DNA from: Pocillopora damicornis
Taxonomy: Eukaryota
Length of the DNA: 64,000 bases
Assembly: GCF_003704095.1 (NCBI RefSeq)
Contig: NW_020845410.1
Span: 682,001 to 746,000 of the forward strand
Direction: 5' to 3'
Shown: positions 1 to 64,000 of the stretch, piece by piece
Position numbering within the stretch: the first letter of the stretch is position 1
Layout: each line of letters begins with the position of its first letter
Translations under genes and position numbers: made by a program
The notes under the pieces: generated by a model
What the model was told of the DNA's origin: nothing
What the model saw: the letters and a program-made list of their open reading frames with translations, nothing else
Databases searched by the model: none

Positions 1-204
1 TCTAGGATGCATCAGTCCCATGTAGACATGTAGGTTTAAATAATTTTCAAGTAAAATGTAGTACAAAATGGTACTGTTAGTAAGTAGTAATATTAGGCCA
101 AGAAAACTGGAATAACCTCAAGCCTGTGAATGGCTGTAGCTTGTGAAGGGTTGCTTGATCTTAAATTACCCACTCAGACATAAATGTGATCATGTGTTCC
201 TTAG

Positions 205-642
205 GTGGACTGGTGTGGCCACATGGCGCTGGGTTGCCAATGATGACAATTGTGGTATTTGTCGCATGGCATTTGATGGTTGTTGTCCAGACTGCAAGAT
301 ACCAGGGGATGACTGTCCTTTAGGTAAGATCACAATGTTTTGTTCAAGCAAGCTGCATTACTCTGCAAGTGATGGCATTTTCAGCTCTCACTTCAGGTTA
401 TGACATAATTGTCGAAATCAATACTTGTAATACAAATATGACTATTCAGGTGATACTTTCTCATGACATGTGATCTTGAACCAGGAGATACCTTTATAAG
501 ACTCAACTATCCGTTTCCTCTTTCAGTTTGGGGTCGTTGTTCTCATGTCTTTCACATGCACTGTATTCTTAAATGGCTAAACTCGCAGCTGCATCAACAG
601 CTGTGCCCGATGTGCAGGCAGGAGTGGCAATTCAAGGAATAG
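205..642 (+). CDS. ANAPC11: Anaphase-promoting complex subunit 11 (RING-H2), last two coding exons (205-323, 526-642); first exon lies upstream of the window
   Basis: Spliced translation WTGVATWRWVANDDNCGICRMAFDGCCPDCKIPGDDCPLVWGRCSHVFHMHCILKWLNSQLHQQLCPMCRQEWQFKE*. GT-AG intron 324-525; AATAAA near 860. Confidence 0.96.
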
Positions 643-1225
643 ACATGTGCTTCATAAACTACTCACTATTTTAACTGGCTTTTAAGGTTGTTGGTTTGAT
701 GCCTTGAGAATGGTGTTTGCTCTCTTCAGCTGTTCACGGAGTGAGGAATGGATGCTGATAGATTAGGGGATAGTTAAGAGAACAGGAAGTAACTTTGATC
801 AGAACTAAAGCACAGTGCAAGTGTGAAGAGGTAGTCCAAAAGCTGACTTGTCTGTCGAAAATAAATTCAGTACACTTCCACATAATGAGCTTATATCTGA
901 ACTCATCAGGAAATTTGTGCTTTTTTAAAGACAAAACAAAATATCCCTACTTTCATTGTAAATTATCCATGTTTATTTCAAAGATTACAATCTGTAAAAT
1001 GCTTGCTGTGGCTACCTAAGAAAACATTAAATTATTGCAAAACACATTTACATGCTTGTTTTTTCCTTAAGGGGGGCCTGTACACATCATTTACATCCTA
1101 AAAGGTCTTGAAATAACTTTACTCTTAGGGAACACAATTCACACTAGCTTAGGAGGAACAGACCAGCACCACATCAATATTACACTGCAAACAATTCAGT
1201 TTGAGTGAATCACAGTAAGCTCCAT

Positions 1226-4200
1226 TCAATTTGTTCCAGACCAGAACCCTGATCCTTGGTAGCCACCCTGATGACCCTTATTCTGCCCTTGTTTAGGCCC
1301 CTGTCCTTGAGACCCTCTCTGAGATGATCCAGGCTGGCCTGTTTCCATATGATGAGGCATATGGTGGTGGTAGTGGGATGGTGGGTGGTGTTGCTGTACA
1401 GGGGTCATCATTGACATGAATGGGTGTCCTGTATGTGGATAGCTTCCCAAAGGACCATGCTGTCCTGTCATGGACAGATTTAACGCTGGTGGTGGAGGTG
1501 TACCACCCATAAATGGTTTGTTGTCATTGAACTGAAAAAAGGAACAAAGTATTTCACATTACTATAAGCAGAAAAAATGGTCATTACAAACTAAACCACA
1601 TTTGACCCATTAGTTATAGTTGCCTAATGATAAGAGGTTAATATTTGCGATACTGACAAGCACCTAATAATAGAGAATGCCAACACTTGCATAAATGTTA
1701 TTTGTAGGTGGGAATTGAATCTTCCACTGAGTGTATTTGCAAACATTTTATTGTTGGGTCCTTTGACATAACCCTTAACTGTCTTCTAAAGAAAGTGTCA
1801 CAGATAAATAAGAGAAATGTGGCCAAAGAAACATCTGATTACTAACCCAGTGAATTTCCTTCCTTAACAAATAAATAAATTTATCATCATTTACTTTGAA
1901 CACTGCAAATAAACAATATTTTACCTTTCCAACTTGGGGTTTGTAAGAAGCTCCTGAGAGATCTGAAGCACTACTTACAGCTGGACCTGTCAACAGAAAA
2001 AAATTTCATAAGCTCAACATGTGAAAAAAATGATCTTATCAATAAGAAAAATTATCAGATGGATGTGTTGATATTCCTCAGTTGAACTGATTCATCAACT
2101 CACTGTGTACAACTGATAAATTATCTCTTAATATTACCAGTACTAAATAACTAATATGAAAGTCACAAACCTGAATTAGATTTACTCTGTGATGGTGAAA
2201 CTGAAGTGTGGTAACCAGACTTCCCAAAGTCATGTGTCTGACCTAAATCATCATATCCTAGAGGCAAAGGAAATAAAACTGTTTAATTTGTAGACAACCA
2301 ACTAGAAAAAGACAGTAGTAGTTTGACAATAGGCAGCGAAAGCTCCAAAAAATTAAAAAAATAGATATTAAGTACTTCAATTCAGAAGTATCTGAGTTTC
2401 AAAAAAATCCCAAGATTTATGATAGACCTGATACCAGGTGGATAACTAATATATCACAAACAAATGTATAACTGCCATGCTGACCTGAGGTGTAACCAGA
2501 CTGATACTGAGATGCATTCCCATGAGTTTTTGTTGGCATCTGTTGAAGAAGAGTCAGTATGATTTGAATAAAGTCTCAAATCCTGCTTTTATTCATTCCC
2601 CAGCATTTTCAGTTATCTCTGTCTTCTCTGGAAAAAGATACTGTTATCCTCCATATTCTTTACCAGATAACAACAATCTACTCTCCTGTCAGAGACTACT
2701 TTAAAATGTACTTAATGCTAAAAAATATTAAAAATTACTCAAAACTACTTGGGGAATTTCTGTTTTTGTTTGCTTATTTTTTTACAAAGACAGAACATAC
2801 AAATTGGAATTGTTTTCCAGTCCAACTTTCAAGAGTTCCCTTCCCCTACCACCAATCTCATAACTTGAATCATGCAACCCTATTTACCTGATACATAGGA
2901 GCAGTGTAAGCAGGGAAGCCCCCTGCCATCATTCCAGCCCCTGGGTAGAATGCTAGTCCACCATAACCATAAGGATGTGGCATAGTTGTTGCATTTATAA
3001 AGGCCTGCTGCTGAAGATGAGGTTGAGGAAGGGTCACAGCTTGGTTCAGGGATGAAGGAACTGGAGAGGATGTATCAGTCCGCCCAAACTTTTGATCTCC
3101 TAAAAAACAAAAATAAAGTGTTCAAGTACCCATGAGCACAGAAATGGTAAACTCCCAGTGAGTTTAAACATAGCCTTCCTGAAAAGTTTGATGGAAGAAA
3201 CTGAGTCTAAATCAAAGAGCATATCAAACCCATACTCTTAAAAAGTCACAAATAAAATTTTAAACAAAACATCCATGGGAAGTCAATTTTCAAATCTGCT
3301 GTGGTCCTATTCTTTGTTTCCCTTCCTTTTCACTTCCAAAGTGATCCACAATGGGATCTTGTGCCATTCGGATCCTTGGGATTGGTTATTCCTTTGTTGG
3401 GGATTTATTTCATATCGAACTTGCCCCTAAATGCCCATCAGACAAGTCAAAAGGATTCTCTCACTAGGACGACCAGGGTGCAAACCTGCTACCTAGCAAG
3501 AGTGGTTCACATCCTTTGATGAATACCTCTCTGGAATACAGAAGTGTCTTACCATGAAATGTTGTTGACAGGCCATCCCTACCAGCTGCTTGGAAAGCAG
3601 GCATGTCATAGTATTGTGACTGCAGATAAAGAGCAAATGTGTTAGTGCATTCCATGAACTACCACTGCTCTGTAGTTATAGATTCTCTATGTGATGTAAT
3701 TTGATATTTCAATAGCACAATCCTAAGTGAGTCTGTTCCCTTAGTCAAAAAGGTTTGATTTAAGGAGCAATATTAAAGTTCACTTATTTCTGGGACATGA
3801 TAAAATAATGAAATCTGAACTGAACTGTTTTATGAAGCATAATTACAATAATTACCATTTGTAGTCTTTGAAGATCTTCGTAACCATATGGAAGGGGCTG
3901 CAAGATAAAATAGCACCAATAATAAGCACAAAATAAATTTCCTTGGAAACAGTCTATTGGTATACTTACATAAGCATGAATAAGGCCTTGCTGCATTCCA
4001 TAAAGAGTGTTTAATGGCAAAACTCCAGGAGGTAATGATGGCTTAGCTAAAATTTGAGGAAAAGGAAAAAATATGCCCTAGTTTAATTTCTATTGTCACG
4101 ACAACTGCACTTCATCCCTTACCAAAATGCAGGACTCATTTATACTTGTAGGTACATGTAAAAATAAGTTATTACTTGTGTGATTTTAAATCAAATTTTT

Positions 4201-7200
4201 AAACATCTATTTTAAATCAGTGACCTAAACTGCCATTCTGTGAAGAGGGAAAAATTGGAGGAAAACAAGCAATGGTTAAAGCAGTGCTTACAGGTATGGG
4301 CATTCAATTTTCACAAAAGTTCAATTTGTAGTTTTCTTTGTTTAAGAGGATAACAATAAATATGAAAAAAAAAGACAAAAATAAAAAATGAAATAAGGGG
4401 GAACATTTTAAACCAAGAGAAATTTTGAACCACAACATAAACCTGGGAAAGGGTGATACTGAAAGTAATTCAGACCAAAGTTACATACTGGTATGAGACA
4501 CTGGTTTGCCTGTGCCTGACATGGTAACTGTAGTGAACCCTGATGATGTAGAAGCTGTTGACTGGTTCACTGATGGGGGCACAGGCACCCCAGGAGGGGG
4601 TTGGAGTGGCTCTACAGAGGACAGATCATTCCGCTGCACTGCAGTTGACACAGCAGAGCTAGTCAGTGAACTAGTTCCAAGCTTATCTTTAGTTGATGGC
4701 ACTGTTGGTTGAGTAACATGATGTTTCTGAAAGAAACAATAAAGTTATACATAAGTTTAGGCTGTAAATAAACATCTATAAAAGTTACCAAGGACACGAA
4801 AGAAGCAGCAACAATAAAAAGCATTTGGAATGAATAACAGAATGCAATGATATTTGCTTGCATGTTGGCACTTCTTCCTTTCAACTCTAATTTAATTAAT
4901 TTTATGAATCAAATGAGCTTCAACTTTGGAGAAGAACCTCTACCTGGTATGGTCTTGTCTCAAGGGTGATATCTTTCTGTATTGATGAAGACAACCCTGG
5001 TCTCAATGGAGATGAGGAGCCTGTTTGAGTCAGATTGGCCCCACTGAGGGAAGGGGATGGAATGGCAGAGGATTGCAGACTGGGGGAAGATTTCTGTTGA
5101 TCATCTGAAAGAGGCGGTTTGCTTGAAATGACACTATCTCTTGAGTCAAGCTGTGGAGGTAGTGGAATTGGCTCTGGTGTGATTTGCTGCAAGGAAAGAA
5201 AATGATAATCAGCTCATATCATAGGATCTGATGCACTTTAATTGCTTTGTCTTAAATAACCACAAGGATGTAATGACATAATTTTAAATTCTTTTTCCAC
5301 AAACCTTGGTTACTTGAGACACAAGTGCCTGTTGTTGACTTCGAGGAGATGGGTGCTGAAAATGTCGAGGTGAACTCTCCTCTAGTGTTGTCACACTTGA
5401 TGAAGCTGAGGCTGAAGTCGCTATTGTGATAGGTTTGGTGATGGAAGCAGACGGCAGACTTGTCACAGTACGCTGAGGTTCCAAAGGTGGACTTGATGAC
5501 TCACTGCTACTGCTTGAGCTAAACGTAGTTAAAATTAATTTACTGAATATAATTGAACTCACTGTGAATGATTAACTGCTGCATGTTAACATCATGAATA
5601 ATAATACAGTTTTCCCCCATTCTGACATAGAGCAATTTATTCACCTTTGTTCATCAGACTTTGTGTCTCCAACTATGGGCAAACTTGCAGGGAACTCCTA
5701 ACAGGAAGAAAAAAATTATGTCAATGCAGAATCAAATGAAGCAGTGAAACACAATCATTCTATAGGAAAAATATTTTCTGTTCAAACAGCATATGACCTT
5801 GTATTGCAACTTACCTCTTTTTTTCGTGGGCTGCTAACAGAATCACCACCAAACTCTAAATTTCCAAACTAAAAACAAACCAAATCAGTGCATTATTGAG
5901 GCAATTAAGTACTTTTAATTTAATTGATTGAGTCACCAATACCCAATACATTCAAGGCACAGGACACTTACCTGCACATCAAGATTGTCAACCATTGTCC
6001 CTGGCATCTCAACAGCTTGCAATGGAATCTACAAATGAAAAATAACAAAGTTAGCCTCATACCCTAGTTAATGTTGAATTGCTAAGCTGGTTTTATAACC
6101 TATCTTTCTCTCCCCCCCCCCCAAAAAAAAAAATATATTAGTAGAACCTTACTTACTTAAACTTGAATGAATCAAACTTCCACCTAGATTGAATTTGAAG
6201 CCATATTCCTTGAAGTGCATTTTTTCAGAAATAACTATCACTACCTTGAGCTCCTTGAAACATAAAACTAGTGTGTTTTGTTTCCATTAAAAATTCAGGT
6301 TAATAAGGTGCTGTTGCAGTACTCACCTGGCTTTTCTGTGACTTCTTTGGTCTGCTTGTGCGGGGCTGCCTCTGTGGCTGAGCTTGAATTGTTGTTGAGG
6401 AACTCTGAGGCACCACTCCAACAGAGGAAGACAGAACAACCTTGTCCAGAAGCTTACTGATAGTGTCATGGCTATTGTGCAAGTTACGAAACTCACCAGG
6501 CAGAGGAATACGAGGCATTGAAAAGTCCACCGCTGAGAACTGATCTTTGCCTGTGGGTTGATTTGTAGCCAGCTTTGAATGTATTATGGCCATGTCCACG
6601 CTGAAAGAGATTTGGAAATTTTGGGAAGGGTTTAAAACAGAATGCCCTTCTTGAGGTAAATTTATGGTATCTATTTTCAGAGCAATGTCTGTTTTTGTTT
6701 CCAGATTCTGTCAGAAAAACTTATTCTAAAAATTTTAAACAAACATATTTACACTCCAGTTTTTTAACCCTGCAGTGGCCCTAGGTAAGCTTACAGCCTT
6801 TTCCCTTGTTCTTAAAAGCTTTGGGCCTCTGGTTTCTTTACTTTTAACAGTCAAGTCAAGGTTCACCTCTCGGGAGTAAATGGAGCAGTGCTCTCTGGAG
6901 CCTTCTGTCTGCTGTCTGAGGTTGGCACCGTTGGCCCTGTTGAGCTAGGAACTGTAGGCCTGTCCACATCCCATGAGACTACAGAGCTATCTGCATTTGC
7001 TGGCCATGAGTGAGAGGAAGAAGTATTGTTGAACAATGTATCATTTGTGTTTGATGTTGTTGTCTGAAAAGGAGTATACAACAAATTAGTAAATTTACAG
7101 CTGCCTCCCAGGGGTTGCCACTGTTAAACATAAGCCTCTTCTGAACAGAGAAGAAATAAAAACAAAAGGCAAATACTGCTACAATAAAGTAAACATATCC

Positions 7201-10200
7201 TGGTGAAAGAAGTGAATTGTCTCAGTATTAATTATTCCCCCTTGCCATGAAGGCAATGTTTGTTGCATTCTACCACACTAAGCTCTTTTTATTTGTTCAT
7301 TTGCTTTTGCAATCAGACAGACATTTAGGTTGTACCTGTTCAACTGGATTCCATTCTTCAACCTCCCACTCTTCAGTTGTCAGAGGTGAGACTTCTTCAG
7401 CTTCTGTTAGTTAAAAACAAATATGATAAATTCAACAAGTTATAATAAAAGTAATGATTTTCCCACATTATGCTCCTCAAATACTTAAAGACCTATGTGA
7501 ATAACTTTGTCAAATCACTCACGTTCTGTGTCTTTCTCTTTTGAAAGATGATCTTCATTTTCACCCCACATTTCTGTACCTGTTCAACATACACAAGAAG
7601 CAAAGTCTAATTCCTGAAATGTTTATGTTGTAGGATCTATTTAAATATATAACACAATAATAAGGGGGCTTAAAAGGGAATTTTTCCCCTAAGATCTTGT
7701 ACTACTGAAAAATACTTCAACAAATGAATTAACATGCCAAATACTGGAACTAAGGCAAATATATAAGTAATGAGATCTAAATATCACATCAAAATAAAAA
7801 GAACATGAAAATGTTAGGAAATAAAAGGATACATCTATCAAGTTATTAGTCATTTGTCTGCTACAACATACCATTCACTGTTGGCCCATTTGCTGCGGTT
7901 GAATTAGATGCATTCCTGTTTCCTCCACCATATCTGTTGGATCTATCTCGCCCACGGGATTGGAATGATCTCCTAAATGTTTGTAAATGAAAGGCAGTAA
8001 GGACCCATGTGAATATCTTGCTAATCAAATGCAGTGATCAGCCAGCAAACTTTAAACATGTGAGAATCTGAGAGTCTGATGTGTGATTCCTTGTGAAGGC
8101 TCAGAATTTCTTTTTGTCTCATGCTTGTGACAAAACATATTACCACCCTCTTAAATTCATAACCAAGCTCATATTTGCCTTTTTGTTGATTGTACTTAAA
8201 CAAAATGAAAAAAAGGGCTGTTCTCTTACCCAGGCCGTCCACCACCTCTTCCACCCCTCCTTGGCGGGCCACCTATTATTAACCAATGAAGATAAAAAAA
8301 ATTAAAAAATACAAATACAGAGGAAGAAAATGAACAGAGCAAAATTAACACAGAAGGCAGCCTGATTAAGAAACTTCACACAATAAAGAATGTTACAATT
8401 ATTTTAAAATTGGTAATGCTTTAACTTGTGACAGACCAGTCATTATTTATATGATTATTGGACCCTAACTTATTTCAGTCCCACTAAAAAAGAACAAAGT
8501 TTCCGTGCTAAAAAAACAAGCCATGCGGCCAACAAAGCACATGCTTCAGACCTCTGCCACCTGGTTTTCGATCATTCCATCTGTCTTCCCTTGAGCCCCT
8601 TCCACGTCCACTTTCTCCATGATGTCTATTATTGTTATGAATTGCTCCTTCACTCTTATTATCCTTATCTGAACTGTTGTTTTGCTCTCCACTCTGTCTG
8701 TTTCTGCCTTGAAATTGCAAAGAAAAAACAATTTTGAAATTGCCATATTGCTGAACAACTGACTGATGAGATACAGTAGCATTTACAGCTATAACTGTAA
8801 TACTGAAAAAATGTCCATAGGATACTAAGCAACTTGGTCATTTGACCTCACAAATAATTCACTTTCTTCAACCACAAAGAGTAACAAAGATGATAAATTC
8901 TACATTGATTGTTAAATAAAGACCTTTTTCAGAACAGTACTCAACTGCAAATTCAAAACTTGCTAAAAGTTCAAATCCCTGAAAATGAAACTCACATGCA
9001 ATCAATTGTCTCACTTTTTAGAGAGTGTATGAAAAAAAGTCTTTGGTGAAATCTGATAGACTGCTAGATTCTCCTTTTAATTGTCTAATGTTTCCTCAAG
9101 AAACATAGGGAGAAAATGATGTAACATTAAATTTCAGCCAACACTTAATTCAACACTCTCCTATGTCTGTAACATCTTTCTTAGTATCACACTGACTATT
9201 GATTTACACTTGAAATTTAATCATGGGGGGAGCTGTAGTATGAGAAGCTAAAAAAGTAATGGTTTGTACCTTTGCCTCTTGGTGGTCGTTGCGTGGCAGG
9301 TTTAGTAGACACTGGAGCTGTAGTCGTTGGTGTTGTTGTCTGTGATGTAGGGATGATTGTATCTATGCCTTGTGAGACAGGAGTTTGACTTTTCTTCTTT
9401 TTGTTTTTTCTCATGACCCATTCACTCTACAAAATTAGAGTTTGGTCGAAACACACATTGTCATGGTGTCATGAAATTGTTTAAGCCCTTACATGTTACA
9501 AGTACAAGGTGTGTCCATGTATCAAACACTAATCATTCATCCATGATTTTACCACAAAATGAAGTTTAAATTTTAAGCCTAACTTTTAATGAGTGCTTTC
9601 ACACCACCGGTGATCCTGTAAAATAGAAGTCAAAGTACATGTAGCACAGCTGTGCTCACATGTAGGTCTATTGACAAGTCAAGCTATAACTACTATGTTG
9701 GGGCTGTACCTTAGGTAAAGTAATGACAACAGTTGGGCCAAGTGACCCATCCTGTATTTAAATTATTCCTAGTTTAGCAATTAAACCATGCTTACAGCTA
9801 AGCATGCTTGAAAAATTCACTCCTGTAGTCCACAATACTGGCTGCTAATAATAAGCTATGTTGTCTCCATTAATTAGTAGTCACATAAAACATTTCATTA
9901 TACCTGATCTTGGCTTCCCTCTAACAAAGCATTAATTGTGGCTTCTGTATCAAAATTACAATCATGCAGTGCAATGCTCACGACATCAAAACTGCATCCT
10001 GTCACATCTGACACCTAAAGAAGAGAAAAAAAAAGGTTTGGATACAATCTGCAACAAGTTCCAAAGACATGAACTGGACAAGTTATGGTGAGAATATGCA
10101 CTAAGCAACCAGCCATCTGAAACAGATTGTAGTAACTCACATAAACTGCATATGAGAGCTATGAGAACCTGTGAAAAAGATGCTTTGCTACATTATGTAT

Positions 10201-11568
10201 GCACACTGGACCATTTCTTGCCTAGCCTTTTCCTAGTTACCATGTGGAAGTTTATTACATGCAAGTCAAGGAAAATATCAAATTCAGCACTGTCAGGTGA
10301 GCATCAACTTTTCACAGTGATTGATAAATAATATCAGTTGAATGAATGATTCCTGATATTGATTTATTGATTAATTGAATGATCAATAGAGTGAATGATG
10401 GACTGATATAATAAAACATACCTGTTTGATCTTATCTCTCACCACTTTAGAATCTTCTGTGCTTAGAAGCTGGGCATATCTGATCTGTTCTGCAGTTGGC
10501 TAAAAATGAAAACAGCTGTTAGATATGTATCCCAAAATATCAGTAAAACTGGTAACAACAATAACACGCGCTGGAACCTGTCAGATTGCTGTACATGCAT
10601 GAAGCATTTAGCAACTGTTGAAACAATTAAATCCTTGTCCTACCTTGACCACTTGTCTCGTACTTTCTAATATGATCTAACAATGGTGTTGAAGTGCTAT
10701 ATCACACATAAGATAAGTCCCCTCTAAGCTATAAAACTATCACAACATCCTCATAGATGACAAGACTTAAGAGCCCTCCTCCTTATATTCCAGAAACAAA
10801 CAATATAGGTCTTCGTGTTGAGGGAGAGAAATCCAAGATATCCTAAATCAGTTGGAAGCATTGGTATTGTCAAAGTTTGTAGCCTGTATAATGAATAATA
10901 CTTAGAAATTTCATTTTGACCCAAGCAGTCTCTCCCATTTTCAGTTCTCCAACTGAAAATATTTCAATATCAAATTTTCTCCTTGAATGTTTGAATCTAA
11001 CTCATATTTAGGCGCAAGATGATTCTTACCAAAACAACTTTTTTCAACAAGAAAGGCAATTCAAACTTGGTGGCAATGTATTTGGCTATTCTTGATTGTT
11101 AAATTCTTAAGAGGACTTCACTAATTTAGAAAACTTAATGAGAATAATCTTGCTTCATAAATCAATATTTTTTGTTTACACTTGCTGACTTACTGTAGTT
11201 TTAAGGTTTTACATTACGTAGAATTCAATTTCAGGTATGTTACCTCTCAAATTTAATTTCAAAGCACATCAAATACCTTACAGTCAATTATGGACTTTCA
11301 AAATCAAAAAGTGAACTTAAGTAAAATCAATTTATAAACATAAAGTCTATTAATTATTATGGCACGCCATAAATTGTCATGTATCGGTGGAACTCAGAAG
11401 CTATCATCAATAATGAATTTCAAGATTGCTTAACTATACTTAAGTTAAAGAACTAGAGACAAGGAACGAAAATTAACCAAGCAGGAATTGAAGATCTACC
11501 TTTTTGGTATTCAAGCCATCTGTGTGTTTGCTTTGTGATGTTGGTACAGTGGTAGTTCCTCCTTTCAT
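1226..11568 (-). CDS. UBAP2: Ubiquitin-associated protein 2 / 2-like (Lingerer orthologue), multi-exon
   Basis: ATG 11568 (exon 11500-11617). Exon 10422-10499 PTAEQIRYAQ...DKIKQ; UBA exon 9904-10014 (IALHDCNFDTEATINALLEG); RGG exons ~7870-8710; VEMPG...FGNLEFG (G3BP-binding region, ~5815-6030); YGYEDLQ (~3860-3900); C-terminus GSGFWSGTN* at 1226. A further 5' exon has its donor at 12507. UBAP2 versus UBAP2L cannot be resolved (pre-duplication orthologue). Confidence 0.9.
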
Positions 11569-11583
11569 TTTTCTAGTTCCCTA

Positions 11584-11611
11584 ACTGTACAGTATATACA
11601 AGGTATGTACA
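11584..11611 (-). promoter_or_regulatory. Tandem Pumilio response elements in the UBAP2 5' leader
   Basis: Minus strand reads TGTACATA-CCT-TGTATATA-C-TGTACAGT: two perfect UGUANAUA sites (11604-11611, 11593-11600) plus one imperfect site, ending about 15 nt before the ATG. Confidence 0.6.
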
Positions 11612-12597
11612 ACGTTCCTGTGAAACAGAGCAAAAAAAAAAATGCAGAGTGAGGACATTCAAAACATATTACTGCTCGCTAGGTGGAGATTTGACGAGTA
11701 CTTGGAGACATTAAAACCCGCCTTGCGAAAAATTTCGATGTGAGTTCAGAGAACGGAAGTGCAAGAATACGTCAGAGACATCGTCGATACTTAACCTAAT
11801 TTCTAGCAATAATGTAGTCCTTGAAATTACAGATTTCTCTCCCGTACAATAAAGAAAATGATGGTATCTATCAGTAGTTGTTACTCCTCGAACCTATTTT
11901 GAAGAAAGGGCAGGCATGTAGTCAACACACAAATGACAACGAACTACGAATGAGTCACGAATCGAAATTGGTGAATGACCACCGTCGATAAGCAAGCACA
12001 CATTGACACTTAAGTTCAACTTTTCAGACGAGTCAAACACAATCAAGCTATGCTTTTCGATGGAATCTCTTCACAGCTGAATGGAAAGCAAAACTATAGT
12101 CTTTGAGATAAAAAATTATCGCCAAAACATCCACAGAGAAACTCCTTATTTGTTAGTCCCACAGCATTGGCATTTCCCTTGAACTGCACATGTGCCGACC
12201 GCTGTAGGCAAGCTTTCGTTTCATCACCCGTCGTTTCAGAATTAAACATTCAAGCTGTACAAGGCCATCGACGATATAAATATCTCACAACGATTTTCTC
12301 CTCCTCAAAGGCTAGATAAAATAGTTTGAGTCGCTCATCATCATTCGCGTTTCCTCCGTAGAATTAAACCCGGGTGTATGGCAAAAAAATGCAACAATAT
12401 TTCTCCACCTCGCAAGCGTAAATTGCAAGATCCATTCAAAATACAAAGCTTTGTCGTTACATACGCCATTACTTATTAGAAATCCACGAACAGGAAGAGA
12501 TACTTACAAATAGTTTGGCTGGAAATTAGAACCGAAGACTTTTGCCGCTGCACCAGACATGCAGGACACAATACATGCGTTTGGTGAAAAAGTTATC

Positions 12598-12636
12598 AGG
12601 TCACGTGCTACAATTTTGGCGCGCTCTCGCGGGAAA
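12598..12636. promoter_or_regulatory. UBAP2 promoter motifs: E-box, E2F-like and CGCG (TCTCGCG) elements
   Basis: GTCACGTG at ~12600-12607, TTTTGGCGCG at ~12614-12623 and TCTCGCGGGA at ~12625-12634, just upstream of the first exon. Confidence 0.45.
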
Positions 12637-12944
12637 CTGGTACCAAATTACTTTGCGCTGGTGCGCTGTTAGTGCTGTGTTAGAGAACGATGAAATATTT
12701 CGAAGGGTTTTCATTTTTTTAGTATGAATTTCGGGTTAACCCTGATCTTTGGGGAAACGTAATCTGTATTTCTCATCCTTGTGAGCAAAATATAATATAC
12801 AGCTACTTTTCGAGTTGTCCGTCTTAGGTCAATAGAACCTCAAACAACTGTTATCATCTGTCGCGATCAGAAAATCCCGTGTGCAACCCCAGTTGGACCC
12901 TTGACTTTATAATTACTTGGTAATAGATGATAAAAAATGGATCA

Positions 12945-13328
12945 TGGGTACGGTTTATACCACTAGGTTATTCTTACCGTTTCTTACTCACGGACGTTTC
13001 GTAAGCTTGAGAAACTCTTTCCTGGTTTCTAACAATACCATTAAGACTTTGACTACACAGAAATCGATCGTATGCTTGGAATTGAAATATGTTTGAGTAA
13101 TGATTCTAAAAGCGTTGTTCGTTTCTAAAAAACAAAGGGAAGTGTTCTCCGTTTCTAACAAAAAAATGAAGCCTTGTTCGTTTAGTATTTACAGTCTGTA
13201 TTTGTTTCTTCAGGCGACTTGACTTTTTTTCGGGCGACATAGCTAAAATTTCGGACAACATGACTCGGGTTTCGGGCGGCATGACTTCGGGCGAGATGAC
13301 TCCCAGGCGACTTGACCGGCTACCCATC
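12945..13328. mobile_element. Degenerate non-autonomous DNA transposon with subterminal repeats
   Basis: Imperfect terminal inverted ends ATGGGTACGG... / ...CCGGCTACCCAT. About five GGGCGAC/ATGACTTC-type repeats at 13213-13320. Confidence 0.5.
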
Positions 13329-14036
13329 ACAAGGGGAGAGTAGAATGTTTTAATGAGTGCCGTGAAAACAGATTTGTTTAAGCGTTAACGCTATCGTTTT
13401 GAGAATATAAAATTGCTATGGTTTAAGCATAAGCCGTTCAATTTGGAGTACATTTGTGGTGCCAAGTTTAGCCTCTAAATTATAGTTTAAGGACAATCAC
13501 TGCTAACACCTTTTCAAGTTGACCAGCTTTATTAAGTTTACAACAAATTTAAGAATCTATAACATAATTGAACCAGATGTACAGGTCATTTCCCAACACA
13601 TTCAGTCACAAAAACAAATAACAACAACAACAAAAAAATAATAATAGCCAATAAAATGTTCAATCACTTTTCTATATTACACTTGATCTGTAGTGATGCT
13701 AAAAAAAATCAGATTATTTCCAGCATTTTAAAGCTGAGTTTTCAGTGAACTACTGTTCAATCTTCAGTGCAAGGTGGGTATAGTGCTTTTAAAAACAATG
13801 CAAATTACTCTTCACTGGAAAACCAAGATGAAATGAAAATCTGAACAGAATTGAATTAATTAAGTTAAGAGAAATATTTCAAACTAGCATAGCAATCTTT
13901 ACAAATAAGTAAATGCAAATTTTTCAAATAAGGATTTAAGAAAAAAAAAGAGTTTTGTTCAGAAAAAGTCCATGAACTTGTCATAGGAAGCTAATGGTGT
14001 TGACAAATCATGTGACCAGACATGTCCAGGATAAGT

Positions 14037-17000
14037 TTAGTAATTCTTGCCCGAGTACTGTCGTACACTGAAAGGAAAAAAACAAAAACAATGCAGTTGT
14101 TAGCTATCATAGATGGTAAAACCAAATTTGTCCAGGCATAAAAGATAAAAAGATTGTCACTTTTGGGCACTACTTGGCCAATTTCTAGAATGAACCTTTA
14201 ATTTATCATTTGACTGTCTTCAACCTGACTCACCTTTGTTGAAGAAGAAACTGAGCAAAATTAATCTGGGATTGGTTGCCCCCAATGGTGATTATCCTGT
14301 CATTTGAACCCGGAAGAGGATCATCGATCTTTATGTTTGCACCACTGCGATTTCTGCAAACATACAAGTCAATGGTAATGCAAAATACCAACATTCACAC
14401 ATTGCAGCACTCTTTATTATACTAAAAATCATTTTCGGAATTAACATTGAGTGTATCCATCTCATATTCTTACCTTATTTGTCTTATCCTCTCTCCTCCT
14501 CTTCCAATAATAGACCCCGCCAACTGTAAAGCACAATTTATTTGACATTTGTTTAATGCAATTCTACCATTAGATTTGAGAAGTTACAATTTATATGATG
14601 CATTTGGATACATAAAAAAAACTGGTTTAAAATTGGTAAGAAAGTAAAATTTCCATTTTGATATTGAAGACCTTGATAAATGTTACTTACATCTTTAGGA
14701 ATGGTAACTTGTGTCTGAGTTTGTTCTCCTCCTGCTGAAGGTCCTCCTTGATTCCACTGACCTTCAACACAAAATGCAGAGAAACAGTTTAGTCACTAAC
14801 ACAATGCTTGATTTTCTATGAAGGATCATTTCTTAAAAGGGTTGATGGTTCAAGCCTTACAAAATGACCACAATTCTCCATAATTTATATGCTTTGAGCT
14901 TTAAGGAAAGTGTTAATCACTTAACAATTTAAAAAATTTCCATAAAACTCTTTCACACCCTTACATTTAAGGAGTGATTGTTGCAAGAGGCAGCTTACTA
15001 AAAAAGAAAGTATAAATTCAATATTATGTAAAATGTATTTGCCACCAACATTACACAGAGAAGAAGTATACCATGCCCAAAATAGGAATCATTTTTCTAG
15101 TTTTTTTGCTTAGTATGGATGATTAAGGTACTATGAAGAAGACATGATTTTTACCTCCCATATCACCTCCCATGTTTCCACCACCCTAATATGTTAAAAG
15201 AAAAAGTGACAAATTACAAATGTTAGATCAATCTGCCTTTACAGCTGCTCTCAAGAAGAAAAGGTTAAATCTCCAGCAAATACTTTTAAATTGCTGGACG
15301 AAACTGCAGACAAATCAATTACATCTGAAACTTACAAAATCTTGTGAGTAGTTTCCTCCATATCCCATATTATCACCACCACCAAAACCACCTCTTCCCC
15401 CACGGCCTCCACGAGATCCTCCCCTTCCTCCATCTCGACCACCCCGTCCTCTTCCTCCTCCACGTCCTCGGCCACCTCCACCAGGTCCATAACCACCACC
15501 ATAATCCCAGTCATTCATGCCAGCTGGGTCGTACAAGGACACTGACCCCTTCAAGGGAGACTAAAGAAATACAAAGTATACTTTATCAATAACTAAAAAA
15601 AAAAACCCTACAAGGGTTAGCCAGAAAAGCTTGTTTATTGCCTCATTGAGGATTAAATATTGATAAAACTTCCTCCTTCACTTACTTCGTTTAATTGATC
15701 AATAACTTCTTTAACACAGTTCACAATAACCTCATCAGAACCTGTGGGACAAATCTCACATTTAGGATGCTATGTCAAGTACAGAGGTGAAAGAGTTACA
15801 ACTGAGGTTGAAGAAACACATAAATGATTAAAAAAAAACTCACCACGAATGGACACAATTCTTTCTGTTGATCCTGGTAAACAATCAGAATGAACCTGAA
15901 AGTAATAGAGAGGTATTCTTTGAAAGGATGGTCACAAAATCATAAAAATTAATTCAAGACACCAAACAATTTCCTGCCCTGTCACCAGTTGACAGACTAA
16001 TATAATTAAGTTCCCATATAAAGTGCTTCATGTCAAAACCACTCACCTTGATTTGTGCTCCAGTTTTCTGCCACAAAATAAAAATAATTATTAGCAAAGA
16101 ACTTCTCTTAAAGTATAGTTTTTTGGTAAAACTAAAATTGGCCAGAAAACATCACCAGCAAATTTACCTCCCGAGTTTCCTTTATTTTCTGTCCTTTTTG
16201 CCCAATCACACTCCCAACCTGACTTCGTTGTACTAGCATCTGGATTTCTTTCCCATTAGAACTGGATTGGCGCTATAACAAGATCACACAAAACAATTTA
16301 ATCCTGTCATCAGTTTATCTGACCAGCCACTATCAAAGAGAATCAAGCAAAAGGTAGAAACAGATAACCAGAGGAGTATCCCAGCCAGTCTTTGAAACTT
16401 CATAAATGACTATTTTTTATCAATTCCAGCCTTCGGTTAAAACCCTTCATAAACCACAAAAGTACATCATTCATGGTTTAAAAATGACACATGTCAGTCA
16501 AAGCAAATGCAAATGATTTCAGGAACATATATAGCAACAGAACCAAACTTTGTTGCCAACAAGATGTGATCTCTTTTGACCAGAACATATCAAATTGATT
16601 AAAAACTCACCCCACCGATCTTTGGTAAGCATTCTGAAAATATGGCCATTGCATCATCATAAGCAGCAGTAATGGTTAACACACTATGAGTAAAAATAGT
16701 TGGGAAATGAGAACGAACACAGCCCTACATGCCTTAATAATTTAGAGAAAGCAGGTTGGGTAGAGATCATATAAACATAAGCAAATATTTGTTTTAAGAA
16801 TTTTTCTCACTTCAAAGTTACCATAAAGTGATTGTTAACACTTTTTTATGATGGTTCTCCTTATTTCTGATAAAAACGTGTCTATGGTAGTAAAGGCTTC
16901 CTAACATTCCAGAACATTAGAAATATAGCAACAAGCACCACAGAAAACATTAAGTTTCAAGACAACATAGGGTATCATACAGCATGAGTTTACACCTACT

Positions 17001-19074
17001 GTATAACATTCAACAAATTCAATACTGGCCACTGGTTGCCAAAAAGTCTGGCAGTTCAGTTAAAGTAAAAGTTTGAGGCATAACTTCTATCTATAGTTAG
17101 AATCAATCCCTCTAGATATGACAGCATTACACTGTTATGACATGCAGTGTAATGTACAGGAAGGCAGGACACACATTAACGTGACGCATGGGACATACCG
17201 CTCGGGGGTATTGGTATCCGGGACATTGACCACTGCTTTGAACTTGGGTGAGATCACAACAGGGACCAACACGGGCGGGTGTCAGGCAGGTAGATGGATG
17301 GGAACGGGTGGATAGGGCCGGGATGGGAACACGGAGGGAATAATAGGAGAGAAAAACAACAACAACTTAGCAGGGATAAACTACTATTCCAGAGGCAGAA
17401 CAGAGCATCTGACAAATATGAAGGTACTTGGTTAGCTGGATAAACTACAAGGGAAAGGAAGGAGTTAAACAGAATGCAGTTCAAAGCCTAAGCCTGGGAA
17501 AATCACAAGTCATTAAACATTCTAAAGTGGAACAGAGGCTATCTTGTGAGGTAACATCCCTTTAACAAAATGTACAATTTAATGTGGATGAAATACTTCA
17601 TGTGGAAGTCACCATAGTATTTGCTAAACATGCATGCATGTATAAACTTGATATGTTTCTTAGTTATACACCAGAAAAACCAGAATCTGTCATAATGAGA
17701 TTAGAAAAATTTTCAATAGCAACATCACACCAGTAATAATGAACCTGACGAAGCAGAAAAAGGAATCATTTGGAAACCATTCATACATAATTACTGTTTA
17801 CTGACACAAATTGGACCAGTAATCAAACATTGATCACTTTACAATTTGACTTGACACAAAACTGTTTAAGGTGTAGAATAAAGATAAAATAACATTGCTC
17901 CATACCTCACTACGTAATCTTTTCACATTCTGTCCCCCCTGAAAAATAAAAAAAATTTTTATCAAAAGGTGCAATACTCATCAACAGTTACATAAAATTT
18001 ATTAATCTTAAGCTTTACAATACTACTACAAACACAGTGAAAATTATCTGTCTTCTGCTTGTTTCTAAACTTTAAAACTACCTTTCATTTCATATCCCAT
18101 CAACTTTATTAAATGCTTCACAAAGCCATTGTCAGCATGTGTAAAAACAATGTTACCAACCATGAGATACAATAGCAGAGCTTTCATCGGAGTAAATAAA
18201 ATTAACAGGACTTTCTACCATCACATAGGTATTACCTTGCCAATGATACCACCAGCATCCTAAAACATTTAAGGAAAGAAAAAAAAAGTATCTAAATTTA
18301 GAAATAATGTATCTCTTTCTTTAATCAAAATCTCTTTACAAATGAGGCTGGTTAATTCAGCTCAAAATTTTAATTTGAGGCCACAACAATCTTTTGCAAT
18401 TTGTGCAAAGATTTTTTAAAGCAACCTTTTCAATTTAATGTCACAAAGTTGCTGGCTTTTCTATCATTATTTCTTTTACTTTTAACATTTTTGGAAAAAA
18501 AATTACACTAAACCTACATATGGCATAGGAAAGTCTAGTTAACAGTAAACTATGGTTCAACTATTTTAACTTTTTTTCTTTGCCTTGTATTTATTATCAT
18601 AACTGAAAACAAGTGAAGATTACAATGAAACTAATGGCTGCCAAACAGAACCACACTGACCACTTTATCAAACTATAATCCTTTTCGAAGTCTTACCCTG
18701 CTCTCAAGTAGAAAGCGTAGAGTTGTCTGTTCTCCACTGACTCCACCCTCTTCATCTTTCACCCTCTTTGCATGAACATTACTATTGTAATCCTCTTCAG
18801 CTGGTCTCTTCATTCCCATTCCTTTATCATTTTGAGATAAAAATTAAGTTTCTTTTAAAAGAATAAGAAGCTAACTCCAAAAAAGTTTTATTAGGAAGCC
18901 ACAGTTTGAAAAAGATGTTCTTAAAATTGTTTTTGTAATACAACTAAATGTGACTGGAACTTGAATCCTCAAATGTTCAACCTCATGCATTTAGGCCAAA
19001 ATGCTATTAAGAACCTTATCTAAAACTTGGAAAAAGTATATATAATCACCTTGATCAACTGCAGGTTGGTCCAT
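14037..19074 (-). CDS. HNRNPK: Heterogeneous nuclear ribonucleoprotein K (three KH domains, RGG-rich KI region)
   Basis: 16 coding exons, all GT-AG and frame-consistent: 19050-19074, 18697-18821 (KRPAEED bipartite NLS), 18236-18259, 17906-17938, 17199-17242, 16611-16683, 16168-16272, 16047-16067, 15844-15895, 15686-15741, 15336-15560, 15155-15185, 14691-14761, 14474-14523, 14234-14353, 14037-14067 ([10 protein letters not shown]). A non-coding first exon ends at 20552. Confidence 0.96.
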
Positions 19075-20551
19075 GATAAATAACAAGATGTTTCTTCTAA
19101 ATAACACTCTGACCTGTTGTAACAGAATGACAGAATGTTATTTCACCTAACAACTGCACAGGCAAAGTTTCACTAAACCCTTCCATTCTAAATGAATGGT
19201 CAGTCAGCAATTTCTCCTCACAATATCAAAGTGTTGTCAAAAAAAAAAGGTAATGACCAAAAAAACAAATTAAAAAATTTAAACAAAATTTGAAGCAGAA
19301 CACTGGCAGATAGTGGGGAGAAACCATGTGAGATCTTGGAAGTGGTAAGGTTACATTTTGAAGAAGGTGGATGTTGCTGAATGTCAAAACAGATAGTCCC
19401 CAGTTTCAAGATTTGCAGTAAAAGAAATTTAACCCCTGGGCAGCTGACAAAACCCTGCTAAATAACTAATGAGGAATGCTGGCTTCACTGTAGGTTCTCT
19501 TGTGTATAAAGAGCCGACTACTGGGATGTGTTATATGAATTATACAGTGTAAATGCCCTAACATTAAAAACCTTTTGAGAGAAAGGATATTTTTTAAGGA
19601 ATAAGTGTTGATATAGGCTCATTTTTAAAGTCTGGATGGTTGAAAGAAGACCTAGCTCATGGTGGACTAACACTGAACAGACATATCACTAAAGTACATA
19701 TTTCAGCCATGTGACAGAAAAATCTGCTCTTTCACAGAGAGAAACATTATAATATTTCATTCCCATGTGACTGCGATAATTATTTGTTTTTTTAGTTCAC
19801 ATGTCATGATGACATCTTTGTTGATTTTTCTCAGGATTATTCTAAAATGAAGCCTTTGTTTGCATGGTTGTCATGCCAGCAGAAATTTATTCTGTCGTTC
19901 CATTTAACTAGTATTAAAAATTTTGAAAATTGAGGCTACTGTAGACTATATATTTCAGAAAAAAATGCATTTCGGATGGCTTCATGGTGATCCTTGGCTT
20001 GTTGAACTCTAATTAACAATAACTAATCCTTGGGTACATCATATATACTTCAAGCGTCAATCAGCCTTATATCAAAAACAATAAAATTATTATTCTTCCA
20101 TTTTAGTGATATTTGAAATTTATGGGAGCAACCAGAGCTCATCAGGCTTATCCGTAAGCAACATGATGCAAGCACTGCCTGGCCTAGAAAAGAAAAATTT
20201 ACCCAAGTGGCCAATCACACAAAACGGCGAACTACGAGTGCATTTGACAAGAAAAGCTAGTGCCATTTACAAAACATTAACTCTTTATCTATCCGCCTTA
20301 AGGGATGGTACACGATAGGTTTGAAGGAAGAATAAAGACCAATTTGCCGAATGATTTTGGTAGCGTTAAAATAGCTCTAAGACTTTGGTGCAGGCAGGCG
20401 TGCAGATAATTGGGGCGATTTTTCGCAGCTTTAAACCAGGTACATAAAATATTAAGGACAGTTGAGATAGAAAATGTATCTTTTTCACATTCCTGAGCTA
20501 CTCTTGTGCGAAAAGGTTCTTTACAAAGAGAAAAAGCAAATTTTTACTTAC

Positions 20552-20967
20552 CAAATTTCTCCTTTCACCTCTTTTTTCCAAAACACCTGGTGCACGCGTT
20601 TACAATTTTGCTAAGCACTGTGGGTATAAATCCATAATGCTTTTCGAACGAGCTAAAGATTTGTGTCACATGACTCTTCTAGCTTTGCGGTTGTTTCATT
20701 TTCATGTCAATCAACTGTTTACTTTTGGTTTCTTTTTCAAGGGAATAATACGAATATCAGAAATTTTAACGTATATGGCAAAAATAATCCGATTCCAGGC
20801 AAATTTTTTGCCTTTGAAGTGTCTTGATGCTAAAAATAACAAGGGGATTTACCCCCTGAGTTGCGTCATATTGGCTTAGTAACCAGCCACGTTGCCTGAC
20901 ATAACATGCTGGAAGGCAGGGAGTAAACTTCAAGTGTTACGCGTTTTTTGGTTAAAAAAAAAATTTC
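20552..20967. promoter_or_regulatory. Bidirectional promoter shared by HNRNPK and HMGCR
   Basis: Head-to-head first exons. ZNF143/Staf-like site TACCCACAGTGCTTAG (minus, 20611-20626), palindromic-type GTCACATGAC (~20665-20674), reverse CCAAT (~20870). Confidence 0.6.
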
Positions 20968-23900
20968 ATGCCGCAAAGTGGAATTTCAAGCCTGTTTTAC
21001 TATCATGGTAAGCAGTGCTCTCATCATCCTGTTGAAGTTTTGTTGGTCTGCATCACTGGAACTGTTTGTTTGTTAAGTTTGAATATATACGATGCAACAC
21101 ATTCTTCGGAAGACCTAGTCGAAAGTTCCGGCGAGAAGGTTAGTAGATTATTTCAGAATTATCGAAATATGAATGACTGAATTCAATTTTAGACCAAAAT
21201 TTATATTTTGTGTGGCAAGTAGGTCTGATAGAATCCAAAATAACGTCCTATTAGGAGGGCTTTCTTTTGTTACTGGTCATGTCGTGACTAAATGACAAGC
21301 TTACAGTAAAGATATCCACAAGTGTTTACATCGAATGTCAGGATATGGTTTATGCCCTTTCACTTCATGAAAAATTTTCCAGGTAACCAGTTTAATTTCG
21401 TGCTGCTGAACGAACAAGGAAATCACTTGAAAAACATTTAAGGAAATGGTTTGAATAGTGTGAATTTATAGCCATAAGCTAATCTCATTTGCGGTGTGCA
21501 GATTTTAATGTAGCGGAAATCGTCATCTTGATTAGGAAGCAGTGTAAGAAACCCCCTCAAAGCTTTATTTGGTTGTCAAGGACTTGGGAAAGCAATTATT
21601 TTAGGTAATTGCTTTTAATAAACATTTCACCAAGTGTGTAATTTACCAAAGAAGGGAGTTTGTGGAGTAACACAAAAGAAATTACATTTGTTCAATATAC
21701 TGTCAGTGGCTACATCCTGATGTTATTTACAGTTTGGTAAATTGATAGCCATTGGAATTACTGTAGGTGTGAACGTATTATTTGAAATTTCCGCCCTAAT
21801 CATTTTCACAAAAATGTTATGAACAGGTTGGAGCAAATCTGATCTAAGAATTTTACTGTCCTAATTTGGTTCGTTTGTCTCAACTAAGAGAGGAGTGTGG
21901 ACCTCCAGGGCAAATTTCATTTTCACACGATCAGATGGCAAATCCGATACAACACTATTGCTTATTTGCTTGTGTAATCTTCATATAAATCCAGACAATT
22001 TGAATATTTGAGTAAACATATAGGTTAATGTGAAGAATTTAGCAGGTATTTTAGGTATGATTTGGTGATATTTGCCATTTTGTTTAATTTTAGATATCTT
22101 TACCAGCTGGCTTACATGTTGGCCCGACGAGTTATTTCTTTGCTCTTGTGTGCATTTATCTTCAATGTAAAAAGCTTATTCATCAAGGGTCTTCATATAT
22201 TTTAGGTAAGATAGTCATCTCTACAAGTAGATACAATTTTGATTTTAATTCTTTATCCTGAGTCTAACAGTCAAAGTGATACAAAAAAAAAAGCCATCTT
22301 GAAGCAGGCTGATATTCACATTGATGTCAGTCTTTTTAAAATTCTTTGTTCTGTTTTGCAGCTTTGTTGGAATTAGCTACAGCTGTTTTCAATACATTTT
22401 TTTTTTATTTCTAGAAGTGTTTCATTGATTAAACTCATTTATCCCAAATAAAACGTCTTGAGCCATTTTTTCTTTTTTATTTTTAGGATTTGTATCTGTG
22501 TTTGCAGTCTTTTCCTGTCTAGTGTTTGGTTCTATAGTGGCTAATTTATATGGTAGAGATTTTTGGGTTGTAAGGTGAGGCTCTGGAGATGATTCATGAA
22601 CTCTCTAACAAATGTTTATTTAGACCTAATCTTTTATTTAATATTTTCCTGTCAAAGTTGCAAACTCTATGTTGTAATGGGTTATCAAAGATGTGATGAT
22701 TCCAGAAATGTAAGGGTGTGTTTTGCCAAATGTCTGGCAATGATAACTATTTGTTTCCTTCCAGTGGGTTAAGCATAGATCACATGATCTTTTTTTCTGT
22801 GATTCTGATTTTTGACTTTCACTTTCACTTAAGGAGTCAGTGAGATATTATCTACCCTTCACACCTTGACATCAGTTTGCATATTCTCAGTAGTGTTCTA
22901 TACATTTCCTAAGGTACTACAAGGATAATTTGTTCAACAGTCAACAGCTTCTAGTTATATTCAGACTGTTTACTTTTGCAGGGAGGCTCTACCATATTTC
23001 TTTCTTCTAAGTGACTTCAATACAGCCAGTTCCTTAGTGAAGCACACTCTTCAATCTTCAACTTATGTGAGTATATGGCTGGCTTTCAGTTGGTGTGCAA
23101 GATGTAGAGTGAGAAAAGGGTAGTGTAGGTGTGTTGAAGAAGTCGCAATATTTTGCATTTTATTTGAACTGACAACATGAAAAGTATGGGAAGAGTTTGG
23201 TGTATATTACAAATTGATAATTTAGTGTAATGGACTGAATTAATAATGTAACTTGGCTACCATTTAAAGTTTTCTGAAGCTGATGTTTTGAACATAATAG
23301 CCCATCAGAGCAAATATAGTTATATTGTTGTATGTTATATTGTTTTAATCCAAATAAGGGTAAAGCTGAAGTTGTGACAGTACTTTAGTAAGTAGCAGGG
23401 ACTGACACCATGACAACAGGAGCGGAGGATATATTGTGGAGTAAACAAGAAATTTTTAACGTTTTTGAAGTTACAATGGCTGTAAGAAAGGGGGTATTTG
23501 CAATGGAGCATTAAATTTTCAGATCTATGTTTAGGTTGTTTAAGTTGATTTGTTAACCTCTATTTAATATTAACTTAAATTCCTTGTAACTTTTTAGGAT
23601 GCTGTTCCTGGCAGGATTGCAGAAAGTATTTGCTACCTGGGTCCAACTGTAACCCTCAATACGCTTGTTGGTACTTTGGTGATTGGTATAGGAACCCTTT
23701 CAGGTTTGTGCAGTGTACAGTCTTTAGTTAAATAGTCCTTCTCCTTTTTAAAACAGAAAAACAAAAACAAGTTTTCTTGATAGCTCCTTGCTACCCATAT
23801 GTACCCCTGGATGGGAGATGCACTCTGAGAGAAAAGTGTATTCCCCAAGAATGCAAAACAATATCTGTAGTTTAGCTAGGATTCAAACCAAGACTTCTCA

Positions 23901-26900
23901 TGGAAGAGTTTATCTTATTAGCCACAAGGCAAAACCACTTCTCACTTTTCTTTATTTATATTGATGTGTATTAATTTATGCTTTTATTTTGGCAACACTT
24001 ATGGAAAAAAAATTCTGTTTTGCATAATTTTCTAAGTAATAAATTTGTTACATTTTTTTCTTTTTTTTTTGGCAGGGGTCACTGAGCTGGAGACCATTTG
24101 TCAATTTGGATGTTTATCACTGATCACTCATTACATGTTATTTATGACCTTTTTTCCTGCCTGTCTGTCATTGTTTCTTGAGGTATGAATACAGGAAGCT
24201 TTTTGTATGTTAAGCTGTCTGCAATTTCAAGTTCCAGAGAGATTAATTTTGTTTGGATTTGCTTGAAACTAAAGTGAAATGTCAAACTTTTTATTGTCTC
24301 AACAAAAACAGACACACAGCAATAATTTTCCATAAAATTGACAATATGAACCTTTTCTAGCAAAAACAGTTAATCTTCATCAATTTTTTTTCAAGTAGTT
24401 CCCTGAATTGTTTTTATAATAACATCAAAATGAACCACTAATTTTCCCTCCTTAGGAAAAGACAAGAAGGTATTAAGCCTGTTTAATGTTAAGCCTGAAA
24501 ACCTGTTGTATGTATTTTTCAGTTATGCACAGGAAGAGGAAATAGCAAACCAAGATGGCAGTTGGAATCTTTGGATACCTCAGAAGAGGAACTTGAGCCA
24601 AACCCTGTGGTGCAGCAGGTTAAACTTATAATGGTAAGGCTAAGTGATGTTTCTTTTTCATTACCTTACAGTGATATGGCTGAAGCATTCTATGAAAGCC
24701 AATATTTGAGTGATTTTCAACTGAGTGTTGTAAAACTAAAACCAATGGAATTTATTTAAAGGGCCACTTAGAACAAAGGAAAATATTACACAGAGCAAAG
24801 GAATTCTCAAAGTAAAAACAAGTAAAGCAAGAAGCAAGCTACCATTGTTTTCAGTTTAGAGTGTGATTAGTTATTGAAGTGGACCAAGTGTTCTGGATCA
24901 ATCATGCAGCAAAGTAAAGCAACTTGAAACCAAAGCAATCGTAGAGTACTTTTGACACCTAAATTAATATACCTTCAATATAAAACTATGTAGAGTATTG
25001 AATATACCCCCTCCTGAAAGAGTTCTGTTTATACAATAATGCTACATGTGCTAAGATTGCTTTACCAAGTGGTTGTCAGCTTCCTTGCTCAAGTCAGTTT
25101 TAAATAACCTAGGTGGGAGGGTATACATGATGATTTCTGAGAGCTATACATTGATTTTCTAATACCTGTAAGAGTTGTTTTGACATCAGTCATGAGTGTC
25201 AATAGCTAGCTGAGGAGTGCTCCTATGATATTTTAAAACCCCCTTCAATATATACAAAGTGAGTATTAAAGTGAGTATATGTACCCAATTATAGTATCTT
25301 GTAGGTGATTTAATTTGTGGCGATACTCCTCTTAGTCTACAGGATTAATGTTTGTTCATCTGCACCGATGGGTTATGACTAGAAGTGGTGATAACAGTGG
25401 AAATTCCTTTAGGACTACTCCACTTGAAGATGACTGGTTTAAAAGGTATTTGCATTTCATGACAAAGTTATGATACTCAAGGTCAAGAAGAGTTACCCTA
25501 AAATACAGCATTGAATTTCATATTCAGGACTAAGAATTAAACAAGAGGGCAAATGAACTGAACTCCTCTCCAGTCAAATATGCTCATTCAAATTGACGAA
25601 CCTGAAAGAAGTCTGCAGTGATGCTTGCAAAGTTTGGCTCTATTTATATGATATTTTAACAAATAGACCCAGTGACAGTGAGCTAAAGAAAAAATATGAA
25701 GAAAATTATGTACATCTATGTAATTTATCTCACAATCATTTTCTTACTTCACAGGTTCTTAGCTGGAAATACTGAACAGGTGATGAAAGAATCCTGAGTA
25801 ATTCATATCAGTAACTACAGTAGTAATGATGCTATATCTTAAGTTTTAATTTTTTTTCATGGATTTGCTTAGATTTAACTCAATTTATGTTATTCTTTTA
25901 CAGATTGTTGTTTTAGTTTTTGGAATTGGCTTGGTAGTAAGATTTTTTATGTATAGTGGGGACAAAATGCATGAGCATGTGGAGCAAACTCACATGGAAC
26001 CTCAGGAATCCTTCATCACTCACACAGACATAGATAGGAGTGAACAAGAATCAGTTAAATCAAGTGAAGAAAGCATAGCTTCTGAAAAGACTGCTGAAAC
26101 AAGATCTGAGCCTGTATGCTTGCCCAGAAAAGAGGCTGTAGAGGAGGAAAATCAAGAACAATCTCAGGATCTTAGTTCTAGAACAAAATTAGAGGTCCGT
26201 GATAGAAGGAGAACAGTTAGTGAAGGTCATTGTAGTGAGTGCCACTCAAGTGATGATGCTAAGTTTTCCCCAGTGCTTGTCAGGTTGGACAGTAGTCCTC
26301 CAAGAGTGGAATACAAAGCACGTACTCTGGAGGAATGCAAGCTGATGCTGAAACAACCGGTATGTCTAAGTTTGTTTTTTTCAAAACCTGAGTTACAAGA
26401 CTACTTTTTGTTATTAGCAAAGTGCAAACCATTTAAAATTGATTGTTTCTTGATATATGTTTCTTGATATATGTTTCTAAACAGGATGGAGTGTTAGACT
26501 TGAATGACAAAGAAGTACAGATGTTGGTAGAGAGTAAAACTATTCCTGGTCATCAGCTTGAAAAGGTTCTGAAAGATCCAGCACGGGCAGTGAGAATCAG
26601 GTACAAAGAGACTTTTGCTAACACTCAAATGAAACAAAACTATAGGATGGCCTGATTGAGGGCAGTTGTGCAATTCTAGGAAAAATAATGAAAGCCTCCA
26701 AATTTCTCAAGCTGAAATATATTTTTTATCTCATACACAGTGAAAATATTACTCTTACCTTTGTGATCCAAGCCATGCAATCAGACTTCAATATTGCTCA
26801 AACCACTGAAAATTTAACAAAATGAAGCAGATCAGTGTAACATGATCAAGTCATTAAGGGATATTTTCCAGAGGTTTAAAAAATAATTACTCCAAAAAGG

Positions 26901-29900
26901 GTGATAACCCCAGTATGTAATAGTAACACTACTGCATTCATTAGACATTGATTTGTGTTCATTTGAAACATTTTTCAGGCGCAGTGTGGTGTCAAAGAAA
27001 CTCCTATCTGCTACCGATTTGTCTGATCTTCCCTGTGACCATTACAACTACTCTGATGTAAGTTGTAATTTTTGCTGTTTGAACCTAGAGAATTTACTCT
27101 TAATATCAAACTGACACCTGTCCTTTTTTTTCTATTTCAGGTAGTTGGAGCTTGTTGTGAAAATGTCATTGGTTACATGCCTGTTCCTGTAGGTGTTGCT
27201 GGCCCTCTTTTGCTAGATGGAGAGAATTATCATGTACCCATGGCAACTACAGAAGGGTGTCTGGTAGCAAGCACTAATCGTGGTTGTCGAGCTCTCATGG
27301 TAATTTTCCAGTTTGATAACTTTTCTTTAATTCGCAATTTCTGCATGTTGAACCACACCACTTCATCCTCATTATGGTTTAAAATGAACTAATTTTATTC
27401 ACAAGAAGTGAGACAGATTTGCAATCCAGCTGTGACAGTGTGATATCTCTGTGTTGATTCTTCAACTTGTTTTAAAAGACTTTCTTGAGTAACCAAGAAG
27501 ATTTTGTTTTCATGAATTGAAGCCTTGTGGCTGTGTGAGCATTACAGTGTTTTAAAAACAATTACAGATTCAGTGAAGTTGCATTTGTAATTACGTTGGT
27601 TTGTTTCTCAGCTGAGTGGTGGTGTTCGCAGTTCAGTGTTTGGAGATGGTATGACCAGGGGTCCTGCAGTAAGATTTCCTTCTGCAGTCCTTGCCAGGTA
27701 AATTCCTTGTATCATGTTCAACTACAAGTAATCAATATAATTGGATCGCGTTTCTTTACTTTTCAATATCGAATATTTTCAAGTCAGATCCTAGCCTTGT
27801 CTAAATAAGTGAAGAATATTAAAATTATTGTAAAACTAACATTACAAGGAATTCATGCTAAAGAAAACAAATATTGTCATTTCAAGGTATTTACTTTTTG
27901 ATTTAACATTGAATTACAGTAATGCAAAGCAGTGGTTGGAGGAGGAGAAAAATTTTATGGAAATCAAGAAAGAGTTTGACAGCACAAGCAGGTAGGTCCA
28001 GAATTTCAGATTATAAGAGTTAGAATTTTCAATTTTTGGACTCTAGTCTGATCCAGGTCTCTAGCCCTAGAAGAGAGTAATTTTGTGGATCTTATGATGG
28101 CACAGCATATCCCCAAATTTTTGGTGTCATCAAATCAAAGTCTTGTCTAGAAGGAAGGGGAGGGGTACAGGTTTCTCCAAACTGATCTGTTTTCCAGGGG
28201 ATGGTACCAACAATGTATGACTCCCATTAATGGATCTAAGTTGAAATAAATGATTAGTATAAATTTGTAGACTAGTTCAATGTATTCTTCTAGACAGATG
28301 ATTCTAATAGATGAATATAACTTGCAGGTTTGCCAGACTGCAGTCAGTGAAAGGAATAATCGCAGGGCGCTTGTTATTCATTAGATTTGTTGCATCAACT
28401 GGAGATGCAATGGGGATGAACATGGTATCAAAGGTAATAGAAATCTTAAATTATTACAATTACATATTAACCATCTGTATCCATTTAATTCCATAATTCA
28501 GTAAACAAGCATAAAGAATAAAAGACATGCTAGTATTTGGTTAATTTTTTTATCATTTTGTTGTGATAGGGAACAGAAAAAGCCCTCTCTTGCTTACAAC
28601 GACACTTTCCTACTCTCGAAGTGTTGAGCTTGAGTGGAAATGTTTGTACAGATAAAAAAGCCACAGCTATTAACTGGATTGAAGGCAGAGGGAAGTCTGT
28701 TGTGTGTGAGGCTATAATCCCAGGGCATATTGTACAGAAGGTGTGTATGCTTCACTTACCTTCTCAGTGCCATAAAACAGTATGCTATCAAAATTCAAGA
28801 TCAGGGAGAGCAGGAATATCTTTAAGTAGTCTGCACCATTGACCATTCAATGATAATTGTAAATTCATCGTTCCCCATGGAAGGGAACCTTTGAGAAGAA
28901 TACAATGCCTAGAAGTATTTTGGGTAAGGTGTAAGGTATTTACTTCTCTTCCTTCCAGGTTTTGAAAACAACAGTCTCCGCACTCTCGGAACTGAACATC
29001 AATAAAAATCTGGTTGGTTCTGCTATGGCTGGGGCCATTGGAGGATTTAATGCTCATGCAGCTAACATAGTAACAGCAATATTTATAGCTACAGGCCAGG
29101 TATTATTATTTAGCCAAAATGCATCAATTTACTTTTCTTTAAATGGGGTACAAATCAGAATTTGCAACATTATTGTTGATTTCAATGTCAATGCTGATTA
29201 CAATGCCTTGCTGTTGTAATTGTTTTCTCCACTTCTCAGATTTCCTGATATCCCTGATGAAAAAATAGATATTCTATGGTGGTTCAACTAATGCAAATGA
29301 CCATTTTTTTTGTAGAAAAGAAAAGAAAAGTTATAAATGCATTTTTCAGTGGAATGAAGACTTATTGAATGTTAAAAATTAGTTTTTCACACTGAATATT
29401 TGTTTACAAACTAATGCAGATTGCAAGCTAGTTAAAAATGCTGAAGAAAATGTCTTAAGATTACATTTTACTTTTAATAGGATCCTGCACAGTGTGTTTC
29501 AAGCAGCAACTGTATCACTCTGTTTGAGCCATGTGGAGCAACCAAAGAAGACCTTTACATTAGGTAATGCTGCTTTTTATTTTTTTGGGAGGGAGGGGGG
29601 GGGGAGCAAGACTTGAATCCACAGACTAATTTGTACCAAAAATCAAGTTCTAGATGACTTGCATATCCTCTGTTTTTCTAATTTTTAGTATTTTGTTTTC
29701 TGTGATCAGCTGTACAATGCCATCACTTGAGGTTGGTACAGTTGGAGGAGGTACTGTGTTGGGCCCTCAGTCTGCTTGTCTCAAGGTGACTTTTTTTTAA
29801 TGGTATAATGCTTAAATTATTTGTCCTTACAACAAAAAAATCTGTGCCAGTAAAGGTACTTACAGGAAGGGATTACCAAAACTTAGTTCTTAAAGTCTAA

Positions 29901-30505
29901 GAGGTTCACAAAACAAAGTGTTTGCTGTCAATAACTCACTTCCTTGTTCTGAGTTGTCCAAAAAGGCACTAAAATTTTTTAATGATTCTGACTATTTTTA
30001 TCATTATATGATTGAAAACACCAGGGAAAGTGTTACAAGGGGCCCAAATTGACCAGTGGCAACATTTTATTGTCTTCACCATGACTTGCCAGTATGCCTT
30101 TCTCAGATTTAATTTCCTTACAGTCTCCTGCAGTGTTGCCCCTTTTCTTTTTCAGATGCTTGGTGTCCGTGGGCCAAACAAATCAGAGCCAGGGAAAAAT
30201 TCAACAAAATTAGCACAAATTATATGTGGCACTGTTCTTGCTGGAGAGTTATCATTGCTATCAGCTCTTGCTACTGGTGATCTGGTTAGAAGCCACTTAG
30301 CTCTAAACAGGTATCGTTTAAAAACAACTTTTCATGTTTATTTGAATAGTTTTCAGTTGCTGTCCTCTAACAGCTAAATGTACTTATTAATTTCCTTCCT
30401 TTTTATACCCTTAATCTTTTTTCTTTTTGTTGTTGTTTTATTAGATCAACAGTTAACCTTCTTGTAGATGGAGTGGACGGGAGCAAGAATTGTGCAGTGT
30501 TGTAA
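20968..30505 (+). CDS. HMGCR: 3-hydroxy-3-methylglutaryl-CoA reductase, class I, membrane-anchored
   Basis: N-terminus [12 protein letters not shown]; membrane-domain exons (22094-22205 onward, [17 protein letters not shown]); catalytic motifs [38 protein letters not shown]; last exon 30445-30505 (R)[19 protein letters not shown]. Confidence 0.97.
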
Positions 30506-30760
30506 GAAGATGACTTCAAATATCACAAAACAACGGTGTTTCATGTGAAACATAACATCATCAAGCACACATCACTGTGTGCCAACAGTTTTCGTGTAAC
30601 ATTGATATAAGTCGCCAGTCTGTGGTCTGAAACTTCTTTCACCATCAAAGGCACATTCAGTTACAGAGGTCTACCTCTTTCAATGGAAAATCATCACTCT
30701 CAACACAGGTCAGATTATGGATCCAGATGTTGTTTGGACAGATTTTTACTGCAACCAAAC

Positions 30761-30803
30761 CAACCACAGTTCATAGCTCTTTAAGAGCTACGAACTGTGG
30801 TTG
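30761..30803. repeat. Near-perfect 43-nt palindrome in the presumed HMGCR 3' UTR
   Basis: CAACCACAGTTC-A-TAGCTC-TTTAA-GAGCTA-C-GAACTGTGGTTG: 18 paired positions with one A-C mismatch. Confidence 0.8.
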
Positions 30804-32597
30804 AGAAAACAGGAAGCAAGCCAAAAAATAGGAAAAAATAGGGACTTGACACCCTGCTCTCATGGCAGGCACACTAACTACCAAACAAAGGTGGATTGAT
30901 AGGTGCACATCTCCTTGTTTTGCAATGCTAAATATGGCCCTGTCAATTGGCCCTCTACAACAACTACTACTTTGGTTACACAGCAGCCAGAGAAAGATTA
31001 GGAAGCCACAAGGTTCAGTAACTGGTCGACAACTTTCGTTTTAATGTTTGTACTTGTCAGCACAAGGGTAAAAATTACTGAATAAAAGACAACTAAATTC
31101 CCTCTTGAATAAGAGGTTAATAATTTTTAGATTATGTTATTTTCATATCGCTTCATGAGATAACGTCTACATTTGAAACAAAACTCTACAGTAGGCCAAA
31201 ATCAATTTTAAACCAAGACAGATGTCATGATAGTAAAATTTAAAATTGCATCCTTAAACTCATGTCTTGAAAATTTTTATTTATTAAAAACTGTATTTTT
31301 AGGAGGAACAAAGATTTTTTTCTCAATAGTTATAAATAGAAAACAATGCGCCATTAAAACCTCATTTGCAGAAAGTTGTGTATTTGTTTTGCTCTTGATT
31401 TTAACTGCAGTTTAAAGAGTTTAAAGTGTTTGAGATCTGTAAGAGAAGCATATCACAAACAAACAAAAATGGTTCAAAGCATTGTGTGAAGGGGATGCAA
31501 AAGCACGGGCAACAGCCTGGGAACTAGCCAACTCCAAACTTAGGTTTCAGATGAGAGGTTGGGAAGGTGCAACTAATGGGTTTATTGTGCTCTCAACCAG
31601 AGCAAAGAACCTCTCCTCTCCCCTCCCCCCTTCCCTTCCAAACCTTGTGGGGGCAGTTAGGATCTGATTGAGTGTATTCTAACACAAAATGATAGGAGCA
31701 AAGCATGATTCTTTGGAGTTCTTTAATTATACCAGTAACTTGCCCAAGACATTTTCAACTTTACTCAGATGTTATTGCTTGGAAATCTCACAGGTACCTT
31801 TTATTTTTTCGTCACATCTTACAAATATATTTACCCTCTTTTTTTTCTCTTTAACTTACAAAGCCCAGTAAAGCACAAAATTAAACTTGTGTCCAAGTAA
31901 GAGTAATATTACTCTCTTCTATCCTCCAGATTATCATAAGCATTTTAATCTGCAGTTCTTTGTAATGAGCTGTAAGTAAATATTGGTGGGCTCTTGAACT
32001 GTGTAGAAGTTATATCCAGACATAGAAGGTCTTGATTTTCAAACAATCAAACTAAGCCAGAGGTTTCTGTTATGCTGAGGACAAAACGACAAAAAAGTTG
32101 GCTCTCTATGATCTTAATAATCCCCTATCAATTTCTGCAAATTTGTTTAGTTTCCTTTGTTGCAATCTCAGATTTACTTTCCCATGTATTACACTGCAGG
32201 TTTCTTTCTAAGTATCCCTTACTATGATGAACAATAGCACATCAAATTCATTATCACCTGAGGAAAATGTCACGTTAAAGTGAGGAAATGAGTGAAATTG
32301 AACCCAAAATTCCAGAGAAGACAGATAACCTTGAGTGCAATTTGAAATAAACAAGTACAAGTGCATTTTTCTGAGACAAAAACAATCGCAGACCTGCCAA
32401 CTTTCTGCTTTGCTTAGCATTAATTTACAAACTCTTAACCAATGAGGATGCAATTGAACAAAGCGAAGCATGATTTCATTCATGTTATAAAGCTAATTCT
32501 GAGTATGATGCTTAAGGTATGATGGGCTTATTAACAGCCATATAGATATCACACGGAAATACAATGGGTAACCTATTGTGAACTAAAGGTCTTTGTC

Positions 32598-35500
32598 TTA
32601 CATGTACCTGGTTGCTTCTGAGGTTGATGAATTTGTGAATGTGGAGGATGAAAAATGTTTATTGAAGTCAATTCTCAGGAGCAACTGAGCCAAGTGAGGA
32701 CTTGCTTGATGGCTCCGAACACTTGACAAGATTTGAAACAAAAGAACTGTTTGTCTCTCATACGTCTGGAGAGAAGGAAAGAAGTTTCCAGTGAGATAAG
32801 TATTTGTTTATAAATTAATTTCCCATCAATGTTTGGTTTAAAAAGAAAAATAATTTAAAACACAGATTGCTTTTTATTCACCAATAATGACCTCATTATG
32901 GTGCATGTCACACCACCACTAATTTCGAACTCTGTAACTCAATGATAGAGTTACAGAATGAAAGTGCACTTGTTCAAACCCATAATGGACTTTATTCAAG
33001 AATCGTAAAATAATTGAAATAAACTGCCTTTCTATTTTGTCACTAGGCCTATACCTTAGTAATATTGTCAATCTGGCTCAGTTCTCTCTTAGCAAGACCA
33101 CTACTGCCTGTCTGAAGAAGAAGCGCACTGAATGATTGGCATAAGTTCAGGATCTCATCAAGGCAGTGTGACACCTGTCAATCACAAAGAGCACACCAAT
33201 AATGATGAGAAAAAAAAAAAAAGCATAGGCACATTTTATCTAGGGCAGGAATTGCTCTGTGCCAAATTAGTTCCCATCCCTTTGAGCCAGTATTGTACAC
33301 ACCTAAACATCAGTATGCATATTCTCCATACTGTTCTCTGTACATTTCTTTAGGTGCTGACCAAGAGAACTTGTTTAACAATTGACAGCTTCTCAGTCGA
33401 CAATCATTTACTTCACTCTCATTATATTAACATTTGATTTATATATGAAAACTAACCGGTTTCATGAGTAAAAAAGACTGAGCCATCAATGTTGTAAGAA
33501 AGTTGTCATGCGCCAAACGGATGGACTCAAAATCTCTAGTGCTGTTGATTTTTTCCACAAGCTGACTGTACTGTGCCTCAAGTACATCCACCTGTATACC
33601 AACACAACCAAGAGAACATCATGATCCCTTAAGAAACAAAGTTAAATGATTCCATTTTAAAGGGAGGGGGGGTGTTTCATATCAACTCACTACATAAGCA
33701 AGCTGGCTTTTTCAAATTCCCTGTTTACCTGCCTTCAACAAAAACATAATAGGTTTGTTGGTAGGTACTCTCATTCATATGTGCAATGCAAATTCCAGAA
33801 TTTCCTTTCAATTAAAATTTTCAGTTGTAAGTAAGTTACCTGCAGGTAATACTGTAGATTATCAACCAAGAAGGCCATATGCATCCTTGAAAGCCATATC
33901 TTTGTCATATTTGATAGCTGTGCAGTAGATAAGTGTTTGGTGCCCATATATGCTGCCCACACTTGTTGAAGATCCAACTGAGTTCGCTTCACTTTCAACA
34001 AAAATCTGAACAACTTGTTGTAGCTGCAGAAAAAAAAAACCCATACGCAAACGGAACAAGAAGTCAGCTTCCTCATCTCTTAACCAAAATCTTTTCTACA
34101 TGTTCTATCATTTTCTCCTAATATGAATTACACATTTCCTTTGGTTTTATGAGCATCAAGCTTTGAGTTGTTGCATGAATTCCAGATTACCCAATGAAAA
34201 CCACAAAAAAAGACTACCCATATGTTCATCTTTGCAATAATTTAAATATACTGCAAGAACAATTATACCTTTTGTGCATAAGACTTACTTTTCAAGTACT
34301 GCAGGTTGAAACAGAATGTGTAATGGCCACTGTACATCATACTGTAGCTTGACACAGTCCCAACCAGATATAACCACACCTGGCTGATCTGCAAAAATCA
34401 AACAGAGAAACAGTAGAAAAAAGCTTTTCTCACTTGAATGGGAAAACCAAATTTCTGGACTTCCCCAGATAGAGGATTTGCACCTTAGACAATCAAATTT
34501 TACAGCCTGTTCCAAATACAAAGTAAGAAAGCTGGGATATGAGAAAAAGCAGGTAGAGCAAGAGAAAACTAATTTCATGGTTAAGTGTTCAACCCAGTGA
34601 GCAGCAGACTGAGACCCCATTGATGACCCAAGTCATAGGCTACTTTAGGTACATAACTAGGTTACTAGTGCCCTGTATAGTGCTAAGATCAATTCTTAAA
34701 ACGATCCTGACAAATTATTTAATAAAATAACTAGTATAAAAACAGTATAAATGTTAAACTTATCATAAACAGTCATATTTAAAATAACTCTTAGATTTGA
34801 GTAAGACATATGGCTACCTGCTGAAGCTGCTTTTTTCTTTTTCTCATTTTGAGTACATTCTTCATCAATCACCACAGTGAACATAGAGGCAGCTTCATCA
34901 TCATCTGGAAGAAACTGAAATGACCCTTTTAACATTAATTTTAAGTAATGTAAACATTTACACAAAAAATGACCTTTCTTAAATGAAAGAACTCCTGATA
35001 AGGGGAAGTTCATCAAACTGCAAGATTTGCCCAACCCTACTGGCAAACACCCAGAGCCTACAATGAAAGATGGGGAAAGCTTGGTAACTCTTATACACAG
35101 AGAAAAAAGTGATCAATTCAAAATACACATTAGCTATTTCTTACTTATTATAAAGGTGTGCCATGCAGTTAACATAAGACAAACTATTCCTTTTAAAGAG
35201 CATGAAAGAGAATATCTTGTAATTGTATAGAGATCTACCTTATGCAATCAGTCTACAAAATGCAATTTTTTCAAAGTTCTCTCTCTCTCTCTCACTTACA
35301 TAACTCTTATACAACACACCTTGCTAAGAACTTGCAAAAATGCAGCATTGGCATCTGAAGCAAAGATCAAAGCAAAAAATCAAACAATGCTATTTTGCCT
35401 TTCTGGGAGAAAAAAAGCATACAAACAAACAAAAAATGAGGAGATCACATGTAGTAGAGGTATCTTAGAAATATTGAGTTGTGTCCTACCATGTGAGGTG

Positions 35501-38500
35501 TTGTCTGATGGAGGAAGTTTAAGTAAACCTCTGGCATGTTCTATAAATGCTGAGAACAGCTCTCCTCTTCCCATCAGGAAAAAATCTTTTAAAATCTATG
35601 ATCAAAACAAAAATTACTATGCTTATTGTTTTTCAAAATTTTAATAAATTTAAAGTAATAAATTGACTGAAAATATAACAGTAATAATTTCTGTCCCACC
35701 TTGAAAACAAAAGCTGTCAAGGAATTGGTGATTCTTTTTTATCATTTTGTTGAGATAGGTTCAGATATAAAAGATATCTGATTTTTGCACTTTTCTGTGC
35801 AAGTGGTAAAATGTTAGCATAGAGAAAGACATTATAATGTTAAATTTTCTCCTCTGTTGATGTATACAGAGAGGAGTGACACATTAAATGATTTGCACAA
35901 ATTTTCCTTAACATTTGGAGTGAGGATACAATTTGACACATGGCTGTGAAGATTGTTTCCACTGGACCTAAAGATCCATTCTAAACTCTTGCAGCATTTC
36001 AATTCAAGGAAATTTCTTCTTGCAGATGAAGACCATCTGCAAAATCTGAAAAGATTTAAGGTAACTAGCAAAGCTTTCATGCAAGCTTTATTCACCTGCA
36101 AATGTTTTAGTAGATTCACATCTTCAACAACCAACTTCCAAAGATGCTGCAGGAGACACAATAAAACAAGAATTCTTGCTAATTCATGACAACTGAAATT
36201 TTAAATAATGAGATACACATTTTCTACAGATATAATAATCTGTGCCCTTGTTTATTGGCAAGATTGAGATGGAACTCAACTTACCTCAGCAACACACAAC
36301 CTAATCTTGTCGATTTCATTTTCAAACAGCATCAAATTAAACCTGGGCATTTCTTGAAGTGAATATAATGACCTTGTGAATTCTTCCTCTTTATCCTGAA
36401 TTATAGAACCTAGAAATCACCACATAATAATCAATTAAGTGGTGAAAAAAAGTAAAACAAACTACAAAAATTATTTATTAATAAATACAAATAAAAAGAA
36501 TGACTTACTTCTGTAAATAGAATTGTTATTTGCCTTTGATCCTTTAAACATTCCAACCGATTCACCAATGAACAAAACCTAAACAGGAAAACCAAACAGT
36601 TTTAAAATTGTGAAGAATTTAGTCAGTACCAAAGTCTATCAGTATAAAATATATTGTATCACATGATTCTTCTCTGTAACAGTTAGCTAAACACAAACGA
36701 TCACTTCTCACCTTATCAGCCACTCTTGTGGGGATATAAGATGGCAGCATTTCTGCATTTATTCTGTACTTCCATTGCACTGGTGTCTGTTTCTTGGTGT
36801 CACCTTCCTGACATGCAGGTAATGAGACATAAATTCCAATTAAATTCACCCTGCCTTTAAGATATAGGAACAGATAATTGCTGGAAATTCCTATCATGGA
36901 TATTCTCTTAACATTTCATCTTTTAGATTTGATCTGACATCACCACAACAAAGGCATCACCTTTGTTGTGCATAACTTTGGAAATTATTCTTGAACATAA
37001 AGTTTTACAATTCTCCTTACCTTTTTGTTGTCTAAAGTAATTGCATGATAATCACTTCAAGTAATTTAATATTAAAGCACAATCCTCTTCGACCCTGGCC
37101 TTACCAGTATTTCAGCAAGTTGCCTTCCTGTTATACCAGGTATTCCCAGATCACTGCTGGTGCCATCTTCGGGTATGTCCAATGTATCATCATCTTCTGA
37201 TGTAACTTCCTTGATGAAAAACTCATCGTGCTTATCAATGTGAATCCCGTGTAGACACCATGCACTGAGTTGCTGGTACATTACACCATGACATACAAAC
37301 AGGATTCTAAGGGAAAACCCCCATAGCCCAATGTTAATTTTCAAGCTAATCATTATAACGTATAAAACTCCTTTGTGCAATGTTAAATTGATTGTAGCAC
37401 AGACTTTCCCTTTTCTTTTAAACCACCATTCTTCAACCCTGTCTATACATATACATCAGCCCTTATTATCATATCCTTCCTGGAAGAGATGGGCATTATG
37501 AGAGTTATGTTTCCNNNNNNNNNNNNNNNNNNNNNNNNNNNNNNNNNNNNNNNNNNNNNNNNNNNNNNNNNNNNNNNNNNNNNNNNNNNNNNNNNNNNNN
37601 NNNNGTATTATGCAACAACAAAAAAAGAGACACCCAAAGTCCTGTTGCAAGGCAAACTCAGAGTTATTTTATTTGAGGAGATATTACCTCTCTAATGCAT
37701 CCCTTAAATCAGGGATTCCACAGTTACAGCTCTGGTACAAAATATCCAGAATTTGACATCCTGAAGCCTGTTCACAGGAAGAAAATAGGCAAAAGTCAGT
37801 ACTCATAACAATGGTTGACAGATTCTTCGTAATGGTTAATAATGGTAAGTCCACATAAGTTGGTATCAAAATGAGATGTTTTCTAAAAGTTAGCACAAAC
37901 TCACTCAAAAATGAACTAACATCAAATTCTGGGGAATTGAACCATTTGGTAAATAAGCATGACTACCTTGCTTGCTTTGATCTGTTCTATTACTGACCAC
38001 AGGGCAGGAAACAAAGCTTGGTACTAAAAGGGTAAGATACAAATATTCAAGGATGAAAGAAGATGTTATTCAGTGAGTTACACAGGCATACTCAAAGAAA
38101 AAAAACTGCTAGTGTTCCCATCAGGAGTCAAAGCTACGACCTTCTGATTAGTACTTCCGATGCTCTACCACTGAGCTACAGGGGACTTAAGGCAGGCTAA
38201 GCCAATTAATTAAGTCCATGGTGATAAACTTCTTGCATACTGCAAGGATAGGAATGTCATAGGAAAGGATCATTGGTAAACTTTACCACCATGAAAAGTG
38301 CTATAACTATATCCAAAGCTGCTACACATACTCTTGTAAATTAGTTAAATTAGTTTTAACAGATCAAAATAACATCCTCTAGGTGATAAGTTTGAATATT
38401 CTCATTACCTTTCTGCTGGATGATGCATGGATATTATAGGGAGAAGATAAATGTCAATCACTCATGAGATTTAAAGGGTTAATAAACAAACCTTTTCTAA

Positions 38501-39245
38501 GCTGTGTTCGATAAAAGTCAGTGGCAGCTTAGGATCTTTAAGAATCTGTTATAATAACAAAATAAAACATAATGATTGTCACAGATTTCGAGAACTGAAC
38601 TTTGTGATATTCATTTAAAGAAAACAATAAAACATAAAGGTATTAACAACAGTCATGTATGACTGAAACCAATTACCTGCTTTTCTAAATCGATCAAGCT
38701 TTTCCTATAAGAATCCAGGACCTGGTCCAAACCAGTACAGAATGCCTGGATGTACAAACCGAAGGAATCTGCTGAAGTTGTTCCTAGACACAAGACAATG
38801 TAGTAGAAATACCGTCTGTTAGAATAAATTCTCGATTTAAAAAATATCAAAAACATAAAATATTTCATAGTTTTGCTTACCATCTTTGGATCGTTTGATC
38901 GTTTTAAGATAGGGTGAAACTTCCGAATACTTTCTACGAAACGTTTGAAAGTTTTGGAAGTAAGTCCCAAGTTTGCAGATTCTGTTCAGAAGATCAACTT
39001 CACTCCCATGGATAAATGGCAAATCAGTAGCAACCTAAGATGGAAAAAATACACCTTCCGTGGGCTAATATTCACCTATAAACTTATCAAGTTTTGAAAA
39101 TATTGGCGCCAAAGAGGTCTTCAAGATTTATGTACATGTGGTCAGTTGAACATGTACAAGCTCAAACCTGAAGTCCGGCAAACTTTTTGTGTACAAAGAT
39201 ACCACCAGAATCTCCTGATAAGGCCAGCAAAAGCTCGTGTAACAT
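32598..39245 (-). CDS. TUBGCP4: Gamma-tubulin complex component 4
   Basis: Start MLHELLLALSG (39245). About 19 GT-AG exons including MLPSYIP, GRGELF, QWPLHILF, HMAFLVDNLQYYLQVDVLEAQ and SPHLAQLLLRIDFNK. Stop placed at 32598 assuming no further exon. Confidence 0.94.
37515..37604. other. Assembly gap (90 N) inside a TUBGCP4 intron
   Basis: Run of N. The flanking exons (37688-37767 and 37105-37305) join in frame, so no coding exon appears to be lost. Confidence 0.95.
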
Positions 39246-39442
39246 TTTACTCTACAAACATAACTTTCTTCTACTCATCCAAACTATCCGCCATCTTTGT
39301 TTTGTATTATACTACGCATGTGTTGTTGCCAGTCCCTTCGGCTGTCTTCTCACCTGAGTACCCACAATGCATGCGAACCGTCCTTCTCGTTCTCTTTTCA
39401 TTGCTTCTTGTGAGATTCTTCTCGTCAAAGAGGAGACGAACG
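39246..39442. promoter_or_regulatory. Compact bidirectional promoter TUBGCP4/RPS6 with ZNF143-like site, TCT/5'TOP tract and YY1-like motif
   Basis: The ATGs are only ~200 bp apart. TACCCACAATGCATGC at 39359-39374; pyrimidine tract CTTCTCGTTCTCTTTTC at ~39383-39399 before RPS6; AAGATGGCGG on the minus strand at ~39288-39297. Confidence 0.7.
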
Positions 39443-42400
39443 ATGAAGGTATAAAAAGTGACATATCCTTGCCCACTTTAGGGAACTTTCGATAAAAATG
39501 AAAAATATATATATTCTTCTCTCCATGTATGACTCATTTTCCGGCAGATGGATTTCCCTGATCCTAGATTTTTTAGATTTCATTAAGGAATGAACAGAGA
39601 CAACTGATCCCAGGAGTTATGATCTGGGACAAACTGTTCATTTCGTTGAGAAGGATCTGTGCATTAGGCTTTTTTTTCAGACTAACGCTTTTAAAATTTT
39701 CCTTGTGCAGCACATTTGAATGCGCTAGGAATCCTACCGTTAATTAATTTGATCGACATTTTGATGTTTGTGAGTACATGTGCACTCTTGAACCATCCAG
39801 AGTGGATAAGGGGCTGTTGTGATCTGACAGTGCTAAGTCTATAAAATTCTCCAGTTCAGTATTAAATTACTGGTAAAGTCTTCCGATAACAAAGTCCAGT
39901 ACTTTTAGATTTTCAAAGGAGCGACATTCAAGGTCTTCTCTGTGCTATGATGAGGTTATATAGTAAGATTGAAATGTCACGCTCATTCTCTTTGCTGGCA
40001 ATTATATGACCACTTTTTCTAAACCATGGATTGTGCTATATGTGGAATCTCTTATAATGTTTCCATGAATGTAAACCATGCCTTCATCAGAATAAACTCC
40101 TTAAGTTATAGTTATGGAACTGACAGGTTGTTTATTTATGCTGTGTGGATTGGTAAACCTGTGGAATCATTTGGTGTGCTATGGTTTTGATACACTCTCT
40201 TTTTCTATCTTTTTCTTTTAGCTCAACATTTCTTACCCAGCCACTGGGTGCCAGAAGCTCATTGAAGTTGATGATGAAAAAAAGCTGTGAGTATTTGTTA
40301 AACACCTGACATATTAAGTGTAAAGATATGGACAAGATTTTGTTGATGTTGATTCTGGCTTTCATATCTAGTTAATATTAATGCAAGCCAGCTTTAGTTT
40401 ATATTTGCTCAAATGTAATCACCCAGTTGTAGTGAAGTAATAGTCACTAAAAAAAAGGCACTTGAGGTCATATTAGGATAATTCCCATCGGGTTAATGGC
40501 TGGAGTGTGGCCACTTTCCTTGGTATAAAATGTTCAGGAGTACCAGTACTCTCCCCCCAGTGGAATTTTAGACCATTGCAGTGCCCCCCCCTTCACCTCA
40601 CACTTTGTCAAGATTCTCTGATAATTCACTATTAGCTATTTATGCTCCTGGGTAAAATAATAGTATATACAAAGCTACAGCTAGTTTGTTTCCAGAGATC
40701 ATAATTAAAATCATCCTACCAGGGGTTAAACTGGAGCCTTGCGACCCAGATTCTAACATGCTACACAGTAAGCCTTTGCCTCTGTCTCTAGAAATGAGCC
40801 ATTTTTGTTTTTTCCTGTTTAGGCGAAACTTCTATGAAAAACGTATTTCAGCTGAGTGCAGTGCTGAATGTCTTGGTGAGGAATGGAAGGTCAGTCAACT
40901 TTTAAACCTTTTCCTCTAGTATCTAGATACAGTACAGCATGATGTGTCTGTAAACTTAAATACAGGTAACCTATTCACCTAGCAAATTTGTTTTTAGTAA
41001 TAATAATAATATGACTGATTAGGATCCAATTCAGTATGTAATCTTGCAAGTAATCAACAGAATTGCACAACCACAAAGCAAGAGTCTGGTTTGTTAATTA
41101 CAAGTGTGATTACAGACAGAATTGGGCAACTTAAAGTCATGTTCATAATTAATCAATGCTATGAAAAAATTTAAGAAACAAACTAGTGATCAGTTACACA
41201 TTTTCATGAAAAAAAAAACACTAGTCATCTTGGTTAAATGTCAGGGTGTGAAATTAACTTTTCTTTCTGATAGCCACTTGGCTCCTAAATTCTTCAAAGT
41301 GGTAGCCAATTCAAAAAAAGTTGGTCGCCATTTTCAAAGACAAACAAAATCTTTCTTTACGCTGTCAGCGTTCTAGATAGACCCCCCAAAATTAAGTTAG
41401 TGAAGAGATCTTTAACGTGCTACAAAGTGGACACTAGGATATACGATATACAACATTTAGGCTCATTTAAATCCAAGATGGCGTGTAGTTATCGATCGAG
41501 ATGCATGTGCTACGTTTTGGAAACAAACTAAACGAGGAAGTTTGCCGTGGATTTATCTTTGCAAATTTATGATGAAACGTTGTAGTGGCCAATTTGGCAA
41601 CTAACTTTCAGGATTTGGTCGCCAAAGTGAAAAATTTAGTCGTATTGGCACCTGTATTAGGTGCAATTTCACGCCCTGAATGTGCATCACATACACATGA
41701 TGCATACTGTTCAATTCAATGGACATGATTAACAAAATCAGAGGACCCCAGAGGGGGAGTCCAAATTGTTGATCACAAGTACAATTACAGACGTAATCAT
41801 AACCATTACAAATTCCTCAAATATTATTGCTGCATTCGCAGCTTCATTTTTCACTAATCACTCTGTACAGTTGTAATCAGACAGTTGGCTATAATTGGAC
41901 ACCTGTAATCAGACAGTTTAAGCAGCCAATCATGCTAAGTCCACTCAGCTAATCCACCAATTACAGAAATGATATCAACAACCAAAGCAACAACAACTTA
42001 TCCAAAGAAAAACTGGGGAATTTTCAAAATGGAGGAATTTGTAACAAAAGACCTTGTATCCACTGGAGATATTTGTTCTAGGTGTATTTGTTTTTTTGGA
42101 AATGAAATTGTTATGATTAATTGGTAACAGGACTTTGTATCATCCAATTCTGTCTGTAATCATACTTGTGATTGACAAATCAGACTCTTGCTTTGTGCTT
42201 GTCTAATTTTGTTAATCACTCTTATGATTACAGACCAAATTGGACTCTACTTGGTCCTATTACCATCATGAATTGGACAACACCAAGTCCTGTCACCAAT
42301 TAATCAGAACTATGACACAATTTTAGAAAGAAATATGACATTTTTTTTGTGAAAGAAAAAACCACAGTTAACTTGGCAAAATGAGTGACAACAATGGAAG

Positions 42401-43195
42401 CCTGTGAGGGGTACTGTCCACTTACACAGGCATAGCATGTCAACTTTCCTATTACACTGTTCAGTTACAAACATGATGCATACACTGTCCTATTATTGCT
42501 AAAATCAGGCTGGTGATAACCATTCATATTAAAGAATTTTGTCATATTTTGATTAACTATGTTATTAAGTGGTCAATGTTGCCTTTCTACAGGGATATGT
42601 GGTCAGAATCTCTGGAGGAAATGACAAACAGGGATTCTCCATGAAACAGGGAGTCATGACAAATGGCCGTGTGCGTCTTCTGCTCTCAAAAGGCCACACC
42701 TGCTACAGGCCACGCAGAACTGGTGAGCGTAAGCGCAAGTCTGTGCGTGGCTGCATTGTAGATGCCCAGCTCAGTGTGCTAAACTTGGTCATCATCAAGA
42801 AAGGTGATAATGATATTCCTGGCCTCACAGACACCACTGTGCCTCGCCGCCTTGGCCCTAAGAGAGTTGGCAAGATCAGGAAGATGTTTAACTTGTCCAA
42901 GGAAGATGATGTGCGTCAGTATGTTATCAGGAGGACACTCCCAGAAAAAGAAGGCAAGAAGACAAGGACCAAGGCTCCCAAGATCCAGCGCCTGGTCACA
43001 CCTGTGGTGTTGCAGCGCAAGCGTAAAATCTTGGCCCTGAAAAAGATGAGAGCACAGAAAGCCAAGCAGGAGTATGCTGATTACACTAGGCTACTCGCCA
43101 AGAGAGCTAAGGAGGCTAAGGAGAAGCGTCATGAAATGCTGAAGAAAAAGCGTGCTTCCTCAAGTCACCGAGAGTCAGTGAGCAGTGCAAAATGA
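39443..43195 (+). CDS. RPS6: 40S ribosomal protein S6 (eS6)
   Basis: Exons 39443-39448 (MK), 40222-40286 ([21 protein letters not shown]), 40823-40889 and 42593-43195 ([15 protein letters not shown]...[14 protein letters not shown]). AATAAA follows the stop. Confidence 0.98.
41003..42560. mobile_element. Non-autonomous inverted-repeat element(s) filling RPS6 intron 3
   Basis: About 41005-41160 is the reverse complement of about 42110-42270 (e.g. GATTACAGACAGAATTGG / CCAATTCTGTCTGTAATC). A further direct partial copy starts near 42270. Confidence 0.75.
41242..41678. mobile_element. Nested 437-bp MITE with CAGGG termini and a 5-bp target-site duplication (hAT5-like)
   Basis: TIRs CAGGGTGTGAAATT / AATTTCACGCCCTG (13 of 14 match). 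AATGT directly flanks both ends (41237-41241, 41679-41683). Internal TGGTCGCCA / GTAGCCAATT subterminal repeats. Confidence 0.85.
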
Positions 43196-44206
43196 GTGCT
43201 GTGTAAATTTGAAGTAATAAAGATAATTGAAACACTGCTGAATGGTGTTGTGTTGTTTTTAATTGCATTAGTCAACATCACTGAACCTTTCACTGATCAA
43301 GCAAACAGACTTTGTTTGTGGTATGTTGTCACCCATAAGATTTTTTTTAGTGACTGAAAATAATGGAGTTTAGTTTTAGATTCTTTACCTCCAGCAATGT
43401 TCAACTGCCCCATATTAGGACCAGTTCTGCAAGATTTTAGAGCACTGCATCAGCTACTACAGCACATTAAGTCTGACAATGAAGTATACCTATTTGCTGG
43501 TTAAGTATTCTTTACCACATTTCTTTAAAAACATTAATCAATGATGTTGAAATTGAACTGATTAATCACTTTCTTTTCATAATTTAATTTTTTACAATAT
43601 GGAACTATTGTCACAAACATCCCCATGTGATTCCAAAGAGGAATTGCTCAACTGTTACAGTTGTTTGAAATCCCCAGTGTATGCGTTAGAGCAGAAGTGG
43701 ATGATAAAGATGAGCACCTGACACTAAAGCTGTTGGCCAACAGTTGCTGGAGTGTAAGTCCATTATCTTTCTGACTTTAAATGAACCCACAAACTATCAA
43801 CAAAAGTTTGCAAAAGAAAGAGTGGAAAAAAAAAGAGAGCCTGGTTTATATTAAAAAATTGTTTCCCCAGTGAGATCAACAAAATACACCAAACCACACA
43901 ACAGTTACTTAGGTCAATTCTTTGCATCACATGTTTATTTATTACATTTTTTCCAAAACTATTGTGATCTGAATATATCTGTACAATTCTATCTTCTCTT
44001 GGTTTCTGGTTATGTGAAGAAACCAATGAAAATGAAATTTCAACTAACAAGAATATTGAACCTCAACATAGATACCTACATTTTCTATTTTGATTAAAAA
44101 ACATCTCGAGAGTAGATTCCAAACCTTGCTTTGCAAGCTGACCTTAACCCTGTCCTCATCTAAACAACAGTTTATCACAGTAAGGGTTCCTGGATTAAGA
44201 TTACAC

Positions 44207-46291
44207 TCAAGTATGTTCTACACCACTAGTAAGATGTCGGATATGGAAGTTTACCACATATTCTGCATTAGTTTTCTGTACCGAGATAGCAAATGGATAG
44301 AGAGGGTGAAAAGTGAATGCCACCAGCCTCTTTCCTGTTGGTGGAATTGGGCGACCCAAGAAACCAGCGTGGATCTTAAATTTCAGAAGCCCTGAATCCC
44401 TAGAATAAAACCTGCAAAAGAAAGAAACATCAGCAACACAAATTTTGCTGGCTCAAGTTCATCATAAACAAAAAAGAAGTTCTAAACAGCAATTTTTTTA
44501 CAAAGCTGTGTACATTGAAATTTAATAAAGACATTGTTAGCCCTTTACACCCCAAGACACTTTGCATATTCTCCATTTTGTTCCCAATACATTTCTAGTG
44601 GTACTTACATGGAAAATTTGCTCCACAACTGAGAGCTTCTCATGACCTTAATGGTTGATGCAACAGTGATAGGGTAAGGAGAAATAAGATGTCAATCACT
44701 CCTATGGGGGAAAAGGGTTAATTCCCTATTTCAGTTGTCCTCTTTTACACCCTGAGAATGAGCAATGTGTAAAAATATCAGTGGGGGATGTTGGGGTTTA
44801 AAATTTTTCCTCAGTTTTAAGATTCTAGTGGTACTTTTTAAGTCAGCTAAACCTAACCTTGTACCTTATTGGATGATCTCCACATGCTTTGGGCCTTTCC
44901 ATGACAGACACCCACTTGTCATCATATTTAAACAGGGACAAGTCCAAATAAGGACTGCTACTGTAAGATTGGGAGCTGATTGGCAACTGAGCAAGAAGAC
45001 GCTTGACAGCTTCAGTATACCCTCCATATTTTGCATTAACAATGGTGTGCTTGAATCGTCTTTGAATTTGGCGGGCAAAAATATTGCTTGAAGCTGAACA
45101 AGTGAATTGCGCTGGTGAATGCAACATAGCATTGCGAAAAGAGTCACAGAACTGTTCGAAAAGTTCTAACAATTTCTCTGAAGTGTTTTCAAACACAGCC
45201 AAGACTTTGGTTGTTTCCATGTCATACACGATAAAGAATGATGGCTGTGAGTTTGGATCTGGGACCCTCAGTGTTACTACATCTTCACTGGCATACTTTA
45301 TCAGCAAAATCCTACTATCAAAAAGTTGCATCTTCCACATTCTCAGAGCTCTGAACAGTTCAACATGCTGATAAAATCTCCCCATTGCTAAAGCAGTGCC
45401 TTCGTTATATGCACATCTCCACAGATGGGCCAGAATTCTATGTTTCAGTCCATTCAGACAGGTTTCCATGTACGGTCGCACAATGGGTTGGCCATTGGCA
45501 TCAACATTCCTGACACAAGTTAGCATAAACTCATCATCCTCATAACAAAATCGACCAATTGTGCGCACATCAATAAACTTGCCATCGGACGTAACCTGAA
45601 AAATGTGTATCTGTTGCTGTTGAACAGATAAAACTGCAAGAAGGTCCCTGTATAAGTACAGTCCTTGATTGTGTGATAAGAATATCTTATCACACTTGAA
45701 CACTCTGGAATCTGACAGCATTCCAGTTTTCATATCAACGATGTGGATTGTGTAGTCTTCCAGAGGTGACCTGGGATTTGGAGAGACCGACTCATTGTTA
45801 CTGTAGATATCAAAGAAATATGGATGCGGTTCCTCTGGGACATACGAAGCTGATCCAACTATAACATAACGGCCATCGTCAGTAAATAAACTACACTCTC
45901 TGTTCAAATGCTCTCCATTTTGTGCCACGGTTACAACGGAGCTGAGACGGAAGAAGCTACTGAACAATCTGCTCCTTATCTCGACGTCTGGCGATTCTTT
46001 AGCAAGCAATTCCTCAGCTGCACTTGGCCCTTGGAACTCGTACACCTCAACAGAGCTTTGATCTAATGAGAATGCAACGAAATAACGGCCATCTGGTGAG
46101 AATTTTCGCAGATAGCACGGAGGTGTTTCAACATTCACAATCGTGAAATTTGGAAAAATGTTTTGAGTGAAAGCTCGTGCTTGATGCCAGTGAGTTCCGG
46201 GTTTTGGAAAATGAGTCTCCCTCTGACGTAGCCTCCACACTAAATTCTGGTTTGGTATTCTTCTCGGCTTAAAATTTAACTCATTCATCAT
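44207..46291 (-). CDS. DET1: De-etiolated 1 homologue (CUL4-DDB1 associated)
   Basis: Exon 44865-46291 ([43 protein letters not shown]) and exon 44207-44411 (RLVAFTFHP...NFHIRH). Exact start codon uncertain. Confidence 0.96.
44537..44721. mobile_element. Short MITE with TTAACCCTT-type termini in the DET1 intron; related partial copies at ~22853-22955, ~33292-33440, ~38355-38482 and ~52082-52280
   Basis: Ends TTAGCCCTTT...AAAGGGTTAA. The copies share the internal GCATATTCTCCA...TACATTTC and/or GGAGAAAT/GATGTCAATCACTC blocks. Confidence 0.75.
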
Positions 46292-46450
46292 CACTATAGG
46301 CTACAAACATTGGAAATTTGCGGAAAATACATTAGCTAACTTGACCTTCTATGACCCGCCATGTTCCAACATATCATCCGGGAATGTATGCATATTTGAC
46401 AGCGAAATACTGGGGCGAACAGCTGAGTTGTCCACTTTTTCCCTTTCAAC

Positions 46451-48187
46451 ATGGGTGAGTGTTACTATGATATCTACATTCGCTTATAAATCTGGAAATT
46501 TTCCTTTGAATTAACAGTGATACGGTTGTTTTGAATCACAGCTCTTCCGTCGTCTACCTCGTTCCTATTTGCGACAACATTAACCGTGCTAACTTTCGCT
46601 GGAATGCAAATGTTCAAAGCAAACTTGGCGTCCAGCGAGTGGATGACCATATTGGGGGGATTCATAGGATCACAGTTCTTCGTCTTCCTCCTAACTGTAT
46701 CCTCTACTATTTATGAAAGATCATATGTGAGCTCTAGGATATTCATCTAAGGCTTGGCTGGAAAGATTTCATTTTCGTGATTCTTTGACATTATATACGC
46801 TGAAAGCGTCCAGATTCACCAAGAACAAAGACTTCCATTGATCTGAGTGTAGTAAACCTTTACAGGGTTTTTTTTTGAACGCTTGAAATGTCTCTTGATG
46901 GTACTTATCAGAGACTCGTATGAAAAAAGTAGTAATCAAAGACGGTATCTGATGGGGATTATATATCTGGGTCAAGTTTTGTAATTTTTTCGTGATTAGA
47001 TTATTGTTAGAAGCCAATGAAATAAGCATCTTGTTTATGAAACTAATTTATTTGAAGTGATTTTCTAGTGGTGTGAGTCTTAACATCCGAGTTGCGTATT
47101 CCTTGACATTTAATTCACCAGGCAGTAGGAAATTTGGAAACAACCATGTTTGGTCGAAATTTTCAAACAAAATTGTTCCCAGAAGGTACATATTTTGAAT
47201 TTTGTTGATGAGGATCCAATTGTTGTTTATATTGGTTTAAAGAAATGAGACATTTCTTGAACCACTAATTATTTATTGTCTCTGAACACAACTCAAAAAG
47301 AAGCTAGCACAACATGATCTGACAGCCAGTGGCTTTCCACCAGCTTCTAATAACAGCCCTGCTTTGGCTCTTGTGAGTAATTATCACTATAGATGCAGCC
47401 TTGCATTAACCATACCAACCACTAGAAAACATCAAAGTGTGGGCTCCAGGTAGTGACAATCCTCACCTTTTACCAAAGTAGTTCATACCTGGTATCTTAA
47501 ACTTAGACTTATGTGGTCTTTTTAGTTTTCTTTCTTTTTATTGGATCCTCTATTTTGCTCCCTTTATAAAATTAACACACTAATGGCTGGTACAACTTGG
47601 AAACAAAGGACAATGAACAGTATTAAGGATGTGCTAGTGTCCAATTCAGTTTTTTATCATCCAATTTCTTATTTACATATCATCAACTGAGTATCCATAC
47701 ATGTCTTTTTAATATATTGCATTTATTACATTTTCTTCAAGTTATACTTTGTCTGGTAGTTGCAATGTTTGCCTCTGGCCTAGTCCACAGAGTTTGCGTA
47801 ACAACCTGGTAAGTTGATGACAATTTTTTCACCATTCTAACAGTGCTGTTGGTTGTACATTTATTTACTTTTGTTGTTGTATTAAGCCACTAGTTGTTAT
47901 CATAAGGCAATGATAACCCAGTCTGGGATCAAATTTACACCCCTTAATTCAGAGTTCACAGCACTGGCCTTGGCCACTTAATCCATCATATTGTTCACAT
48001 TAAAATCTGAAGAACCCAAAACTAAATTCAAACTATATTGAACCATTCAATACTCTTTTTTTTACTCTTCAGCTTTCTGTTTTCAATGGTAGCCATATAC
48101 TACATTAACAAGATTGCTGCTTCCACACATGCCCCAACATCAAACCCTGTCCCTCCACAACAGCTAAAGACCAAGAAGAATCGCTGA
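46451..48187 (+). CDS. KRTCAP2: Keratinocyte-associated protein 2 (oligosaccharyltransferase accessory subunit KCP2)
   Basis: Exons 46451-46454, 46542-46696, 47122-47185, 47742-47808 and 48073-48187 splice to MALPSSTSF...[60 protein letters not shown]...[26 protein letters not shown]...KTKKNR* (C-terminal dilysine ER-retrieval motif). Confidence 0.95.
46697..47121 (+). other. U12-type (minor spliceosome) GT-AG intron in KRTCAP2
   Basis: 5' splice site GTATCCTC. Branch sequence TTCCTTGAC at 47099-47107, 14 nt before the AG, with no polypyrimidine tract. Confidence 0.88.
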
Positions 48188-48758
48188 ATTTTAGCTTGCC
48201 ACTGAATGTTAGTTTGATTATTTACAAAGATTAGAACCAAGCAAAATAAAGTTCAGTTACTTTTTCTGAATTTGGCTGCTTTATTTGAATACTTATGCCT
48301 TAAATTTAAATAATAATTAAATGAATTCTGAATGAAGGACACTTATCATTAAAAGCAACTCTAGAAACAAAGGTACAATATTCCACTATTGTTTTACATA
48401 AACCTTGCCAACATCATCTAATAAATTAATCTCAAAACTGGACAGGATGAATCTTTTTTAAGTAGTAAAAATAATTTAAAAGCCAAAATTCTTCCTATTA
48501 GAACTTGGAATCTCGAAAATAACCATAAATTAGAGTAGAACACAAAGCTGCTTAAGAAGAACTTGCAGCTTGATAATGTCCCACACTTCAGGATCATGAC
48601 TTCTTACAGAACTGTTTACAACCAGCACAATGTACAAATTTCTCAAAGACAAGACAATGTAGTTTAACTAATACCCTGAGTGTTTAAATTTAAACAGTCC
48701 TTGTCAGAAGAAGCAGTCCTGATTTAATCAAGTTCATTTTTAAAGGCTTAATTTGTGA

Positions 48759-51700
48759 TCAAGTATCATGGAGCTTAAGCAAAGCTTGGCCTGTAATAAA
48801 AAAAAAAAAAACATCAATTATTTAAGTGCTTTAGCAGATGTCTGTGTAGAAAACAGGAAACAAATCATATTTCTCATGATTACAAGACCAGCACTGAGAT
48901 TTTTCAGTTTTGCCAACAGTTTTAGTAAAGTTAGAAATGTCAGTGATGGACAAGTAACCTTTCACTCACCAGCCATACGAATGAGTTGCTGTCGTTCAGC
49001 AAGGTTCTCTTGCCAGGCTTCCATTAACTGGAAATATCTACAGCACAAATTCAAAATTAATTTAAAAAATAAGAGACTTTTCTTTTTCAAACACAATTTT
49101 AATCCATCAATTGTTTGAAGCATTCTATTTTGAGGCTCCTTGTTTATTTGCTATTTTTCCTACCTAAACAGCGTGTCTCTCTGCCACAGCGTCTCCACAG
49201 GGTGGTTCTTAAGATCAGTCAGATTTGCTTGAACTGTCGTGATCCAGTCTAGAAAATTTAACACAAAAATTTGCCAAAAAGGAAAGTGCCAAACACCACA
49301 GAAAGGAGGAGGGTGTGTGTGGGGGAGGGGAGGGTAAAACCATCATCGATATAAGGTACAAAATGTCAACCTAGATTTCCACATACACTGTAAGAAGAAA
49401 GAAAACTAACCATTTGTCATGTCTTTAGCTTTGTCATGAGCAAACTCTCCATGTAATTCTGGTATTGGCTGCTGGTCAACTCCACTCTGTTTGCTCCAGC
49501 TGTTCCTCTTCTCCCTTAAAGCAACAACCACCATCTCTTATGCATGGATCACCAATCAGCTGGATTTGGTCAGTTGAAAGAGTACTTTCATTGTAATGGT
49601 TGGGAAATAGATAAAAATTTAACTCTTAATTGTATCTGATTCTCTGTATTTTAGAGTTAAAGTGACTTTTAATTTAGAGACTTTGAATTTTGAAAAAATC
49701 CTCAAATAAATCACCACCAGTATTTGTGGTGATTATACATTACTTTCTAAGACATTTTCCATAACCTAAAACCTGATCAGGTTGCTTCCACAAAGAAACT
49801 TACTCTTGATATAAGATCATGAGCAAGAGGACTATGCTACCTTATTTGAGCAAGTTTGTCTCCCAATGTAGCTAAAGGGTCAGGTTCATTTGTTTCTGGT
49901 TTTGATTTATTTTCTCCTTCCTGAGGCAGAGAGGAGGAGTCTTTAATTCCACTGTCATCTCTGTGCTCAAAGCTTTCTTCTTCTTCCTCTTCAGTCTCTA
50001 CTAGTGTTGACATAGGTTCAAGCTGTTTTCCTAGTTCCTGGAACAGGGAAGCACCCAAACTGCTGGTTCGCCTAGATAGATGAAAAAATTTTTTTGCAGT
50101 TTTACTAAATTCTTTAACACCAAAGTTCAATTGGAGTCCGTTGTTGTACCAGGTGTTTCAGTAATTGATACCTTGTTCTACTTTGCAATCTGTCCTTTCT
50201 TTCCAGCTCCTCTGCTAAGTGATTTCTCATTTGTTCTGCTTCTATGGCTTCAGTCTGCTCTTTCACTTGTTGATTAAAATCCCTTCGAATGCTCTGGAAG
50301 TTCATGACTGCAACAAGTATCAAATAGCTTTACAATGGCCTTGAGACTACTAAAATCCTCCCATGTCAGTCTAACCCAAATTCAATATTCTCCTGTTTCT
50401 TGCTGAATTTTGTTTTATTCTAAGATGATGTCATGAATATTTGATAATCATAAAACTATGTGTATATACCCCTAACTAACCAAGTTTAGTCAGGTTCTCA
50501 GTGTAAGTTACAGACCAATTTTTTCCTGCCCATTTTCATGGCTCAAGTGGAAAGCACATGGATCATAAATCCAAGTGAAAAAAACAAGGTTCTTTAATTT
50601 ACAGTTTGGATTGAGAAAACCTGGTTAGTAAGATATTTATCACATCTTAAAATTCAAAAAGAGGAGGAAAATTTCAATTCAAACAAACTTTTGTATTTAG
50701 TGGGTGATACAACAAAATACAGCCTGCTTAATGGACTGGTCATAGTGCATATGCTGACTGAGAGATATACTAAGATGTTGCATATTCAAGAATAGTAATC
50801 AGTTTTTATCAAAAAAAAAAAAAGGGGGGGGGACATCCTTGTTCAAATATCCCAATATCAGGTGAAGGTGAATTTTGCCCTCTAATCTTTGAAGATGAGG
50901 AAGTCAGCTTCAGGTTACTCTCATTATAATTAAAGAAACTCATAGCATGAATACCCATAATGCCAGCAAAGATATTTCTGAATATGAAAGCTCCAATACA
51001 GATCCATAAGATGATGTAGATCTCGACTGTGATGGGGTCTACCACTTTGATAAGATCTCTGAGGATGTCATACCAGTGATCCAAGGTGAAGAGTTGAAAC
51101 AATGTGACCAAGGCATTACCAAGGGTGCTGCAATAGATTTGCTATGCTGATTAACTACTGGTAAGACAATACTAAACTATTAATGTGCATAGACATGGAG
51201 AAATTGAGAAGCAGAAGGGGAGTCAGGCAATCTGTAAATTGTGGACGTACAGGTGTGTACATTTACTATTGTGATCACCAACAAATTAGTACCAAAATAT
51301 GCAATGTTTTGACAGGAGATTTACCTAAAACTCTGTTTGTACTTGAGGTCTGTTCTTTCTGACTTGGAGTATGAAGCAAACATGACTGTTCCAGCCACAG
51401 CAAAAATGTACATAAAAGTCATCAACAAAATGAGGATGAATGCCATTGACTGGAAAAAAGATAAAAGGTAATTGATGAAGGTGAAGAATTTACTAAGGCT
51501 GAGGACATTGGCTAATGAAAGTATTGTTAATTTAAATTGGGCTGTTTTATAAAGATATCTTCCCTCAAATCCATGTTTTATTTGTAAGTTGTTTCGCTTT
51601 CAATACCTTAAATGCTTTGAGAATGGTAAGGACAATGATCCTTAGCTGGGCAAACCTTGATACCTGAAATGATTGATAACAAATGTTACATTTACTCTAT

Positions 51701-53364
51701 GCAAATAGTTATTTAATTACTGTATTCTTACACTTCCAAATCATATTTCAATGAAAAAATTTACCACCTTTGCTATTTTTTAGGTACTGTTTTCTATAAT
51801 TTTTACCATATTCATAATTATGAAATAATTCACCAATGAACAACCATAACTGTAGTAAGTATTCTCACCATTTTCAAGGATCGCAAAATTCGGAATACTC
51901 TCAAGTTTTCAGCAATGACAGCCACTTCTGCTGTATTTTTTCCTGATGACAGCTCAATGATTTCTGGCACAAATGACTAAAATCGTTGAAAGGATTGAAA
52001 TGAAAGATATATTTCTACTTGATGCACAAATAGTAGTGTGAAAGGACAGGACTGAAGTACTGAAGATAATCATCTATGTCATTAACCCTTTGACCCTTAA
52101 GACTGACAAGCATCTAATTTCTCCTTACAATATCACCCCTAAATCAGACATTAAAGTTGGAGAATAAATGAAACGATCACCTACTCAAGAAGCTCTCGAG
52201 TGTTGAAAAAATTATCGTTGTGAACACCTTAGAAAATGTATAGAGAACTGCACAAAATATGAAAACTGATTTTAGGGCATAGTGGGATACTGTGAAGATC
52301 ACTCTTATTCATTCATTTTAATTGGAGGGTTAATAACTATTACTGAAATGTTACAATTGGTGTTTATACATACCATTACCGTCACAATGAAGTCAAAAAT
52401 GTTCCATCCATTTTTCCAAAAACTCCAGAATCCATCAATCCACTTGAGGATTATCTCAAGTACAAAAATGGTCAATGTGCAGTAATCAAAAATTTGTAAA
52501 ACCAATTTTAATCCATACAGTGAGGAATCCTCAATTTTGGATATTTCTGAAAAATGATAGCATAGAGTGCTAATTTTTGATTCAAGGGTTACTAACAAGT
52601 AGGATGATAGCAGATTAGGGATACTAGTTTTTTTGCTCACCGGCTTGGATTCCCAATACAATAGAATTTGTTATGATCAAAATCATCATAAAGTTTTGAA
52701 TCCTTGGATCTGTTGATAGATTAAATCACATCACATTGTTAACAGCCACTTTACACAAACTTGATCAATGCAATCATTTGAGTAAAAAACGATAAGCCAT
52801 CATCATTCATTAAACAAACCTTCTATGACAGTGTGTGCCCATGGTCCAAGTGGAATAGCATTTTTGTTCTTTACTCTGTTCAAGCGACGATCTACAAAGC
52901 GCTGTTCATCTTTCTTAGAGTAGATTTGAAACTTGATCAAGCCTTGGGGAGTCTCTCTTAAAAGTTGCTTCATAACTTCGTCGTCTGAAACAAAATTTAC
53001 GGGAAACCTATTTAAAAAAGTCTACGATCTCAAAAACTGAATATGGAGCCTGGAAACGTGGGAGAAGAATTTTTAAAGACTTGTTGCTTTCCAAGCTTTG
53101 CCAACGTCATACCCACTGATATTTAGAGGCGAAGAGTTTCCTCGAAATATTTGACCAGAAATGATTGGTTGCTAAACAGCATACCTGAAAGATTTCACAG
53201 AATATCGTGAAAAAACAGATACCTGTTATTTCGTTGGAATAGTATTTTGGTGGCTCTGCGCCGCTACTATTGGCAACCCTGTCGATAAGCTGAAAATCCT
53301 CGATGAGTTTTGATCTGAAGATCTCCGCTCTTGGGGCCAGCTCGTCCATCGTATCTTCGTTCAT
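48759..53364 (-). CDS. CATSPER2: Cation channel sperm-associated protein 2
   Basis: N-terminus PRAEIFRSKLIEDFQLI; S2-S3 FVLEIILKWIDGFWSFWKNGWNIFDF; S4 LRVFRILRSLK; pore TLDHWY; S6 FRNIFAGIMVMNFQ; end LLKLHDT*. About 13 GT-AG exons. Confidence 0.92.
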
Positions 53365-54532
53365 CTCCTTTACCCCGAGTATTCACGGGTCTTTTTTATA
53401 TCTCACTCCTCATTTGGTCAGTTATTAGGTATGAAGATCCACACCCACTGATTACTTACAGTCATTTCAAAGAAGAAGACAAGATGGCGAATTTTGAGCG
53501 TCGCAATCCTCGTTCCCAGATTCTTTCCTTGCTGTCTCAGCTTTCCACGCGGCAGCCTCAATGAAAACTCGATCAATACAAATTGACTGAGCATAAGGAA
53601 CTTATCGAAGCACGCGTCTTAACAAAGCATCTTTGATTGCTTTTTCAGCTCCACAAATGGTTAAGAGGTCTAAAAGGGTATAGAGCGGAAAAACCTCCAC
53701 CGTTCGACAAAGCGTTTCCGTCGCTGCCTCGCCCACTTAATTAAGAATGACTGAATTCATGGCCCGCTGGTATACCTTTTTTCCTCAGTAACATTACCCA
53801 CCCTTAAGCAAATAAAAATCAAAGAACTTTGATTTGCAGTTTGAGGGCATACTCGAATTTATTTTTTATCGGAAAAAGAAGGGGCACAATACAAAGACAA
53901 TCTCTTTTCTCTCGTTGACCCCTGACTCAAACATTTTCATAATTTCCATACATGAAAATTAACAAATCTTTTATTCCACAATTCTTGTTTCTTTGAGTGT
54001 AGAATAAAGCATTAATTGTATTTCTGTGTCTTTCTTTGAAACTGAATAGAGATACAGACGGACAAGTCAAGGCATGCTCTCCTTTTACTCATTTGATTCA
54101 CGTCCACTAGTATTTGTTCGAAAATGAAGGCGGTATCCCAGTTTGCGAACTTTCCCCTGAAATCTTCAAAAGAAGAACCAAAAACTTATGAATAAACGAT
54201 TGAAATATTAGATCACATCTATTATCTTAAGTTTCATCGCCTTTATTCTGAATAATGAATGTAAGCAATTAGCAATTTCAGGGTCTAATATCAAAACGCA
54301 ACAACGCTATAGAATGTGTAAATGAACCTCATTCAGCCTGTTCAAGCAAAAAAGAATATGTCTCTAGGGAGGAAATTTTAATCAATTCCGTCATGATTTG
54401 AAACATTCCCACGCACGTGTTTGGTACAGGCCGGGTTATATAATCCCCATTTCGCAGGTCTTTTCACTACTTCTGAGCCCTGCTTTTTTTAAGCTAAACT
54501 GTCTGTGGTTTTTCCAGAACTGAAGTCTCACC

Positions 54533-55306
54533 ATGTCTGAAGAAGACTCTATTCCCCAGGTTGTCATCGCTAAACCTAAACACCCAAAGTATACTGAAAT
54601 GGTGGAAGAAGCAGTCAAATATTTCAACGAGAAAGGAGGCTCTTCTCGACAAGCCATAACCAAGTACATCAAGGGAAAGTATCTGGTCGGTGAGACCGCT
54701 AACAATCAGATTAAACTCGCGCTGGTCAAAAGTGTCGGTAAAGGACGCCTCGTGCAAACGAAGGGAGCTGGAGCTTCGGGCTCGTTTAAACTTTCAAAGG
54801 AAGTGAAAGAAGAGGAGAAAAGAGAAGAGAAGAGACGACTAAAGAAGGAAAAGAAAGCTTTGAAAGAGAAGGAGAACGCTGAACGGGATATTGACAACAA
54901 CAAGAAGAAGGCGAATAAAGTTAAGAAAACCAGTAAGAAACAACCGAAGGATGTTGACGGCGAAGACAAAGAGAACGAAGAGAAAGGGCGACCAAAGAAA
55001 AAGTCCTCAAATAAAACCAAGGAAAGTACAAGTAAAAAGAAACGTGAGGGTTCTAAGGACACCGCACTGGAAAAGAAGTCGAAGCCTAAAGCCAAAAAGT
55101 CTACGGTCGCAGAAAGCAGTGAAGGAATTAAGAAAGCAAAGAAGACCAAGAAACCTGCAGCAAAGCCAAGTGCGAGTAAGATATCTTCCACGGGCAAAAA
55201 AACCAGCGAAAAAGGAAAGGACAAAAAAAAAGTTCTGAAGTCTAAGAACACCACGAAAGCGAAACCCAAAAGCAAAAAACAAATAGGCAAGGAAGATTTA
55301 GAGTAA
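54533..55306 (+). CDS. Linker histone H1 variant (H1.0/H1-delta-like globular domain), intronless CDS, replication-independent type
   Basis: Winged-helix HPKYTEMV...GGSSRQAITKYI...QTKGAGASGSFKL plus a Lys-rich tail. No histone 3' stem-loop; AATAAA near 55590; not in a histone cluster. Probable 5'UTR intron acceptor (TTTTTCCAG) at ~54518. Confidence 0.92.
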   Translation: MSEEDSIPQVVIAKPKHPKYTEMVEEAVKYFNEKGGSSRQAITKYIKGKYLVGETANNQIKLALVKSVGKGRLVQTKGAGASGSFKLSKEVKEEEKREEKRRLKKEKKALKEKENAERDIDNNKKKANKVKKTSKKQPKDVDGEDKENEEKGRPKKKSSNKTKESTSKKKREGSKDTALEKKSKPKAKKSTVAESSEGIKKAKKTKKPAAKPSASKISSTGKKTSEKGKDKKKVLKSKNTTKAKPKSKKQIGKEDLE

Positions 55307-56534
55307 GTTTATTTCTAAAAACAATAATTTTGCATTTAAACTGTAAATAGCTGTACATAATTTGGTCTCTTCAGTTTCCAAATCCTTTACTCGTGCATTC
55401 CTCAAATTCTTGTTAAATCGTGAAGACCATGTGAACGGCTTTTTGAATTTTATGTCCGACTCGCGCCAGCAGCCTTCAGTCTGTTTAAAAACGCTACAGT
55501 AGTAATTATGTTTGTTTTTGTATTTTTAACTTTTGGGACAAATATCAACTGTATTATTTTGAGCTGTACAGGCGCCAAGTGTTCTGTAGAATAAATTTTT
55601 GTTTTTATTTTGAGAGTTGATGGAGTTCTTATTTTATGGGCTAAATTTATTTTCAGATTTATTCTCCTAATCCAAAGTTTATGTCAAGATTTCAGCATAA
55701 CCCCATACTTTATTATGCATACAGTTCTTGGATGAAGGAAACAATGGCAAAAAAAAAGATTACCTTAGGGGCAACGGCTTTCTTTTCGAATTGTATGAGG
55801 TTACACGTAAATCTTTCCTCGATCTTTTTAAAGACAAGATGAATTGATTGGATTTTAACAACTGAGGCGAGTTTGGCCACCATAAAGAATTCTAAAACTG
55901 ACGTTCCGAGTGTTGGTCCTTTGGAAACTCATTTCAGTGGCTAATTTTACATTATAAACTCGGTAGATAAAGCCAAATTAATTTTTCCACCGACGTTGAA
56001 ACAGTTCCTCTAAAAACTTGCTTCCCTTCATTCATTTTTATAGACAATGCGTTGATCCGGATAAAATTTAGGATTTATTCTTGTCTAGATAAATGTCGCA
56101 ATACCAACATCAACCTGACGTACTCCCACATACTATTATTTTCGGTGAGAATTTTTCCAGACTGACGGCTTGTCGAAGTTATGTGACGTCAGAGTTCAGA
56201 GACAAATTTAAAAACGGATGTAGTTTTTTTTTTTTGATTGAGATGGACAAAATTCAAACTGTCCCTCTCGGCTGAAAAGAAAACCACGAGAATATTTAGC
56301 CATTGATTTTTTTTTATGTTAAAGCTTGCATCGGGAGAAACGTTGAACAACATTGAATAACGGAATGATCGAATTAAGTGCGACAGAAAGAATGACGTAT
56401 ACGTCATAATCTTAATTAGCATCTAAAGCAGCAAATTTAAGCTTGATATGACGGGAGCCTTAACCGCTTTTGCAAAAACACAAAGCACATAAATTTAACC
56501 TGGAGTATCGCTGCAAGAGAATTTTCTGGTCACG

Positions 56535-58233
56535 ATGGAAAGCGACTCGAGATCAGAAAAACAACATATCATTCCTATAGCAGATCGAAGAGTATCCCCG
56601 GCTGACTCGGACCAATCAAATGTAAGTATATAGTTACATCAAATTTCAACCTGTTTTCAAAAACATTTTTGTCTGCTTTTCGTCTGACGCACAGATTTTC
56701 TTTTGATAGCTTCATATTACAAGGAATAGTTCTGAAAGAAATGGAAATTGACAAAGTAAAAATTTATTAACACCAAAAGAAACTAAATTGAGCTCCAGGT
56801 TGGCTGACTGGCATTTCAAAAACGATCTGAAATCAAGTAGCTTTTTATTGGATCTAAAAAAGAATTATTTTTAGTAAAGAAATTTCCTGAACATGCAAAA
56901 TCAGACTCTAACGACCAAAGACTCAACGATTTGTTGGTAGGTGTTTTTCTTTAACTTCCAACTTTATTTTGTCTCTTTGAACAGAATTTTCATTTGGAAC
57001 TACTATCTCACTCGTCAGACGATTTGTTGAACACTTGTCGTATCTGCAGAGATGAAACTGTTCGTGGATTGCTCGTCAGTCCTTGTCTCTGCTCAGGAAC
57101 CTTAGGGAAGTGTCATGTTCAGTGCCTGGAGGAATGGCTTTCAAAGGCCAACAAAGACTCCTGTGAAATTTGTGGCCATGAGTTCCACGTTAGGAAACTC
57201 CCGAGGTCATTTCAGGAGGTTCGTTTTATCCTCTTGACAGAAATCATGTCACAAGTTTAGGCGTAGCCACTGTAAATTGGTTTTTAATTTTAGAGTTTAT
57301 TGAATGTAGTATTTCAAACTGAAATCATCGCTGATGATATCTAGAGACTTTATTTGCAGCCAGATGTTTTATTCAATTAAAATATTTTTATTACAACTCA
57401 GATGACAGGCGTTGAGCTCTAGCCTCTTTGTTGTTAAAGGATATTTTTTTTCGTTTACCACAAGCGCGTGGCTGATGCGGTTTCTTCATTATAGGCGCGC
57501 TGCTCCCGATCAAAAGGTTTGGGTTCTAGTCCTAACCAGGTTTTTTGTGTTATGTTCTCAGGAAAGGTTCATCTTCGCTCTTAAAATGCCTCTGAGGTTC
57601 TCAAATGCTAATACTCTGGGATAGCTACTAGTCCAAGGGCTAGAACGTGGTACAAATTTTTTAACCATAAAGAGAGTTAGTTTATCACTATTTACTTACG
57701 TACAGTTTTCCTGTGGAAGTATGCAGAATATTATATCAAATTATTCGATGGTAAATTAAAAAGAAGAGTGTTGATTGGGATGAAAGTCGCCGCGCAAGCA
57801 CTTATGGGACCGCTCAGGGGAAACGCTGGTCTGTCTGAATTCCTTTTTGAACTTGTTAGCCCATTTTCCTTTCTATTTTTCTTTCCAGTGGTTCACGAAA
57901 GGCCAAAGCCGCCGCGAGCGCCGTTATCTCTGCGGAGACCTGATTTGCTTTCTAATCCTCAGCCCTCTGGTGTTTGCCAGCTCATATCTCTGTGCGCAAG
58001 GGGCATGGCACTACATGGCACTGACCGACACGTGGACTGGTGCGGGTTTGATCGTGCTCAGTCTGTTTCTTTGGTGCATCTATGGATTTTGGTTAATTGT
58101 AACGCTGAGGTTCCATCAAAGATGCTGGCAAGATTGGAGAGAGCGTAACTATAGAGTGAAACTTGTGAAAATTGAAATAGTTGACGTGAAGGAAAGAAGA
58201 AAAGACGAGGGTCTCTTGGAAACTTCTGTTTGA
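56535..58233 (+). CDS. Membrane-associated RING-CH E3 ubiquitin ligase, MARCH2/MARCH3 family
   Basis: Exons 56535-56621, 56985-57218 (CRICRD...SPCLCSGTLGKCHVQCLEEWL...CEIC) and 57889-58233 (two TM helices, C-terminal PDZ-binding ETSV*). Confidence 0.9.
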
Positions 58234-59195
58234 TAAAAGCTCCGGAATGGCCAAGAAAAATACCAGCATCTTAAGGGAACGGCGGACAATACTAGCGCCA
58301 CCAGTTTGTGGTTCACTAGACCAGATATCTGTTAATAAACAGTAGAGCACAGTGTGTCGATCTTTGATGTATTTGTTATTTTCTGTCTGATCCTTAGTCC
58401 TCAATGGGTAGATGGGGAAACGGCCAAAGAGGCCAAGAATCATGAAAACAGCGGAATTGAGATGTTTGGGTTTGGCTCATTGATTAAAATTAATCATAGA
58501 CTGAATGGAATTCAAAAGGAAAGAAAAGAAGAATGAAAATATCACGAAGATGACTTGGAAGTTTTCCGCACCTTAACTCATTGTTGGGATATCCTTATTA
58601 TTTACGCCTTATATGTTAGGTGGTCGCCTCTGAAAACCGAGCCATCAAATTGTTTTAACACGGAAAATATATTTATTTGCCTGTCAATGACAAATGAGGA
58701 ATAATTCTCCACAAAGGGTCGGGTAAAAATTAGAGAGGTACAAACTTCAATATCAATTATCCTGCTAGAATAAGTCGTCTGCAATGGGCTTTTTTAAAGT
58801 AATGGGGGGGGGGGGGGGGGGGGGGGGGGCGGTGTTTTAGGGATAAAAAATATAATGACTATGTTTGAACTGAGAAAATTGGAAAGTGTCGCAGGGTATT
58901 TACGCGGATACCAGTCTTCATAGGACATCTTCAAGATACTCATTTATTTTGTACCCTACACGTAAGAGTCAAATGCCTTTTGCGCTTGAGTTTGATTGGA
59001 ACCAAGAGAATTTCAACATCGAACAATCGGTGTTTCTTAGGTTGGTGATCATTTTATTTATTCTCATGATCTTCATGATGACTGTAAGGAGAAACTGGTT
59101 GCTGGTCTTAACGTGACAGTTACATAAGTTTACATGCACGTCCGCACGATTCACTGTTGTCACCAGACTCCAAAATCCCCGCCGGTCAAATCAAC

Positions 59196-61733
59196 ATGGC
59201 GTTTAGACTGTGCACTTCAAGAATTTTACGAGCCGCGGTTTTGCCGTTTTCTTGGGGAAATTTCAGCAATTTTCCGGTAAGAAGCTTTTATGAAATGAAA
59301 TATTAACACTATTTTGTATTGATAAGTGTAATCGTTTCTTTTATCGTAGATTAAGAATGGAATATCTACCTCTGCAATACTCTGTCAGGTAGGGGATCCC
59401 ATTCGATAAAATGATGAGACCAGAAGGTTATTTACCTATATTTTCAGTGCAATTCTTATTCATTCATGGATATCAAAAGATTTTGCGAAGTTATGACGCG
59501 GGTATCTGTCTCATCGACAACATTACCTTCTGTAAGCGCATATTTTCTACTTATGTAAAAGTGCATGTACATGTCTTGGTAACGGTTAGCGAGTGCAATT
59601 TGGCCCGTTAAGGGGCGGGGCAGGGGGTCAGGGAGGGGTGGAGATTGGACAAATCCTCAGTAACTGATATCTGTGACATCTACTCTGGTACATCCAGATA
59701 GACCTTTAAGCCAATTAACGACAGCAAGTTTGCTTTTAATATTTTATGGAATTTTTTATGTGCAATTAAAATAAAGACGTTGCATTTTAAATGCAGTTTT
59801 GCGCAACATTTGATACTTACTAAAAACACATCTTTCATTTTTGCTCATAACTTCATGTTTTGGTTGTATTGGAAGGGAATGGAAGAAAAATTGTGGAAGC
59901 TTGGCAAGCTCAACCACGTTGCAATTGCTGTTCCTGATCTAGGTAAATTATCGCTTATGAACAGTTGGAGTCATCAAAATGACTATTGTCATGTTGACAA
60001 TCCACCTGACAACTTTAATTGTCAAAATTTAGCTATGGGAACTTCGTTGAATTATTTGTAAATTCAACCTGATAAAGGTTTGTTGTGAATTTATTTGCAC
60101 CAACCTCCTGTTAGGCTATCCCACTCAGACAATAAATACATAGTATTCATGGGTGGAGAGAGACATTGCAAGAGGGAGGTGTGTCAATCAAGAAGACAAA
60201 ACATTGACCTAACCAGATCTTGAACCTAAATTTCTCATTTCTCATCTAGCACACTAAGCATTAAGCCACCATCTGCTATCATATTTACAAAAAGAGTTAT
60301 ATCTGTTTTTTGTTTTTATTGTAGACCACGCAAGCAAGATGTATAGGAATGTATTAGGTGCTGATGTTAGTGATGTGCAAGTGAGTCAAGTTGAATGAAG
60401 CTTAAGTTAATCAAAGGAGATATGGAACAAAAGGTCCTCAGTGACATCTGATAGAATGTTAGATTCTCCTTTCAAACTCTCTCTAATTCCCTTGTGAAAC
60501 ACAGGGAGAAATTGATGCTGCGTTGAGAGCTGTTATTTCACACACCACTTACTAATATATTATGCAACACATGAAATCTTCTCTGTTTATAATTTATATC
60601 ATTATGAAATATTTAATCAATCCTTTTTTCCTTACTTAGGATCTTCCAGAACATGGAGTATCCACTGTGTTTGTTAACTTGGGGAACACTAAACTTGAAG
60701 TAAGTCTTGTGAAAGTTTTTTTTGTTTTTGCCAATTGGTAACCTTTTCACCCTTTATCTCCCAGATTTTCTTTGTCACATGCTAATGACAAGATGAAATA
60801 AATTTTTGTCCATTTCCTTACTGAGCTCAAAACTTACCATCTTTATTATTCTGTTTACAAAAACATGACGCTATTGACATTGCTGATCCTAGCAGTATGC
60901 AGGGCACATGTCATACATGAGCTTCGTACTGGGCCTCACTCATGGAGTCTGTGGCTCAGTTGTAAAGCACCAGAGGGTGGAATCTGAAGGTCTAAGGTTC
61001 AATTCCTCATGAAGACTCAGAATTTTTTCTTTTTCCTATGCTTGTGACAAGATGAAAAACCTCTTTCTCTATTTTTCACTGAGCTCAAAACTTACCATCT
61101 CTCTTGTTCTATAAACTGTGTACTTGTTTCTCTAAATGTATTTATGACAAACTAGAATGATCAATGAATAATTATTTTATCAATGATGAGGATACAAAAT
61201 CTTTTGGGAAAAGGAAAGCAAATGAATAATTTGTTCATATATTATCTTTCATCAGCTTTTACATCCTTTGGGAGACAACAGCCCAATAGCAGGTTTTCTG
61301 AATAAAAAAAAAGATGGTGGAATTCATCACATCTGTATTGAGGTCAGGCAAATATTTGTTTTCAATTTTTTGTCGAAAGATTTTGAATGAGCTTCCCACA
61401 CAGAGAAATTGCCTGTGGTCTGTGACTGTCACATTCCTTTACACCAAATTTTTATGTAGGTTGATGACATAAAAGAGGCTATGAAGGATCTACAAGAACA
61501 TAATATTAGAGCCCTGAATCCAGAACCAAAGGTAAAAATGAGAATATTGAACAAATGTAACTCTTTATTTAGTTACATAACGTTTGTGACTAAACAGTTT
61601 TCTGAGTTCAGATTTTAAGGATTTTTATTTTGGTATTTTATTATTTGGTTAGATTGGTGCTCATGGTAAACCTGTAGTGTTTTTACACCCAAAAGACTGT
61701 GGTGGAGTTTTGGTTGAAATGGAACAAGCATAA
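59196..61733 (+). CDS. MCEE: Methylmalonyl-CoA epimerase, mitochondrial
   Basis: Eight exons: Arg-rich transit-like N-terminus (59196-59276, 59350-59388), LWKLGKLNHVAIAVPDL, EHGVSTVFVNLGNTKLE, GGIHHICIEVDDI and IGAHGKPVVFLHPKDCGGVLVEMEQA*. Confidence 0.96.
60770..61110 (+). mobile_element. tRNA-derived SINE-like repeat in an MCEE intron; related copies at ~8030-8140 (+), ~34585-34692 (-) and ~38085-38260 (-)
   Basis: A-box-like GTGGCTCAGTTG and B-box-like GGTTCAATTCC, followed by CTCAGAATTTTTTCTT...GCTTGTGACAAG (shared with the 8030 copy). Internal direct repeat ACTGAGCTCAAAACTTACCATCT. The copy near 38170 reads TGTAGCTCAGTGGTAGAGC on the minus strand. Confidence 0.7.
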
Positions 61734-64000
61734 GACTTGCAGAGGAAGTTAGAAGATTTAGTATCTCTGAGCTCCTGTTGGGATTTTCCAAAACAATAAC
61801 TTGCAACTTTATTGACTGAGATGAGAAATTCAGCCAGGTTAATAGCTGTGAAAGTTTACTTCAATGAAAACTCATAAGATCAGTGCCTAGATTTGCAGTG
61901 GTGCAGTTTTAATTTGATATCTTGCAATTTGATGTAAAACAATACATAGCATGGTTATGCGGCAAGGAATTAGGCTGGCAAGCTCTGTAGCCCATTCAGC
62001 TCTTGAATTGCATATAGAGGTCAGTTGAGTGAAGTGATGGATTTGAAAATGAATGCATCAAAACTGGGCCATTGGGATAAGGCACAGTGGAAAGTCAGTG
62101 AAGAATTGTAAGATTTACTTCACTCAAGGATGATTTATAACTGAATTTGATCAGTGAATTAAATTATTATATCAAAACCAAAATCAAGGTACAGTTTGCT
62201 TGAAAAAAAAAACTCCAAAATGTAATCTGCAAAGAGCTAATTATAATCATTATGTGCAATAAGTTATAACTGACATGTACTGACCTGGCTGTAAATTGAT
62301 GAGGTTCAAATAACTTATGGGTGTAAAAAGAACAGATATTATCAAAATGAAGGCTTTGTTGTTAGTAAATTAATTTGGCTTGCATTCTTTTGTGTTTTAG
62401 AGAGATTGTTTAATTGCCTAAAAGACCACTTTAGGTAACTTCTTTTAAATATTTGGGTACAACAAGATATATGATATTATGGTCAATTTAGCTGGCCCTG
62501 ATTCATTTTAAATTGATGCATCTAGAAATATTTGTTTTCTGAATTATTTTTGCTCAAAAACAAAAATAGGATAGCATTCTGATGCCAACAAAGAGTTATT
62601 GTGATATTAAGTTGAAACTTTCACTCTGAAATTTATTTATTTATTTCCAGTAACAATCATAACTACTAAAGATAGGAAAGGGGATCTTAGAATAACTTTT
62701 TATACAAAATATTCTGGTTGTCAGTCTTGCTACCTGTGCCTTGCCACTAGATTTACCACTGGTCTGATATCAGGTCAAAGACCTGTCAACTGATTTTCTG
62801 CTAAAAACTGCAAGTTTGTGGGAGAGTCAGTGTTAGCCATAACTGTCTTCTCATTATGTTCAGGGGTGGATTCAGGAATTTTTTATGGGGAAGAGTTGAA
62901 ACTTTGATTCAGAAACTAGAGCCTGGATGAACTGAGAAATATTTCAAGATAAGTGAATTTTGGATACTGTATGTTTTAGTAGTAACATGTGATCCTGTTA
63001 GTGCACAAATTTTATTGACAAGAAGTATAAAAACAAATCAAAGAACATGGGCCTGAAGGAAGAGAAGGTCTGGACCCAGATCCTCCACCTAGATTTCCTG
63101 CTGGTGCTTATTTAGAGCAAGTGAAGATTCCATTAGGAGATAAAACAGAGGATGGAACATGATGAATTTGTTTGAATTATATGCTAGAAAATCAAGGGTT
63201 AGGGTTAGATGGTTAAATTGTTTGAATAGGAAGAGAGACTCTATTGTGCCTTTTGTTGAGGTAATAAGGTAAATATTTAGTCCGTGTAGTTACTTAATTA
63301 AGCAAGCATGGTTACCCTACAATCTAGAAGTGAACTTGTTTTACATTTTTCTTTTAATTTTTTGACATTAACCTTAAGCTACCTCAGAGTTTCTCTCCTT
63401 CTTCTTCAACTTGATGTAGTTTTAGATGCAATTATCAATATTAGCAACCAGAAGTGCTTGGTTTTACAATGTAAACTATCATTAATGAAGGGCAAATGTT
63501 CCCCTGCACATGCACTTGAACATTGATCTCTGTGTTTCCAAGCAACATGCACAATTTTAGTTAAATTATCATGCAACATGTAATATATCGTTTCAAACAC
63601 ATCATAATTGAATAAACAATCAACAGTAAAAATATTATAATTTGCCCTATGTAGATCACTTATTGTATTCGTTTCTCTTAGCAACAAATGTTGTGACGTG
63701 ATTTCCGGTGCAATACTGCGGATGTATATCATGAACAGTAAGACTGCGGTTGGAGTAATTTGGATTAAGCAATCTTCTCAATTAACCTCGTGTCATTTCA
63801 GGAGTCTTTTGTGCGACGATAGCGAGTTATGGTAAAATTTCCAAGGCGATTCTTGATTATGTAAAATTCTTCCAAGCCTGTTCGAGACACAGAAACGACC
63901 CCACTCATCCAACGTGTATCAACGCCGAAAACTGCTAACACAAGAGCATTTTCATGTTTTGTTTATCAGCCGGGAGTTTCTTGTAAAGAAGCACTTAGTC

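Follow-up and report, generated by a model that had tools for sequence, protein, structure and literature searches.

A conserved unproductive-splicing module around the 44-nt KH1 exon of a coral hnRNP K gene

The hnRNP K gene of Pocillopora damicornis contains a real, conserved module for unproductive splicing, located in the window analysed here (64,000 nt of contig NW_020845410.1). At its centre is a 44-nt exon (exon 5). What is new is that, as judged from alignments, this exon is embedded in a conserved 403-nt block whose C-run density and AG-free zone persist in a distant hexacoral. We read the exon and its ~360 nt of flanking intron as a conserved splicing-control module with hnRNP K as the likeliest repressor, acting in negative feedback, and we hold this reading as a whole with about even confidence. 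The module is probably a dial limiting the amount of hnRNP K.

Results

Identity of the gene and anatomy of exon 5

The gene on the minus strand of the window is an hnRNP K orthologue. An exon-by-exon profile search gave KH_1 matches on three exon pieces, above the cut-off for the KH2 and KH3 pieces. When the KH3 exon was compared with solved structures, the KH3 domain of hnRNP K scored higher (44 bits) than PCBP2 (30 bits) or PCBP1 (27 bits). A Gly/Arg linker is encoded by an RGG-rich exon at 15560-15336, and named hnRNP K orthologues could be aligned over the full length of the gene. The product thus has three type-I KH domains and a Gly/Arg-rich linker, and it is closer to hnRNP K than to PCBP. 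The parts of the gene around exon 5 are as follows, in the order of transcription.

Exon 4, 17906 to 17938, minus strand: 33 nt, encoding 11 residues and supplying the donor at 17906
Intron 4, 17243 to 17905, minus strand: 663 nt, kept unspliced in RNA contigs
Upstream part of the conserved block, 17383 to 17501, minus strand: TTTAAC, a pyrimidine tract and the TAG at 17447-17445; a GCTAAC motif; the first copy of GTAGTTTATCC
AG followed by TTTATCCCTGCTAAG, 17366 to 17382, minus strand: branch-point-like CTGCTAAG and the candidate alternative acceptor AG 17382-17381
U-rich tract, 17341 to 17365, minus strand: comes straight after the final AG upstream; could serve as the polypyrimidine tract for a distant branch point
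C-patch array, 17246 to 17340, minus strand: 10 C3 runs in ~95 nt, with GTTCCCATCC occurring twice at a distance of 25 nt (repeat family D2)
Acceptor of exon 5, 17243 to 17245, minus strand: AAG with CCC in front; CCCAAG is invariant in all five aligned sequences
Exon 5, 17199 to 17242, minus strand: 44 nt, where the second half of KH1 starts; supported by RNA joints and frame
Donor of exon 5, GTATGTCCCATG, 17187 to 17198, minus strand: C-patch at +7 to +9; invariant in all five aligned sequences
Intron 5, 16684 to 17198, minus strand: 515 nt, kept unspliced in RNA contigs
Downstream part of the conserved block, 17099 to 17186, minus strand: contains a predicted 10-bp hairpin at 17154-17125
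Exon 6, 16611 to 16683, minus strand: 73 nt, supported by RNA joints

Exon 5 starts at a codon boundary and codes for 14 residues, its last two bases being part of an Arg codon. Within it lie two C-runs (17222-17220 and 17208-17204). Both of its joints (17906 to 17242 and 17199 to 16683) have GT..AG ends and were found in all four RNA runs, which come from four studies; the size and joining of the exon given in the initial annotation were thus borne out. The stretch is single-copy in the 234-Mb assembly, where it matched itself alone. Skipping the exon shifts the frame, as had been predicted: exon 6, read from its first base, reaches a stop after eight codons. The equivalent human exon, which the initial annotation put at 44 nt, has this length and the same phase, as judged by the names of the human variants c.213+5, c.214-77, c.257G>A and c.257+5 (variant names only; PMC9606382).

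Acceptor, C-patch array and AG-free zone

The ~10 CCC patches that had been noticed upstream of exon 5 do set intron 4 apart: its last 120 nt contain 10 runs of three or more C, whereas each of the 14 other introns has 0-2. Sliding a 120-nt frame along the two strands of the 64 kb gave 11 C-runs at the array and no more than six elsewhere. The absence of AG, reported earlier as ~120 nt, extends over 121 nt (17365 to 17245), compared with 18-54 nt in the other introns with an exactly placed boundary. This zone is among the six longest of 3918 AG-to-AG gaps on the minus strand (one of the six is an N run), partly because its composition is C/T-rich. Exons with a distant branch point are recognized by an AG-free zone of at least about 100 nt; the zone measures 121 nt here and 126-149 nt in six other sequences. 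The branch-point-like motif CTGCTAAG lies at 17373-17366, and TGCTAAC is found nearby in L005, the most distant locus compared. The 11-mer GTAGTTTATCC is duplicated (repeat family D1).

The acceptor of exon 5 had been called weak. It is indeed CCCAAG, C-rich and U-poor: in the last 20 nt before the exon, the C fraction (0.40) is the highest and the U fraction (0.35) the joint lowest of the 15 introns. On the other hand, the pyrimidine fraction is 0.75 and AAG acceptors occur in three of the 15 introns, and other acceptors of the gene are not clearly stronger.

Conservation of the block

The 403-nt block around exon 5 (17501-17099) shares 82-84% identity with the coral metagenome loci L003, L004, L006, L007 and L009. 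In all five of these loci, which are those spanning the region, the match covers about 17501 to 17099 and reaches 259 nt upstream and 100 nt downstream of the exon. All other exon matches overhang their exon by at most 28 nt, with exon identities of 73-94%. On these alignments, the block is the sole conserved intronic sequence of the gene, and the intron flanking exon 5 is conserved like coding sequence, as in AS-NMD units. The other tiny exons of the gene (21, 24, 31, and 33 nt) lack a comparable block. Judged by summed tblastn identity, a noisy measure owing to the Gly/Arg-rich exon, L002-L004, L006, L007 and L009 lie closest to the Oculina protein. L008, a chance match, was excluded from all counts.

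We counted AG-free zones and C-runs in the seven sequences with enough upstream DNA (L002, with too little, was dropped). The AG-free zones measured 121, 126, 126, 126, 126, 130, and 149 nt, and the last 120 nt contained 10, 9, 9, 9, 9, 9, and 9 C-runs. The initial annotation had proposed aligning the intron across species as a check, and C-run density is conserved in all seven sequences. Eight of the 10 C-runs are at kept positions in L003, L004 and L009, and four of the 10 in L005, which has nine runs of its own. The U-rich tract (17341-17365) is kept in L003, L004 and L009 with a 4-nt length change. L005, a distant hexacoral, retains both the C-run density and the AG-free zone; in the comparison of the window with this locus, the last 150 nt of intron 4 scored better than 300 of 300 dinucleotide shuffles (z 2.6), against z of 0.6, 0.3, and -1.2 for three control intron stretches.

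Between the upstream AG and the exon lie 138, 143 or 147 nt, and 159 nt in Porites. The length differences are not multiples of three, which argues that the block is non-coding. An isoform with a hidden coding insert was considered and rejected: the insert is 138 nt with a stop here and 143 nt and out of frame in four loci; it is open at 147 nt in L009 and at 159 nt in Porites.

Unproductive RNA forms in this coral

The RNA evidence consists of contigs from unperturbed samples, and contigs lose rare forms. Three of the four libraries were PolyA or Oligo-dT. Among the unspliced pieces listed, the intron 4 contig ranked first by depth in all four runs and the intron 5 contig second. The intron 4 contig (17215-17935) had a depth of 67.6 (X2), 61 (X12), and 30.4 (X16), and the X13 contig (17370-17935) had a depth of 59.7. 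For the intron 5 contig (16655-17228), the depths were 33.8 (X2), 50.7 (X12), 41.9 (X13), and 28.5 (X16). Over the listed pieces, unspliced depth was 30-68 for intron 4, 28-51 for intron 5 and 3.5-26 for introns 2, 3, 6 and 12, with the proviso that contig depth is a weak measure, ill-suited to ranking gene parts, that 118 further pieces lie beyond those listed, and that no unspliced piece is listed for the short introns 7-11 and 13-15.

Retention of intron 4 leads to a stop 23 codons past exon 4, and retention of intron 5 to a stop 20 codons past exon 5. Every unproductive outcome (intron 4 kept, intron 5 kept, or exon 5 skipped) thus leads to an early stop. Splice outcomes with a premature stop, the mark of an AS-NMD unit, were observed in all four runs as retained introns 4 and 5. 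No exon-skip or alternative-acceptor joint was present among the 15 joints listed of 16 (four runs, contigs); the skip junction 17906>16683, which the initial annotation had suggested looking for, was among those absent, and contigs hide rare forms.

The same exon in other animals

In this coral the contigs end at exon borders, and the linkage of a retained intron to spliced neighbours comes only from Porites and oyster ORFs. The Porites Logan ORF P0268 begins within intron 5 and continues through every later exon in fully spliced form. In oyster, two of five Logan ORFs (P0305 and P0306) begin three residues ahead of the exon peptide, and their contigs are 500-800 nt longer than the other three oyster contigs. 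The Porites form corresponds to retention of intron 5, and the oyster forms to retention of the intron preceding the exon. In Nematostella isoform X3 the exon is skipped: exon 2-4 sequence in the +1 frame is joined to exon 6, and the 15-residue peptide is missing. Unproductive splicing recurs at this same exon in five animals (this coral, Porites, the sea anemone, a jellyfish model, and oyster), which suggests a very old dosage-control point.

Alternative explanations

The strongest competitor, which we consider unlikely, is that the C-rich tract is a constitutive helper: a polypyrimidine tract used by PCBP-type proteins (or by hnRNP K as an activator) to splice a tiny exon with a U-poor acceptor. 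The introns would then be merely slow, with no feedback, and the block would be conserved since the exon is essential. The main spliced form does contain exon 5 in all four runs, and the joints listed (15 of 16) include no alternative. C-rich tracts that drive cassette-exon inclusion via alphaCP/PCBP are described (PMC4797308 and PMC5829739), and knock-down of HNRNPK in human cells led to more intron retention (PMC7026658). Against such a helper stand the reach of the conservation, 259 nt up and 100 nt down and so far past a polypyrimidine tract; the skipping or retention at the same exon in the transcript models of four other animals; and the other tiny exons (21, 24, 31, and 33 nt), which manage without a block.

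Improbable in its exact form is the model of the initial annotation, in which hnRNP K blocks CCCAAG and diverts splicing to the AG at 17446-17445 (or to skipping), with a stop and NMD as the outcome. The textbook acceptor and in-frame stop that it named are both present in the sequence, together with the pyrimidine tract: an exon beginning at 17444 runs, in the frame set by the donor, into a stop at codon 26. The acceptor region is kept in all five nearer coral loci, where the extension (208 or 212 nt) does not keep the frame, but it has no alignable counterpart in L005. Use of this acceptor found no support in the RNA, as junction 17906>17444 was absent among the 15 of 16 joints listed from four runs (contigs drop rare forms) and the unspliced contig is continuous through 17444 in all four. 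The models of Porites evermanni and P. lobata take another AG, homologous to 17382-17381. In P. damicornis an exon starting at 17380 would add 138 nt in frame and meet a TGA at 17284-17282; the 53-aa insert of the two Porites models begins with the same 11 residues as are translated after this AG. A word search with the Porites insert (residues 72-135) among 32 candidates (proteins of 234-745 aa) found no other protein with it beyond its own cluster.

Still less probable is an element acting at the level of DNA, an i-motif on the coding strand and a G-quadruplex on the template strand that would slow RNA polymerase before the exon or act as an intronic enhancer. Five C3 runs with loops of 2, 2, 6, and 3 nt lie at 17327-17300, with a similar run pattern in L003, L004 and L009, and PCBP1 is reported to bind i-motif DNA (PMC12865031). 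In L005, however, the pattern survives only loosely, with one loop of 14 nt. The conserved block also lies close against the splice signals at either end of the exon, with the acceptor and the donor among its invariant motifs, which points to RNA rather than DNA.

We give very little credence to an embedded non-coding RNA, repeat or mobile element as the cause of the conservation. The conserved hairpin predicted downstream of exon 5 (17154-17125) speaks for it, but shows two pairs with one-sided, pairing-preserving changes and no compensatory change. Shuffled sequences do as well in folding as the C-rich region (17480-17180; z -0.40, matched by 30 of 100 shuffles), Rfam gave no match at E up to 1 over 16600-18000, and the stretch matched only itself in the 234-Mb assembly.

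Discussion

A proposed model of feedback at exon 5

Our preferred reading is a splicing-control module under negative feedback. The branch point would be distant, with the C-array lying between it and the acceptor, and multi-KH poly(C)-binding proteins on C-patches either side of exon 5 would decide exon definition. An excess of hnRNP K would send the protein's own pre-mRNA towards non-coding forms that retain an intron or lack the exon, and PCBP-type activators might oppose this repression. From its motif content, the C-patch array is a likely platform for poly(C)-binding KH proteins, and hnRNP K autoregulation via the exon 5 module is plausible. PCBP-type proteins bind the same motifs as hnRNP K and cannot be told apart from it by sequence; as a candidate binder, PCBP would rank equal to hnRNP K. 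The self-sensing switch put forward in the initial annotation stands in so far as a frame-critical, conserved exon lies amid C-patches and unproductive forms occur there, and lacks support in that the proposed poison acceptor is not among the 15 joints listed of 16.

Work in human cells bears on the sign of such a loop. Exons are silenced by HNRNPK that binds upstream of the 3' splice site and within the exon itself, and PCBP2 can have the opposite effect (PMC13751310). In K562 cells, on the other hand, HNRNPK knock-down raised the retention of 130 introns, and the protein promotes splicing of the introns it binds (PMC7026658), which would make the loop positive, not negative.

Relation to known systems

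RNA-binding proteins are known to regulate themselves by AS-NMD, as in the skipping of PTBP1 exon 11 and in the poison exons conserved in SR and hnRNP genes. Like these units, coral exon 5 is short and frame-shifting, belongs to the gene of an RNA-binding protein, is flanked by motifs of the protein's own type and gives unproductive forms with early stops; the intron around it is as conserved as the exons. Unlike at AS-NMD poison exons, the form seen in the coral is retention of both flanking introns. Detained introns are specific introns kept in polyadenylated, otherwise spliced transcripts. The coral resembles them in that poly(A)-selected libraries contain introns 4 and 5 at higher depth than the other introns compared, and the Porites and oyster ORFs show a retained intron beside fully spliced downstream exons.

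The C-rich tract adjoining a U-poor acceptor resembles the alphaCP/PCBP-enhanced exons (PMC4797308 and PMC5829739). Those tracts activate inclusion in mammalian genes, whereas the coral tract is ~95 nt long and lies in the hnRNP K gene itself, accompanied by C-patches in the exon and at the donor. Distant-branch-point exons (PMC1431707) offer a second likeness, with an AG-free zone of 121-149 nt in all seven sequences and a putative branch-point motif and U-tract at its upstream end. A regulatory-looking element in the interval from the polypyrimidine tract to the 3' AG is shared with the elements of PMC6339879, although the coral insert consists of C-runs instead of G-tracts and its branch point is a motif only.

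If the preferred reading is true, hnRNP K joins the splicing regulators that limit themselves by unproductive splicing. Whether hnRNP K controls its own level was still to be determined as of 2021 (PMC8423707), and the literature searched contained no description of an hnRNP K autoregulatory splicing loop and no later answer. The locus offers a concrete element: ~95 nt of C-patches within a 403-nt block.

Loss of one hnRNP K copy causes Au-Kline syndrome. The dosage of hnRNP K therefore matters in people, and a control module at the homologous exon would help to read Au-Kline variants. Tentatively, and with less confidence than in the module itself, we suggest an ancient self-measuring device that predates the cnidarian-bilaterian split: C-patches between a distant branch point and the acceptor of the frame-critical 44-nt KH1 exon, within this exon and after its donor would sense the protein, an excess would yield detained or decayed transcripts, and the exon would be the fragile point behind the Au-Kline variants c.213+5G>A, c.214-77G>A, c.257G>A, and c.257+5G>A. 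All three intronic variants of the DNAm (methylation) cohort flank the homologous 44-nt exon (PMC9606382).

The hnRNP K gene and its 44-nt exon

The minus-strand gene consists of 16 exons and 15 introns, all 15 with GT..AG ends and all spliced in each of four RNA runs from four studies (X2, X12, X13, and X16). The runs containing the gene stretch were labelled as coral, marine metagenome or coded organism names. Similarity searches were performed with single exon pieces, leaving out the joined model. KH_1 scored above the cut-off on the exon pieces of KH2 and KH3. The best match of the 39-residue KH3 exon was the solved hnRNP K KH3 (44 bits; PCBP2, 30 bits; PCBP1, 27 bits), and in a library of 1.84 billion proteins this exon matched full-length proteins named hnRNP K by their sources in Exaiptasia, Nematostella, Oculina, Porites, Hydra, and many bilaterians. 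The features considered below were:

17905–17243, minus strand: intron 4
17446–17445, minus strand: AG initially proposed as a poison acceptor (exon start 17444)
17382–17381, minus strand: alternative upstream AG
17242–17199, minus strand: 44-nt exon (exon 5, KH1)
17198–16684, minus strand: intron 5

The initial annotation had described an array of C-patches ahead of the 44-nt exon, and the last 120 nt of intron 4 indeed contain 10 runs of three or more Cs, compared to 0–2 in each of the other 14 introns. Counted in sliding steps along either strand of the whole 64 kb, C-runs peaked at 11 at this array and reached at most six elsewhere. The AG-free zone reported upstream of the exon measured 121 nt. 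The acceptor described as weak does read CCCAAG; AAG acceptors occur in three of the 15 introns, and this one is C-rich and U-poor yet not pyrimidine-poor. With these two qualifications, on AAG commonness and acceptor composition, every item of the observation was confirmed. The stretch around the exon is single-copy in the assembly (234,350,878 bases, 4393 contigs), and no Rfam match was found for it. The folding energy of the C-rich stretch was not unusual (z −0.40).

The 11-mer GTAGTTTATCC occurs twice on the minus strand, at 17438–17448 and 17374–17384, 64 nt apart, and is thus common to the AGs at 17446–17445 and 17382–17381. Each copy has one AG, then TTTATCC and a GCTAA(C/G) motif, as if a unit of acceptor and branch point had been duplicated in tandem.

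Conservation of the surrounding intron sequence

A degenerate pattern covering nine residues of the peptide encoded by the 44-nt exon matched eight loci among the metagenome contigs of JGI and ENA. Seven were unspliced coral-type hnRNP K loci; the eighth, L008, was rejected as a chance match. Six loci formed three near-identical pairs (L004/L007, L003/L006, and L002/L009) with an Oculina protein as the nearest. L005 was far more distant, with seven differences in the 44 nt of the exon; from the sea-anemone-like appearance of its peptides, it would be placed with that group.

When the window gene was compared to these loci by blastn, exon matches (73–94% identity) ended no more than 28 nt past the exon, with the sole exception of the match to the 44-nt exon, which ran from 17501 (17489 for L009) to 17099 at 82–84% identity in all five loci covering the region. 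The conserved block reaches 259 nt into intron 4 and 100 nt into intron 5. Among the seven sequences with enough upstream DNA, the AG-free zone was 121, 126, 126, 126, 126, 130, and 149 nt long. Comparison of the same intron across seven sequences gave 10 C-runs per last 120 nt in one and nine in each of six. Eight of the window's 10 C-runs were positionally kept in L003, L004, and L009, and four in L005, indicating turnover of some runs at a maintained density of the array. All five aligned sequences share, without change, the motifs CTCCCATCCC, GTGYTGGTCCCTG, and CCCAAG ahead of the exon, and GTATGTCCCATG past it. The final 150 nt of intron 4 aligned to L005 with a score above that of each of 300 dinucleotide shuffles (z 2.6); z values for three control intron stretches were 0.6, 0.3, and −1.2. 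Alignment gaps of 1, 4, 5, and ~20 columns, together with extension lengths of 138, 143, and 147 nt, indicate that the block is not coding.

A 10-bp hairpin with a 10-nt loop is predicted at 17125–17154, ~45 nt past the donor of the 44-nt exon, and is kept in all five aligned sequences. Two of its pairs have one-sided changes that preserve pairing, with zero compensatory changes.

Unspliced RNA in Pocillopora

All 15 splice junctions listed for the four runs were constitutive. The junctions 17906>17444 (poison acceptor) and 17906>16683 (exon skipping) were not among these 15 contig-based junctions; as contigs drop rare forms and one further junction lies outside the listing, this does not prove their absence. 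Introns 4 and 5 were each covered end to end by unspliced contigs.

Depth of contigs at the 44-nt exon (one figure per whole contig)
Unspliced contig, intron 4: X2, 67.6; X12, 61; X13, 59.7; X16, 30.4
Unspliced contig, intron 5: X2, 33.8; X12, 50.7; X13, 41.9; X16, 28.5
Spliced junction 17242/17906: X2, 1194.6; X12, 69.3; X13, 447.7; X16, 86.3

Among the unspliced pieces listed, with 118 further pieces outside the listing, intron 4 ranked first and intron 5 second by depth in every run; the comparison covers introns 2, 3, 6, and 12 (depth 3.5–26.3), the short introns 7–11 and 13–15 having no listed unspliced piece. DNA carry-over may be a source of unspliced contigs, but it would not yield the 2- to 17-fold difference between introns. 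Retention of intron 4, retention of intron 5, and skipping of the 44-nt exon would each introduce an early stop.

In run X2, exon 13 (Gly-rich, coding) has three extra letters (TCC, plus strand) at 14741 at full depth, an in-frame length variant between samples. In intron 12 (15066–15111), contigs from all four runs diverge from the window at 15066/15067 and 15111, with up to 255 unlike letters, which could be a strain insertion/deletion difference or an alternative exon.

Splice forms in other animals

Nematostella isoform X3 (P0277) lacks the 15-residue exon peptide, and its first 35 residues are exactly the +1-frame reading of the 36 residues ending at exon 4, the remainder being identical. 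A codon-compatibility script found a single compatible offset, and by its reading frame this predicted isoform skips the 44-nt exon. Gigantopelta isoform X3, with a Met start directly at the exon 6 peptide, and a Rhopilema model (P0288), which lacks exactly the exon 5 and 6 peptides (39 residues, in frame), would also fit a skip, as weaker evidence than the Nematostella isoform. Butterfly isoforms X2 (P0341 and P0343) have an internal Met start just past the 44-nt exon region; these and the Rhopilema model may represent splicing variation at the same place.

A Porites Logan ORF (P0268, 326 aa, 3277-nt contig) starts inside intron 5, from where it reads on across every later exon in spliced form. 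Two of five oyster Logan ORFs (P0305 and P0306) start three residues ahead of the exon peptide, and thus in the intron upstream; their contigs are 2528 and 2326 nt long, versus 1687–1835 nt for the others. The P0233 cluster of JGI/ENA transcript ORFs contained two length classes (479–480 and 387–391 aa), the long members having at the N-terminus ~90 additional residues, which resemble a translated open 5' leader.

Models from Porites evermanni and P. lobata (P0154 and P0265) contain a 53-residue insert directly before the exon peptide, in the middle of KH1, corresponding to 159 nt of translated intron 4; this insert is missing from the models of P. lutea and P. harrisoni. The start of the insert is identical to the translation of window 17380–17348, and its end resembles the last 17 codons of the window's intron. 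At the level of predicted protein, the insert is an echo of the intron block in the other great coral lineage, and would represent a genuine longer isoform or, alternatively, an artefact of annotating an open frame. As the match begins at 17380, the AG used by these models is homologous to 17382–17381, not 17446–17445.

Candidate mechanism and the human exon

In the mechanism we propose, and to which we give an even chance, the block would be a module through which poly(C)-binding KH proteins control unproductive splicing, hnRNP K being the likely repressor among them. The self-sensing switch suggested initially is partly supported: retention and skipping with early stops at the 44-nt exon agree with it, and the proposed poison acceptor at 17446–17445 does not correspond to the AG of the Porites models. 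According to excerpts of the respective papers, binding of HNRNPK within an exon and upstream of its 3' splice site silences the exon, an effect that PCBP2 can oppose (PMC13751310), and 130 introns to which HNRNPK binds were retained more after its knock-down (PMC7026658), which counts against a simple negative loop. An excerpt of PMC8423707 stated that hnRNP K autoregulation was yet to be determined as of 2021, and those of PMC9532847, PMC10287951, PMC9895063, and preprint 10.1101/2020.05.20.107375 described no hnRNP K loop at the 44-nt exon. If feedback holds, the hnRNP K gene would join the self-limiting splicing regulators.

The human exon was given in the initial annotation as 44 nt long, which agrees with HNRNPK variant names in Table 1 of PMC9606382: c.213+5G>A, c.214-77G>A, c.257G>A (abnormal splicing), and c.257+5G>A place it at c.214 to c.257. 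Its last base is position 2 of the Arg86 codon (p.Arg86His, PMC5006848). From variant names alone, the exon begins on a codon boundary and equals the coral exon in length and phase. In the methylation (DNAm) cohort of PMC9606382, three of three intronic variants flank the 44-nt exon.
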